In this document: positions 1 through 64,000 of the stretch, one piece after another
Layout: the number at the start of each line of letters is the position of its first letter
Numbering within the stretch: position 1 is the first letter of the stretch
From: Hydrolagus affinis
Taxonomy: Eukaryota
Direction: 5' to 3'
DNA: 64,000 nt
NCBI GenBank assembly: GCA_012026655.1
Contig: JAAILG010000202.1
Span: forward strand, 62,001 to 126,000
The notes under the pieces: generated by a model
The model's input: only the letters and a program-made list of their open reading frames with translations
What the model was told of the DNA's origin: nothing
Database searches by the model: none
Made by a program: the position numbers and the translations under genes

Positions 1-153
1 CTCCCTCCCTTCCAAAATAATTCAGATCAATATGGATTCATCCACAAAATATGTCCTGGAATGTGGGAAATACTGTAGTTTGAATATTATTTAGAGCTGG
101 GTGTGCTTGCCCACATTAAAATGTCCATTATACCATTTGAATTGAGGGATTTG

Positions 154-511
154 ACAACAACAACAAAATTACATTTATAGAGCGTCTTTCACGTGGGGAG
201 CACGTCCCAAGGTGCTGAACAGTCAGGTCGGGACCTGAGCAGGGGGCGAAGGGTTGGGGTAGATGAGGGGGGAAAGGAGAGTAGGAAAGGGGAGAGAGTT
301 AGGAGGACAGCAGAAGGCACGGTCGAAGAGGAAGGTCTTGAGACAGGCCTTGAAGGAGGATAGGGAAGAAGCGAGGTGAAGGGATTGCGGGATAGATTTC
401 CAGAATGTGGGGGCAGAGAGGCTGAAAGCCCAGCCACCGATGGTAGAGAAGTTCGGGCGGGGGACATGGAGCAGGCCAGAGCCCGCTGAATGGAGTGGGC
501 AGGTAGGCTGA
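154..511 (-). mobile_element. L2-clade LINE 3' end fragment
   Basis: Minus strand encodes ...GLLHVPRPNFSTIGGWAFSLSAPTFWKSIPQSLHLASSLSSFKACLKTFLF, the typical L2 ORF2 C-terminus, then the tail GGGACGT..CACGTGAAAG..CTCTATAAATGTAATTTTG(TTG)n. Confidence 0.9.
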
Positions 512-534
512 GAGGGGTCCAATGAGGGGTCCAA

Positions 535-668
535 TATAGCGCTTTTCACATCTTATCGACGTCCCAAAGTGCTTCACAGAATATACTGTAAAGCGAATTG
601 ACTGTATATTTGTGGGCGAAACGCAGCAGCCAATTGCGCACAGCAGTGTCCCCACAAACAGTCGTGGC
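535..668 (-). mobile_element. Deu-domain SINE 3' fragment
   Basis: Reverse complement contains TTTGTGGGGACACTGCTGTGCGCAATTGGCTGCTGCGTTTCGCCCACAAA, as in the full copies. Confidence 0.88.
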
Positions 669-1931
669 TGTTTGACCTCAGCAATTATTTAACAGATCAG
701 GTTTGACACATGTCAATTTCTGTTTTTTTTGGGGGTGGAGAAAGAGAAAAGGTCCCACTAATGGGTGGAAACTAGGAAGGCAGAGTGGGGTTGGGGTGAT
801 GGTGATCGTACGTGTGGTCACCTTTTTGGATTTTAAATGAGAGCTAACACAGTCAAAATCTATCAGTAACATGTATAACATGTACTGATTGTTGGCCTTC
901 ATATGAATATTTTGTGCTTGTTGTAAAAGCTGGACCGGATTCTCTTGAACCCTGTCCCTTTGGTGAATGGCCAAAGCACGTTTAATGATGAATGCGTTCT
1001 CGTTAAACTCACCACATGGAGCACATCAGAACTGCAAACAGGGTTCACTCTAACAGTGTTTACATCAGCATGTAACTAACTGAATACTTTTCACTTGACA
1101 TAAGCACAAACATTTTGGCAGGGTTACACAAAGCCACCTCCATTTAAGAAAAAAAATCCATGTGAACCAGTCTAGATACCCACGGGTTAACCAACACTAT
1201 CAAGGGAAGGCTGGTGTCAGGAAGAAAATTATGACTACATTCCTGATGAAAGAACTTGATTTGGAAATCCTTCTGATGATGAGAAGTTACTCTGATCTGT
1301 GGGAATACTCCTAAAGTGGACTAGGTTGGAACACACTCCCTGAGGATGTGTGTCTTTCATATCCAGTTGCGTATTAAGGAATAAGTCACCAGTCAGACAG
1401 AACACTGTCTGTACAAAGCACTCCTTCCACACGAGTTAAGTCCACATACGTCCAGGTCACACATGACAAGAGTTTACAGTGAGCTTACTGCTTGGAGTCA
1501 TTCAAATGGTTTCTTAGATCTCACCCACAGCATGAAAAATGCCATCTCTAATCCGACGCTGTTAATCAGAGCCCATTTATGGTTCTCAGTCACTGGAGGG
1601 CAATAGATCAAGTGTGTGGCAAGTAGCCATTCTAAAAAGTTAAATTTCTTCCATTATTATTAGCTTGAGCTGGAAGATGATCTGAATGAGGTTATGACTT
1701 CTGTTAATGCTGCAAAATTGGATTTTTGATCCAGCAGCTCATTTTCGTGTGCTTTGCTATGAAACTTCACCCAGTTCTCTCTTACTCAACTCTCCAAAAA
1801 AGGTGTCAGCCACGTACAGTTACAACACTCTCATCTTGTAGCTAGAAGGTTTTGAGTTCAAGTCTCCAGGTCAGGAGATGTCTCAAAGCACTTCACATGA
1901 TTTACTGAGAAGTGCAGTGACTCTGTATTTT

Positions 1932-2245
1932 GGAAGCCTGTAGCTCAGTGGTTAGAGCACTCGCCTTACAAGCATGAGACTTGTGTTCGAATCCAGGCAG
2001 GTCAGGGCGAAACCTTGGGCAAGTTTCCTTACTCCAAATGCCTAATAATAATCCCTCCGAAAAAACCCACACTAATAATAAATTGGTCATTTCAATCCAC
2101 GACTGTTTGTGGGACACTGCTGTGTGCAATTGGCTGCCACGTTTCGCCCACAAATACACAGTCAATTCACTATTCTGTGAAGCGCTTTGAGACATCGATA
2201 AGATGTGAAAAGAGCTATATCAAATGCAAGGATTATTATTATTAT
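1932..2245 (+). mobile_element. Full-length tRNA-derived Deu-domain SINE (short variant)
   Basis: A-box TAGCTCAGTGG, B-box GTTCGAATCC, Deu core TGTGGGACACTGCTGTGTGCAATTGGCTGCC, L2-like tail AAATGCAAGG(ATT)n. Confidence 0.93.
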
Positions 2246-3261
2246 AAGACAACATGGCAGCCAAAACCTCAACAGTTTATTTGAACACTCACCCACAAAA
2301 GACAGTGAATCCACTTTACAGAATATTCTTCGAAGCACTTTCAGAATCTAAACGATGTAATAAGGCATTATATCAACAACAACAACAACAAAATTACATT
2401 TCTAGAGCGCCTTTCACGTCGGGAGGATGTCCTGACAAAGCCAAGGATTATTATAATATTATTTACAAGATTCAAAATGTAATGTGTTTAATGTTGAACA
2501 TGCCTTGAGGGTTTATTTTGAGATTCCAACAAACAATATTAAACGAGAAAAAGTTCTGCACTGTTTATAAAACATCAATTTACTATGGGGAGGTTGAATG
2601 TTTGGCACGTATAAATGTATAAACCACACTTGTCAATGGTGCGGCTCTGTATAAAAGTGGTGGGAATTTAATCTTCAGGCATTTGGGTTCAAATTTGGTT
2701 TCCAAATAGGTCAAAATTTTTATATTTGTGCAGCTGAAACCAAGCCAGATGTCTGTTGTCACCAAATGGATGGACGTACCAATCATGGGAGAGGTCATAC
2801 ATCCTTCATCCCCACAAATATCTGGGACAAGTTTCAATCTCCAAAAATCAGGATTTTTTTTGTTTCAATTTTTTGGGTTAGACGGGTGTCTAACATACAC
2901 ACAAACCCTTCACCATGCTAGAGAGTATCCTAACCAAAATGGAATGCGTCCCACCTACACATGGAAATTCCAGAAATAGATTTTTCGAAGGGAATGGGCA
3001 CTCTCTGCCTGGAGGGATGCATTCAATTACATAAAGCATTATGCTCAGGTTGGCATCAACCAAAGCTTGGGGATGCCGTGTGTGTTGGCTTACTGCGCAC
3101 CAGCTACAACCACATAGCTTGCCATTGATATATCTGTCTGGCAAGCTTTCCCACTATTTATCTTGCTCCTTTTTGCAGCATTTAAAAACAAATTCCTACT
3201 TCCCTGAAAAAAGTCTAACGCTGTAACGCTGATGTGGCCCCATTCCCATCTACCTACAAAA

Positions 3262-3394
3262 ACCTATTTACTGCCAGGTAAACAGGTGAGTATGGAGTAA
3301 GGAAACTTGCCTAAGGTTTCACCCCACCAGGAAATCAAACCCAAGTCCTCTTGCTTGTGAGGCGAATGCACTAACCACTAAATTACGGGATTCC
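3262..3394 (-). mobile_element. SINE 5' head fragment (long variant)
   Basis: Reverse complement GGAATCCCGTAATTTAGTGGTTAG...AACCTTAGGCAAGTTTCCTTACTCC..CCTGTTTACCTGGCAGTAAATAGG. Confidence 0.8.
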
Positions 3395-5679
3395 ATTTAA
3401 GGCTCCAGCTGCGGTTTGTGAACTCACATTCCGCCATAGAGAGGTTCTATCAAATCAAACATGTGAACCCGAGGATGGCCTTTTCTAAAAGGAATCAATC
3501 TCTCCATCCGTTCCCAGCTCAGGTCTAAAATGAGTTTGTGTCCAAGTGGGAGCTCCCGAGACCACACACACAGCACAAAGACAAATCCCCTCTGGCTCTA
3601 CCTCTGGAAAATGAATGGAGATCAGGTGTTACAATGACATGGTTTAGAAGCTGTTTGCTGGGCAAATATCAGCATCTGACCTTCTCCATATTTATATTTG
3701 CCGAGTGCCCCGAAAGGGATTACTTTTTCCGTAGATGTTAACGCTTTATTCACTATTGAGTTTTCTCCGCTGGTATCAATGATGGGATTTGAACTGGATT
3801 TCTAATGATAATAATCCTTGCATTTGATATTGCACCTTATCACATTGTTGAGAACGTCTCACAGTGCTTCACACTCTTAAAGTGAATTCACTCTGTATTT
3901 TGTGGAGGACAAGGTTTGGAACCGGTGGTTTCAAATCAACTTTGCTCACACCGCTTCTCCCCCAGATCCGCTCCATGACCAGCACTGGTCCAGAACTCTG
4001 CAACGTTAAATGAATATATGTTCCCAATGTACCAACAACGTAATAACCAAAGAACGTTAACCAGGGTTTACCTGTACAGCAACTATGTACCATCTGATAG
4101 AGACAGGCAGTTATTCAACAGGGTTCAGCCCCATTGCAAGATATCAACTAATTAACAACAGGTTGCACTTGTATTACAACAACAACAATAACATCAACAA
4201 CAACAACAAAATTACACTTGTATAGCAGCTCCTTTCACATCAGGCGGACATCCCAATTTGCTGAAGTAAAACGCCCTCCATGCAAGGCAGTGCCTTAAAG
4301 TGCTTATCCATCGTAAAGAGATTTTTAACCTTCTGTTGTGAAGTTCCAACTGTCGTAAATCAGATTGGAGGAAGGATTTATTGTTTTGTTGCTAAACAAT
4401 TTACATTACTGTGGCTAGGAGGCAGGCAGCTAAACATGGCCAAATTAATAGGTCAATTTGACCTTGATGCAGTGCTCTGAGACAAGTCAGCGATTCAGTT
4501 GGTTGCAGTTAAAAAACGACTTTAAAATTGGTTCTGCATAGGGGGAACTCCCAAGCCTGTAGTATAGTTCAGCCATCACTTGACTTCCCATGATTATTGC
4601 ACATTGAGAAAAATGGATCGGAACTGAATTGGTTCAGGATGTGTGGCAATGCCTTTTTGTTTGCATGTCATGACAGATAAATTTCCTGTGTGCTCAGTGG
4701 ATAAATGACACATAGGGGCTGGTACAGAATAAGTGGTAAGTTCCACTTATGATCCCCAGTCCCTAAGACGTGGCTCTTGCCAACCTACTTCTAATACCCT
4801 CCAGAATTAAGCAGGGTGTGTCCCTCCAGGGAGAGAGTGCGCGTTCAGTTCCAACAATCTATCTCTGGGATTTCCATGTGTAGCTGGGATGAATGGAATT
4901 CTCTGTTTGGTTTGGATACTCTTGAACACGATGATGGGTTTCCGCTTGGGTCAGACGCCTGGCTAACCAAAAAAAGCCCCGGAATGGCTAACACTCAAAT
5001 GTGTAATCAGTGGCTGGTGCATTTATAGACTGAGCGAGGATATTGTCGTAGCTAACCTACTGCAATAAACTGTGGATTCAATTCCTTGTCAAGGCAGGAT
5101 CGATGTTGGCTGGACCATGTAACAGTGTTAATTAATCCCTCAGACGCAGGGGCCTAGTTCGGTTGACACCTCACTGCCAAGATATAGTGTTGCTTTGTTT
5201 GATTGGAGCTTTGAATGTTTGCCATGTGTTCTGGGGCGTATAGGGAGAACCCATCTCTAGCTACCAATGATTAGAAATATTTTCTCATTTCCCACTCATT
5301 CGCAAACCGAATGGCTGAGTGATTCGGAAATGGGTAAACTGTGCGGCGATGCCAAGGTGGGATAGATTAAACAGATGAAATAAGGCTGCAGGCAAGGTAT
5401 TTATTGTTCAATAAACTGCTTGGTTCTGGACAAATGGAAATTTCCATGCGTCTGTGAAATGCCTGGCCTGGATACTCTGGATAATGAGGGATGGGATTCG
5501 ACATGCGTCAGGCAAACATCTGATCCCCAAATATCCAAAATCCGAGATTCACAAAACGGAAATGTGAATGTCATGTTTGGACATCTCTAGAGTCCTATTG
5601 TTGGGCGTTTGCCTACAAAACACAATACTTTACATTTTCTTGTCATTAATAATAATAATCATAATCCTTGCAGAATGCA

Positions 5680-5790
5680 AAATATTGCAGCTGCTGGAAA
5701 TCTCGTGAGAACTGATGAAGAGTTATAGTCTCGAAAGGTTGACTCACTTTAACCTGGTGAGTGTTCCCAATGACTTCTATTTTTGTTTCA
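5680..5790 (+). mobile_element. Degenerate Penelope-like terminal remnant with decayed hammerhead core (5712-5745)
   Basis: AATATTGCAGCTGCTGGAAATCT...CTGATGAAGAG-TTATAGT-CTCGAAAGGTTGACTC, similar to the element at 21951-22205. Confidence 0.65.
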
Positions 5791-6836
5791 TAACAATCCT
5801 TGCATTTGAATCAGCTTTGTGACTTTGATAAAATGTGAAAAGCGCTATATCAAATGCAAGAATTATTATTATTATCTACAAAGTGCTTCGCAGAAAATAT
5901 TGTAAAGTGAATGAACTATATTTTGTGGGCATTAAGTACTTTGAGACATCACGCTGACATGCAATGTGCTGTATCAAATTAAGGGATTATTATTTTAGTA
6001 TTATTAATACCAATAATAATTTGTTAAGTGGGTGTATCATAGTTTTCTGCAAATTATTTGAGAGTCAAGCGCCCCTTCTCATTCAGGTTTTAAGCCTGTC
6101 ATTACAAAATATGCAACCATGCATTGCGAACGTGAAGATGCAGTTAAAATGTGGAATTATTAAATTGGTGAAAGCTGTTTATTTGAAGTGACCACATTAT
6201 AGGAAAAGCTTAATTGACAAATTTCATTGTGACTGATTGGACAGTTTAATAACTTTATTGGATGCACAACTATCTCTGCAGTAATTAAAATGAACAGCAG
6301 TTAATGTGACGCTGATAGCCTTGCACAGACCGCAAATTGAATTTGAATGACTTTTAAATTTAGTTTGCACCCTGATTGCTCGCAGTGCACGTTCACAGCA
6401 GATTTCTGAAATGTTTAGGTCCAGTGAATCGTGACATTTGGGATTAAAAGCAAATTAATTCAATTTGCTCAAATGTTTCTGTTTAACTGCCATTAAGTCT
6501 TCATGCTGAAAACACACTTAATCTAGTGCCTTGTGACGTCCTCCTGATGTGAGAGGCGCTATACAAGTCGAATTTTGTTGTTATTGTTTATCAAACAGTT
6601 CATTGAAATTCCACCATGGATTAGATTTATTCTCTTTATTTTTAGAGCATTAAATACCTAGGGATGTCCTCCCAGATATACTGTAATGTAAATTTATATT
6701 GTAAATATGGTCCTAAAACATGGTCTTAACTTTGAAGTGGTTTTTTTTTCTGTTACTTGCTTTTAAGAACTCCAGAGAGAGAAGAAAAAGCCTGCTAAAT
6801 TGAGTCTGAACTCAACTATTCTGGAAACTCTGAAGT

Positions 6837-6965
6837 AATAATAATAATGATCCTTGCATGTTATATAGTGTCTTATTATGTTGTTAAGACATCTCAAAGC
6901 ATTTTACAGAATATATTATAAAGTATATTGACTGTATATTTTGTAGGTGAAACACAGCAGCTAAT
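6837..6965 (-). mobile_element. Deu SINE 3' fragment
   Basis: (TAA)n TCCTTGCAT...CAGAATATATTATAAAGTATATTGACTGTATATTT...GCAGC. Confidence 0.75.
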
Positions 6966-7844
6966 TAGGTACATAAATAGATTACGTGTATTATATAAAT
7001 AAATTGCTCCATAAATAGAATAAATCTGGAGTTTCTCCCTGAGCAACGCAGACTATAATAAAAACAAAAGAATGTTCCGTTCAGATCTGTGGCTTTAGCT
7101 TCAATCAACACCCTCCAGTACTGCAGGGAACAACAACAAGAAAATGACATTTGCCTAGCAGTGCAACTTGCAAAATACAGTATATATGTGCACCTGAACG
7201 GTCTCACCATTCCTGCTCAGAGCCTCTCCGCGGTGCAGTGAACTTATTTTAAGAGTGTCTAAACTGGGCCTGTTCTGTATAGTATCAATTGTGTAGTTCC
7301 ATTCAGTGGGAGAGAGTTTCAATCTGTAGAGGCCCATTTTATAAAAATACGTAATGGTGTCTGCTATTACTGGTACTGAATACAGACATTATCAGGAAGA
7401 AAACAGATGCTGCAGTCAATCGAGGAATGCCAGGTGAATTGTCAGATGTAGAATTAAGAAATTAGCATTTGTATAGTTTTGTCGTGAAGAAAAGCTTCAT
7501 GTTTTGCTGTGGACGTATTACATCTAATGTTATACAGGAATAAGGAAAGTGTGAACAAGTTCTAGTTAGCCGTTCCGCTCCATTTCTTCCTAAGGTGTTA
7601 TTTCTCAAATTGCTGGTAACATTTTGGAACAAGATTATCAATTCATTCCAGCTCTGCAAATGGAACAATGCAAAACGACTGAAATTGGATGACATTTGCA
7701 GACCTGAAAATAACTATGAGATCAGCAAAGTGCTTGACACAATGATTGTCTTTTCAATTTGAAATCCTGTAAGCTGATTAAAATGTTGTGTACTCATCCA
7801 CTCTAAACACTGGTCCACTGGCTCCACATAACAGAATGGATTCT

Positions 7845-8070
7845 CTCACTTGTCTATAAATCCCTTCACGCTCTCGCACCTCCCTAGCTCACTGACTTGC
7901 TTACTCCTCACTCCATCACCAGCCTCCTACACTCAGCTCACTCTGGCCTCCTGTTTGCTCCTTATCCCCTGAGCTCCACCGTTGGCAGCTTTCAGTTACT
8001 ACCTCCTGATATTTTGGAACTCTCTCCCTCAATTCCTCGGCTTTGCCCCCTCCTTCCCCATTTTCAGATC
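7845..8070 (+). mobile_element. Old L2 3' fragment
   Basis: LTPHSITSLLHSAHSGLLFAP resembles the L2 ORF2 C-terminus; C/T-rich composition. Confidence 0.65.
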
Positions 8071-8374
8071 GTGTACTGGTCCTTGCTGGTGTTTGCACTC
8101 TACACTATCCTCCTCCCCACTTAAGCCCCTTTGCGTATTCTGCTCCTTTATGTATCAAGTTTCCTCTTAAATGCATGAATGCTTTCTGGTTCTAACCACA
8201 GCTTTGAGTTCACATGCTCATCACACTCTGCCTTCAGAAGCTTATCCCGAACTCTCTGATGTCCTCCTGACATGAAAGACACTATACAAATGTAATTTTG
8301 TTGTTGGTTATGTGGAACATTACTGCTAATCAGGCAGAATTGATCATTCTTACTTGGGGGACAAATAAAAAAAT

Positions 8375-8565
8375 ATCAAAACTTACATTTATATAGCGCC
8401 TTTCACGTGGAGAGGACGTCCCAAGGCGCTGTACAGTCATAGGGACAAAAGCAGATGGGTGGGGGTCGAGACAGGGAGAAGGAGAATAGGAAAATTGACT
8501 GTGTATTTTTGGGTGAAACGCGGCAGCCAGATTGCGCACAGCAGTGTCCCACAAACAGTCATGGA
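8375..8565 (-). mobile_element. Chimeric Deu-SINE body joined to an L2 LINE tail
   Basis: Minus strand: Deu core followed directly by CT-rich L2 3'UTR and CAGCGCCTTGGGACGTCCTCTCCACGTGAAAGGCGCTATATAAATGTAAG. Confidence 0.75.
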
Positions 8566-8927
8566 AGTGGGACTAGGGGGAAAGATATATATATATATCT
8601 GTGGGTGAGACTCCCGGCAATTTAATTATCACTTAAATTATCGTGATCGTTTGATTGAGGGGTGGGCAGAAGATGATTGTCCCACCCACCCCACGTGAGG
8701 GGTGAGGTGGGGGGGGAGGTAGGGGATGTCTGGTACATGGAATGGGAGTGCTGTTAAGGTGACGCACGATCAGAGTGGATTCAGATTGTATTGTCAGAGA
8801 CTCCGTCCTTTGGATGAGATGTTAAACTCTCCCTCCCTCACTCCCCGCGAGGTGAGGGGCTGTTTGTGAGACATTGATGTGTGCATTTTGGTTACTGCAT
8901 TTGTACAAATACATAGACAGAAACATG

Positions 8928-9223
8928 TGGCGAAATCTTATGTAACTTTCCTTGCTCCAGACACCTCTGTGTACCTAGCAATAAGTAGGAACCCATTTGT
9001 TAGTTGATTGGCAGATCGCTTTCTGAGGGTAGAAATTTTCCCCAGAAAAAATTGGCCCTCAATTCATGACTGGTTGTGGGACACTGCTGTGCGCAATTGG
9101 CTGCTGCATTTCATCCACAAAATATAGTCAATTCCCTTTACAGTATATTCTATGAAGCGCTTTGAGACCTATAAGGTTTTGAGACTGATGAGATGCTTTA
9201 ACAAATGCAAGAATTGTTATTAT
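8928..9223 (+). mobile_element. Deu SINE, long variant, 5'-truncated
   Basis: Extra segment CCTCTGTGTACCTAGCAATAAGTAGGAACC...GGCAGATCGCTTT, Deu core, AAATGCAAGAATTGTTATT tail. Confidence 0.85.
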
Positions 9224-9504
9224 ACAATAAAACACTTTCTGTTGGGCTTAATGGCTCCAATTGTAAATTGCCAATATCAGCAGCCAGTGCACCTCACCTT
9301 AAGAGCTGAAAGTTCCTAAAGAACATTTTAAATAGTTTGGGATCGGAGAGTTACTGCAGGAATGTAAGACTGAAGTATGATTAATGATTAATAGATATTC
9401 TTCCCCCAGCACTATGTGGGAGGAAATAAGGATTAGATACAATCTGAAGGAAACCAGAAGACAGTAATGAATTCTACTGTGCGTGTGTGTATGTATGTGT
9501 GTGA

Positions 9505-9720
9505 GCCTGTTCAGGTGGATGTTAAAGATTTCATGGCACTATTGGAAAAGAGAATGTAGTTTTTGCCCCCTAATCTTGGCCAACAATCCCCAAGTAAGAA
9601 TTGATTTACTACTTAGCTGTTTGTGAGACATCGATGTGTGCATTTTGGTTACTGCGTTTGAATACATAGACAGCAATAAAATCCTATGAAGCGCCTCTTT
9701 ATCAAATGTAAGGTTATTGC
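9505..9720 (+). mobile_element. Older full-Deu SINE relic (SacSINE1/AmnSINE1-like)
   Basis: CCTGTTCAGGTGGATGTTAAAGATTTCATGGCACTATTGGAAAAGAG...CTTGGCCAACA...GCTGTTTGTGAGA resembles the Deu domain as I recall it. Confidence 0.7.
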
Positions 9721-12199
9721 TTTTTTTCTGCCGGGATTGGAGGTGCTCAGCAATGATTTCTCAAATTGGGATTTTAAAAGGAAGGAAATAGAGAACATGA
9801 CAGGTTTAACCCATTTCTCTTTTTAATCTGTAATAATAATCTGTAAATTGTTATAGCAAAAAAACTCAAACTAATTCAAGTGTTAGCACCGAAGCTATCT
9901 GATCCTCTGAAGGAAACATCCAAGATGCATTTCTGAAACTCCACTGAAGATTTATCGCTTTCTCATTTGCTCACGCTTGAATATGGTTAAGATCACCAAG
10001 TTTGAAATATGGGAAGTCAAACTTTGATATGTTACCGGCTCCTCATAAAATTACATCCACTGAGATGCTAATTATGTACTGTTTCAGCTCATTCGTTGTC
10101 CAGAATAGGTTGCCAGGTAAAACCTTGTTAATTTTTCATGGCCTCTCTTCTCGAAAACTCATTATTCTTCTGTGATGAATACTTTTATTATTCAGACAAA
10201 GTACATATTGAAAGCAGCTTGTAAAAGTTCAATGAAATAATGAAATGGACCATGTTATTCATAGCTCGAAGTAGCAAGTAGCATTCGGTTTGATTTTATG
10301 TACATTTTCCTGATCAATTCCAGGACATTTGACCAACCAAACAGCACAACAGCAGTTAGTGGGTAGTGTGGACATTTGTTCATAGTTGCGAGCCACTGAG
10401 GTTATTTTTCATGTGTATTGAACTCTCTAATAATAATAATAACCCTTCCATTTGATACAGCCCTTTCTCACTCCGTTAAAACCTTTCAAAATACTTTTCA
10501 GAATAAATAGTAAAGTGAATTGACTGTATGTTTTCTGGGGGAAACATAATGGTAATTACCAATTCTTCTACCCAGTGGCTCCCTTTGTTCAACGGTCATC
10601 TGAGTTGCTTCCTTACATTTTCTATTACCAAGTGACTGACTTGACATCATTTCAAGCGGGCGTCCATCAGCGCAGTGTTAAGTTACTCTTACTGTTAGTC
10701 GGAGGCTGGAGCACGTTGCTGGTCTGATGTCTCGCAAAGCTCTGTGGCATGCAGTACTGAGCCCAAGCAGCAATTCAGCATTGTCTCATCATCTGTCTGA
10801 CAATAAACCGGCATGCAGTCAACAGCAGCAACAAATAGTCAGTGTGCACGACAGGATTTGGGTTGATCACTATTTCAAAGTAACATATGAAGTTTGATAC
10901 AATGTAAAGATATCTTAAACTGGCCAGTTTGTACACAATTATTACTTAACGGCTATTTTTGTCTTGCCAATGCTATTTTTTAGGAAAGAAATGCATATAC
11001 AGTACTATGTGATACCTTCCCTCCAGGCAATCTCATTAAGTCGCTTTGTCTTTTTGCAGGAACATTTGCCTGAACAATCGATCGAGGAGGTCAGAGTTTA
11101 CATTGCTACGATGGAAATTGCCCCAGAATGAATCTATAATAATAATAATAATTTGGTCATTTAATCCACGACCGTTTGCTGTGGGCAATTGGCTGCCATG
11201 TTTCCATTTAAACTACCGTACACTGTAATTTCAAAAACTAAGAATTCCTTTATATGAACAGATATCCATGCAGTGCACTACATACAGTTGGTGAAACAAA
11301 TAATAAGCTTTACATTTGGCCACAGCTCCTTTTATGTTGGGAGGACATCTCTCAAAGTGCTTCATGGGATACACTGTAAAATGTAGTGACAATGTATTTT
11401 GTGGGTGATCACCTAGGTCTGATAAGGATGCTGGGACTCGTTCAGAAAAGAACTCAAAGCTGTGTTGGGAAGACGGGAGAGTGTATGTTTTGGAGGGATG
11501 AGATCAAATGGGCTGACAATGCTTTCTTATCCGAACTTCTCTTGTAGTCCTGTGATTCTATTAATTTTAATGCCAGCAGAAATGATAAATGATCTGCTTG
11601 ATAGAAACAGATATTTTCTCAGGTAATAAAACTTCTCACACAGATATCTCAACTGTTGTCATAAAAAGAAGATAGATAATCAATATTAAGTGTTGACAAA
11701 AACACATTGATTTTAAAATTAATTTGACACAAAATTCTTGCTTGTCCGCTCATTAACCTACCAGGCATATGTTTTAACAAGCAGACAAAACAGTATCATT
11801 TACTGACATGCTGTAACATTCAGCAAAGGATAATAAAAAAATCTTCTTTATGAAATTATCATAAGGAGAACATTTTGTGAAGGACATTTCTGGGCGCTAT
11901 CTAGAGTGGTACAGAATAGAAACAGGCCTTTTGGCTGGTGGATGACACTTCAGACGAGCCCCAAAACCTGTGAATTTTGATGATGCTAAGTAGTGTTTAT
12001 CTTGAACATGTGCTGCAATTCTGTAACAGATGTTTATTGAAATTGCATATGTACATGATGAAAACTTCGCAATGTATGAAACATGAGCGAGGCCACATTG
12101 GCGGATTCTGCTACAGAAACACCATTTCACCTATGGCCGCCCTCCTGAAATGTTTTCCATATTTAGGAACAACAAACTCGGAAATGATCAAAAGATCAC

Positions 12200-12485
12200 A
12201 AAATTAGTCCGGATGAAGAAAACCCTTCGGCCCATCCAATCATATCCCTCCATAACATCCACCCTACCATTCCCCCATTACTTTTAAATGAGTCCAGTGT
12301 CCTGGTCTCTACCACCTTTTCTGGCAACCGTGTTCCAGTTGTTGATTACTCTCTGATTACTTTATGCCCCATTGTTCGAGATTCCCCACCAGAGGAAATA
12401 ATTTCTCTGTATCTGTGTGGTGGCCCAAACTGACGGCAGTTCTCCAGATGGGATCTGACGAAGGTTCTATATAGCTGAAGCATCA
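12200..12485 (-). mobile_element. CR1 LINE 3' fragment
   Basis: Minus strand YRTFVRSHLENCRQFGPP resembles the CR1 motif YKALVRPHLEYCVQFWSP; 3'UTR GATGGGCCGAAGGG. Confidence 0.75.
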
Positions 12486-13285
12486 GGATCCGATTGCCTT
12501 TGATCAGCCACCAGAGAAAGTGGACATCCTTTTCATTGATGAGTTGAAATCCAGAAAAGAACAGCTTCTGAAATGTTTACTAACTTTACTGTTAAAAAGG
12601 ATTAATTACACTATGGAGTGTACATGAAACATCATTACACCATTTAATGGATTGCAAATTGGAGCTATCTTGAAACTTGTACCAGTGAGTTCCAGCTAAG
12701 CGAGAACTATTAATGAATTAAGTCCACACAATTACACAGCTCAATGATTAATGTCATATCCAGTTGACTCTTGCATTGTTTTGCAGTGTGACGTATTTGG
12801 GATATTAGTGAGGATGGTAATAGTTCATTCCTTCTATTTTGTTCCAATTTGCTCACAGATTATTTTAAAGAACACCCAACAGTGACAGCTATTTTCACAG
12901 TTTGAATGATGACTTACACAAGACAAAAAGAAAACGTATTAATGAAAAACATTGAAATCACGTTGGTAAAGTTCTTAAGTGGCTCAGATCATTACCTACG
13001 CAGGTGGGAAATCAAGTGCAAATCTACACATCTAGAAAGCAGTGGCTCCAGGTAAAATAAATCTCCATAACACACTGTGGTTATATGCAATAATATAAGT
13101 CTGACAGGCAGGAAGCAATTCATAGGTTATTCTATGCTACAGTGGAGACCAATGATAGTCCTTCAGTTCAGCTGTCACCACACAATTGATGGAACAAGCC
13201 CAAAAGGAATCTCAACACTGTGTAACAGTACTGAACGAAAGAGAAACCATACAATGAGAGAGAACACAAACACAGTACTTACACT

Positions 13286-13413
13286 AAACACAAAATACTA
13301 CAGATGCTGGGAATCTGAAACAAAAACAAAGGTTGCTGGGGAAACTCAGCAGGTCAAGCAGCATGCATGGAGAAAGGAAAAAGAGTCAATGTTTCGGGTC
13401 TACAACCCTTCGT
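13286..13413 (-). mobile_element. Penelope-like terminal fragment (single arm, hammerhead core truncated)
   Basis: Near-identical to the left arm of 21951-22205; minus strand ACGAAGGGTTGTAGACCCGAAACATTGACTC lacks an intact CTGANGA. Confidence 0.8.
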
Positions 13414-13529
13414 ACAGTACTTCTACTTATCATTTTGGGGTTATTAAGGGGTATAACAACATGCTATAAGATTATGTAATTGAAGCTGTAACAAGGGTGG
13501 AAGTAAAGCTTTTGCCTCTAAATAATAAC

Positions 13530-13800
13530 CTCTAGATCTGACATAGGCCCTTACCACAGTATTCCAGATGGCTCAAAGTATTTCACAAATTCTTACTGTA
13601 ACGTTTAGCTACCATGTATTTGTCGACAGATGATGCAACCAATTTGAGCACAGTAACATCGTACAAACATCCATGATGTGATAACCAATTTTATTTCAGG
13701 GGGTTGTTGGCCAAGATACCAAGAGAAACTTTTTTCGATGGTGCCATGGAAACCTTCTGAATTGCAAAGATCTAGTGTAGGTGCCACTTTGAAGCCAACC
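13530..13800 (-). mobile_element. Old Deu SINE relic
   Basis: GCAACCAATTTGAGCACAG, GTTGTTGGCCAAGATACC and GGTGCCATGGAAACCT match the Deu domain in reverse. Confidence 0.55.
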
Positions 13801-14905
13801 CGATCCAATGATATGTTCTCTGGCTTTTCCCTTTAGGCTTCATCATCATCATCAAGAGTGAAAGAGTTTGTGAATGACAGTATTTCATTCACTGTCAATT
13901 TGTCTAAATTCTAAAGGGTCATATTTCAGTCAAAGTGTGTGCAGATTGGGAGGTTTAGAGAAACATTTCAATTACAACTACATAGTGAGGCATGCTCTGA
14001 GAGCATGCATTACACTATTTATTAATTTTCCTGCCAGATTCTTTTCTGAGTTTGTTTGGGCCGTGCGCAATATGAGAAACAATAAGTTCCCTCTCTCCCA
14101 CCCCGAAACCAAGACAAGTTTAACCACAAGTGAGTGAGTTGTACTGTGGTTTGATGTGTAATCACATCTGGTTGTACTTCCACCTTTTCCTTTCCATTGT
14201 CGTTTAGCTTTGATCATTAACTCTAAAACCACACAGCATGGACTGCCGTGATTCATAAGGGGAGAAAACTCCACCTGGATCTATCTAGGTACGTTCTATT
14301 TATGTTTTAGAGCTCCACCAATTTATTACAACTACTACAAGTAATCATAATATTAATAAACTATTATTTTATTACCGTACTTTCCCCTGTGCCAGTTCAA
14401 TCCACTCGCATATTTCTTCCTTTTTCAGTGTTTCCCAGGTGGAATTCAAATGACATATTTTGGCCATTCCTGTAAGTTCCTCGGGTTCTCAGGAAGGGAT
14501 TCAGATGGTTTTGGTCACAGGCAGCGAGGAAGGGAGGGGATTTTGAAAAAAAAAATCTGTGTGTTCAAAACAGCATCAAACTCAGCAGCTAAACCAGGCT
14601 TAAGGTCAGGAAAATCTCTGTTAAGTTTGGCAAGGGACCAAAAGTTCAATTCACCAGAAGGTCATTTGAGCTCCTCTAGGGTAACCAAAGCTTGCGTACG
14701 CAGCCAACAAACTGTCAACAGTCCTTATTCCAACAGAATGGTCGATGTTAAAACCAGTTTTGCTCCTTGACTGTTTGTGCACTCATATATCACTTCCAGG
14801 TGATGGCTATCAGACAAATCACCAGTTAAGTCTGAATTTCTTTCCATTCTATTGAAGGAAGGAAGTATTTACCAATTAAGCATTTTGGCTAATACATCAA
14901 ATTGT

Positions 14906-15238
14906 GGTGCTCCTGTAGCTCAGTAGTTAGGGCACTCGCCTTGCAAGTGTGAGACCTGTGTTCGAATCCAGGCAGATCAGGGCAAAACCTTGGACAAATT
15001 TCCTTACTCCACATGCCTAACAATAAACCGTCGAAAGAAAACACAATAATGAAAATTGGTCATTTCAATCCACAATTGTTTGTGGAACAATAATAAAAAT
15101 TGGTCATTTCAATCCACGAGTGTCTGCCACGTTTTGCCCAAAATATACAGTCAATTTACTTTACAGTATATTCTGCGAAGTGCTTTGAGAAAGCGATAAG
15201 ATGTGAAAAGCGTTATATCAAATGCAAGCATTATTATA
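14906..15238 (+). mobile_element. Full-length Deu SINE with internal duplication replacing part of the Deu core
   Basis: A/B boxes and tail present; ACAATAAT(G/A)AAAATTGGTCATTTCAATCCAC occurs twice (~15043 and ~15087). Confidence 0.9.
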
Positions 15239-16462
15239 AATGTATGTTATCATAAATAAATATATATATCTTTAAAAATTTTTGAAAATCTGCTGCGTGC
15301 AATTGGCCATGTTTCACCATAAAAATATACAGTCAATTCACTTTACAATATATTCTGTGAAACATTTGAAGATGATTATTATATATTATTAGAAGAAAAA
15401 AAGAATCTGCTTTGAAAGTAAGTTGAAAGCAACTTTCATAATGCTCTGCTCCACAAATTAGTTATTACACACACCATGCTGGATTTCACATGGCTTCCCA
15501 CATCATTGAAAGGTGAAATAATTTCCAAGCAGGAAATAAGTCTTGCATGAACCTGTTCGATACACTGTTTCAATTGCCTTTAATAGTACTATACAGTATT
15601 TTCTGCAGACATCTTAAAGACGATCAGACTATACGTTACTTGCTATCTGATCAAAGGCCATTTGATTTCCAACCCCCTCCCCACACCATCACCTTCTGTT
15701 CTAGTTTCACTCACACTTGCTTTGGCCCTAAATCAATCTGTCATCCAAGAAAATTGCCATACAAAGGTTTGCACACTGCCTGATCCAATATGTCATCCTG
15801 TGATGAAAGATTCTCTCAGTCTCTCCAGTGCAATAGACACTCACAAACACTCAGTCAATCTACTTTACAATGTTTTCTGTGAAGCCCGTTGAGATGTCTT
15901 GATGACGTGATAAGGATCTGTACCCAAGGCAAGAATTATTATAGCTGCTCCCAGTGAGTGGGAACAATTGGTTGAGTCTTCCGTTGGATTAAATAATTAA
16001 AATAACAAATAATATAATAATCTTTATCTTTTGGTATAGCTCCTTTCACGTCGCAAGACATCTTAAACAGCTTCACACGATGTATGGGCTAGCCAAGGTG
16101 CAAGTGGCAATTTTGTTGATCATTAATAAAAAATGAATTCAAACATTCTGTATTTGTGTGTTGAACATTAACTCGTTGAACTTTATTGTCTACAATGTGT
16201 TTTGTGCATAATTTTAACTTTGGATTATTCTGTGAAATAAAATACCGTGGTATTTGTTGAGGTGACTTGGCTATACTGCAGTGGAAACTATTTTTACATC
16301 AGGGCGAATATCATGTCCCATCATCGTGTTATTCAAAGCTTTTCAGTGTGGCTTGTTGACAGAATCAGCTGCTCACATCACCCCATGGGGATATATACTT
16401 GGCTGAAAGGTGTTGTGGGAGGGCCCCGTTTACTTGGCTTTTTTGTAGTTTTGTCACCACGT

Positions 16463-16781
16463 GGGAATCCTGTAGCTCAGTGGATAGAGCACTTGCCTCG
16501 CCAACGAGAAACCTGGGTTTGATTCTCAGCAGGGTGAAACCTTGAGCAAGTTTCTTTACCCCACAAGCCTGATAATGATCCCTCAAGTAAAAAAATAATA
16601 AAATTGGTCACTTCAATCCATGACTGTTTGTGGGACACTGTTGTGCACTAATGGCTGCTGCATTTCACCCACAAATACACAGCCAATTCACTTTATAGTA
16701 TATTCTGTAAAGCTCTTTGAGACGTTTAGAAGATGTGGAAAGCGCTGTATCAAATGCAACTTGATATTATTATTTATTATT
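16463..16781 (+). mobile_element. Full-length Deu SINE (short variant)
   Basis: GGGAATCCTGTAGCTCAGTGG head, Deu core, (TAT)n tail. Confidence 0.92.
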
Positions 16782-18094
16782 AGAGAGGTGTCAAACCAAA
16801 AGTAAAAGGAGACACCCTCTAGTGATTAACTACACGCTCTTCCTACTTCTTCATTGACCTCCCATGCTATGGCTATGCAAGTGTAATTTTGTTGTTCTTG
16901 TTGTTTTTGCTAGGCTACAGTTCTGCATTATTAGGACAGTTTAATATTTAAAATTAATTTAGATGAACAATATTGATATTTATTTTACATTGATTCCCCT
17001 CAAACCCCCCCACCCCTCCGCCCTCCCACCCAGTTTTTTAGGGAGTCTTTGCCTACAAAATTGGCTGACTTCCACGTTGCAAAGTTGCCTGAGGCGCCAT
17101 TTTCTGGGAGCGTCAGACAGGAATTCTTATTATTATAATTTCCAACCGAATAAATACAAACAAATGCAATGACACCAATTCGCATTACAAATTTGGTTAC
17201 GTTCCTAACATCAGTTTGAAGGCACGTACTTTGAAATGCCAGGTGGAGTTTAATTTTGGATTTGGATTTCAGAGCAGAGTTAATTTGTACCAGCGTATGA
17301 CCTCACCGAGGTTAGAAATCTAACCTTGAAAACTATTCACGGATTGCATTCATAAGCAATGCATTCCAAAGATCAATTTCACCAAGCTTTATTTTTACGG
17401 GGAGATGATAGTGAGGATATCATCTCCTTGTGATTTTCCAGGCACCTTGTTACTTGTCAAAGCCAGGAACAACCTTATCTCAGGTCTGAACTGTAAATCA
17501 ATCCGCCAGTTACTACAGATGGTATAACACACAGCAGCCCCAACTTACCTCAACACTGCGCCTGGTGTTCTTCTCATGCTAAAAGGACTACACTAATACT
17601 GTTGGATCCTGTTAGAACATGTTAGTGGATGGATGGTGGGGGAAGGTGTCATAAAATCAGACATCATGTTATAATGTGGTCGCGCTCTAGGGAGACAGCT
17701 GGTTGGTGCTTCTGGGTTGTTGGGTCACTCACTGCCGATATCACCAAACCTGGAAGCAAGTGGGCAGCCATTCCTGAGAGACTTCCCACACTTATATACT
17801 CTGCCTCGAGTGGGATTCAGAGATGCAATACCCTGGCTCAACAGTACAATCACCCTAAACAGAGACATAGAGGGGCATAACTCATTTGACTGATTTGTAG
17901 TTGAACTAGGATCTTAGTATGTTAAAGCAGCTCACAGAGATTTCTGCAAATCATAAGAATAATAATCCTTGCATTTGCTGCAGTGCCTGAGATGTCTCAA
18001 AGCGCTTCACGGAATATTCTCAAGTGGATTGACTGTATTTTGTGGCTGAAACGCAGTAGCGAATTACACACAGCTAATGTTGCAGAAATGGGTA

Positions 18095-18236
18095 CATAAG
18101 AACATAAGAACTAGGAGCAGGAGTAGGCCAATCAGCCCCTCGAGCCTGCCCCGCCATTTAATAAGATCATGGCTAATCTTCCATCCTAATCTTATTAACC
18201 CACCCTACCCCCGTATCCCTTAATCCCTTTATCTTT
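18095..18236 (-). mobile_element. CR1 LINE 3' UTR/tail
   Basis: (ACATAAGA)2 ACTAGGAGCAGGAGTAGGCCAATCAGCCCCTCGAGCCTG is the reverse of a CR1 tail with octamer repeat. Confidence 0.88.
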
Positions 18237-18664
18237 TAAAAATAGGTATATGATTGTATCAGGCTGTCATGCTGTAATGTCGGTGAATTTTGGGAAAAAG
18301 TGTATAAGTGTATTAACATCACATTCTGTCTACATTTGCTCTGAATAGGCAGGATTCCCATGTGGTCCTGAGAGTAGCACAGAGCCAAATTTGCCATTCC
18401 TGGGAATGTATTTGGAAAGATTAAAAGCCGCTTTGCTTTGATTTTTTGCTCTGCTGGCAATGACACAGCAGTAGCGAAGGCTATTAAGTAGCTGAACAAG
18501 ATGTGGAGTTCCAACTGATGAACTTATTAGGGCGTTGATGATCGTATACACTAAACTAATGGTAGAATTATTTTTGCATATATCAGCTATTTCTTGGCTA
18601 AAATGATCAATGGTTTACTTAAGGCTGCAACGAGACATCAGAACAAGATGACAGTTTTTCAATT

Positions 18665-19362
18665 TTGAACACCGGACCTCAGGAAAAATATATTGGCCCT
18701 CGAGGGTTGCAGTGAAGATTCACCAGAATGTTACCGGGCCTAAAAAGGGTTAAATTACAAGGAGAGGCTGGGTGAACTTGGATTATATTTCTTTGATTTT
18801 AGAAGCTTGAGGGTGATTTGATTGAAGTATTTAAGATGATAAAGGGATTCAATAGGGTGAGGGAATTCAAAACAAGGGGGTATTATCTTCAAATTAGAAC
18901 TAGGCTATTTAAGAGTGAAATCAGGAAGCATTTTTTTTACACACTCAAAGGATAATAGAAATCTATAATTCTCTCCCCCAAAAGGCCATGGATGTTGGAT
19001 CCATCCACACCTTCAAAAGTGAGGTAGGTTTTGGGTAGACAAAACACAAAATACTACAGATGCTGGGAATCTGAAACAAAAACAGAAGTTGCTGGGGAAA
19101 CTCGGCAGGTCAGGCATGGAGAAAGGAAAAAGAGTCAACGTTTTAAATGTTGACTCTTTTTCCTTTCTCCTTGGATGCTGCCTGACCTGCCGAGTTTCCC
19201 CAGCAACTTCTGTTTAGGTTTTTGATAGGTCAGGGTATTATGGGATATCGGGAGAAGGTAGAAAATGTGGATTGAAAGTTTTACTTGAGTAAAATTAAAT
19301 ACAATTAAAAAATTATATGGCAGAATAGGCTCGAAGGGTTGAATGCCTACTCGTGTTCCTGT
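18665..19362 (+). mobile_element. CR1 LINE 3' end interrupted by a Penelope-like insertion
   Basis: RFTRMLPGL..LNYKERLGELGL..RGDLIEVFKMIKG motif (frameshifted); tail GGCTCGAAGGGTTGAATGCCTACTCGTGTTCCT. Confidence 0.85.
19039..19215. mobile_element. Penelope-like inverted terminal element, hammerhead cores deleted
   Basis: Inverted arms meet at GAGTCAACGTTTTAAATGTTGACTC; same family as 21951-22205. Confidence 0.82.
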
Positions 19363-20208
19363 GACACAAATGCAATTTCAGGATAGGCATCAGGAAGTAT
19401 CAAGACCCATATTGAATGCCTTTGCCTACATTTGGAATGATAATAATACGACATATCAATGCTTAATGGAAGCCTTTCTCTCTATTAGATTCAAGTGATT
19501 GTAAAAAGCAAGAAAGCTACTGCCAATTATTCCTCATTGTCAGTTGGCTATTTCGACACTGAGAGAGATCTGGTTTTGCATGACCATTCCAACAGCAGCA
19601 AAAGTAATGTAAATACAGTACTGATTTCTTTTGAAGTTTTGTTCTTAGACGCTCGACAGCCTATTTATTAAGTGAATACAATGGTTATCTTTAATGGCAT
19701 GTGCCTTGCGATCTCGCTAATATTTCATCTGGGGCACATAGTTCAGTGCTTTAGGAATGCCTTTCATGTCTGAATTACACATCGTACATCATGACAAACA
19801 CATATTACCTGATGCCAAGAAGCACTGCTTATGATGGTGTATTGTATCAACCTTCAGAACAGAATAATGTAAATGGAATAATGGTCAGTTGGGGCGGGTG
19901 CCGGGAGACAGCAGCCAGTGCCTGTGAAAACAACCATACCTCAGCATGAAGAGGTCTGGACACCAGGAACATAGGCGAATGCCAATGGGAATACAATAAT
20001 ACAGTTAGAAGCAGTAGATTGGTTTGTTAGTATAAATTGGGTGGTGTTGCTTAACAAATTCAACAGTACATCGACTCTGCTCAGAAATGATACGTTTTTT
20101 ACCTCAATATGAGACTGTAAATTGATATGTACAGATGTGATCCTTGCACACTTGCCAACCAGGTGTTATCGACTTCATGCTCCTTTAATTAGCGACAGTT
20201 ACCATTGT

Positions 20209-20401
20209 GGATTCCGGTAGCATATTGGTTAGAACAGACACCTAGCAAGTGAGAGGAACCGGGTTCAATTCCCGAGCGGGGGCGATACCTTAGGGAATAA
20301 ACTTTACAGTATTATTCTGTGAGGCAATGTGAATCAACTCAACGATAAGGCTATTGAGTGATAAGACACTGTAGCAATGCAAGGATTATGATCATTATTA
20401 T
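20209..20401 (+). mobile_element. tRNA-headed SINE lacking the Deu core (diverged or internally deleted)
   Basis: TAGCATATTGG A-box, GGTTCAATTCC B-box, then directly CTTTACAGTATTATTCTGTGA...AATGCAAGGATTAT tail. Confidence 0.7.
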
Positions 20402-22049
20402 GGAGACCTGAAGTTACTGCTCCAGACCACAAAGCTATAACAAGGTTGCCTTGTAATTACAGTATTAAACTATTAAACGGTAGGATAATTATTATTGTTG
20501 CAGCAAGATTATTTCAGTCCCTTTTCTACTGTAAAATTTAATTATCTTTTGTGAGTGTATAGCCTGAAGCGGTGTGCTGAAATAAAAACAATTCTTCATT
20601 CAAATGAGAGGAACCTTCCTGACATGAGAAATCACGTAGAAGTTTAATATATAAATTGGTTTAACAGAACTGGGATTTAACAATAACTCAAAAGACATCT
20701 GGTAGTTTAATTCCACAATGAGCAGATCCCTTTCTATTGTCAAGTGTACAATCTGCAAATTCCACATATAGCAACAGGCTTGGGTAGAGTTATAGTTGGC
20801 AGCAAATTTGATTTAACCTTTATTTGCAAGATCCTGTGAGCGTGGCTCAACTGAGTTTAAGTTCTTATCCTTAAATTTATGGAGGGATTCTGTTGGAGCT
20901 GGGTCTTAAGGTTTAAAATATCAGTCTTCACATTTTGTTACTACCATGATTTGAATGTATTGGCTTATAGAAAGCTTTGAAGTAGTACATGTTTGCACCA
21001 GCCAGATCCAAAAACAACCCATGAGCTAAATGATTAATTTGTCTGGAGAATTGTTGGCCTTCTCTTTCTGAATAGTCGTGGGATCTTCACCATCATTTCA
21101 GTTGAACAGACAGACGGGATCTTGGATTAATGTCTCTAAGATAAATTATGTATCTCCAGCCCCCATCACCCCACATAATGCTCACCCTCCCCACCAGTAA
21201 AGGCAGGTGAGTATCAATTTTCAGGGAGGAAAAGAGAGGCTTACAGCCAATGTCCACTGCTCTGTCGAATCACTTTTGGCTTCAGTGTGATACTGACAGA
21301 GCTTGGACATACCCATGGGTTAGTATAACACCGTGGTTTTATTGGAATAGCTTTTTTTTTCAATAAACCCACTTTCCAGCTATCATTCTATCTTCTAATT
21401 GCAATTCATTCAGATCACATGATTTATTCAGCAATTTTTCAGCGAGAACAAAACCAAACAGATTCAGACACATGAACTTGTCCATAGGCATAACTAAGAG
21501 CCTTCTCTTTCTCAGATTCTCAGAGACTGTCACATATTGAGGCTTTAATTGAAGAGTCATCAATGCTCTGCATAAAATTGGCAATTCATCATATTTACCA
21601 AGTGAATTCCTGTAAATGAAATTTAATGGCAAAGGTGAGGACTGCTGTGTGCGAAGCATTATCCAGGGAGCGGGAGGCGGAAATCAGGGTTTGATGGTGA
21701 TTGGAAACAAATTTACTCTTACAGCCGAAACACTTACTGATCATGCAAAGGCAATACCTGACTCCGTGCATCCATTCACATATTGCAAACTTAAAACTGG
21801 TCCACTGTATTAATATATTAATATTAGTAATCCTTGCATTTCATATAGCACCTATCACATTATCACTGTTGGAGTTGGAGGAGAGGATAAGCGAGGTGTG
21901 AGAGGGTGGATGGAGGAGCTGGGTGGTAATGGAGAAGAGAAGCCTGGGAGCAAAACACAAAATACTACAGAGGCTGGGAATCTGAAACAAAAACAAAAGT
22001 TGCTGGGGAAACTCAGCAGGTCAGGCAGCATCCATGGAGAAAGGAAAAA

Positions 22050-22087
22050 GAGTCAACGTTTCGGGTCTACAACCCTTCATCAGAACT
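22050..22087 (-). ncRNA. Minimal type-I hammerhead ribozyme motif
   Basis: Minus strand AGTT-CTGATGA-A-GGGT-TGTAG-ACCC-GAAAC-GTT-GACT: core CUGAUGA/GAAA, stem II GGGU/ACCC, stem I AGUU/GACU, GUU cleavage triplet. Confidence 0.75.
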
Positions 22088-22103
22088 GATGAATTTCAGA
22101 TAA

Positions 22104-22141
22104 AGTTCTGACGAAGGGTTGTAGACCTGAAACGTTGACTC
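22104..22141 (+). ncRNA. Minimal type-I hammerhead ribozyme motif
   Basis: AGTT-CTGACGA-A-GGGT-TGTAG-ACCT-GAAAC-GTT-GACT; stem II keeps pairing through a G.U pair. Confidence 0.72.
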
Positions 22142-22314
22142 TTTTTCCGTTCTCCATGGATGCTGCCTGACCTGCTGAGTTTCCTCAGCAACTTTTGTTT
22201 TTGTTGTAAGAGAAGCCTGGGGTTGTTCTTGGCTTCCAAGATTACCTTGGAATGGAAGGAGGATTTAGTAGAGGCGAAGGTGGACAGGTAAGTTTTTATG
22301 TAGTACAGTCAGAT

Positions 22315-22468
22315 CGTCAGATCTAATGTCTCATCTGAAGTATGGCATCTCCGATAATGCAACACACCCCCGGTACTGCATTGGATGGTCATCTTAGATG
22401 ATGTGACTCCAAGTCCTGAGGTGGGCCTTGAACAACCTTCTGACTCAGAGTAAAAAGTGCTACAACGT
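22315..22468 (-). mobile_element. Old SINE 5' part (SacSINE1-like tRNA head plus Deu start)
   Basis: Reverse complement ...CTCTGAGTCAGAAGGTTGTTCAAGGCCCAC...CTTCAGATGAGACATTAG; similar to 47855-48000. Confidence 0.6.
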
Positions 22469-23706
22469 TATTATTGACATCCTGGTGTCCCACAGACTTG
22501 CTCCCTCCCTCACCTCATTCAAAATCAATCTGAAGACCTAACTCTCTAACCATGCTTTCGGTCACCTTTCCCATCTCCTACTTCCTCGGCTCCTCCCCCC
22601 AGCTCGGCTGCTAAACCAGGACTGTCAAACATCTTGGGACGTCCTCCTGATATGAAAGGTTCTGTACAAATGTAAATTTGTATTGTACTGTATTGAAAAT
22701 GAATCTGTATTATCCCTTGCTCATAATTCATTTCGATTGAACAGGGACTTGTTTTCAGCACACTGTGTTCCTTCCTGCAGTAAACATTGCATCCAGCACC
22801 CAGCACTTCATGATAATGTTTTATTCAAAGATTAAAATTAGCAGCTGGAAAATAAGGGAAGCAGAGCTTCCAACAGTGGCAGATGGTGCACAGATTACAG
22901 ATGGAAATTGCTAATTATCTTGTATCATGGATAGTGAGCAGTGTCTGTCAGTGGCTGATTAGTTAGCAGTTTAAGGCTATTCATAATGTATCACTGTCAC
23001 CTCCAATACATCTTCATTCTCTTGGCATAGGACATTATCATAAGCAGCTGGCATTCACTAATTTGTAAAATAACAATTTAGCGAAGCCATGTGTTTTCAG
23101 GACTTGGAGTGGACAAATTATAGGACTTTTATAGGCAACATGTTGAATTGATGGTGGACTTTTTTCTTCTTCACGGAACTGCTAGACCATCTTATTGTAA
23201 CGAGGTTGGCAGATGTAATTAGCAAGTCTTTAACTCGGGTATTTCCCAGAAACTGGTCCCGTAGCAGCAAAACCAAAGGTCCCAAGTTGAAATGCCCTTG
23301 AGAATTCACAAGATGGAAATTGGAAAGCACGAACGGTTGTGTGCTACGTTCACGTTTAATAATAATACTAATCCATGCATTTGATACGTGGTCAAGACAT
23401 CTCACATATGAAAGTAGTCAGCACTGAGAACTGAGAACTGAGAACTTCAATCCCGACATACTCTGTACCAACAATCATCTCCTGATATATGCCCAGTAAC
23501 CTGCAATATGTGTACAACTAGATTTCAAAGTAACTGGTCAGTAATGAACCTTGTGCAACCACAAACAAAATCAACTGTGAAACCCAACCAGTGTATCTTG
23601 AATGTGAGTTTTTGTACCCAACCCACAATTTTGCCCCATACTATCTATCATCTGAGCACTGCAGTTCAAACGATCCAAGCAGGTCAAGTCGGATTGAAGG
23701 CTGAAT

Positions 23707-23943
23707 CAAAAACAGAAGTTGTTGGGAAAACTCAGCAGGTCAGGCAGCATCTATGGAGAAAAGAAAAGTGAGTCAACGTTTCGGGTCCACGACCCTTCGT
23801 CAGTTCTGATCCAAAACGTTCACTCACTTTTCCTTTCTCCATAGATGCTGCCTGACCTGCAGTAGATGCTGCCTGACCTGCTGAGTTTTCCTTGCAACTC
23901 TGTTTGTGTTTCAGATTTCCAGCAACTGCAGTATTTTGTGTTT
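23707..23943. mobile_element. Penelope-like inverted terminal element with near-perfect 13-bp TSD
   Basis: Inverted arms; TTGAAGGCT(G/A)AAT at 23694-23706 and 23944-23956; internal 19-bp duplication at 23842-23881. Confidence 0.85.
23770..23803 (-). ncRNA. Minimal hammerhead ribozyme core
   Basis: Minus strand CTGACGA-A-GGGTC-GTG-GACCC-GAAAC-GTT-GACTC; the 5' strand of stem I is altered by rearrangement. Confidence 0.62.
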
Positions 23944-24944
23944 TTGAAGGCTAAATGTTGGCAGAAATCCTTTCCATCAAACTGTATATTGCAAACCCAT
24001 TTTGTTTTATTGTACAATATTATAAAATCAAATCCATCATTAACTGTAATATCATGTAATGCATTTCCTTTTAAGTAAATATGTTGTAAATTCAACAGAT
24101 TTTAGTGGACTTGTGACAGGATTCCATTATTGTTTGTTCAGGAAACAGCAGATGTATTATATTTAGTCAATGTAACGTATTACATTTTGCAAATTAATCA
24201 TAATCATCTGAAGTAACAGTGCCAGACTTAACTATCTCTGGCAATGAGAGTGCTTTAGTGACAGCTTTCCTTGATATTGACACAAACCTCTGCTGAACAT
24301 AGTGACAGATTAATGCAACTTTCATGCTTGGAACTATCGCTGTGTCTAGTGTGGCTCAGAGATATTTCCTGTAAGAAATCTCTTCTTGCTTTGCCTCCCA
24401 TATGATGTATTGCTACTCTATATAATCTGAGTTACCCAAGGTACTAATTCAAATGAGCAGCCAATTTCTGGAGAGTTAAAGGAAACCAAACTAAATTATG
24501 ATTGTGGCTGAGCTAGGAGATTGCCTTTCTGTTAGATTGTTCTATTGATGGTGTTTCAGAGTGAGTTACTCTACCCTTTTGAGATCAAGTGAGTTGGTAA
24601 CGACCCTGACAACCATAATGTGTTCATTCATCACATGTCACACGACTTGTGGAAAGTACAGTATATAGTTACAGTCACCTTGAATGCATCTACCAAGGTT
24701 AAATGATAATATCACTTATATTTGGTATAGCATCTTACACTTCATTCTCAAAACGTTTCACAGGATTTACTGTAATGAGTGGTGACTATGTGTTTTATGG
24801 GCAGAGTGTGTTCAATGTAATTAATGTTTGTCTATGTTCTTTACGCAGCTGGACAGCAACCAGGATTGAACACAATATCAAGACATCTCTCTACAGGGCT
24901 ATTGTTATTGATAGACTTGGGAGGCCTGATAAAATAATCTTATA

Positions 24945-25095
24945 CAGTAAAAGCCGTTTATCTGGCACCCGATCAACCATAACTTCCGTATAGCTGGCAT
25001 TGCAAAAAAAAGGTCCGCATTCGATTAACTGGAATTTATCTGGAAAAATGCATTAAATTATTAATTTTTTTTGCGTTTTCTTCTGAATATCCACC
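24945..25095 (+). mobile_element. Tigger/pogo-like MITE, left part only
   Basis: TA|CAGTAAAAGCCGTTTATCTGGCACCCGATCAACCATAACTTCCG, a paralog of 25990-26195. Confidence 0.8.
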
Positions 25096-25284
25096 GGCTA
25101 ACCCCACTGGCTGGCCACCAGGTCGGGAGGCCCGCAGCCAAGGGGTGGAGCCAGCTGACTGAATGAGGTCCAATTGAAGGTCCTGCCTCCATGCATCTGA
25201 CATGAATCAGGATCCATCATATTATTTATGCCCACAATTAACTAGTTTAGATAATTGGCTGACTATATATTGAATAGTTTGGAG

Positions 25285-25592
25285 GGTTAGCCTGGCATCC
25301 ACTACCCAACCATCGGTGGCCAGGCTTTCTGCCTCTCTGCTCCCAGTGTGGAACTCCATCCCGCAGTCCCTCCACCTTGCTTCCTCCCTTTTCTCTTTCA
25401 AAACCAGTCTCAAGACCTTCCTCTTTGACTGTGCCTTCGGCTCCCCTCCTAACTCTTCCCTCTCCCCTACTCTCCTTCCCCTACCCCGACCCTCCTCCCC
25501 CTGCTTGGCTCCTAAACTAACTGTTCAGTGCCTTGGGACGTCCTCCCAACTTGAAAGGCGCTATATAAGTGTCATTTTGTTGTTGTTGTTGT
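25285..25592 (+). mobile_element. L2 3' end fragment
   Basis: PVWNSIPQSLHLASSLFSFKTSLKTFLF plus CTTGGGACGTCCTCC...GAAAGGCGCTATATAAGT(GTT)n tail. Confidence 0.9.
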
Positions 25593-25677
25593 TTGAGTCC
25601 TTTTTTTAATACATAAAGGTATTGAGGGATGTGGGACTAGGGTGGGTAAGTGGAATTAAGATAGAAGTTTGAGTTCA

Positions 25678-25989
25678 TCCGTGGCTAACTAGAGCAGTTA
25701 GGGAAAGTATAAAACTAAAAGAAAAGGCCTATAAAACTGGCAAAAAGAGCAGCAAATCTGAGGACTGAAAGTGTTTTAGGGACCAACAAAGAAAAACCAA
25801 AAAGCTCATTAAGAGTGAGAAAATGGATTATGAGGGCAAGCTAGCTGGGAACATTAAATCAGATTGTAAGAGTTTTTGTACATACATTACGAGAAATAGG
25901 CTAGCAAAAGTAAATGTGGGTCCATTACAGGCAGAGGCAGGAGGAATTATAATGGAGGATAAAGATATGGCAGAGTCCCTAAATAAATA
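25678..25989 (+). mobile_element. CR1 ORF2 internal fragment (EN-RT linker)
   Basis: PWLTRAVRESIKLKEKAYK...DYEGKLAGNIKSDCKSFCTYI...KVNVGPLQ...DMAESLNKY with an in-frame stop. Confidence 0.88.
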
Positions 25990-26195
25990 CAGTAAAAGTC
26001 CGTTATCCGGCACCCGATCAACCATAACTTCCGTATAACCGGCATTACAAAAAAAGGTCCACATTCGATTAATCGGAATTTATCCGGAAAAATGCATTAC
26101 CGGTAATTTTTGGGGGGGGCGTTTTCGGCTGAATATCTACGCTTTCACCGGCATTGGCCAGTTCTCGAGGGTGCCGGATAAACGGGCTTTTACTG
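25990..26195. mobile_element. Complete Tc1/mariner (Tigger/pogo-like) MITE
   Basis: TA TSDs at 25988-89 and 26196-97; TIRs CAGTAAAAGTCCGTTATCCGGCACCC / GGGTGCCGGATAAACGGGCTTTTACTG. Confidence 0.92.
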
Positions 26196-26304
26196 TACAT
26201 TGAAAGCCATAAAAGGATTATTATATCTTTTCTTTTGACATACAAGAACTTCAATAACACCTTTCCATGTCGGATAATGTCTTGAAATGCTTTATAGATA
26301 CAGG

Positions 26305-26456
26305 TCTTTTAAAAGAGAGGTAGACATTTATTTGGGGAGGATGGGTTTGTGCGGTTATGGGGAGAGTGGGATTGAGTTGCTCTTTTCAAAGAGCCAGCAC
26401 AGACTCAATGGGCTGAACGGCCTCCTTTTGTGCCGTAAGATTCTATGATTCTATGT
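26305..26456 (+). mobile_element. CR1 3' tail
   Basis: ATGGGCTGAACGGCCTCCTTTTGTGCCG followed by (GATTCTAT)n; same subfamily as 51283-51479. Confidence 0.88.
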
Positions 26457-28984
26457 TTGCAGAGTGGGGGTAGAGAGACCACTGGCACAGTCAAAGATGC
26501 AGTTTTCCAAAGGAGCCACTAACTATCTTTAGTTTGTACCATTATCTACTATAGTTAGATGTTCTTAATGCCTTCCGATAGAAATTTCCCATTGATGTCA
26601 AATGCATCTTCTAAACTAAGTAACTCTATTTGGGCAGAATCTGATCATTGCTCAACACAAGAAGAGAATCAAAATGAAACATTTTAGAAATTCCTCTAGT
26701 GCATTTGCTTTGAAAGGAATCATTGTGTTTGTTTTAAGAAGTAAAATATTATAATGTATTCTTTAATCTAATATCACCCAACTCATAAAATCATTTGATG
26801 AATGTAAAATCAGTGGATTGTCGCTTCACCTTGGCAGCTAACAATAGGCTCTGGTTGGTTTCAGCACAGATACAGAAGCAGAAGGAGGCCCATTCAGCCC
26901 ATTAAGATTGTTCTACCAATTTATTAGATCTTGAGAGATTTTTATACCTAACGCCTGATTTATTTGACTTGGACTGTGAGGCAATAGAGAAATTTGTTCA
27001 TAGTTAACATTTATTTCAGAAGACTAGATGTGTAGAATAGAGTTGTGGCTGAAGTTATCATTGACTTTTTCAGTAAGGAGGGGAAAGAGGAGACCATAAG
27101 GACAGCTTTGTAGCCCAAATTAAGAAACAGTTTGATGCTGACATAGGAGGACTCTGGGTATTCTAGATGGGCTGAAGGGCCTGCCTCACCCAAATCTCTC
27201 TTGTGATCATGTGAAGCATCATTTGTCAGCTTCTTTCATTAGCTTGAAACATTTTCCTCTATTCTCCACACCACCTGCTAGTTATAGCATTAGATGCAAT
27301 CAGCAATCTGCTATGAAAGCAGATCTTCACAGGTCTTTGAAAGGCTCAAGCTGTAATGTGGAGCTGGAGATCACCAAATGAGCAATTTGTCCTCAATTAA
27401 CAGAGAACTTTAAACATTTTCTTGGCTTAGCTATCTGGAGTTTTTAAAAAATATATACATACCATTACATAAAACAGAAACAAGGGCCATTTGGTCTAAT
27501 GAGTCTACGCCGGTGTTTAAACTCCACACAAGCCTCCGCCTCTCCAATGTAAATCTTATCCTTAAGCATGTGAACCAAGATTTGTTTTTTGATCTCTTGC
27601 AGTGTAGTTTCAATCCATCTGCCTTGCCCCATCCTGATCGTACTTGAAGACCTTCTTCTTTAACTGTGTCTATGGCCACCCTCTACTTCACCCCTACCTT
27701 GTCATCCTATTCCATTATCATCAAGCGCTCTGGGATTCTACTCGGCATGAGGGATGCTATATGAATGCAAGTTGTTATTATTGATGTGTCTCTGAGATTG
27801 ATGTGTTACTGAGCACAACCAGAGCTGTATCTTCCTATCTGACTTCCAAAGCAGTGAATGTCTGAACACCACATCTACATCCCAAGACAGAAGTAATTGT
27901 CACATTTTTTTGCCTATCTTCAAGGTAAAAATCAACCATTTTCCAGTCATCAGCTTGGTACTTTTAGTGTTTTTTTTTATCATTTGAAATGAAACAAGTG
28001 GTGATTTAATGTACCAATTTCCCCCACAAATATACGGTCACTTCACTCTACAGTACATTCTGGGAAGCACTTTGAGATGTCTAGAAGATGTAAAAAGCAC
28101 TATATTAAATGCAATGATTATTCTAATTAAGTAAAATGTCACTCATAAACAAGAATATCATCATCATTATTATAAGGGTTTGTTTCACCTCCAGACACTC
28201 TGGATAAAAGACGGTCTTTTCTTTGTTTTTAATTGAAATATTTAACATATTTTACAAGGACATGTCGAGATTTATAGGCATAATGTCAAAGGAAATTATC
28301 CACCAACATCTTGAGAAGTGGTTATACAGTGTATAAAATATGATTCATGTTTGGCAAGAGCAATCGGTGGTGTCCTACAGGAATTGGCAGAGCATTCAAA
28401 ATATTCTCAAAAACCTGGCTAGAGTACCTTAAACAGGATGATAACATTATAGCAGAAACATTAGGTAAAAATGTGAGTATATGGGAAGGACCACATGACA
28501 CAATGGATTTAGAATAACTGAAGAGATGAATTACAGATCATATATTCTATGATCACAATAGTACCCGTCCTATTGCACGCAGTGAAAAACCTTAGGACTT
28601 ATTCATGCATTGTTAGCAGGAGTTGAAACAAGGAAAACAATATTTGTAGCTGGGTAGTAATTGATAGCATCTGGAGACTCTAAATGTCTCAGCAAAGGAT
28701 GAGACGAAATGTAACCCAAAGAGTAGAGTACAAATCCAGCAAACTAATGTTAGCCACATACTCGGTCTCGACCCCGCACCACTGCGAGATCATTGAGAGG
28801 GAGCCAACAATCCTGACCAATAACACTGATAAGATGAGAATGTGTATGTGTAAGAAATGTTTCACCCACAAAATACACAGACAATTTAGTTTACAGTATA
28901 GGTGAAGCCCCTGGAGACATCGCAATCGCGTAATAAGGCTCTGTAGGCTCTAAGATTCAGGGACGTCCTCCTGAATCTGGTGGA

Positions 28985-29825
28985 GCTTTTCAGCCTCCAA
29001 AGGTGGAGCAGAGGGTACGAGGAACATGTGGACGCCGATATCAATCAAACGGAGGCGCCAGGAGGTGGTTTGGTGAGTGAGGGGATTAGAGAAGTAAGGA
29101 GGTGCCATGGAGTGAAGGGAATTTAAAACGTGTGTGAGGATCTTGAAGTTGATCCATTTGGTGATGGGGAGCCAGTGGAGCCTGGCAAGAACTGGTGAGA
29201 TGGAGGTACGGAGTTTGGAGTTTGGTCTGGGTAAGTATGCAGATATCAGAGTTCTGAATGGGCTGAATTTTTTGAATAGTAGAGCGGGGGAGACTAGCGA
29301 GGAGTGTGTTTGAGTAATCCAAGCGGTGGGTGACAAACTCATGCTCAAGGGTTTTGGCCTCATTGGAGGTAGGTACAGTCAGAGGCAGGCAATGTGGCAG
29401 AGGTGGAGGAAGGTGGTCCTGGTCAGGGAATGAATGTGGAGAAGGAAGGACAGCTGGGAGTTGAACCGGATGGCTAGATTGCACACTGGTCCATGATACT
29501 GAGGGAGAGCCCAGCAAGGTTTAGGAGATCAGATCCACAGGAGTGAAGACGTTGACGGGAGCCAAGGAGTACGGCTACTGTCTTGTCCACATTCAGCTGG
29601 AGGAAGTTGGCACTTGTCCAGGCCCTATTGTCTGCCGGACCAGCTGATAGAATATCGGCGCACCTGGAGTCACAGCTGGAGAAGGTAAAAGAAGATTTGT
29701 GTGTTATCTGCAAGCATATGGAAGCTCACCCTGTATCCTTGGATGACATCGCTCAGAGGAAGAATGCAGATGAGAAAAAGAAGGGGGCAAAGGATGGAGC
29801 CCTGGGATACCCGATAGGTGACAAG
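28985..29825 (-). mobile_element. L2 ORF2 fragment (RT C-terminal half), frameshifted
   Basis: GSILCPLLF.., FHMLADNTQ, WTSANFLQLNVDKT, FVTHRLDYSNTLL, ISPVLARLHWLPI motifs across frames. Confidence 0.92.
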
Positions 29826-32615
29826 ACTGGGTGAGAGGAGAACCTGTTTTCTGAGATGAAATGGAATAGGACACGATCAGGCAGACAGGACTTTGATTAA
29901 TGTAATAATTATCCATACAGTTGATATAGCGCCTTATCGCTTTGTTGAGATGTCTGAAAGCGCTTCATAGAAAAGATTGTGAAGTAGATTGGCTGTGTAA
30001 TTGTGGGCAAAAGTCAGCAGCCAATTGTGCACCGCAGTGTCCCACAAAACAGTGTTGGATTGAATGACCACATTGTTCAGCGCTTTGGGACGTCCTCCCG
30101 ACGTGAAAGGCACTCTATAAATGTAATTTTGTTGTTGTTGGTGGTGGTGGGGTGAGGGTGGAAGAGGTTAGCAGTGCACCTGAAGGCCGGCTGTGACATT
30201 CTAGTGCTGTACTCCGTGAAGCGCTTTGAGATGTTGATAAGATGTAAAAAGAGCTCCATCAAATGCAAGGCTTATTATTATTATTATATGTTTCTCTGCG
30301 TATATGTATTACAAATGAATGGGGTCATCAAATTACTGAATACCTCACAAAAATCAACTAAAAATATTCAATTGATATTTGCAGGAAATACAGCGTGTCA
30401 CAAAAAACCCTTGTAATTTAAAGTGAAATACTGTACTGTGCAATTGGTTGTAATGTATCCACTTTAAATCTTCTTTGTGAACCTAGATCTTATTTGCACT
30501 CAGTAGCTAATATTCCCATCGCTTTTCCAATTACGCGTTGGTCGATCTCGGCTGCAATGCAGCACAGAGTGGATGCAATGCCATTGTTTTCTCTGCTTTT
30601 ATACAGTGTGTTTTTCTTGGCGGTAAGAGTCTTGGCATTGAGACTTTTAACAATCTAAATAATGAATCTGTGGCAAAATGGTCAAAAGTGGAAAGAACAA
30701 ACCAAAGGATGCCGTTCACATGTCATCATATAGAAAGAAAACTACTATGGGAATTATCAGGACTTGGCAACTGTCCCTTTCCTTATAAGCTTGGGCTTCC
30801 GTTTCCAAAAGTACTAATGCTTTCTCATGTGAAACGATTAGCAGAAATGTTCAGTCTCATCTATAAACCATAGTGGAAAGCATCAGTTAATCGGTGGCTG
30901 AATGGCTGGGATATCTGATAATCATATTGTTGCATTGTAATGAAAACGATCCTTCATTGCAAATAGGTAGATTTAGCAATGGCCACAGAAAACAAGCTAC
31001 AACTGAACAGCAGTAATTGCCTAATCTATAAGCCAGTGACTCAAAATTGTTCTAGATATAGAGGTGATCTATCAGATGTTTGAGTGGACATGTCAGCAAC
31101 TGTACAGATGTGTTTTAGTTGGGCTCCAGCTGTTCCACATCTCTCCACCTCACAGTCCACAGTGCCTCGCTCCTTCCCTTGCCTCCTTCAACAACAACAA
31201 CAAATTACATTTATAGAGCGCCTTTCACGTCAGGAGGACGTCCTATCCTATTCAAGGCCTATCTAAACACCCTCTTTAACCTTTTAGCATTTCACATCAG
31301 TTTCCTTTGAATACTATTGGATGCTCCAAAGTGAAGAAGGGAATCCAACTCATTCAAAGAGAATGTAGCATCTTGTCTGAAGAATGAAGCTTTGGGTCGA
31401 TGAGGAGTAAATAGCAAATCAACAATCCTAAACCGACATGCTGAGTGCAAGATTCCAAAGCACCTGCTGCTTACTGGATTGAGTGAGACAGCTTGGAGTC
31501 TCTGTGGGGCTCTTGAACAAACACTAAGAAGTCTTAGAGAAAGTCTGAACTATTTCAAGGATATTTTCTTCGGGGAGTTTTACTTTTCTAAAGATAATTG
31601 GAGTTGATGTGTTGAATGAGCTAAACATTTGACTGTTTAGGGTAAGATAGCCAAACAATAACACTGATGAAAAATAGAACCAGATGTATCTGAAGCTATT
31701 AACTAAGACTGCCATTGATACGTTGAAAATATCTTTTTTTTTGCCTGCAAATCTGGAAGAGATCACTATCCAAGACTGTCTTCAGTCAATGAATGGGACA
31801 GTTTCCTGAAGCATGGATTGGAAAGTGATGTCTTTAAATTAATTATTTGCTGTATTCACTGGGTTGTTAAAGTAGGAAATGTAGAACAATTCAAAAATTT
31901 AAATGAATAAGTTAGATTCAAATAACACATTTTTCTTTCACTGACTTTGGTTCACAACTGCTGAAATTCCGTCCACTTTTAGTACATTTTGTCTTAAAAT
32001 CTAAGATAGAGCAGAATTTTTTTTCTGGTTGAAACTACAGAAAAAATAGCTTCCAAATTAAGACTGAATTTATTGCTTTTCCACAATTACTGAGCAATCT
32101 TGAGTTTTTACAACAAACAGTCCCACGGTCTGAGACCAGGAAAAGTCTACACAAATCTTAAATTTTCAGCTGAAGCAAGTTACAGTCCCAAACCTCTGTT
32201 CACATCTCCAAGCTTTTCTGGTATTTTTCCACCTAGTTGCTTATACCCCCAGTCAGCAGGTCAATGCCATGGGAGCACAGCTGGAACTCAGCCTTGAGTG
32301 AAGATGGAAAGAGAAGGATTTATGTGATGCCTCTGTGGTCCACAACTCTCTCCCTTAAGCATCTTTTCCCAATTCTCAGATTCCCTAATGACACCCTTCA
32401 GGTATGCACACTCCCCAGATCCTGTCTGCAACCAATGCCAAACTCTGTTCCATAGTTATTTAACATCTGTACTCAATTTAGTGGTAAATTTTACTCTTAC
32501 AAAAAGTGGCAACATCATGTTGGGAAATTTCATTCACACCTTTTGGATTCTTTGGATCTCAGTCCTGATCTGTACTTACTTTTGTTTCAAGCACAGTGTT
32601 ACACTTGCCTAAGAC

Positions 32616-32995
32616 AAAACCTTTGACAAGTATCCTTACTCCACACACCTCTGTTTATCTAGCAGTAAGTAAAAACCTGGTTGTTAGTCAATTAGCAGAT
32701 CACATACATACCTACACGTACATAAAAAATTTGGTTACTCAAACAGTTCTCCTAAATTGTATTTAAATAATAATAATAAATTGGTCACTCAGTTTGTGGA
32801 CTGAATGACCAATTTATTATTACCAATATTTTAATAAATTTGTGGGTAGGACACTGCTGTGTGCAACTGACTGCTGTGTTTCGCCCACAAAATATACCAT
32901 CAATTCACTTTACAGTGTATTCTGTGACGCACTTTGAGACATTTCGAAGACCTGATAAGGAGCTGTATCAAATGCAATGCTTATTATTATTATTA
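32616..32995 (+). mobile_element. Deu SINE, long variant
   Basis: CCTCTGTTTATCTAGCAGTAAGT...GCAGATC extra segment, Deu core, (TAT)n tail. Confidence 0.82.
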
Positions 32996-33384
32996 CATGG
33001 ATTCAGATGTTATACCTAAAAAAGCACTGAGTTTCTTGTGCAAAATGTAATGTCCTGGAATGTGAGGTCAATAACATTGAAGCAAATTTGCTGTGGACAT
33101 ATTTACATTTATGTCACTCTGATTCCCAGGATTCTTCTTTCCCACACTATAGAAAAGTTCAAAGTACCTTTAAAAATCATTAGTTCAACATATGGTTTTG
33201 AGAGCCTGACACCACCCTCCAACCCCCATCCACCACACCCACCCCCCCAACCCCCCACCCAATAGTACTGCCCTATTTAAAAAAAACTTGCGAATGCCGT
33301 TGCTGTTCCCTTAACCTCGGTTGCTGAATTAAGATGTCTGAGATTTGCATTTATTTCACCCAATGCCACAAGGTATAAAATAAT

Positions 33385-34480
33385 GAGTTGGGTGTCATCC
33401 CCATACATGTGGAAATTTATCCCATGTCTGCGGATGACGTCACCGAGGGGGAGCATGTAGAGAGTGAAGAGGAGAAGACCAAGGACAATGAATGCCCTGA
33501 GGAATGCCGCACAAGATGGTGCGGGGGCTGGAGGAAAAGCTGTTGACGGACACAAAGTGGAGGCGGTGTGAATGATAGGACCTGAACCAGTCAAGGACAG
33601 AATCTTAAAGGTTGACGTGAGAGGAGAGGGGATGGAAGTGGATTGAGTCAAAAGCAGACCTCTCGACCTCTCTGCTGCTTTTGACACTGTGTCAAAAGCA
33701 GCAGAGAGGTCGAGAAAGTCGAGGAGGCAAAGGGAGCCCTTGTCACAGATGGACAGGATGTTATTTGTGACCTTGACCTGAGCAGTTTCTGTGCTGTGAA
33801 CAGCATAGAAACCCAATTGGAGGGGCTCATGGAGGGAGTGGGAGGAGAGGAAAGAGTGAAACTGGGAAGCAACGCTCTTTCAGGAATCTTGGAAAGAAAA
33901 GGAAGATTGGAGTTTGGAGATAATTGAACAGCAAAGATGCATCCAGGACATCTTTGGACGCATGATGTCCAGGGATGGTTTCTTCAAGATGGTGGTTATT
34001 GTGGGGTTTTTTGAGGGATTGGAAATGGTACTGGATGATCGGGAGAGATTGATGGTGTTGGAGAGTAGCGGAGTGAGGAAGTGGAGCTGGGAGGTAAGGA
34101 GAGAAGTGGGGATGGTGTCGAAAGCGAAGGTGGTGGGCTTCATGGAGGATATGGTGGTGATGACAGAGGAGGGGGAGGCATGTTTGAAGGTGTGGAAGGA
34201 GGAATGGGTAGGGGATGTGGGGGGACGAGATAGGGAAGGGGTGGCAGTTGGGAGGGCAGAGGCAGCTGAATGGATTCCCTCGATTTTGGACTCGAGGAAA
34301 TCCAATATCTCCTCACAGTGAGAGTTAGAGGAGAGACTTTGGCAATTTGGTGGAGACAAGTGTGATGTGGTATGTTTTGATGTGGTCCAGCCAGATATGC
34401 TGGTGGACCATTAGGCCAGATTTGAGGCAGGTGCGTTCGGCAGCCCGCATCTCCTTGAGGGAGCGGAGGTGGCTGGTGAA
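33385..34480 (-). mobile_element. L2 ORF2 fragment including RT domain (pseudogenised)
   Basis: HSTETA..KVTN, LDLSAAFDTV, LGLLLFTLYMLPLGDVIRRHGINFHMYGDDTQL, MKPTTFAFDTIPT, ILKKPSLD. Confidence 0.95.
33661..33715. repeat. Perfect 27-bp inverted repeat with 1-nt spacer inside L2 RT
   Basis: TCTCGACCTCTCTGCTGCTTTTGACAC-T-GTGTCAAAAGCAGCAGAGAGGTCGAGA. Confidence 0.97.
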
Positions 34481-36266
34481 CCAAGGTGAGGTTTGTGAAT
34501 AGTGTTATTGCAAATGTGAACTTAACTTGATACATTATATTGCATCCATAATATTTACTGAAGGTATTAAACTTCCATTTCTAACACTTACTCAATAGAA
34601 TAGAAACCGAAGAGGAGTTTTTGCACAGAGCCTGTATTCTGAAGAGCAGCAAGATACTCAAAGATCAACATTTGTCTAATAGACATAGCTCTATTTTATG
34701 AGCCACTTAACACTGTTGTAAATATTCGAATATTGCTTGTGCATCTTAAACGTTTTCTTTTAACATAAATTGCCTCATATTTCTGTCTTCGTTCACTCTA
34801 TGGAAAGCCTGTTTTTGTTTTACATTAACCAGAGATACAAGTTTGCATTGACATGTATGGAGTTGTATAAAGCATACGTAGTGAATGTTTATACATTGAA
34901 ATCTTTGAGGACCAAAAAAGTTGAGTATGTGAATGTGTGTGAAATTACATTGAAATCACATGGGGGAGAAAGGTTCTGGGTGAAAAGTAAGTGTGCTGTC
35001 TAAATAAAACCAAGGCACAAACATATTTTAGTTCACTGAAAATAATATTAAATGTACATTTCTTCCGTTCCACTCTTTGGCAAACAAAAATCGGAATATT
35101 CTGCCAACCACAACCTGCTGGGCTGAAACATGCTCACTGAATACCCGTCTCTCCAAAGATGTCCAAAAGTGTGGTCAAAGAGACAGATTTTGAGATGGAC
35201 ATTGAACAATGTGATGGAGAGAACAAGTCAAGGGGACTCCTGGATGGATTTCCAGAGAGTATGGACAGATAGACTGAAGCAACAACAACAACAGCAATAA
35301 CAAAATTACATTAGATATTTCATGTTGGGAGGACGTCCCAAGGTGCTGGACGGTACTTTACAATCCATTTGCAATACAAAATTACATTTGTTTAGCATCT
35401 TACGTCGGGAGGACATGAAATGTGCATACTGTACATTTGTATTATATAGGGAGACATTTCAGATCAATTTGGACTTGGCAGAGAATGTATGTGAACAAGG
35501 CATCTTCTGGATTGCCAGACAAATGGACACTTATTATATGACCATTAATGGCTGTTTGTGGGGACTTTGCTGAGTGCAAAATTGGCTGTCACATTGGCCT
35601 ACAAATTACACTTCACTAAAATTTAGTGAAGTACTTTGAGCCATCTTAACTGTAAAGATTATTATTAATATTAACCTTGATGTTTACAATGTTTACAATA
35701 GAATATTAAATTCTCTTACATTATTACACAAGTTGACATACTGTATTTGGCAATGGCACTGAGTCATGCAAATCAGCATAATTCTAGATTTTATTCTGAG
35801 CTTGTGGTAAATTATCTGACCTCAGTGAAAGTAACGCGGTGATTCCAATTGATCGCAGTGCCCCTGAGATAAGAAGGAAATAATCTGCCAGAATTCTTGC
35901 TCCTGAGTGATTACTAACCAGTAAACCTCACTGAACAGTGTGTCAATGTTATTTGAGGACGGAATCGGAAGGAGAGTCCAAGAATGCTGAAAGACCAAGG
36001 TTGCTGGCCCTGGTAGACCTGAATCAACATGAGAATGGAGAGAAGATTGGAGACGGAAACGTTTTTTTACTTGACATAGTATTAAATCACAAATATGCTT
36101 TCCAAAGAGCAAAATGATGTGTGGCTGGAATTAAAGAGAGATTGCTCATTCCTTCCTTAATTTACCCACATGTATTATCAGCTAAATGCAATGTAATCCA
36201 CAGTTGATTGCTTGAAGATTCATGGAATGCAGATTAGAATTTTTTTATACTCATTAAAAAAAATGA

Positions 36267-36415
36267 ATAATAATCCTTGCATTTGATATAATGCCTTATC
36301 ACATCTTTGAGTGATTTACAGAATATTTTGTAAAGGGAATTGACTGTATATTTTGCAGCTGAAACAAAGCAGCCAATTGTGCACAGCTGTGTCCCACAAA
36401 CAGCCCTGGATTGAG
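36267..36415 (-). mobile_element. Deu SINE 3' fragment
   Basis: AATAATCCTTGCATTTGAT...GCAGCCAATTGTGCACAGCTGTGTCCCACAAAC. Confidence 0.82.
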
Positions 36416-38259
36416 AGACCCAAACTATGGTTATACAAAATATATATTTTTAAAGTAACTGAACCTAGCTCCTGTAAGTCCACCACCGTGGTTTGGCAAC
36501 CATAATCCTGGGGGGAATGGGGGAACGGGGGGACCAAGTAAAGGTAAAGAACATCTCCCAAACAAAAATAAGAGGGTGATCAACACATCTTCCCTCTTCC
36601 ACATCTTGGAGCTGGGTCAGAATTGGAGAACAGATTGGCTGCTCATATCTTTAGCTAAGGAATGGTGAGTGGCATTGCGAGAGATGGAGAAAATTCCTTC
36701 CAAAATAGAGATGGACAGTTTAACGTTACATATCAGTAATATGTCACTGGAGATTACATAAAAAGGACAATTAATACACCATGCTATGGTCATAATGAGC
36801 ACACTGAATGCATTTATCTTAATAAGCTCACTGCTCTTGTTTTCACAGTTTGACTGATGATCCGCAGCAATTATTCCTGACCATATAAGGTTCAGTTTTA
36901 CTTCTAAGTCCTCATTCAACAAATTCCTCTTGTCTTTCGTCAAGATTTCAATTCCTACTTTAATTGCCCTATCTGTAATCTATCTCACATGCTACAAATA
37001 ATGTTCTTATCCTGGTTAATAACCGTATTGTTAAAGTAATGATGGAAGCATTAACATCTATATTTCTATCTGCATCTCTCTCTCTATATATGAATCATTT
37101 GTTCTATATGAGCTCCCATATTAACTCCAAAAATATGCTTGGTGTTATTGTATAGTGGCTGTTAATACGCCAGGCTGTGTTGAATCCTAATTCCATCATG
37201 TATTGGAAATATGGGAAAACTCTGAACGTGACAGCACTTTTTACGTTCTTACTCATTGAAATTGGGCTGTTTTTAACCTCATCTGTAATAACTGAGGGAT
37301 TTATACATAGAGGGCTTAACAATTCAAGTTCACTGTACAGTGATTATGCCACTGCTTCACCCAAGGTTCGTGGGAAATTGTGCTTTTTATTCCAAGGCTG
37401 TAATTATGGGAAAAGGATTGTTTCCTTTATTTCTTCTCCAATCAATGTTGCATTTTTACTTATTATGGATTCCATTAATAAACTCAGTGCCAGGGCGCGC
37501 TAATCTCTGCTGTTCATCAATTTGGGGGTTATTTTTCCATTTCTTCCTTCAAGAATGAAAACAATCCCAGACTTTCACCGTATTCCTGATGGGGTTGCCA
37601 ATAACCATAGTTTGGTGACAAGCAAACCGTCTGCCAAATCAATGCATGATTTGTTGTCCGAGAGCCACAACTTCCTTATAAGAGCAGTGAACGGGACAGG
37701 AAAGTTTTGTCTATCGTTTCTCATGGTTGATTCTGCACCCCCACCCCACCTCTCATCCCTGCAAATCACTCACTCCCTGCACTAGATTATGGCACATCTC
37801 AAAACGTACCTCTTTGACCGCACTTTTGGTTATCTTTCCCCATCCCAAATCCATTGTACTCCTACGCTGTGAAGTGCTTCCCAACTCTATAAATGTAAAT
37901 GGATTGAATTCACTACTGTGACAAGCACGGTATGAAATCTGCTTGAAGTTATTTACACTGAAGGCGGTTGGTTTTGACAGGATATCGATTTTGCCACCCC
38001 AATGTGATTGCAGGTCATGTCAATTCGATAGGGATCATTTTCAGTATTAAAGAGCTGACAAACATTGCGGCAATACCATACAAGCGAACACCATTTATCA
38101 GATCTCTGCGTACCCAAGCAATCCCTGCAGAGATCTCCTTGACTCTGGAGTACAGAATTCTTATGCTTTTCATAGGGTCGGACTAGTTTCCTTACAAACC
38201 TTTGTTCACCGAGCAGAAGGTACTAATCCGGTTGTTAATCGATTGGCCGATTGCTTTTC

Positions 38260-38385
38260 ATAGAATCATAGAATTATGCAGCACAAGAAGGAGGCCATTG
38301 TATCTCTTTGAAGAGAGCAGTCCAAATCAATCCCACTCCCCTGCTCTCTCCCCTTAGTGCTGCAAACTGGTCCTCCCCAAATAAT
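38260..38385 (-). mobile_element. CR1 3' tail inserted into a long-variant SINE (38185-38450)
   Basis: (CATAGAAT)2 tail; the SINE sequence GATTGCTTTTC resumes as TTTCCTGGGGTAATAATTCC after the insert. Confidence 0.75.
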
Positions 38386-38487
38386 TATTTTCCTGGGGTA
38401 ATAATTCCATCAAAATAAATAAAAATGATTTGGTCACTCAATCTATGACCAAACAAAAATCAGTGGAGGTATATTACAATATCTACC

Positions 38488-38836
38488 CAATTGGTTGACT
38501 GGAAGAACCAGAGGGTGGTGGTACATAGGGAATGTCATCAGATTAGGAAAATGTTACCATTGGAGTTCCACAAGGGTTTGTTTTGGGACCTCTTTTGTTT
38601 AATATTTTTATAAATGATCTGGAATAAGGAGTCACAAGCACAATGGCTAAGTTTGCAGATGACTCCAAGCTAAGGAAGGTGGTAGATGGTGGGATGTCCT
38701 CCTGACGTGAAAGGCGCTATATAAGTGCAATTTTGTTGTTGTTGTAGATTGCGAAGCTGAACAAGATAGGTTACAGCAGGATTTGAACATACATGGGGAT
38801 TGGGCAGATGAAATTCAATGTGAGAAATGTAAAGTA
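38488..38836 (+). mobile_element. CR1 RT fragment interrupted by an L2 tail (38688-38743)
   Basis: GVPQGFVLGPLLFNIFINDL*..KFADDSKL and MKFNV-like motifs; GTAGAT TSD at 38682-87 and 38744-49. Confidence 0.9.
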
Positions 38837-39000
38837 CAAGTATCCCTCCCAGACCGCGTGGGATACGTTCCTCTAAACCTCCGCTTAGTAAAATCGTGGT
38901 TGGAAAATGCAGGGCCCTATGGGAAACATGGGGATAGGGGGAGTACATTTGCTTTTTTGCATTTGGAAAATGCAGGGCCCTATGGGAAACATGGGAATAG
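38837..39000 (+). mobile_element. Possible Tigger-like MITE end with a 38-bp direct repeat
   Basis: Starts after TA with CAAGTATCCCTCCCAGACCGCGTGGGATACGTTCC; TTGGAAAATGCAGGGCCCTATGGGAAACATGGG(G/A)ATAG at 38900-38937 and 38963-39000. Confidence 0.5.
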
Positions 39001-40340
39001 AGGAAGAGAAGGTGAAATAGAGAGAAGGTGAGTCGGAGTGAGAGAGATCTCTATATGATACATTTACACACAAAGAGAGAGGATGCAGACAATAAATTCA
39101 CGTTATTTACCTTAATCCTAAGAGAGAAGCACCGTCCCTGGTTGATTGCAACATCGCAACTGGGCCCTAGTGCTAAAAATATATAGCGTAAGTGCAGTGT
39201 AGGCAAACACAGCAGTCGAATGAAATGAAACTGAGGAAATAAAATCTGTTTGTCTCCACTTTGTCAGTCAACCAGAACACACAAACCAGACAGTAATATT
39301 AAAGGTACGGGTAAATGTAGATGTATTGGGAGCAACATTTTAAAAAAAAATCCTGTGCATGACAAGATAGATTAATATTCAAAGAAATGTTTTTTTCTAA
39401 TTTTTGATAAGACTTGGCAAGCTTGTATGTCTGGAAGTAGATTTTATGCTTGCAACCCAAAATTTATAGAGTATTAGTGAAATTTCTTTGGATAGCAGCT
39501 GAAATTCCAGAAGGTGTTAATATAAAAGGTAGCAGCATGTGACTTCCTATTTGGCCGTTTTCCTGGTGAAAGACAATTTTTAAAAGATATATAGATGCCT
39601 TTATGAAGGCCAAGTATCCATAATCCAATATATATATATATATATATAGTTGGCCTGACTAGACTATGAAGATCTATTTCAGTTTTTGGCACGATAATCC
39701 TGCACTGATGGGATTACGTGCAGAGTTACATCTGGTGTGTTCTGTAAGAAATGTAAACCAGACTGTCAACCATTTATGTTCATGAGCTACTTTCATCCCC
39801 AATGTGCTCTGTATTGCTGAAGAGTGTCACGTTCAGTCACGTACGAAAGCATGCAACAACAACAACTTATATTTATACAGTGTCCCTTGCACAGGGTAGT
39901 GTCCCAGAGGCTTTAAACAGTAAACATGCAGTGCCTAAGAACCTCCTATACAAAAATCTATGCTGCGAGCAGAGTGAGAGGCAAAAAACGGTTACGTCTG
40001 CTCTGGCTGAGTGAGCTGGAAACTACGGGAGACACTGTGGAAAGAGGAAGAGGGCAATAGAGCCCTAATGAAATTGCAGCTGGGTGAAAAAGAGAACAGG
40101 AAATGGGGGCAGCCGCAATCAAATTTATATTGAAATATATTACATCAAGTGTTGTCGCAGTCATTCTTCAAGCGCACACTGAAGCAAATGCATATTTGGT
40201 ACATTCTATGAAGCCAGTGAACTGAATACACATATCTTTTTTATTCGGTCATTGGTCAATTGTGCGAAGAGCTTTGAAACACCCTCACTGGATTAATGTA
40301 AATTATTGCTGTTGTTAATTTTGGAGGGAACTAGAATTAA

Positions 40341-40659
40341 GGTGGCAAGTGGGGTAAAAAATGAAACAAAACAAAAAAAAATTTCATGTCAAAGTATACT
40401 TTGAACTATATACTTTCAGAAATAAACTGTTTTGATTGGTGAAATAAACTTACTTCCAAAGAAATATAGGGTAAAGAATAAGAATTCAACAGTAAAATAA
40501 ACCGGAAATGCTTATTTCATAAGTCACATTCCCTATATTTCTTTGGAAATAAGTTTATTTCACCAATCAAAACAGTTTATTTCTGAAAGTATATAGTTCA
40601 AAGTACACTTTGACATGAAAAAAATATATATATTTTTATTTTTTACCCCACTTGCCACC
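40341..40659. mobile_element. Fold-back MITE with TTAA TSD (Kolobok/T2-like)
   Basis: TTAA|GGTGGCAAGTGGGG...CCCCACTTGCCACC|TTAA; ~130-bp inverted arms (40341-40471, 40531-40659) around a 59-bp spacer. Confidence 0.88.
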
Positions 40660-40731
40660 TTAAATTTACTGAAATACTGAGTGTTACATTTGCCAACTAT
40701 TCTACATCTAAATGCTCCTCCATGGTGACAT

Positions 40732-41550
40732 CAACAACAACTTGCATTTATATAGTGTAGTCCACGCCGGGTAGTGTCTCAGAGCCCTTCACAATAGCGA
40801 ATAATGAAGGTCGACCCAGGAGGAGTGAGAAGGTGACGGTAACCACAGTCAAAGAGAAAGGTCTTCAGGCATGATATGAACATGGGGAAGGAGGGGGTGA
40901 GGCGAAGGGGTTGAGGGAAGAAGTTTCAAAGTTTCAGGGCAGAGTAGCTGAAAGCATAGCCACCAATGGTTGAGTGGAGGATTTGGGGAGCAAAGTGGAG
41001 GTCGAACCCAGTAGAGCAGAGGCAACTGGTACTGCTGTGAGGAGAGAGCAGGTTGGAGAGGTAGGAGGTGCCGAGGTGTGGAGGGATTTAAACGTAAGAG
41101 TGAGGATCTTGAGGTTTATCTGCTCTGACCAGGAGCCAGTGGAGTTTGGCAGAGACTGACGTAATTGGGGTTTGTTGTGGGTGAAAATGTGGGTGGCAGA
41201 GTTTTGGATGAGCTGAATTTTGTGAGTGGTGGAGGAGGGGAGACCAGTAAGGGGGCATTAGAATATTCCAGCTGAGAGGTGACAAAGGCATGGTTTTGGC
41301 AGCTTTTGGGTGAGGTATTGACGGAGACGGGCAATATGGCAGAGATGGAAGCAAGCGGTGCTGGGTGTGGGGAAGAAAGGATAACTAGGGATTGAACCTG
41401 ACACCTAGTTGAGCACGGGTTCGGAGAGTTATAAGGACAGGTCGGATAGGTTGAGGAGGTCAGAATCATAGCACAGAAGACGTCGACTGGAGCCAAACAG
41501 CATGGCTTCCGTCTTGTTGACGTTTAACTGCAGAAAATTTGCACAGGAGA
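40732..41550 (-). mobile_element. L2 3' ~800 bp fragment
   Basis: ANFLQLNVNKTEAMLFGS, HAFVTSQLEYSN, AKLHWLLV; (TTG)n tail. Confidence 0.9.
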
Positions 41551-42164
41551 TCCAGGAGACATCCTTCCAAGGTGAAAACTGCTTTTTTACAAATGTAATT
41601 TTGTTATTGTTGTTTGTTGGCACCACCCCAGGAACTCCAGGCAAACTTCTTCTCTTGCCTTTGTTGGGTTCACTTCTGTTGGGTTGAATACAAGTTGGGT
41701 TATTCAACAGTCCAGCATTGCACCATGTATACTACTTCAAAAATACACAAATAGTTTTCTGCCGCTGCCAATATAGCACTGAATTGCCAGGACTATGTGA
41801 ATGGAACCACACATATTTGAAATAATTTGCCCCAGGCACAAACCTCAATTGCATAACTCTAGGTCGTCTCATATTCACACCAGAAACTTATAAAAATATC
41901 ATGAAATCTGTAAATGAGAAAGGGAACTCTCAAACATATCTCGTTACCATCGATCAGTAGCAAAACATTGCAGTCATTTATATCTACTCATGTTTACATC
42001 ACTAATCAACACTCAGTTAGAAATATAAACAAGTTCCCTGACAAGTTATTAAAGTAAACAGTGCTTGAAGATTTTCTCATTTGAGTCTCAGTCACGGGGT
42101 TTAGAAGACGGTGAGAAAATTCACCCGGTGGTAGGCGAGGAAGGACGTGAAGCACATGAAAGTA

Positions 42165-42430
42165 GCTTCAAAGGGCTTCACAGAATATATTATAAAATGG
42201 AATGACTGTATTTTGTGAATGAATGCGGCAGCCAATTTGTGCACTGTAATAATGTTCCACAAACAGCCATGAAGTGAATAACCAATTTTATCAGGAGCAA
42301 TTATTTTGAGAAAATCCTCTGTATGGATAGGTCTGCGGGATCTTTAATGACTGTCTGGACAGGCAGACAGGACCTTGTTTTGAAGATTCATCCAAAGGAC
42401 GGCTCCTCCGACAATGCAGCACACCCCCAG
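42165..42430 (-). mobile_element. Old full-Deu SINE relic
   Basis: Reverse complement contains CCGTCCTTTGGATGAA..., CTGTCTGCCTGTCCAG..TAAAGATCCC, GCACAAATTGGCTGCCGCA. Confidence 0.7.
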
Positions 42431-42929
42431 CGTCGAGCTAGGAAGTTGCGCTCTCCTAGCAATCAGGAACAGTAAACCATTTTAAGAAGATGAGGTCAAT
42501 GCAGACGTATTGCATTCTTCAAAACAAAATCTGGCCGTGCAGAATATTTTGTCTCCGTGAAACCAGCTTCAAGGAAATGATCGAAACAACAACAGGCTTT
42601 CAATGTGCAAATAATCCACGTGCACATGAACACAAAATGCGTCTTTGTGCAATGCTCTGTATGTTTTCAAATTGTTATGATGTGTTGTAACAAATAAGGT
42701 CTATGTTTGGTCAGATGTGTTCAATAAAATGTTGTTTTTAAAGACATCTGCCATCTGTGTACACTTAAAACTAGGAGACAATGTGCTTTTTCTGGATTTT
42801 AAGCATGTCAAAACAATCAAAACAAATCTCAACCAATGTTTGTTTTGAGCAATGTCACATTTCCCTGGCAACTTTATGTTCGAGTTAATGTGCGTTGTTT
42901 GTTGATTAAAAAAAAGCCCACAAGAACAT

Positions 42930-43235
42930 GAACAACAACATTACATTTGCATAGCTCCTTTCATGTCGGAAGGACGTCCCAAGGCACTGAACAGTCAATG
43001 TTTCAGACCTGAGCTGGGATCGGGAAGGGTGGAAGGAAAGGAGGGGATCTGGGGTGACTGATGGGACTGTTGAAGAGGAGGGTATTGAGGGACTGTGGGA
43101 TGGAATTCAAGAGGCTGGGGACAGAGTGACTGAGGGCTTGCCACCTATGGTGAGGAGGGTGGGTCAGAGAACATGGAGCAGGCTGGAGCCCACTGAGTGG
43201 AGGGAGCGGGTAGGTTGATAGAGCTTAGGAGGTGA
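42930..43235 (-). mobile_element. L2 3' end fragment
   Basis: Same tail and body as 154-511. Confidence 0.82.
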
Positions 43236-46200
43236 CTCGTTGGAAGAATCTCTCTGTACTTGGATAATAGAAGATTTTGCTTTAATCCAATCTAGCCAAA
43301 GGATTGCCTGGCAAATAATCAGTCAGTAAGTCAGTCGATTTGCCAGAAATAAGTTTATAAAGTTTGAAAACAAAACATTATTCACAAAAAGCAGAGAGCA
43401 AAAGAGAAAGATTGCTAGTGACCTTGTCAAGGAAAGCTTTTTCAATTAAATGGGCTCCGATTTCCTGGTGAATGACTGACTTTTAGTTCGATCTATAACT
43501 CCGGCAGTAGAGTAAAAAAAAGCACTTCCCTTTCCTTTGTTGATTATTCTCTTAATGTTTGTTTACTCACCTTAGTTCCATTTTCCTCAGCTCTTGTTGC
43601 AGAGATGGAAGGAAAGAGGGCACTAAATTGGACCACTACTGCTTTCTTCCAAAGACCATGAGGAGCACTCCTTATCTAGCCTCACTATGTTGCATTGCAC
43701 TGAACCATGACTCCATACAGAGTTGTGAAAACTCTTTTACAAGGTCTTTGATTGCAGCTTCTCTGAAGTGATTTCCATTGTAGATTTTCTCCCCCCCATC
43801 CCTCATTTTCTAGCTCTACATCAAGTGTCCAATCTCTGGGCTCATATCATTGTCTAATATTTCAGCTTGCATTTTCTTGAATAGCTACATTATATAATAA
43901 CAAGACTTTATTTTTTGATCATGGTCGCCTTCCCCCCTCCCTCTTCTCCTGGCTCGTTGTAAGCCTTCTAAGCCGATCTAAAGCCTCGTGTGACGCTACC
44001 CTGTGTGAAAGCCGCAACACAAATGCAAATTGTTGCTATAGTAAATCTTCTTGTATAACTCCTAAAAGGGTTTCACGACTAATTGCTATCAAGAGCAATT
44101 CTTGTGTATTTGTAGGCAAACATGGGAGCTAACTTACTCACAGCAATGTCCCTTACCATGAAGTGAGCGGCAAATTTTAAAATTGGCTCCAACACTTTCT
44201 CTTTTCAAAATTCTACCCACTCATGACTCCTGTTTAACGTGAAAGCCAAAGCAATCGTTGGTAATTACTTCAAGCAGGAGAAGAAACACGAAGCTTGCCA
44301 GACACATCCCGAGCATTTATTCCCAAAATGTTTCCGATTAGACCCCTCGCAAACGATCAAAATGCTTAACTTCTTTTTAAACGATTGAGATTTCTCAACA
44401 AAAGTTGCGTGTGACTATCACAAACATTATGCTGAGTTGACTGAAGTAGACTTTTATGGATTTCTAAATGAAGAGCAGCTGTCTTTTCTCCGGATTGAAT
44501 ACATAAAAAACTTATTGCACTCAATATTCCAATACACCAGCTGGTTTGCAGAACAATACTTAAAAGTGTAAGTTTTAACAAATAGACTGAAAGTCTGTAA
44601 TGAGAATGCAAGGGAGGATATCTTATTGAAATGTGTTTCAAATTTCAGCCAATGCACACGAAGAGGCAACAATCGAAACTATTTGTGTACAAGTGTACAA
44701 ACAACATCAATTTCTACAAAACCTGATTTGTTTTAAACCTTGCAAATTGAGATGGATTAAAACTTAAAAAAAAAAAAAAATTTAAGAGGCAAGTGTGGAG
44801 AAATTCTGTAATATGATAAGGCGCTGTATCAAATGCAAGGATTATTATTATTAAATTCCAGATAGGTCAAGATACAGTCTATTTCTGTAGCATTGTAGAG
44901 AGTGGAGTGTGTTTTGGTAAATTCCTACAACTTTACTCTTGACAATGATTTCCTGCTTCACAAGGTAAACTGTAAAGTAGAATGACTTGTGGTAGCCATT
45001 TGTTGACCAGGGCACTGGGTGAGATAAACTATCTTCTCTGTTCGAATTGTGCAATGGGATCTTTAACATCCATCTGAACAAGCAGATGTATTTAAGAAAC
45101 AACAGACATCGAAGTTGAGGTTAAATTCATTAAGTTGCCAAATTCTGCAAGCTCTAGAATGTAAAAGAGAGTAAATCTAGAGCCAGTTAGAATTTTTCTC
45201 CAAAACTACTCTATAATGAGCTTGTTTGGTTTAAATGAAAGGGAAAAGAAAATACAATTAGTATGGAGCAATCTGCATCATATAAAAATTAGGCGAATAA
45301 AACGTTGTGGAGTGAGCAACAACAACTTGCTTATACTGTATTTAGCACTTCCTGCAGAGTTGTATCTAGGAAGACTGAAAACTAGAGGAAAAGCTGAAAT
45401 ATTAAGAGACGAGAATTCTATTCAGTTAAAATTACATACTTTTTTTCTCTTTTCCAACAAATGATAATCTTACCCTGGTGTTTGGATTGCAAATTTATTT
45501 TTAGCTCATAATTGCAGTATTTTCTGATTAAAATGGAACACAATGTGCAAAATTAACTTCCATGAACCCCACAGAGGGGCCTGTGGAAGAGAGTGCCAGA
45601 CTCTAGCTGCTTCCAAAATGTGAACCAGCTGATCCTTAAAATCTCCAGATAGATTCATTACCAGCCGAGCACCAATGAATCGAACGCTCGGTCGAAGGGG
45701 AATGCTTGCAGGTATCTTTGCTTGTGGGCATTTTTGTTAATAAGGTTTAATTTTGCTCATCGCATCCCTGTGGTTTAGTAGGATAACATCTTAGTGGAAA
45801 CTTTCAAGCAGCTAGGCATAGTTCTTGGTTCGGGTGCCAAGCCATTATTTATTTAAACGCCTTGGAATGTCCCCTCCATGTAAAAGGAGCTATTTTATTG
45901 CAAATTTCTATTAGTCTTAAAATGATGGGATAAAAGTACTGTCATATGCTACTTTCTTGGAATGTTTTTGCCTTTTTTTTATTATTTAATTCTCTCCCGT
46001 TTAGGATCTCATTACCGCAGACGGCTGAGCAGAATGCGCTCTGCCATGACAGCCCTATAATGTCTCCATCACTTGACAGGAAAGGCATTCACTTGCCTCA
46101 ATGGAAGGAAAAGCCTCACCACAGAAGCACGTTTGGAAACTGTTTACATAAAAACGTATTGCATCGCGTTGATGGCAGTTCCCTTTATGACTAAATTTTG

Positions 46201-46293
46201 ATTCAAACTCCTTTGTGACAATGATAGAAAATTGCCACATTGCGTAACAGATTATACATGAAATATAAGAAACATATGATTATTTTACCCCAC

Positions 46294-46596
46294 TAATAAT
46301 AATAATAATCCTTGCATTTGATATAGCGCTTTTCACGTCTGATCGACATCTCAAAGCGCTTCACAGAATATACTGTAAAGTGAATTGACTGTATATGTTG
46401 TGGGCGAAATGCGGCAGCCAATTGCGCACAGCAGTGTCCCACAATCAGTCAGTCATGGATTGAAATGACCGATTGTATTATTGTGGTTTTTTTGGAGGGA
46501 TTATTATCAGGCGTGTGGAGTAAAGGAAACTTGCCCAAGGTTTCGCCCTGACCTGCCTGGATTCGAACACAGGTCTCATGCTTGTAAGGCGAGAGC
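46294..46596 (-). mobile_element. Near-full Deu SINE (short variant)
   Basis: B-box, AAACCTTGGGCAAGTTTCC, Deu core, (TAT)n tail. Confidence 0.92.
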
Positions 46597-46854
46597 CATG
46601 TTACCATACTGCAATGGTTTCCACGTTGCTGAGTTGGTGGTGGGTGGGGGGGCTGTGGCGCTTTTCAAAGCTTGGAAGCGACTACCATACTGCATTAGCA
46701 ATCGATAGCTTCAATTTTGTTCTTTTGTTTGCTTTGCCCGCTTATCTCTTCTCAGCTAAAAACAATAATAATGAGTGTCTTCTATAAATTCTAGCCTCTT
46801 ATTTTCAGTATTCCAAATCAATCGCTAGCCAAACGGAGAGGTTAGATACATCAT

Positions 46855-46990
46855 CAACAACAACTTTGAATTATATAGCGCCCTCCACGCGGGACAGCGT
46901 CTCAGAGCGCTTCACAGCAGCGGATCCTGGGACCGAGCCAGGGGCAGGGGTAGAGAGGTGACCGAAGGCGCGGTCGAAGAGAAAGGTCTA
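46855..46990 (-). mobile_element. L2 tail, second subfamily
   Basis: Reverse complement GTGAAGCGCTCTGAGACGCTGTCCCGCGTGGAGGGCGCTATATAATTCAAAGTTGTTG. Confidence 0.75.
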
Positions 46991-47854
46991 TTAGCTGTGA
47001 TACCCACTCCCAAGGCCTCCACAACCAAGCTCCATAGTCCGTTGTGATATTTGTTTGAGTTGCTGGATGTGGCTACTTAAAAAATGCATTAGCATGATCT
47101 TTGGCAACAGAGACTTGAGTAAGCTCGCGTGGGGAATAGCAATCACAAGCCGATGCACTGTAACAGTGTTTTATGGCACTTGCTGTTCCAAAGTACCATG
47201 AGAGTCCCCTGTGTATTTCATTGCACAAACGCCCTGAATTATTTGTAGCATAAATGTCCAAAATTAGAAACATGCAAAGATGATAAATGACAGACGACAG
47301 TAAAAACAGGAAACATTTCATGTTGGATCCTACATTCTGAGGATGAGAGTTAAAGACTGCTTGAACTTCTGTTCACCCTGGTTAAAGACAGCGGATGAAT
47401 TTAGGGTAAATTCGAGTGAATTTCTGTTGCATTCCTAAAATTAATCAGTTGTTTTGTTTAGTGAACATGTGTTTGAGAAGTTCTGGTATTTTTTGTTCCA
47501 ATTTTACTAGAATGGAGCGACACCTGGCACAAGAACAAGCTAAAGATGAAGCTGACTGGTGGTCCTTATGAGCTCCTCTGGCTTAACCATTCATTAAAAA
47601 AACATATAGTGTTTCAGTTATCATTGTATCATCCTCCCGACATGAAAGGCGCTCTATAAATGTAATTTTGTTGTTGTTGTGTTAACAGTGTAGTTTCCTA
47701 CTCAGCACCATATTAAGATTTTTAAAAAAAATCAAAATAATTGCCATTCGTCATGTTAACTGGACAGTATAATCTGTGAAGATCTTTCAGACGATTCAAC
47801 GATACGATAAGGCGCTGTATCAAATGCAAGAATTATTATAATGATATTGTTATT

Positions 47855-48000
47855 AACTCACCTCTGAGTCAGAAGTTATGAGTTTAAGTCTCACATTGGG
47901 CCTTTGAGCACATAGTCTAGGCTGACTCTCCAGCTCAGGCCTGGGGGAGCGAGCGCTGCTTTATCAAAGCTGCCATCCTTCAGATGAGATGTTAAAACTG
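47855..48000 (+). mobile_element. Old SacSINE1-like 5' part
   Basis: CACCTCTGAGTCAGAAGTT...GAGCACATAGTCTAGGCTGAC...CTTCAGATGAGATGTTAAAAC. Confidence 0.65.
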
Positions 48001-48647
48001 AAGGCACAAATTGACAGCTCCGTTCAACAATAACAAAATTACATTTATAGAGCTCCTTTCACGTCGGGAGGACGTTCAGCTATAAATACACACTGAGTTC
48101 AGTTTATAGTAAATCCTGTTAAGCACTATGAGACATTTCAATGATGTCACAAGGTGATGTATCAAATGCAAGCATTATTATTATTATTATTATTATTATC
48201 ATTGTTTCAATAATTTAGACTTTTTCCAGTGAATGATTACTGCCAACATCTCTGTCTCTCAGATAAATGGGACAGGTATTACATATACCTATTCATGCAA
48301 CCATCTCCACTTTTGTACATAATGCAAAGTAGTTGATATATTCGTAATAAATAATGTCAAAAATCAAACAAGGCAAAATATCTAGCAAAGCCTCTTAAAA
48401 ATACATTGTGTAAAATTTATATTCTGCATTCTGTATTTAGTTTCTTCTGAGGTTTTCTTGCTCTAATTAAGTTTCTTTTCAGGCCAAAAGCGTTTGTTTT
48501 AAATAAATTCAATTCTAACAATGCTATAAAACGTGACTTAGCTGAAGGACAAATGGAGGACATTAGGAGATGTTATGGAGGATGAGGAAACTGATAACAA
48601 TTGGCAATAAATAATTTCTTTTTGAACGAACCCTCTCTCTCCCTGTA

Positions 48648-48943
48648 AATAATAATAATCCTTCCATTTGATATAGCGCTTCTCACATCTTCTAGCTGTC
48701 CTAAAGCGCTTCACAGAATATACTGTAAAGTGAATTGACGGAATATTTGTGGGCGAAACACGACAGCAGTATCCCCTGAACAGTCGTGGATTGAAGTGAC
48801 CCATCTTATTACTTTTTTTCTTGAGGGTTTATTATCAAGCGTATGGAGTAAAGAAACTTGCCCCAGGTTCCACCCTGCTGGGAATCGAACCCAGGTCTCT
48901 CTCTTGCAAGGCAAGTGCTTTAACCACTGAGCTACAGGACTCC
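48648..48943 (-). mobile_element. Full-length Deu SINE (partial Deu deletion)
   Basis: GGAGTCCTGTAGCTCAGTGG head, GGTTCGATTCC B-box, (TAT)n tail. Confidence 0.9.
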
Positions 48944-49457
48944 ACTCTTAGCAAATTAACGATCTACTGACACTCGTTTGAACCACAAAGATGTATCAAG
49001 CACTGGTCTTAGCAGCACAATATTGTGGGAACCTAGGAGTCATTAGAGTGCTTTTGTTTTCCTTTCTTTGAATGACTTCTTATTGTTTCCCGTGGGTTAG
49101 TAGCTACAGGGATGAATGGCTGAATAAGGCTCCACACATTTCCTGTGGGGCCATAGGCCATATAGGGATGAATGAGTTGAATTTTCTACAATTCACATGA
49201 TCCGTTTAAAGGAAATGGAAAACTTTCCTTTGGTTTCAGGAATAGAAATTGCTATTTAATTCTGTTGTAATTCAATGAGTTGTCCCAGAAGTACAATGGG
49301 AAAAAGTAATACTCCACAAAAAGCACATTATTAGCCAAACGATCATGGGATTATTCAAACCATCAACTTTAGATGTTTACATCATCTCATTTCATTATCT
49401 GTAGCAGCTCATAAGCACAAACTACTGTAACATACTTTAATTCCTCCCAAATAATTA

Positions 49458-49693
49458 TCTCTGCCCCCACACTCTGGAACTCCATCCCGCAGTCCCTTTG
49501 CCTCGCTCCTCTTCGACCGTGTCTTCTGCTACCTTCCCAACTCTCTCCCTTCCCTCCTAACTCTCTCCCGTCACTCCTCCCTACCCTGTCCCTCTCCCTT
49601 GCTCGGGACCCAATCTGACTGTACAGTGCCTTGGCACGTCCTTCCGACGTCAAAAGCGCTCTATAAATGTAATTTTGTTGAAGTTGTTGTTGT
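49458..49693 (+). mobile_element. L2 3' end fragment
   Basis: CTCTGGAACTCCATCCCGCAGTCCC...CTCTATAAATGTAATTTTG(TTG)n. Confidence 0.88.
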
Positions 49694-49799
49694 ATCAGGG
49701 CGAAACCTTGGGCAAGTTTCCTTACTCCACATGCCTAATAATCCGTCCAAAAATTCACCCTAATACTGCACACTTCCCTCAGAAAAATAACTGTTCGCC

Positions 49800-49990
49800 A
49801 CCACTCTTTGCTTTCCATCTCCCCGCCAGTTCTGTATCTATGCCACTGTCTCTTTAATACTATGGACTTCTATTTTGCTTGCAAGTCTCTTATGTGGCAC
49901 TTTATCAAACTTTGAAAATTCCTTTTGAAAATTCATATGAACTACATCAACTGCATTACCTTCATCCAGTTACTTCATCAAAAAACCTCT
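49800..49990 (-). mobile_element. CR1 RT fragment
   Basis: Minus strand GNAVDVVHMNFQK...FDKVPHKRLASKI resembles VDVIYLDFQKAFDKVPH. Confidence 0.82.
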
Positions 49991-50250
49991 GTTACTTCAT
50001 CAATTTGTGGGGAAGGGAAGCGCATTTATTTTGGGGCTTTTAGTTTGCTATAACGGTTCCACATGTGGTGACTTTAGCTGTGCCGTGGAGAAGGCTTCTT
50101 AGACGCATATGACAAACTTCCTCAAAAGGAGAGACATTAGATGAAGGTAGATGAGTTGATCAAGCTTATTCCTTCTAACAGCACAGCACAACATTGGCTG
50201 ATCTAATCAGTTAGGAAACAATGCGTATTTCAAAAAACCTATTCATTCTA

Positions 50251-50557
50251 AATAATAATAATAATCCTTGCATTTGATTTAGTGCTTTTCACATCTTCTG
50301 GAAGTCTCAAAGAGCTTCACAGAATATACTGTAAAGTAAATTGACTGTACATTTGTGAGTGAAATGCGGCAGCCGATTACGCACAGCAGTGTCCCACAAA
50401 CAGTTGTGGGTTGAACTGACCAATTTTATTGTTTTTTGAGGGATTATTATCCAGCGTGTGGAGTAAGGAAGCTTGCTCAAGGTTTTAGCCTGCCACAAAC
50501 TGAACCCAGGTCTCTCGCTTGCAAGGCAATTACTCTAACCTCGAAGCTACAGGACTC
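50251..50557 (-). mobile_element. Full-length Deu SINE
   Basis: Head, Deu core and tail in reverse orientation. Confidence 0.9.
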
Positions 50558-51282
50558 TGAAATCCAGGAAATGCATATTTTTGGTTCAGTTATGAATATT
50601 TTTCAGGGTGAATGCCCCTCACACTGAAGTCCACCCTTGAGAGGATATTCTGTACTTTCCCATAACCATGCTGACATGTGTAGCATTATAGCTTTCAGTT
50701 GGCTGCCTCTGCCCCCTCCTGTTCTCACACCCCCATATACTCAAATACTGCTCTGAATATTGAACTGAATCCACATGTAGCCAAGGTCACATCGATGTCT
50801 TGGTTCTTGGACTGACCAAGTACACAACTGAGCAGTATGCCTTGAACAGCCGGTTACTGATACTATACAACTGCTTTTCTTTACTTCCTCATTTTGTCAA
50901 AACAAGCATTTTTATTAGTTTGGGTTAAAGATTAAGTAAACGTTTAAGGAAAAAAAGTACTTGGTGTGTTTTCATCATTCTTGTGAAACTAGTATGTGCA
51001 GTGGAGTCCAGAGGAGAACAAGATAAAGTTCACATCTGAAAAGGCATCACATTTGATCCAAAGGGTGAAAACAAAACTGCTATTTCCAAATCAAAAAGCG
51101 GTGAAAACGCCGTATTGCTTGTAACATATGACAGCGCTGAACCCTGCGTCCTTTCTCATAACCCTGATGGTGTTTATAATGTTCAATGCAAATATGGTCA
51201 CGAAGTGAAAAGTTTTGCTATGTTCTTTGAAAGACCCGGATAAAAACTTAAAAAAAGTAAAGTCTGATCTAAAATCCTGAAA

Positions 51283-51479
51283 ATGCCTGAAAAGGTGGTG
51301 GAGGCCGATTCGATAACAACTTTTAAAAGAGAGGTAGACATTTATTTGGGGAGGACGGGTTTGCGAGGTTATGGGGAGAGATCTGGGAAATGGGATTAAA
51401 TTGCTATTTTTAAAGAGCCGGCACAGACTCGATGGGCCGAATGGCCTCCTTTTGTGCCATAGGTTCTATGATTCTATGA
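51283..51479 (+). mobile_element. CR1 3' end
   Basis: VVEADSITTFKREVDIYL; GATGGGCCGAATGGCCTCC; (TTCTATGA)2 tail. Confidence 0.9.
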
Positions 51480-52354
51480 AAATCAGTTCCTGGAAGCAAA
51501 GGGAACAACAACAACAACACAATTACATTTGTACAGCGCCTTTCACTATGAAATGTAGCACCCAGCAAAGAAATAAGAGCCAACGCGTGTTATTTATTCA
51601 CTTCAAATGCCAGGATTATCTCATTTATCATTTCGTTAATAATTCTTTGACAGTGTCAGTACATCAGACATAAAATTCAATTGTGCCTTTTTTACCTAAA
51701 GCCAGTATGATTGTATGAGTCACAAGGTTGTTCTGTAACTTGTTCTTTTATGTGAGTCACTGTCTGTCAAGCATTGACCTATTTTGCAGAGTTCTGAGTG
51801 GCAGACCTGTCAAATCTCCTGTCTCATTGGCTGGGGAAACCATATAAACAGTATATTTGTTTCAATATGTGTTTATTCAGCCAGAGAAATGAAGAAGCCC
51901 AATTCATTCCAGGGGGATTACTATCTCGCTGATTCTCTCACCAAATTTCAATACTTCATGAAGTGCGCTTGCACAAGTATGCTCAGTACTGTATTTGAAA
52001 GTGTTGATATTTATAGAGTTATCATTTCCTATTGTCTTTAAGTCAAACGCAAGATTGAAAACGTTTAAGCAATTACAGTTGAGGATAAAGACAAGTAGTT
52101 TTTTCCATATTTGATCAATTCTGTTACCTCTCACAGATTTACACAATGATTTGATGTTGCGATACAGCTGAAGTGCAGGAAATGGTATCTTTGTCAACCA
52201 GACAGCATTGCCGATATCTGTTGTAACATGAAATGCAAATTGATTGCTGTATTTAAGGGGAAAAAATCCTATTTGTTAATTTATTTTCTCTTTCTAAACT
52301 ATCAAACCAACTGAATAATTAACTTTCATCTACAGCTCATGTCCTCTCCCTCAC

Positions 52355-52690
52355 TAAGCTCCGTGACTCTATCACCCTCATCCTCGCCCGACTTCACTAG
52401 TTCCCCATCACACAGAGGACACAGTTCAAAATCCTGGTCCTCACGTTCACAGTCCTCCATGACTTCCCTCCCCCCTACTTCTGTGACCTCCTAACCCCCT
52501 ATCACTTTGCTCAGTGGGTTCACGTCTCTCGCCTTGCCCGCCTGTCCGATTGGCAGGTGGGCAAGGCCTGTGCCCCCTTCAGCCACTCTGCCCCCCACCA
52601 TCAGGAACTCCATTAGGAAGTCCCACTGCCTCACCCCATCCTTTGCCTCCCTCAAGACTCACCTCAAAGCCCTACTCTTTGACCATATTA
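52355..52690 (+). mobile_element. L2 3' fragment
   Basis: ITLILARLH*FPI..FKIL; SFASLKTHLKALLF. Confidence 0.8.
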
Positions 52691-53648
52691 TTCAGCTCTG
52701 CTGCTGCCTATGATAGTAGCCTGTCAACACTTACTGTTTCGAATTATATGTGAAGAATGAGCTGCAGAGGGTTATTCATGGAACCAAATTCCAGAATGTG
52801 TCGCTGCCTCCAAAAGTAAACTGCCGAAAAGGGAATAAAATGGAGAGAAAACAAAACAGTATTGATAAATGTATAATGTTTAAAGCAGGTTTAGGTTGCT
52901 CAATCTCCTATGATGTAGAATCACCCCAAATCCTGCAAATGAGAATTTTCTGTTAAAGTCACAACAAGTTTAGAATGTTAAATTTAGAATGTTAGAACAA
53001 AACAAGGTGAGTGAATGATATGCTAAATTATATCAATATTCTATATTTTTGGCCTCCACTTTTATTAATAAAAATTTATGGCTAGTTGCACCACAGCTGT
53101 CAACAAATTCGATTAATTTGGAATAACGCGTTTTAATGACTCATTCCAGGTGATACGTTTGCAGAAATGGTTGCATTTATTTGGTGTTTTCAATGAAAAA
53201 ATATTCAAAACCTGCCCTATGTATAAACGATATTTACTAGTGTATGGTAGCAGTCAGTCAATTGATTTATTACTGTATATTAACCAAGAACATCAGTTGC
53301 GCCAAATGGTTGAAAAGTGCTTGGGTTGAAACAATTTTATTGCACAGCAAGGCAATTATTAAAAAAAGAACTGAAGCAAAAATTTTGCATTAATATATTT
53401 CGGTAGTGGAACTTTTTTAAAAAAAATTCTCATCTTCCACAATCAATTGTTTCAATTTGCTGTTAATAACATATTAATATGTTGCCCTTGTTTACTGCGG
53501 TCATAAGTTAAGCAGGGGCAGAGAGAGAGGTGGCAGGAGCAGAGAGGCCTATTCCAGTGGGGAGAGAATTGGAAAATAATTGAACAATAAATAAATTTTT
53601 CTATAATTTGATTAGACACAAAATTGAAATATTCTGCAGTTGTCCTCT

Positions 53649-53930
53649 GGAATCCTGTAGCTCAGTGGTTAGAACAATCACCTCGCAGGCGAGAAACCTA
53701 GGTTTCATTCTTGGCAGGGAGAAACGTTGGGCAAGCTTTCTTACTCCACATGCCTAATAATAATCGCTCAAGAAAAAAGCCAGAATAATAAATTGGTTAC
53801 TTCAATTAACGACTGTTTGTGAGACACTGCTGTGCGCAATTGGTTGCCGTGTTTTGCCAAAAAAATATAGTCAATTTACTTCACAGCATATTCTGTAAAG
53901 TGTTTTCAGACATGAAAATCGTTATATCAA
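53649..53930 (+). mobile_element. Deu SINE, near full-length
   Basis: GGAATCCTGTAGCTCAGTGG head and Deu core. Confidence 0.88.
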
Positions 53931-54028
53931 CAGATGGTTGGAAATGGGCAAATTATCAGAAAGCACATGTATGTGTAGAATTGTTCATATTTTAACCCGT
54001 TGTTGAATAAATATTATTTGCTGGTTTA

Positions 54029-54205
54029 AATAATAATAATCCTTGCATTTGATATATAGCCTTATCATGTCATTGAAACGTCTCGAAGTGCTTCACAGAA
54101 TATGTTGTAAAGTGGATAAACTATATTTTGTGGGCAAAACGCGGCAGCCAGATGCGCACAACAGTGTCCCACAAATAGTTATGGATTGAGTAACCAAATT
54201 TATTT
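54029..54205 (-). mobile_element. Deu SINE 3' half
   Basis: Tail and Deu core in reverse orientation. Confidence 0.85.
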
Positions 54206-55584
54206 ATTTATTTTTGTCCTAAGATCGCAATTAAAATACAAGATTCCTAATTCCTCTCATATAATTTGAGCAGAAGTGGTAATCTATACATTTCTAAAGT
54301 TAATTATATATCAAATTGTACAAATGACATTCCAAGAATCTATCACTCAATTCAGTTTTTGTCAGCCGGAAATGTCAAAGCAGAATTTCACAAATGATCC
54401 TGTGTTTTAATCTTGTTAGCCTGAATTTTCTAAAAGATATTTCAGTGGCATTGAAACTCTAAGTGATATCTCGATGCACGATTTCAGCTAAAATGTTGAA
54501 TTACACAGAAAGGTGATGTGACACTGATTTCTTCTTTCCGTTCATTACTGTAGAAATCTGTACATTTGTAATTAACAAACGCTGGAACCTTAAATAAGAG
54601 TCTAATTCCCCATTTTATACCACACTTGCACCATCGATTCAATGCAATTTTCTTGTCAAAACAAAGTTAAAAGTGTGGTGTAAATCATGTATTAGGGGCA
54701 TTGATTTAATTCTGAGCTCCTCATCTCACCTCCAGAAGGTGGTTCAGATTGAAATAATTTGCCATTGGCTTCAGGGTAAAACTGGATTTGATGGCAGCCA
54801 ATTTTAATGAACATTTAAACTTAAAAATAAATAGGTTTAAAACCTACTGGCAAACTTATTGGATATTCCCTTAAGATTTTTAATTTTATTCAATAGACAG
54901 TTACGTTTCTAGAATTTTAATTTAAAAAAATGCTCTATCACTATAGTTACTGGAGCTTTGTATATGTTGTAATGCTATTTTAATGCAAAACACAATGTAG
55001 ATTCACTCCGACCTTTAATTCCACTTACAAATCAACCTCTTTCAAATCTGCCAGTCACTTTCCCAGAATCCTTTTATCCTTGCTTCATCCAAATTCCATT
55101 ATCTCTCAACTCCTTAAAGCAATATGCAACATATGTGCGTCGAAAGAGAGGGAAGGATGGAAGATAATGCTTCACCTATTGAGATGTTTCAAACTGCTTG
55201 ACAGTCATTACTGTCCACTCCAGTGTAATGTCTGTTTCTGGTTTGAAACGCAGCAAGCCATTTTGTTCACAGCAAAGTTACACATATAATAATAATTCTT
55301 GTATTTTATATTAGCGCTTTACATGACTTAAGTTATTTGTTAACATTGAAATGCTTTTTCCTGTTGTATTCATTTTATTAGAGCCGCCTAGTATATCATG
55401 ATTTAATTTAACATTAAACAGTGGCAGTAATGTCAAAATGTACAATTTGCTGTGTACCATGCAATCTGTGATTGTGTTCATTGTTAATGCAGGTATCCAT
55501 TTTGCTACAAAATGCAGACATTTTAAATGGTGGTACTGTGATGACTGCCAACATAATGAAGTCATTTTAAAAAAAAAAATGCAC

Positions 55585-55786
55585 AATATTTGTGAGCAAA
55601 ACGTGACAACCGATCACACACAGCAGTATCCTACAAACAGTCATGGATTGAATTGACAATTAAACTTTTTTTTAGGGATTAGGCGTATGGAGTAAGGAAA
55701 CTTGTACAAGATTTCGCCCTGTCTGGAATCGAACCCAGGTCTCTCACCTATAAGGCGAGTGCTCTAACCACTGAGCTAAAGGACTC
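55585..55786 (-). mobile_element. Deu SINE 5' part
   Basis: Reverse complement GAGTCCTTTAGCTCAGTGG...GGTTCGATTCC. Confidence 0.82.
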
Positions 55787-56604
55787 TAGAGTTGATAAAA
55801 GCAGAGGGGGAAAGAGCAAATTTTTAGTGCTATTTATGTTGCTCTGAGGAATATAAAATTACATAGTAGAGAATCAATGGCTGGCATCTATAAGCTTGGC
55901 ATCTCGCTAAACTACAATATTGAACAGATACTATGAGAGTCAAGTTGGCTATGTTTGGAAAAAAAACTCTTAATTTTCCAACTGCCTTGCTTCTTAGATT
56001 AATTTTCAGAGACCTTATTGTGACCTTTTGTAAGGAATGACTTATTTTCAGAGTACACCGAAAACATCTACGGGCTGGGCTGCCTAGTATTGTCCAAAGA
56101 AAACTAAATGAAGCACAAGAATAATATAAAGGATCCCACGTGTCTGTAAGGAGTGATGTAAATCATATATCCAAAATTATAAATGAGATTCAGATGTTTA
56201 AATTTCATTCAGGAAAAATCACAAGATAGCCCCAAGAATGTCTGCGAGTGTTTCATTGCCTATTGCAGATTGCAAAATATGGTAACGTGTTGTGGTGTTA
56301 CTTCAAGCCACAAATCAATAACCGATGTATCGTAGAGGCAGATAAGGTGGGTGGTGAGCCAGAGCAAGATCGTGTAGTTGCCAGCTTTGTGAATAATGCT
56401 GTCATATACAGTCACTTTCCATGGCGTATACATGGCACAGTGTACATATGTTCCAGCACACGTAGAGAACAGAATTCTGTTAATATAAACTAAAAAGGAC
56501 TCTAAATGTTACAGCACCTTCACATAGAACACAAGACTTTATTAACCAGCTCTGCCATACTCATTTCAGAAATATTTCCAATTTCTTTCAGTGGAGTCCT
56601 GTAA

Positions 56605-56672
56605 CTGAGTGTTCCCAGCGATTTGCTTTTGTTTCAGATTTCCAGCATCTGCAGTACAGTATTTTGTATTTT
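56605..56672. mobile_element. Penelope-like arm fragment
   Basis: TTTGTTTCAGATTTCCAGCATCTGCAGTA..TATTTTG matches the outer arm end at 23900-23940. Confidence 0.7.
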
Positions 56673-56965
56673 TGTTATTATTCTTATTGTTGTTGCTGGC
56701 AAGTTACATATCCTCCTGTTGCAAGTCGTCATTGTATAGAACCAGGAACATAGATTTCTGATGAAAGATCTTATGGTCTGATGGAGTAACAGAACATATT
56801 TGTCATTTAGAAGTTGACAATAATGCAGATACAGCAAGCAGCGCTGTGGTAACTTTGTATGTCTTATCTGTGGAAAGTTTTGGTCTGTTTTTTTTTTCCT
56901 GGGACTTTTTCTTCCTTCTCTATTGTCAGCTAGGAGAAGAAAGGAAACATGAAGCATATTAGACA

Positions 56966-57125
56966 TTTACACAGATAGACTGATTTAATTTCTGTCTGTG
57001 TTTACAGAGATAGACCGATTTAATTTGTACTTGGGCAATTGTGTTATTACCTTGATTAGATGAGACAGAGTGTTGCATTGCTGCTTGTCCCTACTGGCTT
57101 GATAGACTGATTTAATTTGTACTTG
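56966..57125. repeat. Three dispersed copies of GATAGAC(T/C)GATTTAATTT
   Basis: Copies begin at 56974, 57009 and 57101. Confidence 0.85.
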
Positions 57126-58346
57126 TGTGATGTATTATTTCACTTGTTTGAGCATGGGTGGGGGGAGGCAGGGATTAACTTCTGAAATGCTTCCTTCTCC
57201 CTCTTGGATTCATGGTTTTTAAAACTGAGAAACTTGTTGAACTATTAAGGCCTATTATACAACGTACCACCTGGGTTGACTGTGAAGTCGTGTGTTAGGT
57301 TATTTTAAGCTTTGCTTTTAAAGCCCATATATTTGAGGTCTTCTGTGCCCCTGAGAAGAAGTTTGAGTATGAGACTCGGTGAGGAGTCCGAGCTTCAATG
57401 GCTTGAACACGCAGGAATGAGGGAAATCACATTTATGCAGCTTGAGAAAAAGAGAAGGGTTCAAGACAGCAGTTGAACAGGTAGGTTGCAAAAGAGAAGG
57501 TGGAGATGAATAATTACAGAAGTATCACCAGTTGGCCTGCTTTTTCTTGGATTATGTGAGAGTAGCACATCACCTGAAGGCAAAAGAATACCATCAGGAC
57601 CCTATTTAAATTACGAACATGCATAGGTAAGGGTGGGGATAATAGTTAGAACAGTGTCACTAAGAATAGTGGCAGAAAAAAATGGAGTGCAAGGGCACCG
57701 AGCGTGGCCAATCTCCACATTCGCTAAACTCATTCTCAAAAACCATCCAAATCTGAGAGCAGTGCTACAAAATTTCAAAAAGAAGAGAAAGCGAATGTGT
57801 GAGAAATCAAAAAGAAAACAGAATTGTATCAATTAAAGGAAACTGAAAGAAAATATTAGATGGACAAATGAAAACAACGTTCTAACTTAAGATAAATAAA
57901 TTCAAATAGTTCAGGCAAGTTTATAGATACAGTACTTATACAAGAAAATTTCATAAAATCAATACAAATTATTAATTGTTTTCAAATAAATTTCCAATGA
58001 ACAATTCTAAATATAAACTCATTAAAGTTGAATGTGGTTTTATCCATATATCAGTACCTCTAGCATGTTTAACTAGAATTCAGTATTTGATGTTTCCAGA
58101 AGAGATGTTTCTGTTTCTGACCAATAATGTGATCATGGGAGGGAGATGGCAGAAGGAAGTCAATAAGAGATGGTGCCATATCTTCTACCACCGCAAACGA
58201 GACTCCTTTGATAGAGGAAAGTGTGAACACGTTATCTCCAATCTCAACTGAAAAGTACGAATATTTTAGGAGAAGTAGTTATCGGATGATGTACAGAAGT
58301 GAAACAAGTTTTCAGTTTCAAAAAAGGGAACAAATCATTGAAAACT

Positions 58347-58623
58347 TAATAGTAATCCTTGGATTTGATGAAGCTCCTTATCATGTCGAAAGAAATACAG
58401 AATATGTATTAAGGTGGATTTGACTGTTATGTGGGTGAAATGCAGCAGCCTCTTGCGCCCAGCAGTATCCCACAAACAGTTGTGGATTGAATGACCATTT
58501 AATTTTTTCTCTGGAGGGATTATTACCCAGGAAAGCGATCTGCCAAATGACTATCAACCAAATTCGTACTTACTACTTGGTAAACAGAAGGCGAGAATGT
58601 TGACCACTACACTACAGGATTCC
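58347..58623 (-). mobile_element. Deu SINE, long variant
   Basis: Reverse complement GGAATCCTGTAG...CTGTTTACCAAGTAGTAAGT...GGCAGATCGCTTTCCTGGGTAATAATCCC. Confidence 0.8.
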
Positions 58624-59789
58624 ACCCAAAAAAGTAAAAAGATAAAAAGGAAACTCCCTGAAATTGTTGTTAAATAGATAAGAATTACCGATAAAAGGTC
58701 GGTATTGTAAATCTGGAATGGGTTTACCTTTGTGCAGTGGTTGTTAAAATGACTACCGGTATTCTCAGCAATGCCATCAGCAGGAAGCCAGCTGTATTGC
58801 AGACTTATTATAATTGTCTTTCAATGATGAGAAATTCTTGGACCATTAAAAGTAAGGAAATGTGTGTTACTAAGGACTGATTGCCCCTGCCGTGCACATC
58901 ACAATAATCCTTGCACTTGATGTAGGCCTTTTTACATAGGGAGGACGTCTCAAAGTGCTGCACAGAATTTACTAGAAAGTGTCATCACTTTATTTTGTAG
59001 GCAAATATGACAGCCAATTAAATACTTAAAATCATAAGGGATATTTTGCCCATCTATATTCTGTATTCCATTTATTATGCATATACATTACTTTTTTAAA
59101 ATACTGAAAAAAAACATTAGAAATATATAATTTCATATCTATGGTATGATATAATTTCTACAGTCAGCATTAAAGAATCTTTGATATTGTATCAACAATA
59201 AATTATGATAATAATAAAGGTATAGTTTACAGTTAACCAAGTGCTAGAGTTTTTTGTAAATGGAATCTCTTAGAAAGAGCATCTCTCATCTCTGTACTGT
59301 ACTTGTTTACTTGTTAGTCACTCCCACAAATCATAACTGACCTGACATCCTGTTGTAATAGCCTAATTATTTCACTAGAGGTCCTCTTTCCCAAGACTAG
59401 AAGGTGGAGTGACCATTACCTTTTGGGCAGTTCCAGTGGGCAGAAGTATTGCTTTGTTGATGATGTGCTTTGATGTTAGGTCATTTCAAGAAGGGGCGAG
59501 AGGGGAGAATTCTTCCACAAGGTTCCACATTTCAACTTTGCTGCCACTGTTTGCTGCCTTTTTTTTTTACATTTCACTGCAAGTTTGGTCTGTTGTTGAT
59601 GCTTTTCCTTGTCTATGACCTCCTGCTTCTTGATACTATTTGAATTCTGTAGCTATATTAACTTTTCTCATCACTATCAATTTTACCCTTGCAGTCAATT
59701 TCTCTTCCCTGAAATGTTAACCATACAATGGACCACAAATAGGCACTTGTTTGGAAAATGTTACACAACGTTAACCATGGTAATTGTTC

Positions 59790-60190
59790 ACTGGAAATAT
59801 GGGAATAGGAGTAAGCCATTCAGCTCATTGAGTCTGTTCCAGCATTCTATAAGATTTAGGCATAATCACACAAGTAATTTGAAAGCCTGAAAGTTCTCAA
59901 TGGAGTATACAAATCACTACAATGAAGATTTGCATCAACATTGGGCATCTCTATTGATCTGGGAACATGGGTGTTCACTGTATGCTGAACTACATATCCA
60001 AATCCTAATAATTCAATGGTATAGAATAGCAATACATCAATTCATTAGAACACTATCCATTCTATTCCCAGCTGTTAGTTTTCCTATTATCTATTTTCAA
60101 GGACCTTAGTGTTGCCTCCTAGTGATATGGCACCAAAACTACGAACAGTATGTGAGAATTTTGGCATGTTTTCGAATGAACACCACCATA
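59790..60190 (-). mobile_element. Old CR1 3' fragments
   Basis: GGAATAGGAGTAAGCCATTCAGC tail; ATATGGCACCAAAACTACGAACAGTA (F-W-x-P-Y-like motif on the minus strand). Confidence 0.6.
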
Positions 60191-61427
60191 ACATTTACAT
60201 TGAAATGTATGTCACAGAAGGAGGTGTGGAAATCATCCGATTTTTAACCTAGAATAGAATACATAAGCATCATTGCTGGGATGACTTGAATTTCTATATT
60301 AGCATGGTATTTATTAATGGGCAGCTTGCTATAAAATGGATATTGTAGTTTGAGTGATTTAGTGCATGCCGAAAAGAAAACACATGAAAAATCTAACCAT
60401 GGCTTTGTTTATGCTGCCAAGCGAACCAGGATAGCGATTGCCTTAATGTGATTTTGATATTTCTGTAGTTAAAGAATTTATAACTCCTAATGTCAAATGG
60501 TCTCTCTTCACATAACTGGGATGACATTAATCATAATCTATAAATATTTGTTAATGTGTTTTTCATGAAATACAGTTTCACGAGGAATGAAAATGATATG
60601 TGTGTTTAATGAGGTTAGCTCTTCTGCAAATATATTCTGAGGAATCTGAACTCTCTAATCATCTGAATGTCATAACAACCTTCACATGACAATATGTGAT
60701 ATCAATGACATTGGAAATGCTATTAGTTGCTCACTAAAGATGGTTTATTGATAGTTTCATGAAACATCAGTTAAACCTCAGATTTGGATTGTCTCTTTAT
60801 CTATTTGAACCTTTCAGGATTAAAAAAAAGTTTTTATCAATACTTGGCAATTGGAGTGAGGTTAGTTTGCATCTGAAATGTCTGAGTTGGAAACATTTCC
60901 AAGCAATCCCAGAAATCTGAGTTGTCTTAGGTTGACCAAAGAAAATCTCAAAAGACTCATGCTTGTTTACTTCATAAAAGCTGACTGTATGACTCAACTA
61001 CATGGAGACCTGGCACTATGGGAAGTGAGTGGAAGCACGTATACAGACAAAGTTTCAGCATTATCTCTGTGGGCAGATTGCTTGTTACCTGCACAATAGA
61101 TGGTAAATTTGTGGTACTCAGATTTGCTCGAAACAAACTGTTGGGAGTTTTGATAAAGGCAAGGGGATGTTGACAGCTATGGATATCAGTAACGAGAGGA
61201 GACTGTCTGACTCAAAAGATGTTTTTATTGGCGCTGAATTCCAGATGTCTTTACAAGGTGGGTGTGTATGTTTTTACAAGGTATAAAAAGTAAGGATAAT
61301 TCTCCATAAAAGGCGATGAGCTGAGTTTTGGGAACGGAGCGCTAAACCCAGCCAATCTCAAGGAAAGAGGGAAATACAGCACTAAAATCAGCATGGGTCG
61401 ACAAACGTGAACAAGTTGATTCATACA

Positions 61428-61702
61428 TTGAATCCAGGCAGGTCAGGGCGAGACCTTGGGCAAGTTTCCTTTCTCCACACCCATGCCTAACAATAATCCA
61501 TCCATAAAAACCACAATAATAAACTTGGTCATTTCGATCCACGACTGTTTGTGGGGACACTGCTGTGCGCAATTGGCTGCTGTGTTTCGTCCACAAATAT
61601 ACAGACAATTCAATTTACGGTATATTCTGTGAAGTGCTTTGAGACATCAATAAGATATGAAAAGCGCAACGTCAAATGCAAGGATTATTATTATTATTAT
61701 TA
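61428..61702 (+). mobile_element. Deu SINE, 5'-truncated
   Basis: GAATCCAGGCAGGTCAGGGCGAGACCTTGGGCAAG, Deu core, (ATT)n tail. Confidence 0.9.
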
Positions 61703-62748
61703 CTGTATATTGATCTGATCAAACCATTGCAGTGAACTACACTGAACAGTCATAAGCATTAATTTGATGAAATGTATAACCTTGCTAATATTTTGGTAAA
61801 TTTTACTACTGGCAAACTTGTGCCAGTTCATACTTCACCACAGGGTCACGAATTTAAGGAATTCCAACAATAGTGAGCTGTAAATGTATTGGGTTTCTGT
61901 ACAATAAATATGTACATTTAAATACATAAATACATTTACATTTGAGTTTGTTGGCATAAGTATTTAAAATAATGAGTGAAGTTTATATTCCTTGTTAAAT
62001 CATTGTGTCATAAACATGGAGACAGCTGCAACTATCGATATCATGGGAGCAGCAGTGATTGAGTTAATGCTCTGCTGGTGGTCTGATTAAGTGTACCGCA
62101 AAATAGATTGTTTTTATTTGGCAGGACAGTGAGAGGACACGATTGTGCTCACAAACACCAAAGGAAAAAATAATACGGCAGTACTGCACTAGTGTGATAG
62201 AAGTAAACAGATTTAAGCAGAGATAATGTGGATAAATGTGAGCCAGACAAATACCTGTTATACTCAAGCTTTACTATCACATTCCTTGCTAAACTGACTC
62301 TAAATACAGCTCTAACATTTTGAGCGTTAACGCACAAGGGTAACTACATTCTTCACTTTACTGGTAAGACTAGCACTTTCATGAGGTGGAGGTTCACATT
62401 AGCACAAACTTTGCAAAATACTGTCACTCCATTTTACAGTATCTCATTTGCAGAACTTTGAGATGACCTCTCATTGTGAAAGCTGCTGTACCAAATTTAA
62501 AAAAATTATTAACTCCAGTGAATTAAATAGGTTAAAAATAATACTGAACTCACCACCCTGGTTTAAGGAACGTTATCAATCAGGTTTCCCAATTCAAAAA
62601 GGTTATCCACTGCAAACATATGGACAATGGATGAGAACATGCCTGAACTTGATTGTGATGCTGCTAATTGATAAGAAACCTTACCAACACTCACCGTCTG
62701 CACTCGCGTTAAGAATGGCCTAAAGGGTCTGGCATTTGTGGATGCGTC

Positions 62749-62867
62749 AATAATAATAATCCTTATATAGCGCTTTTCACGTCTTCCAGAAGACTCAAAA
62801 CGCTTGACAGAATATACTGTAAAGCAAATTGACTGTATATATGTGGGCGAAACGCGGCAGCCAATTA
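62749..62867 (-). mobile_element. Deu SINE 3' fragment
   Basis: AATAATAATCC...TGTGGGCGAAACGCGGCAGCCAATT. Confidence 0.85.
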
Positions 62868-64000
62868 AGCAAGTCAGCACATTGAGGAGAGAAAATTGCA
62901 GAAGGAAAAAAAATACAAATCTAGCATGTTTTACAACAGCCTCCTTTATAATTGCCCTAGGGGGATGTGTGAAAGCATTCTGAGCTGGCATTCCATTTCT
63001 AATTCCTTCCCTGAGGGAAAGGAGCTGGTCTTAGCCCTGGCTCTGTGCCTCCTGATAATAGCATGGCTGAGATTGCATCCCCTGTGGGAACGGCCGAATA
63101 ACTAAACTGTATCAGGTATTAGGTTCTTTTAGTTCATCTAAACAACAGAAATCAAAGAACATACATGTCATTAAATCGAAGATTTTCATAACTAGTTATA
63201 CATAATTGATGGTTCTGTATGTGAAATCGGCCAAAATTTTGTTTTCCATTTGAACGACCTAAATAACCGAAAAAAAAAGATTAAACAATATAATTCTGAG
63301 GTAAAGTTGTATTTGAAATAAGCAGAAGCAATAAGGCAGTAAGACAAACAATTCTCTTGGATATATTATTTTATTAGATCAAAAATAATGTACTTTGCAC
63401 AGAATTATCCAAGACAAATCATGTGTTTTCTAAGTAAGCTACGTACAGGCTTATTGAAAAGTGAGGAGCAGGATATTTGGAGCTTTTTCAGACAGCAACA
63501 AGCAATCTGAATTGATCTTAATAGTGGAGCCAGAGCAATGATAGCCAGTGAAAAATAAGCTTGTCATGATCTTATCTGTTAAATAGATCGCTTTTGAGCT
63601 GATTTGCCCATATTAACTGTATTTCTCTGAAAAAATTGAAACTTTTACAGCTGAGATAAGCTGTGTATTTGTTGGGAGTTTTACGCTGCCAGAACTTTCA
63701 TTTGTAATTACAGGATCTGTTCTCTAATACAAGATGAATAGTGCAACAATTATTTAGGTCAGAGTATACCGTAAAGCTACAGTGGTAACTGACAACAATT
63801 TACAGTTGTTTTTAAAACAATCTCTTGATTTAGAAATATTATTCTAATTATTAAATGCTGAAATTTGATTTTGCAACAATTATATTTGATGAAATAAAAT
63901 AATTTCTTTTATTCTTGTAGTTAATGAATTCTTTTATTCAATTAGTTAATATTTACAGTGATCTTTTTGAAGTTGACCTGGCCTCAACATTTGTTGTTGT

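Follow-up and report, generated by a model that had tools for sequence, protein, structure and literature searches.

Two head-to-head Penelope-like 3' ends with a hammerhead motif on each strand: a truncated inverted insertion and its copies in the genome

Among endonuclease (EN)-bearing Penelope-like elements (PLEs), the combination of an inverted pseudo-LTR (pLTR), a tail on one side only and a target-site duplication (TSD) is known from Pen2a_Av and Pen2_Av (PMC3846280), and a scheme of it is given in PMC8557442. How pLTRs come to be arranged in tandem or inverted, and how a tail arises on one side only, is stated as an open question in the available parts of PMC8557442 and PMC11167929. The promoters of PLEs lie in the pLTR, according to the accessible text of PMC2377424. 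On opposite strands, dual hammerhead motifs separated by 100-700 bp are described in the accessible part of PMC4209133, which links dispersed motifs with truncated PLEs and in which one minimal hammerhead by itself showed no activity in vitro. In the in vitro system of an Anolis PLE both target strands were extended, initiation occurred at two sites flanking the tail, and cleavage was not needed (PMC11167929, available part). Retrozymes, as characterised in the accessible part of a preprint (bioRxiv 10.64898/2026.07.22.740005), are tandems in head-to-tail order that comprise two or more hammerhead units in succession. No description of twin priming for Penelope elements, or of the family treated here, was found in the literature searched, outside of which lay subscription journals, Repbase and supplements.

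The window, i.e., the whole stretch of 64,000 nucleotides that was analysed, contains a fold-back insertion composed of the features listed below. U coordinates follow the minus strand from 22087 (U1) to 21951 (U137), with the hammerhead at U1-37, the predicted cut at U33/34 and the tail at U103-137.

21935..21948, plus strand: left copy of the TSD, 14 bp, exact repeat (100%)
21951..21985, minus strand: 35-nt tail, U103-137, on the tailed arm only (comparison with copies)
21986..22087, minus strand: tailed pLTR arm, U1-102 (inverted-arm match and comparison with copies)
22051..22087, minus strand: putative minimal type-I hammerhead motif read from the sequence, core intact, G10.1-C11.1, predicted cut 22055/22054
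22088..22103, no strand: junction filler, 16 nt, single-copy in the genome (genome pattern search)
22104..22205, plus strand: tail-less pLTR arm, U1-102 (inverted-arm match and comparison with copies)
22104..22140, plus strand: putative minimal type-I hammerhead motif, likewise read, core intact, G10.1-U11.1, predicted cut 22136/22137
22208..22221, plus strand: right copy of the TSD, 14 bp, exact repeat

The direct repeat AAGAGAAGCCTGGG (21935-21948 and 22208-22221) is 100% identical in its two copies, and a 2-nt filler separates it at each end from the element proper, which occupies 21951-22205 (255 bp). The inverted arms (21986-22087 and 22104-22205), each of 102 nt, are 96% complementary and spaced by 16 nt; they differ at U9 and U25, both of which are CpG sites. 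Only 220 bp belong to the fold-back part, and the 35-nt tail (21951-21985) has no pairing partner. The fold-back of ~255 bp, its exact 14-bp TSD and the two hammerhead motifs on opposite strands are all present as the initial annotation wrote, and its inverted terminal repeat of Penelope type is borne out by the 102-bp arms. As a side statistic, an exact flanking repeat of at least 8 nt was present at 49 of 67 fold-backs and at 0 of 67 shifted controls, so the TSD of the fold-backs is not a matter of chance. Almost certainly the unit is a truncated inverted PLE insertion, in which the 3' end of a PLE, with its hammerhead, is present twice in head-to-head order. The best explanation of the locus as a whole, to which we give a probability of about 0.8, is a head-to-head arrangement of PLE 3' ends between a 14-bp TSD, likely made in one insertion event, with a ribozyme that is predicted to be inert. 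The locus itself is ordinary and its layout has already been published; only the copy statistics add anything, as a hint of the way in which such mirrored halves may arise.

The parent of the arms was recognised in longer copies, which carry upstream of the hammerhead a pyrimidine-rich 3' UTR, then a GIY-YIG domain and then the reverse transcriptase (RT). Pfam identified the RT (RVT_1, E=3.6e-7) and gave nothing at E≤0.01 for the endonuclease half, which was assigned by Atlas to GIY-YIG clusters at 0.96. Searching the genome with the RT gave at least 158 matches, obtained from the best 148 of 733 candidates. In partial-tandem copies the tail continues into the 5' region of the ORF; copy L148, arranged as U61-135, ORF and U1-137 with a unit of ~3.07 kb, shows this run-on ~45 nt before the ATG, and L170 has the same 5' junction. 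The minus arm of the unit, taken with its tail, shares 97.8% identity with the 3' terminus of the RT+EN-bearing copy L146. Judged by sequence, each arm is the 3' end of this ~3.07-kb RT+GIY-YIG PLE, and an RT+GIY-YIG element with shared termini, for which the initial annotation had proposed to look, was thereby found. Continuity of RT and GIY-YIG in the ORF, partial tandems, a one-sided tail of 30-40 bp and a TSD, the marks of an EN+ PLE, are all present; every parent copy that was translated was broken, with no intact ORF among them. In these translations a linker of the CX2-5CxxC type, CQRRRCNTC, was read before the endonuclease, together with C-C-H-H residues. A CX2-5CxxC linker and a CCHH motif define the Neptune and Nematis clades in the available part of PMC8557442, and the CQRRRCNTC linker points to one of these two for the parent. 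Just upstream of U1, positions 3460-3501 of L146 hold a pyrimidine tract followed by CAG, which resembles a 3' splice acceptor and stands exactly where the 5' ends of the copies pile up. The CAG is overlapped by CCCAGT, which we take to be initiator-like.

The hammerhead pattern had 2,275 exact matches genome-wide and its reversed control had 0, which shows that the motif is not a chance resemblance. The Rfam scan (E≤10) returned 13 hits, to microRNA-precursor and weak unrelated models, with no hammerhead model and none at the gathering score, so it is the motif, and not a covariance model, on which the ribozyme call is based. By inspection, both copies have the conserved core, an extra base after A9, the palindromic 15.2-16.2 and a helix I of 4-5 bp; the conserved G10.1-C11.1 pair is present in the minus copy and is G-U in the plus copy. 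Compared with the form described in the available part of PMC4209133, they were correctly annotated as Penelope-type minimal type-I hammerheads. In computed folding, each strand of the unit formed one hairpin (-199.7 and -192.4 kcal/mol), and forcing stem II in the full unit cost 24-27 kcal/mol. The predicted pair probabilities of stems I and II were ~0 in full and nascent transcripts of both strands, because the antisense arm would be transcribed first on either strand and would sequester the hammerhead. When an arm was folded alone, stem II formed in the minus arm (0.9) and hardly in the plus arm (0.06). Both ribozyme motifs of the unit are predicted to be inert in place, locked in the hairpin, and the proposal that the unit puts a self-cleaving site into read-through transcripts of either strand is not supported by this modelling, in which the antisense arm emerges first. 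No strand of the unit holds two sense hammerhead motifs. In one study, minimal hammerheads reportedly cleaved as dimers. The decay of the core was followed in 88 arms chosen without use of the hammerhead pattern: changes were present at 28 of 792 non-CpG core positions (3.5%) versus 153 of 3,080 (5.0%) in the flanks, G8 and G12, both in CpGs, were changed at 40 of 176, and the core was intact in 38 of the 88 arms. Conservation of the core relative to its flanks, by which the initial annotation would have judged its proposal, did not emerge, the core being not significantly better kept (p=0.09).

Other related pieces lie in the window. A second fold-back of the unit's family (19040-19221) has both arms starting near U26 and neither hammerhead whole, and a fold-back of an older subfamily (23701-23944, with a GGGTC-GTG-GACCC stem II) has an internal duplication and one arm in which the core's 5' half is missing. 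A single tailed arm (13286-13422, minus strand) begins at ~U3 and has G12 changed. On the minus strand, 33280-33879 is an open frame of 200 aa containing LDLSAAFDTV, presumably a LINE reverse-transcriptase motif. Beyond the window, sequencing runs of more distant relatives contain a related repeat whose stem II loop differs and whose cut triplet is predicted to be GUC.

The copy statistics rest on samples of different kinds. In the whole-unit search the best 40 of 2,629 candidates were scored and 30 loci were fetched. The hammerhead-anchored sample comprises 88 loci from the first 100 listed of the 2,275 matches, in contig order, and the 3'-anchored sample comprises 100 arms from the first 100 places, again in contig order, among the 3,003 genomic matches of a 24-nt 3'-end pattern. 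Two sets of near-identical loci, each repeated within a single contig, L106/L107 (C283) and L131/L132 (C4288), are recent duplications or assembly artefacts and were counted once in the arm statistics. The 3' ends of the 100 arms formed two classes, U100-111 (48 arms) and U129-137 (52 arms). Among 329 arms we found 97 close head-to-head pairs, 96 of them between a tailed and a tail-less arm and 1 between a tailed and an intermediate arm; when the 30 loci picked for likeness were left out, a tailed arm was paired with a tail-less one in 67/67 fold-backs. The same pairing was seen in the RT-bearing long copies L150, L152, L158, L163 and L173, and L161 has two tailed arms, one of which is only 77% identical and perhaps represents a separate older insertion. 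Partner arms diverged by 6.1% compared to 9.4% between copies (73 pairs), agreed at 243 of 265 subfamily-internal sites in the young subfamily (0.92; shuffled 0.61, maximum 0.71) and had 17 of 173 rare variants in common (shuffled mean 2.3). Reaching past U-8 was also correlated between partner arms (p=7e-5). Later homogenisation or conversion of the arms is unlikely, because at the CpG sites U9, U25 and U30 partner arms agreed no better than expected.

The 5' ends of the arms were concentrated at the hammerhead edge: 45 of the 65 arms reaching U5 ended in U-5..5 (0.063 per nt), versus 0.003 per nt in U21-37, a ~20-fold difference, and it is this second interval that holds the predicted cut site. 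Loose ends at U2 were also listed for contigs of another organism. We take the pile-up as the probable transcription start. That it reflects instead a stall of the RT or an RNA-processing site, with the splice-acceptor-like CAG after a pyrimidine tract at U0-U2, is a less likely alternative: the parent is pyrimidine-rich upstream of U1 and ends in CAG there, the 3' end of the D. virilis Penelope intron coincides with helix I's 5' end (PMC4209133, available part), and no clear signal of a cap-derived extra G was found at the arm 5' ends, where the U-1..U5 boundary is smeared. Against a stall or processing site, 31 of 47 short single-arm copies begin within 7 nt of the TSD, and no shared upstream exon was found in the short copies. 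RNA reads of a related species on parent stretches likewise gave no splice joint; that they gave no pile of starts or ends, in a library that may miss 5' ends, counts against a transcription start, as do the missing cap signal and the smeared boundary. In polyA reads of a related species the ORF and UTR bins were strand-biased, sense-like if the first mate reads opposite to the RNA, and the pLTR bins had many times that depth, on both strands; this has no bearing on the unit's own locus.

Double priming on one RNA is the mechanism that we favour for the fold-backs, because of the one-tail pairing, the alleles shared by partner arms and the pile-up of 5' ends away from the cut site. A protein of the element would nick both target strands ~14 nt apart, and each nick would prime a cDNA on one and the same RNA, with initiation at the tail's far end (U137) for one cDNA and near the arm (U~104), at the tail's other end, for the second. 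Synthesis of both would continue up to the RNA's 5' terminus, placed at the hammerhead's 5' edge and probably a transcription start, after which a short patch would link the two cDNAs at their centre; the arm ends would not be set by ribozyme cleavage. To this scheme, in which one RNA is primed twice and copied to run-off at the transcript start, we give about even odds, and it is a tentative proposal, somewhat short of even, that Penelope inverted repeats are one uncleaved RNA copied twice from two tail-flanking sites with both cDNAs running off at the start. The main rival to double priming is self-priming, in which a hairpin on the antisense template or on the nascent cDNA makes the inverted arm and a staggered cut leaves one tail; self-priming with a staggered endonuclease cut has been proposed for rotifer Penelope elements (PMC3846280, in the part available). 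A single template, a single tail in each unit and fillers taken from sequence close by are expected under self-priming too, and the fact that a hairpin intermediate with a staggered cut would likewise leave one tail per unit counts against our scheme. A simple snap-back from a tailed first strand, however, predicts that the tail-less arm is the shorter one, whereas central truncation left the tailed arm shorter in 36 pairs and the tail-less arm in 16 (p=0.008). Furthermore, both end sites are used by arms that do not belong to a close pair (77 tailed, 54 tail-less), and the junctions are fillers and not clean palindromic loops. We consider self-priming unlikely.

The copies were also compared for signs of a lineage of their own. 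The 30 fetched whole-unit matches measured 240-264 bp and had TSD-like flanks, but this uniform length was set aside as selection bias since the loci had been chosen for likeness. Both contig-order samples were heterogeneous. The 5' ends of the 100 3'-anchored arms extended from U66 to beyond U-1100, and fold-backs made up 48 of 81 insertions in this sample, with both hammerheads whole in 13 of those 48. The lengths of fold-backs formed a ladder from 103 to 592 bp; of the uniform length and the random truncations that the initial annotation set against each other, the truncations were found and the uniform length was not. Of the junctions in the 30 best whole-unit matches, 29 were parsed, with 25-49 nt between anchors and no identical pair; in three of the 29 (L003, L013 and L018) a near-identical filler resembles U7-13, which is a recurrent templated patch or marks a small fold-back lineage. 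The unit's central junction had 1 genomic match with up to 2 mismatches allowed, and tailed and tail-less arms showed similar allele frequencies at all 14 polymorphic sites. The non-identical junctions, the single-copy junction of the unit and these similar frequencies indicate that the fold-back is built anew at each insertion. No allele private to short copies was found after correction (53 long vs 114 short young copies, 123 tests; smallest p 0.013), and no run of whole same-strand units was present among the 88 hammerhead-anchored loci. The short single-arm RNAs could be copied in trans.

It is very improbable that the ~250-bp fold-back forms a non-autonomous, retrozyme-like family in its own right, which multiplies as a unit and whose transcripts of either strand cleave themselves: although the many 240-264-bp copies with TSDs, selected for likeness as they were, and the three near-identical junctions would fit it, the junction of the unit is single-copy, the size ladder is continuous, there are no arm-specific or short-specific alleles, the hammerheads are buried in a predicted hairpin, two sense hammerheads never occur on one strand, and the core is not significantly better kept (3.5% vs 5.0%, p=0.09; G8/G12 changed at 40/176). 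The retrozyme family reading is largely refuted; the heterogeneous ends trace to one RT+GIY-YIG element, and it is the fallback of the initial annotation, a heavily truncated PLE insertion, that stands.

The family is useful as a natural data set on the forming of inverted pLTRs, and from the one-tail rule, the shared arm alleles and the 5' pile-up follow sharp predictions for the in vitro PLE assay that already exists. If double priming is true, stumps of this kind would represent, in the genome, the 'strong-stop' product of Penelope retrotransposition, which would explain the strict one-tail rule, and hammerhead cleavage would not define the template. The unit also carries a warning for ribozyme surveys, as such opposite-strand hammerhead pairs should, by prediction, stay silent in read-through transcripts and would instead contribute ~100-bp double-stranded hairpins to the RNAs of the host.

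The comparison with known systems is drawn from the available parts of the papers cited. Like Pen2a_Av and Pen2_Av, the copies have a head-to-head inverted pLTR, a tail of 30-40 bp at one end, a TSD and full-length copies in partial tandem; unlike in those elements, both arms of the unit have been reduced to the final 102-137 bp, and no ORF separates them. The TSD is 14 bp here and 8-10 bp in the rotifer Pen2 cases, and thousands of copies are present here. The motifs resemble the minimal hammerheads of PMC4209133 in the core, the extra base between 9 and 10.1, the palindromic 15.2-16.2 and a 4-bp helix I, but they stand 16 nt apart and G10.1-U11.1 is found in the plus copy; helix II measures 4-5 bp here versus 7-8 in Schistosoma (PMC4209133). 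Membership of the non-LTR retrozymes was considered and rejected on the head-to-head arms and on the lack of a lineage copied as a unit (single-copy junction, no private alleles). The unit resembles them in being non-coding and pLTR-related with a type-I hammerhead, whereas its head-to-head order and the predicted hairpin of its RNA set it apart. As for PAc (Poseidon_Ac, PMC11167929), its two tail-flanking initiation sites match our two classes of 3' ends; inverted products do not come up in the available part of that work. Differently from PAc, the parent here has the CX2-5CxxC linker, which Penelope/Poseidon lack according to the accessible text, and its ATG lies ~45 nt past the tail, while that of PAc is inside the hammerhead.
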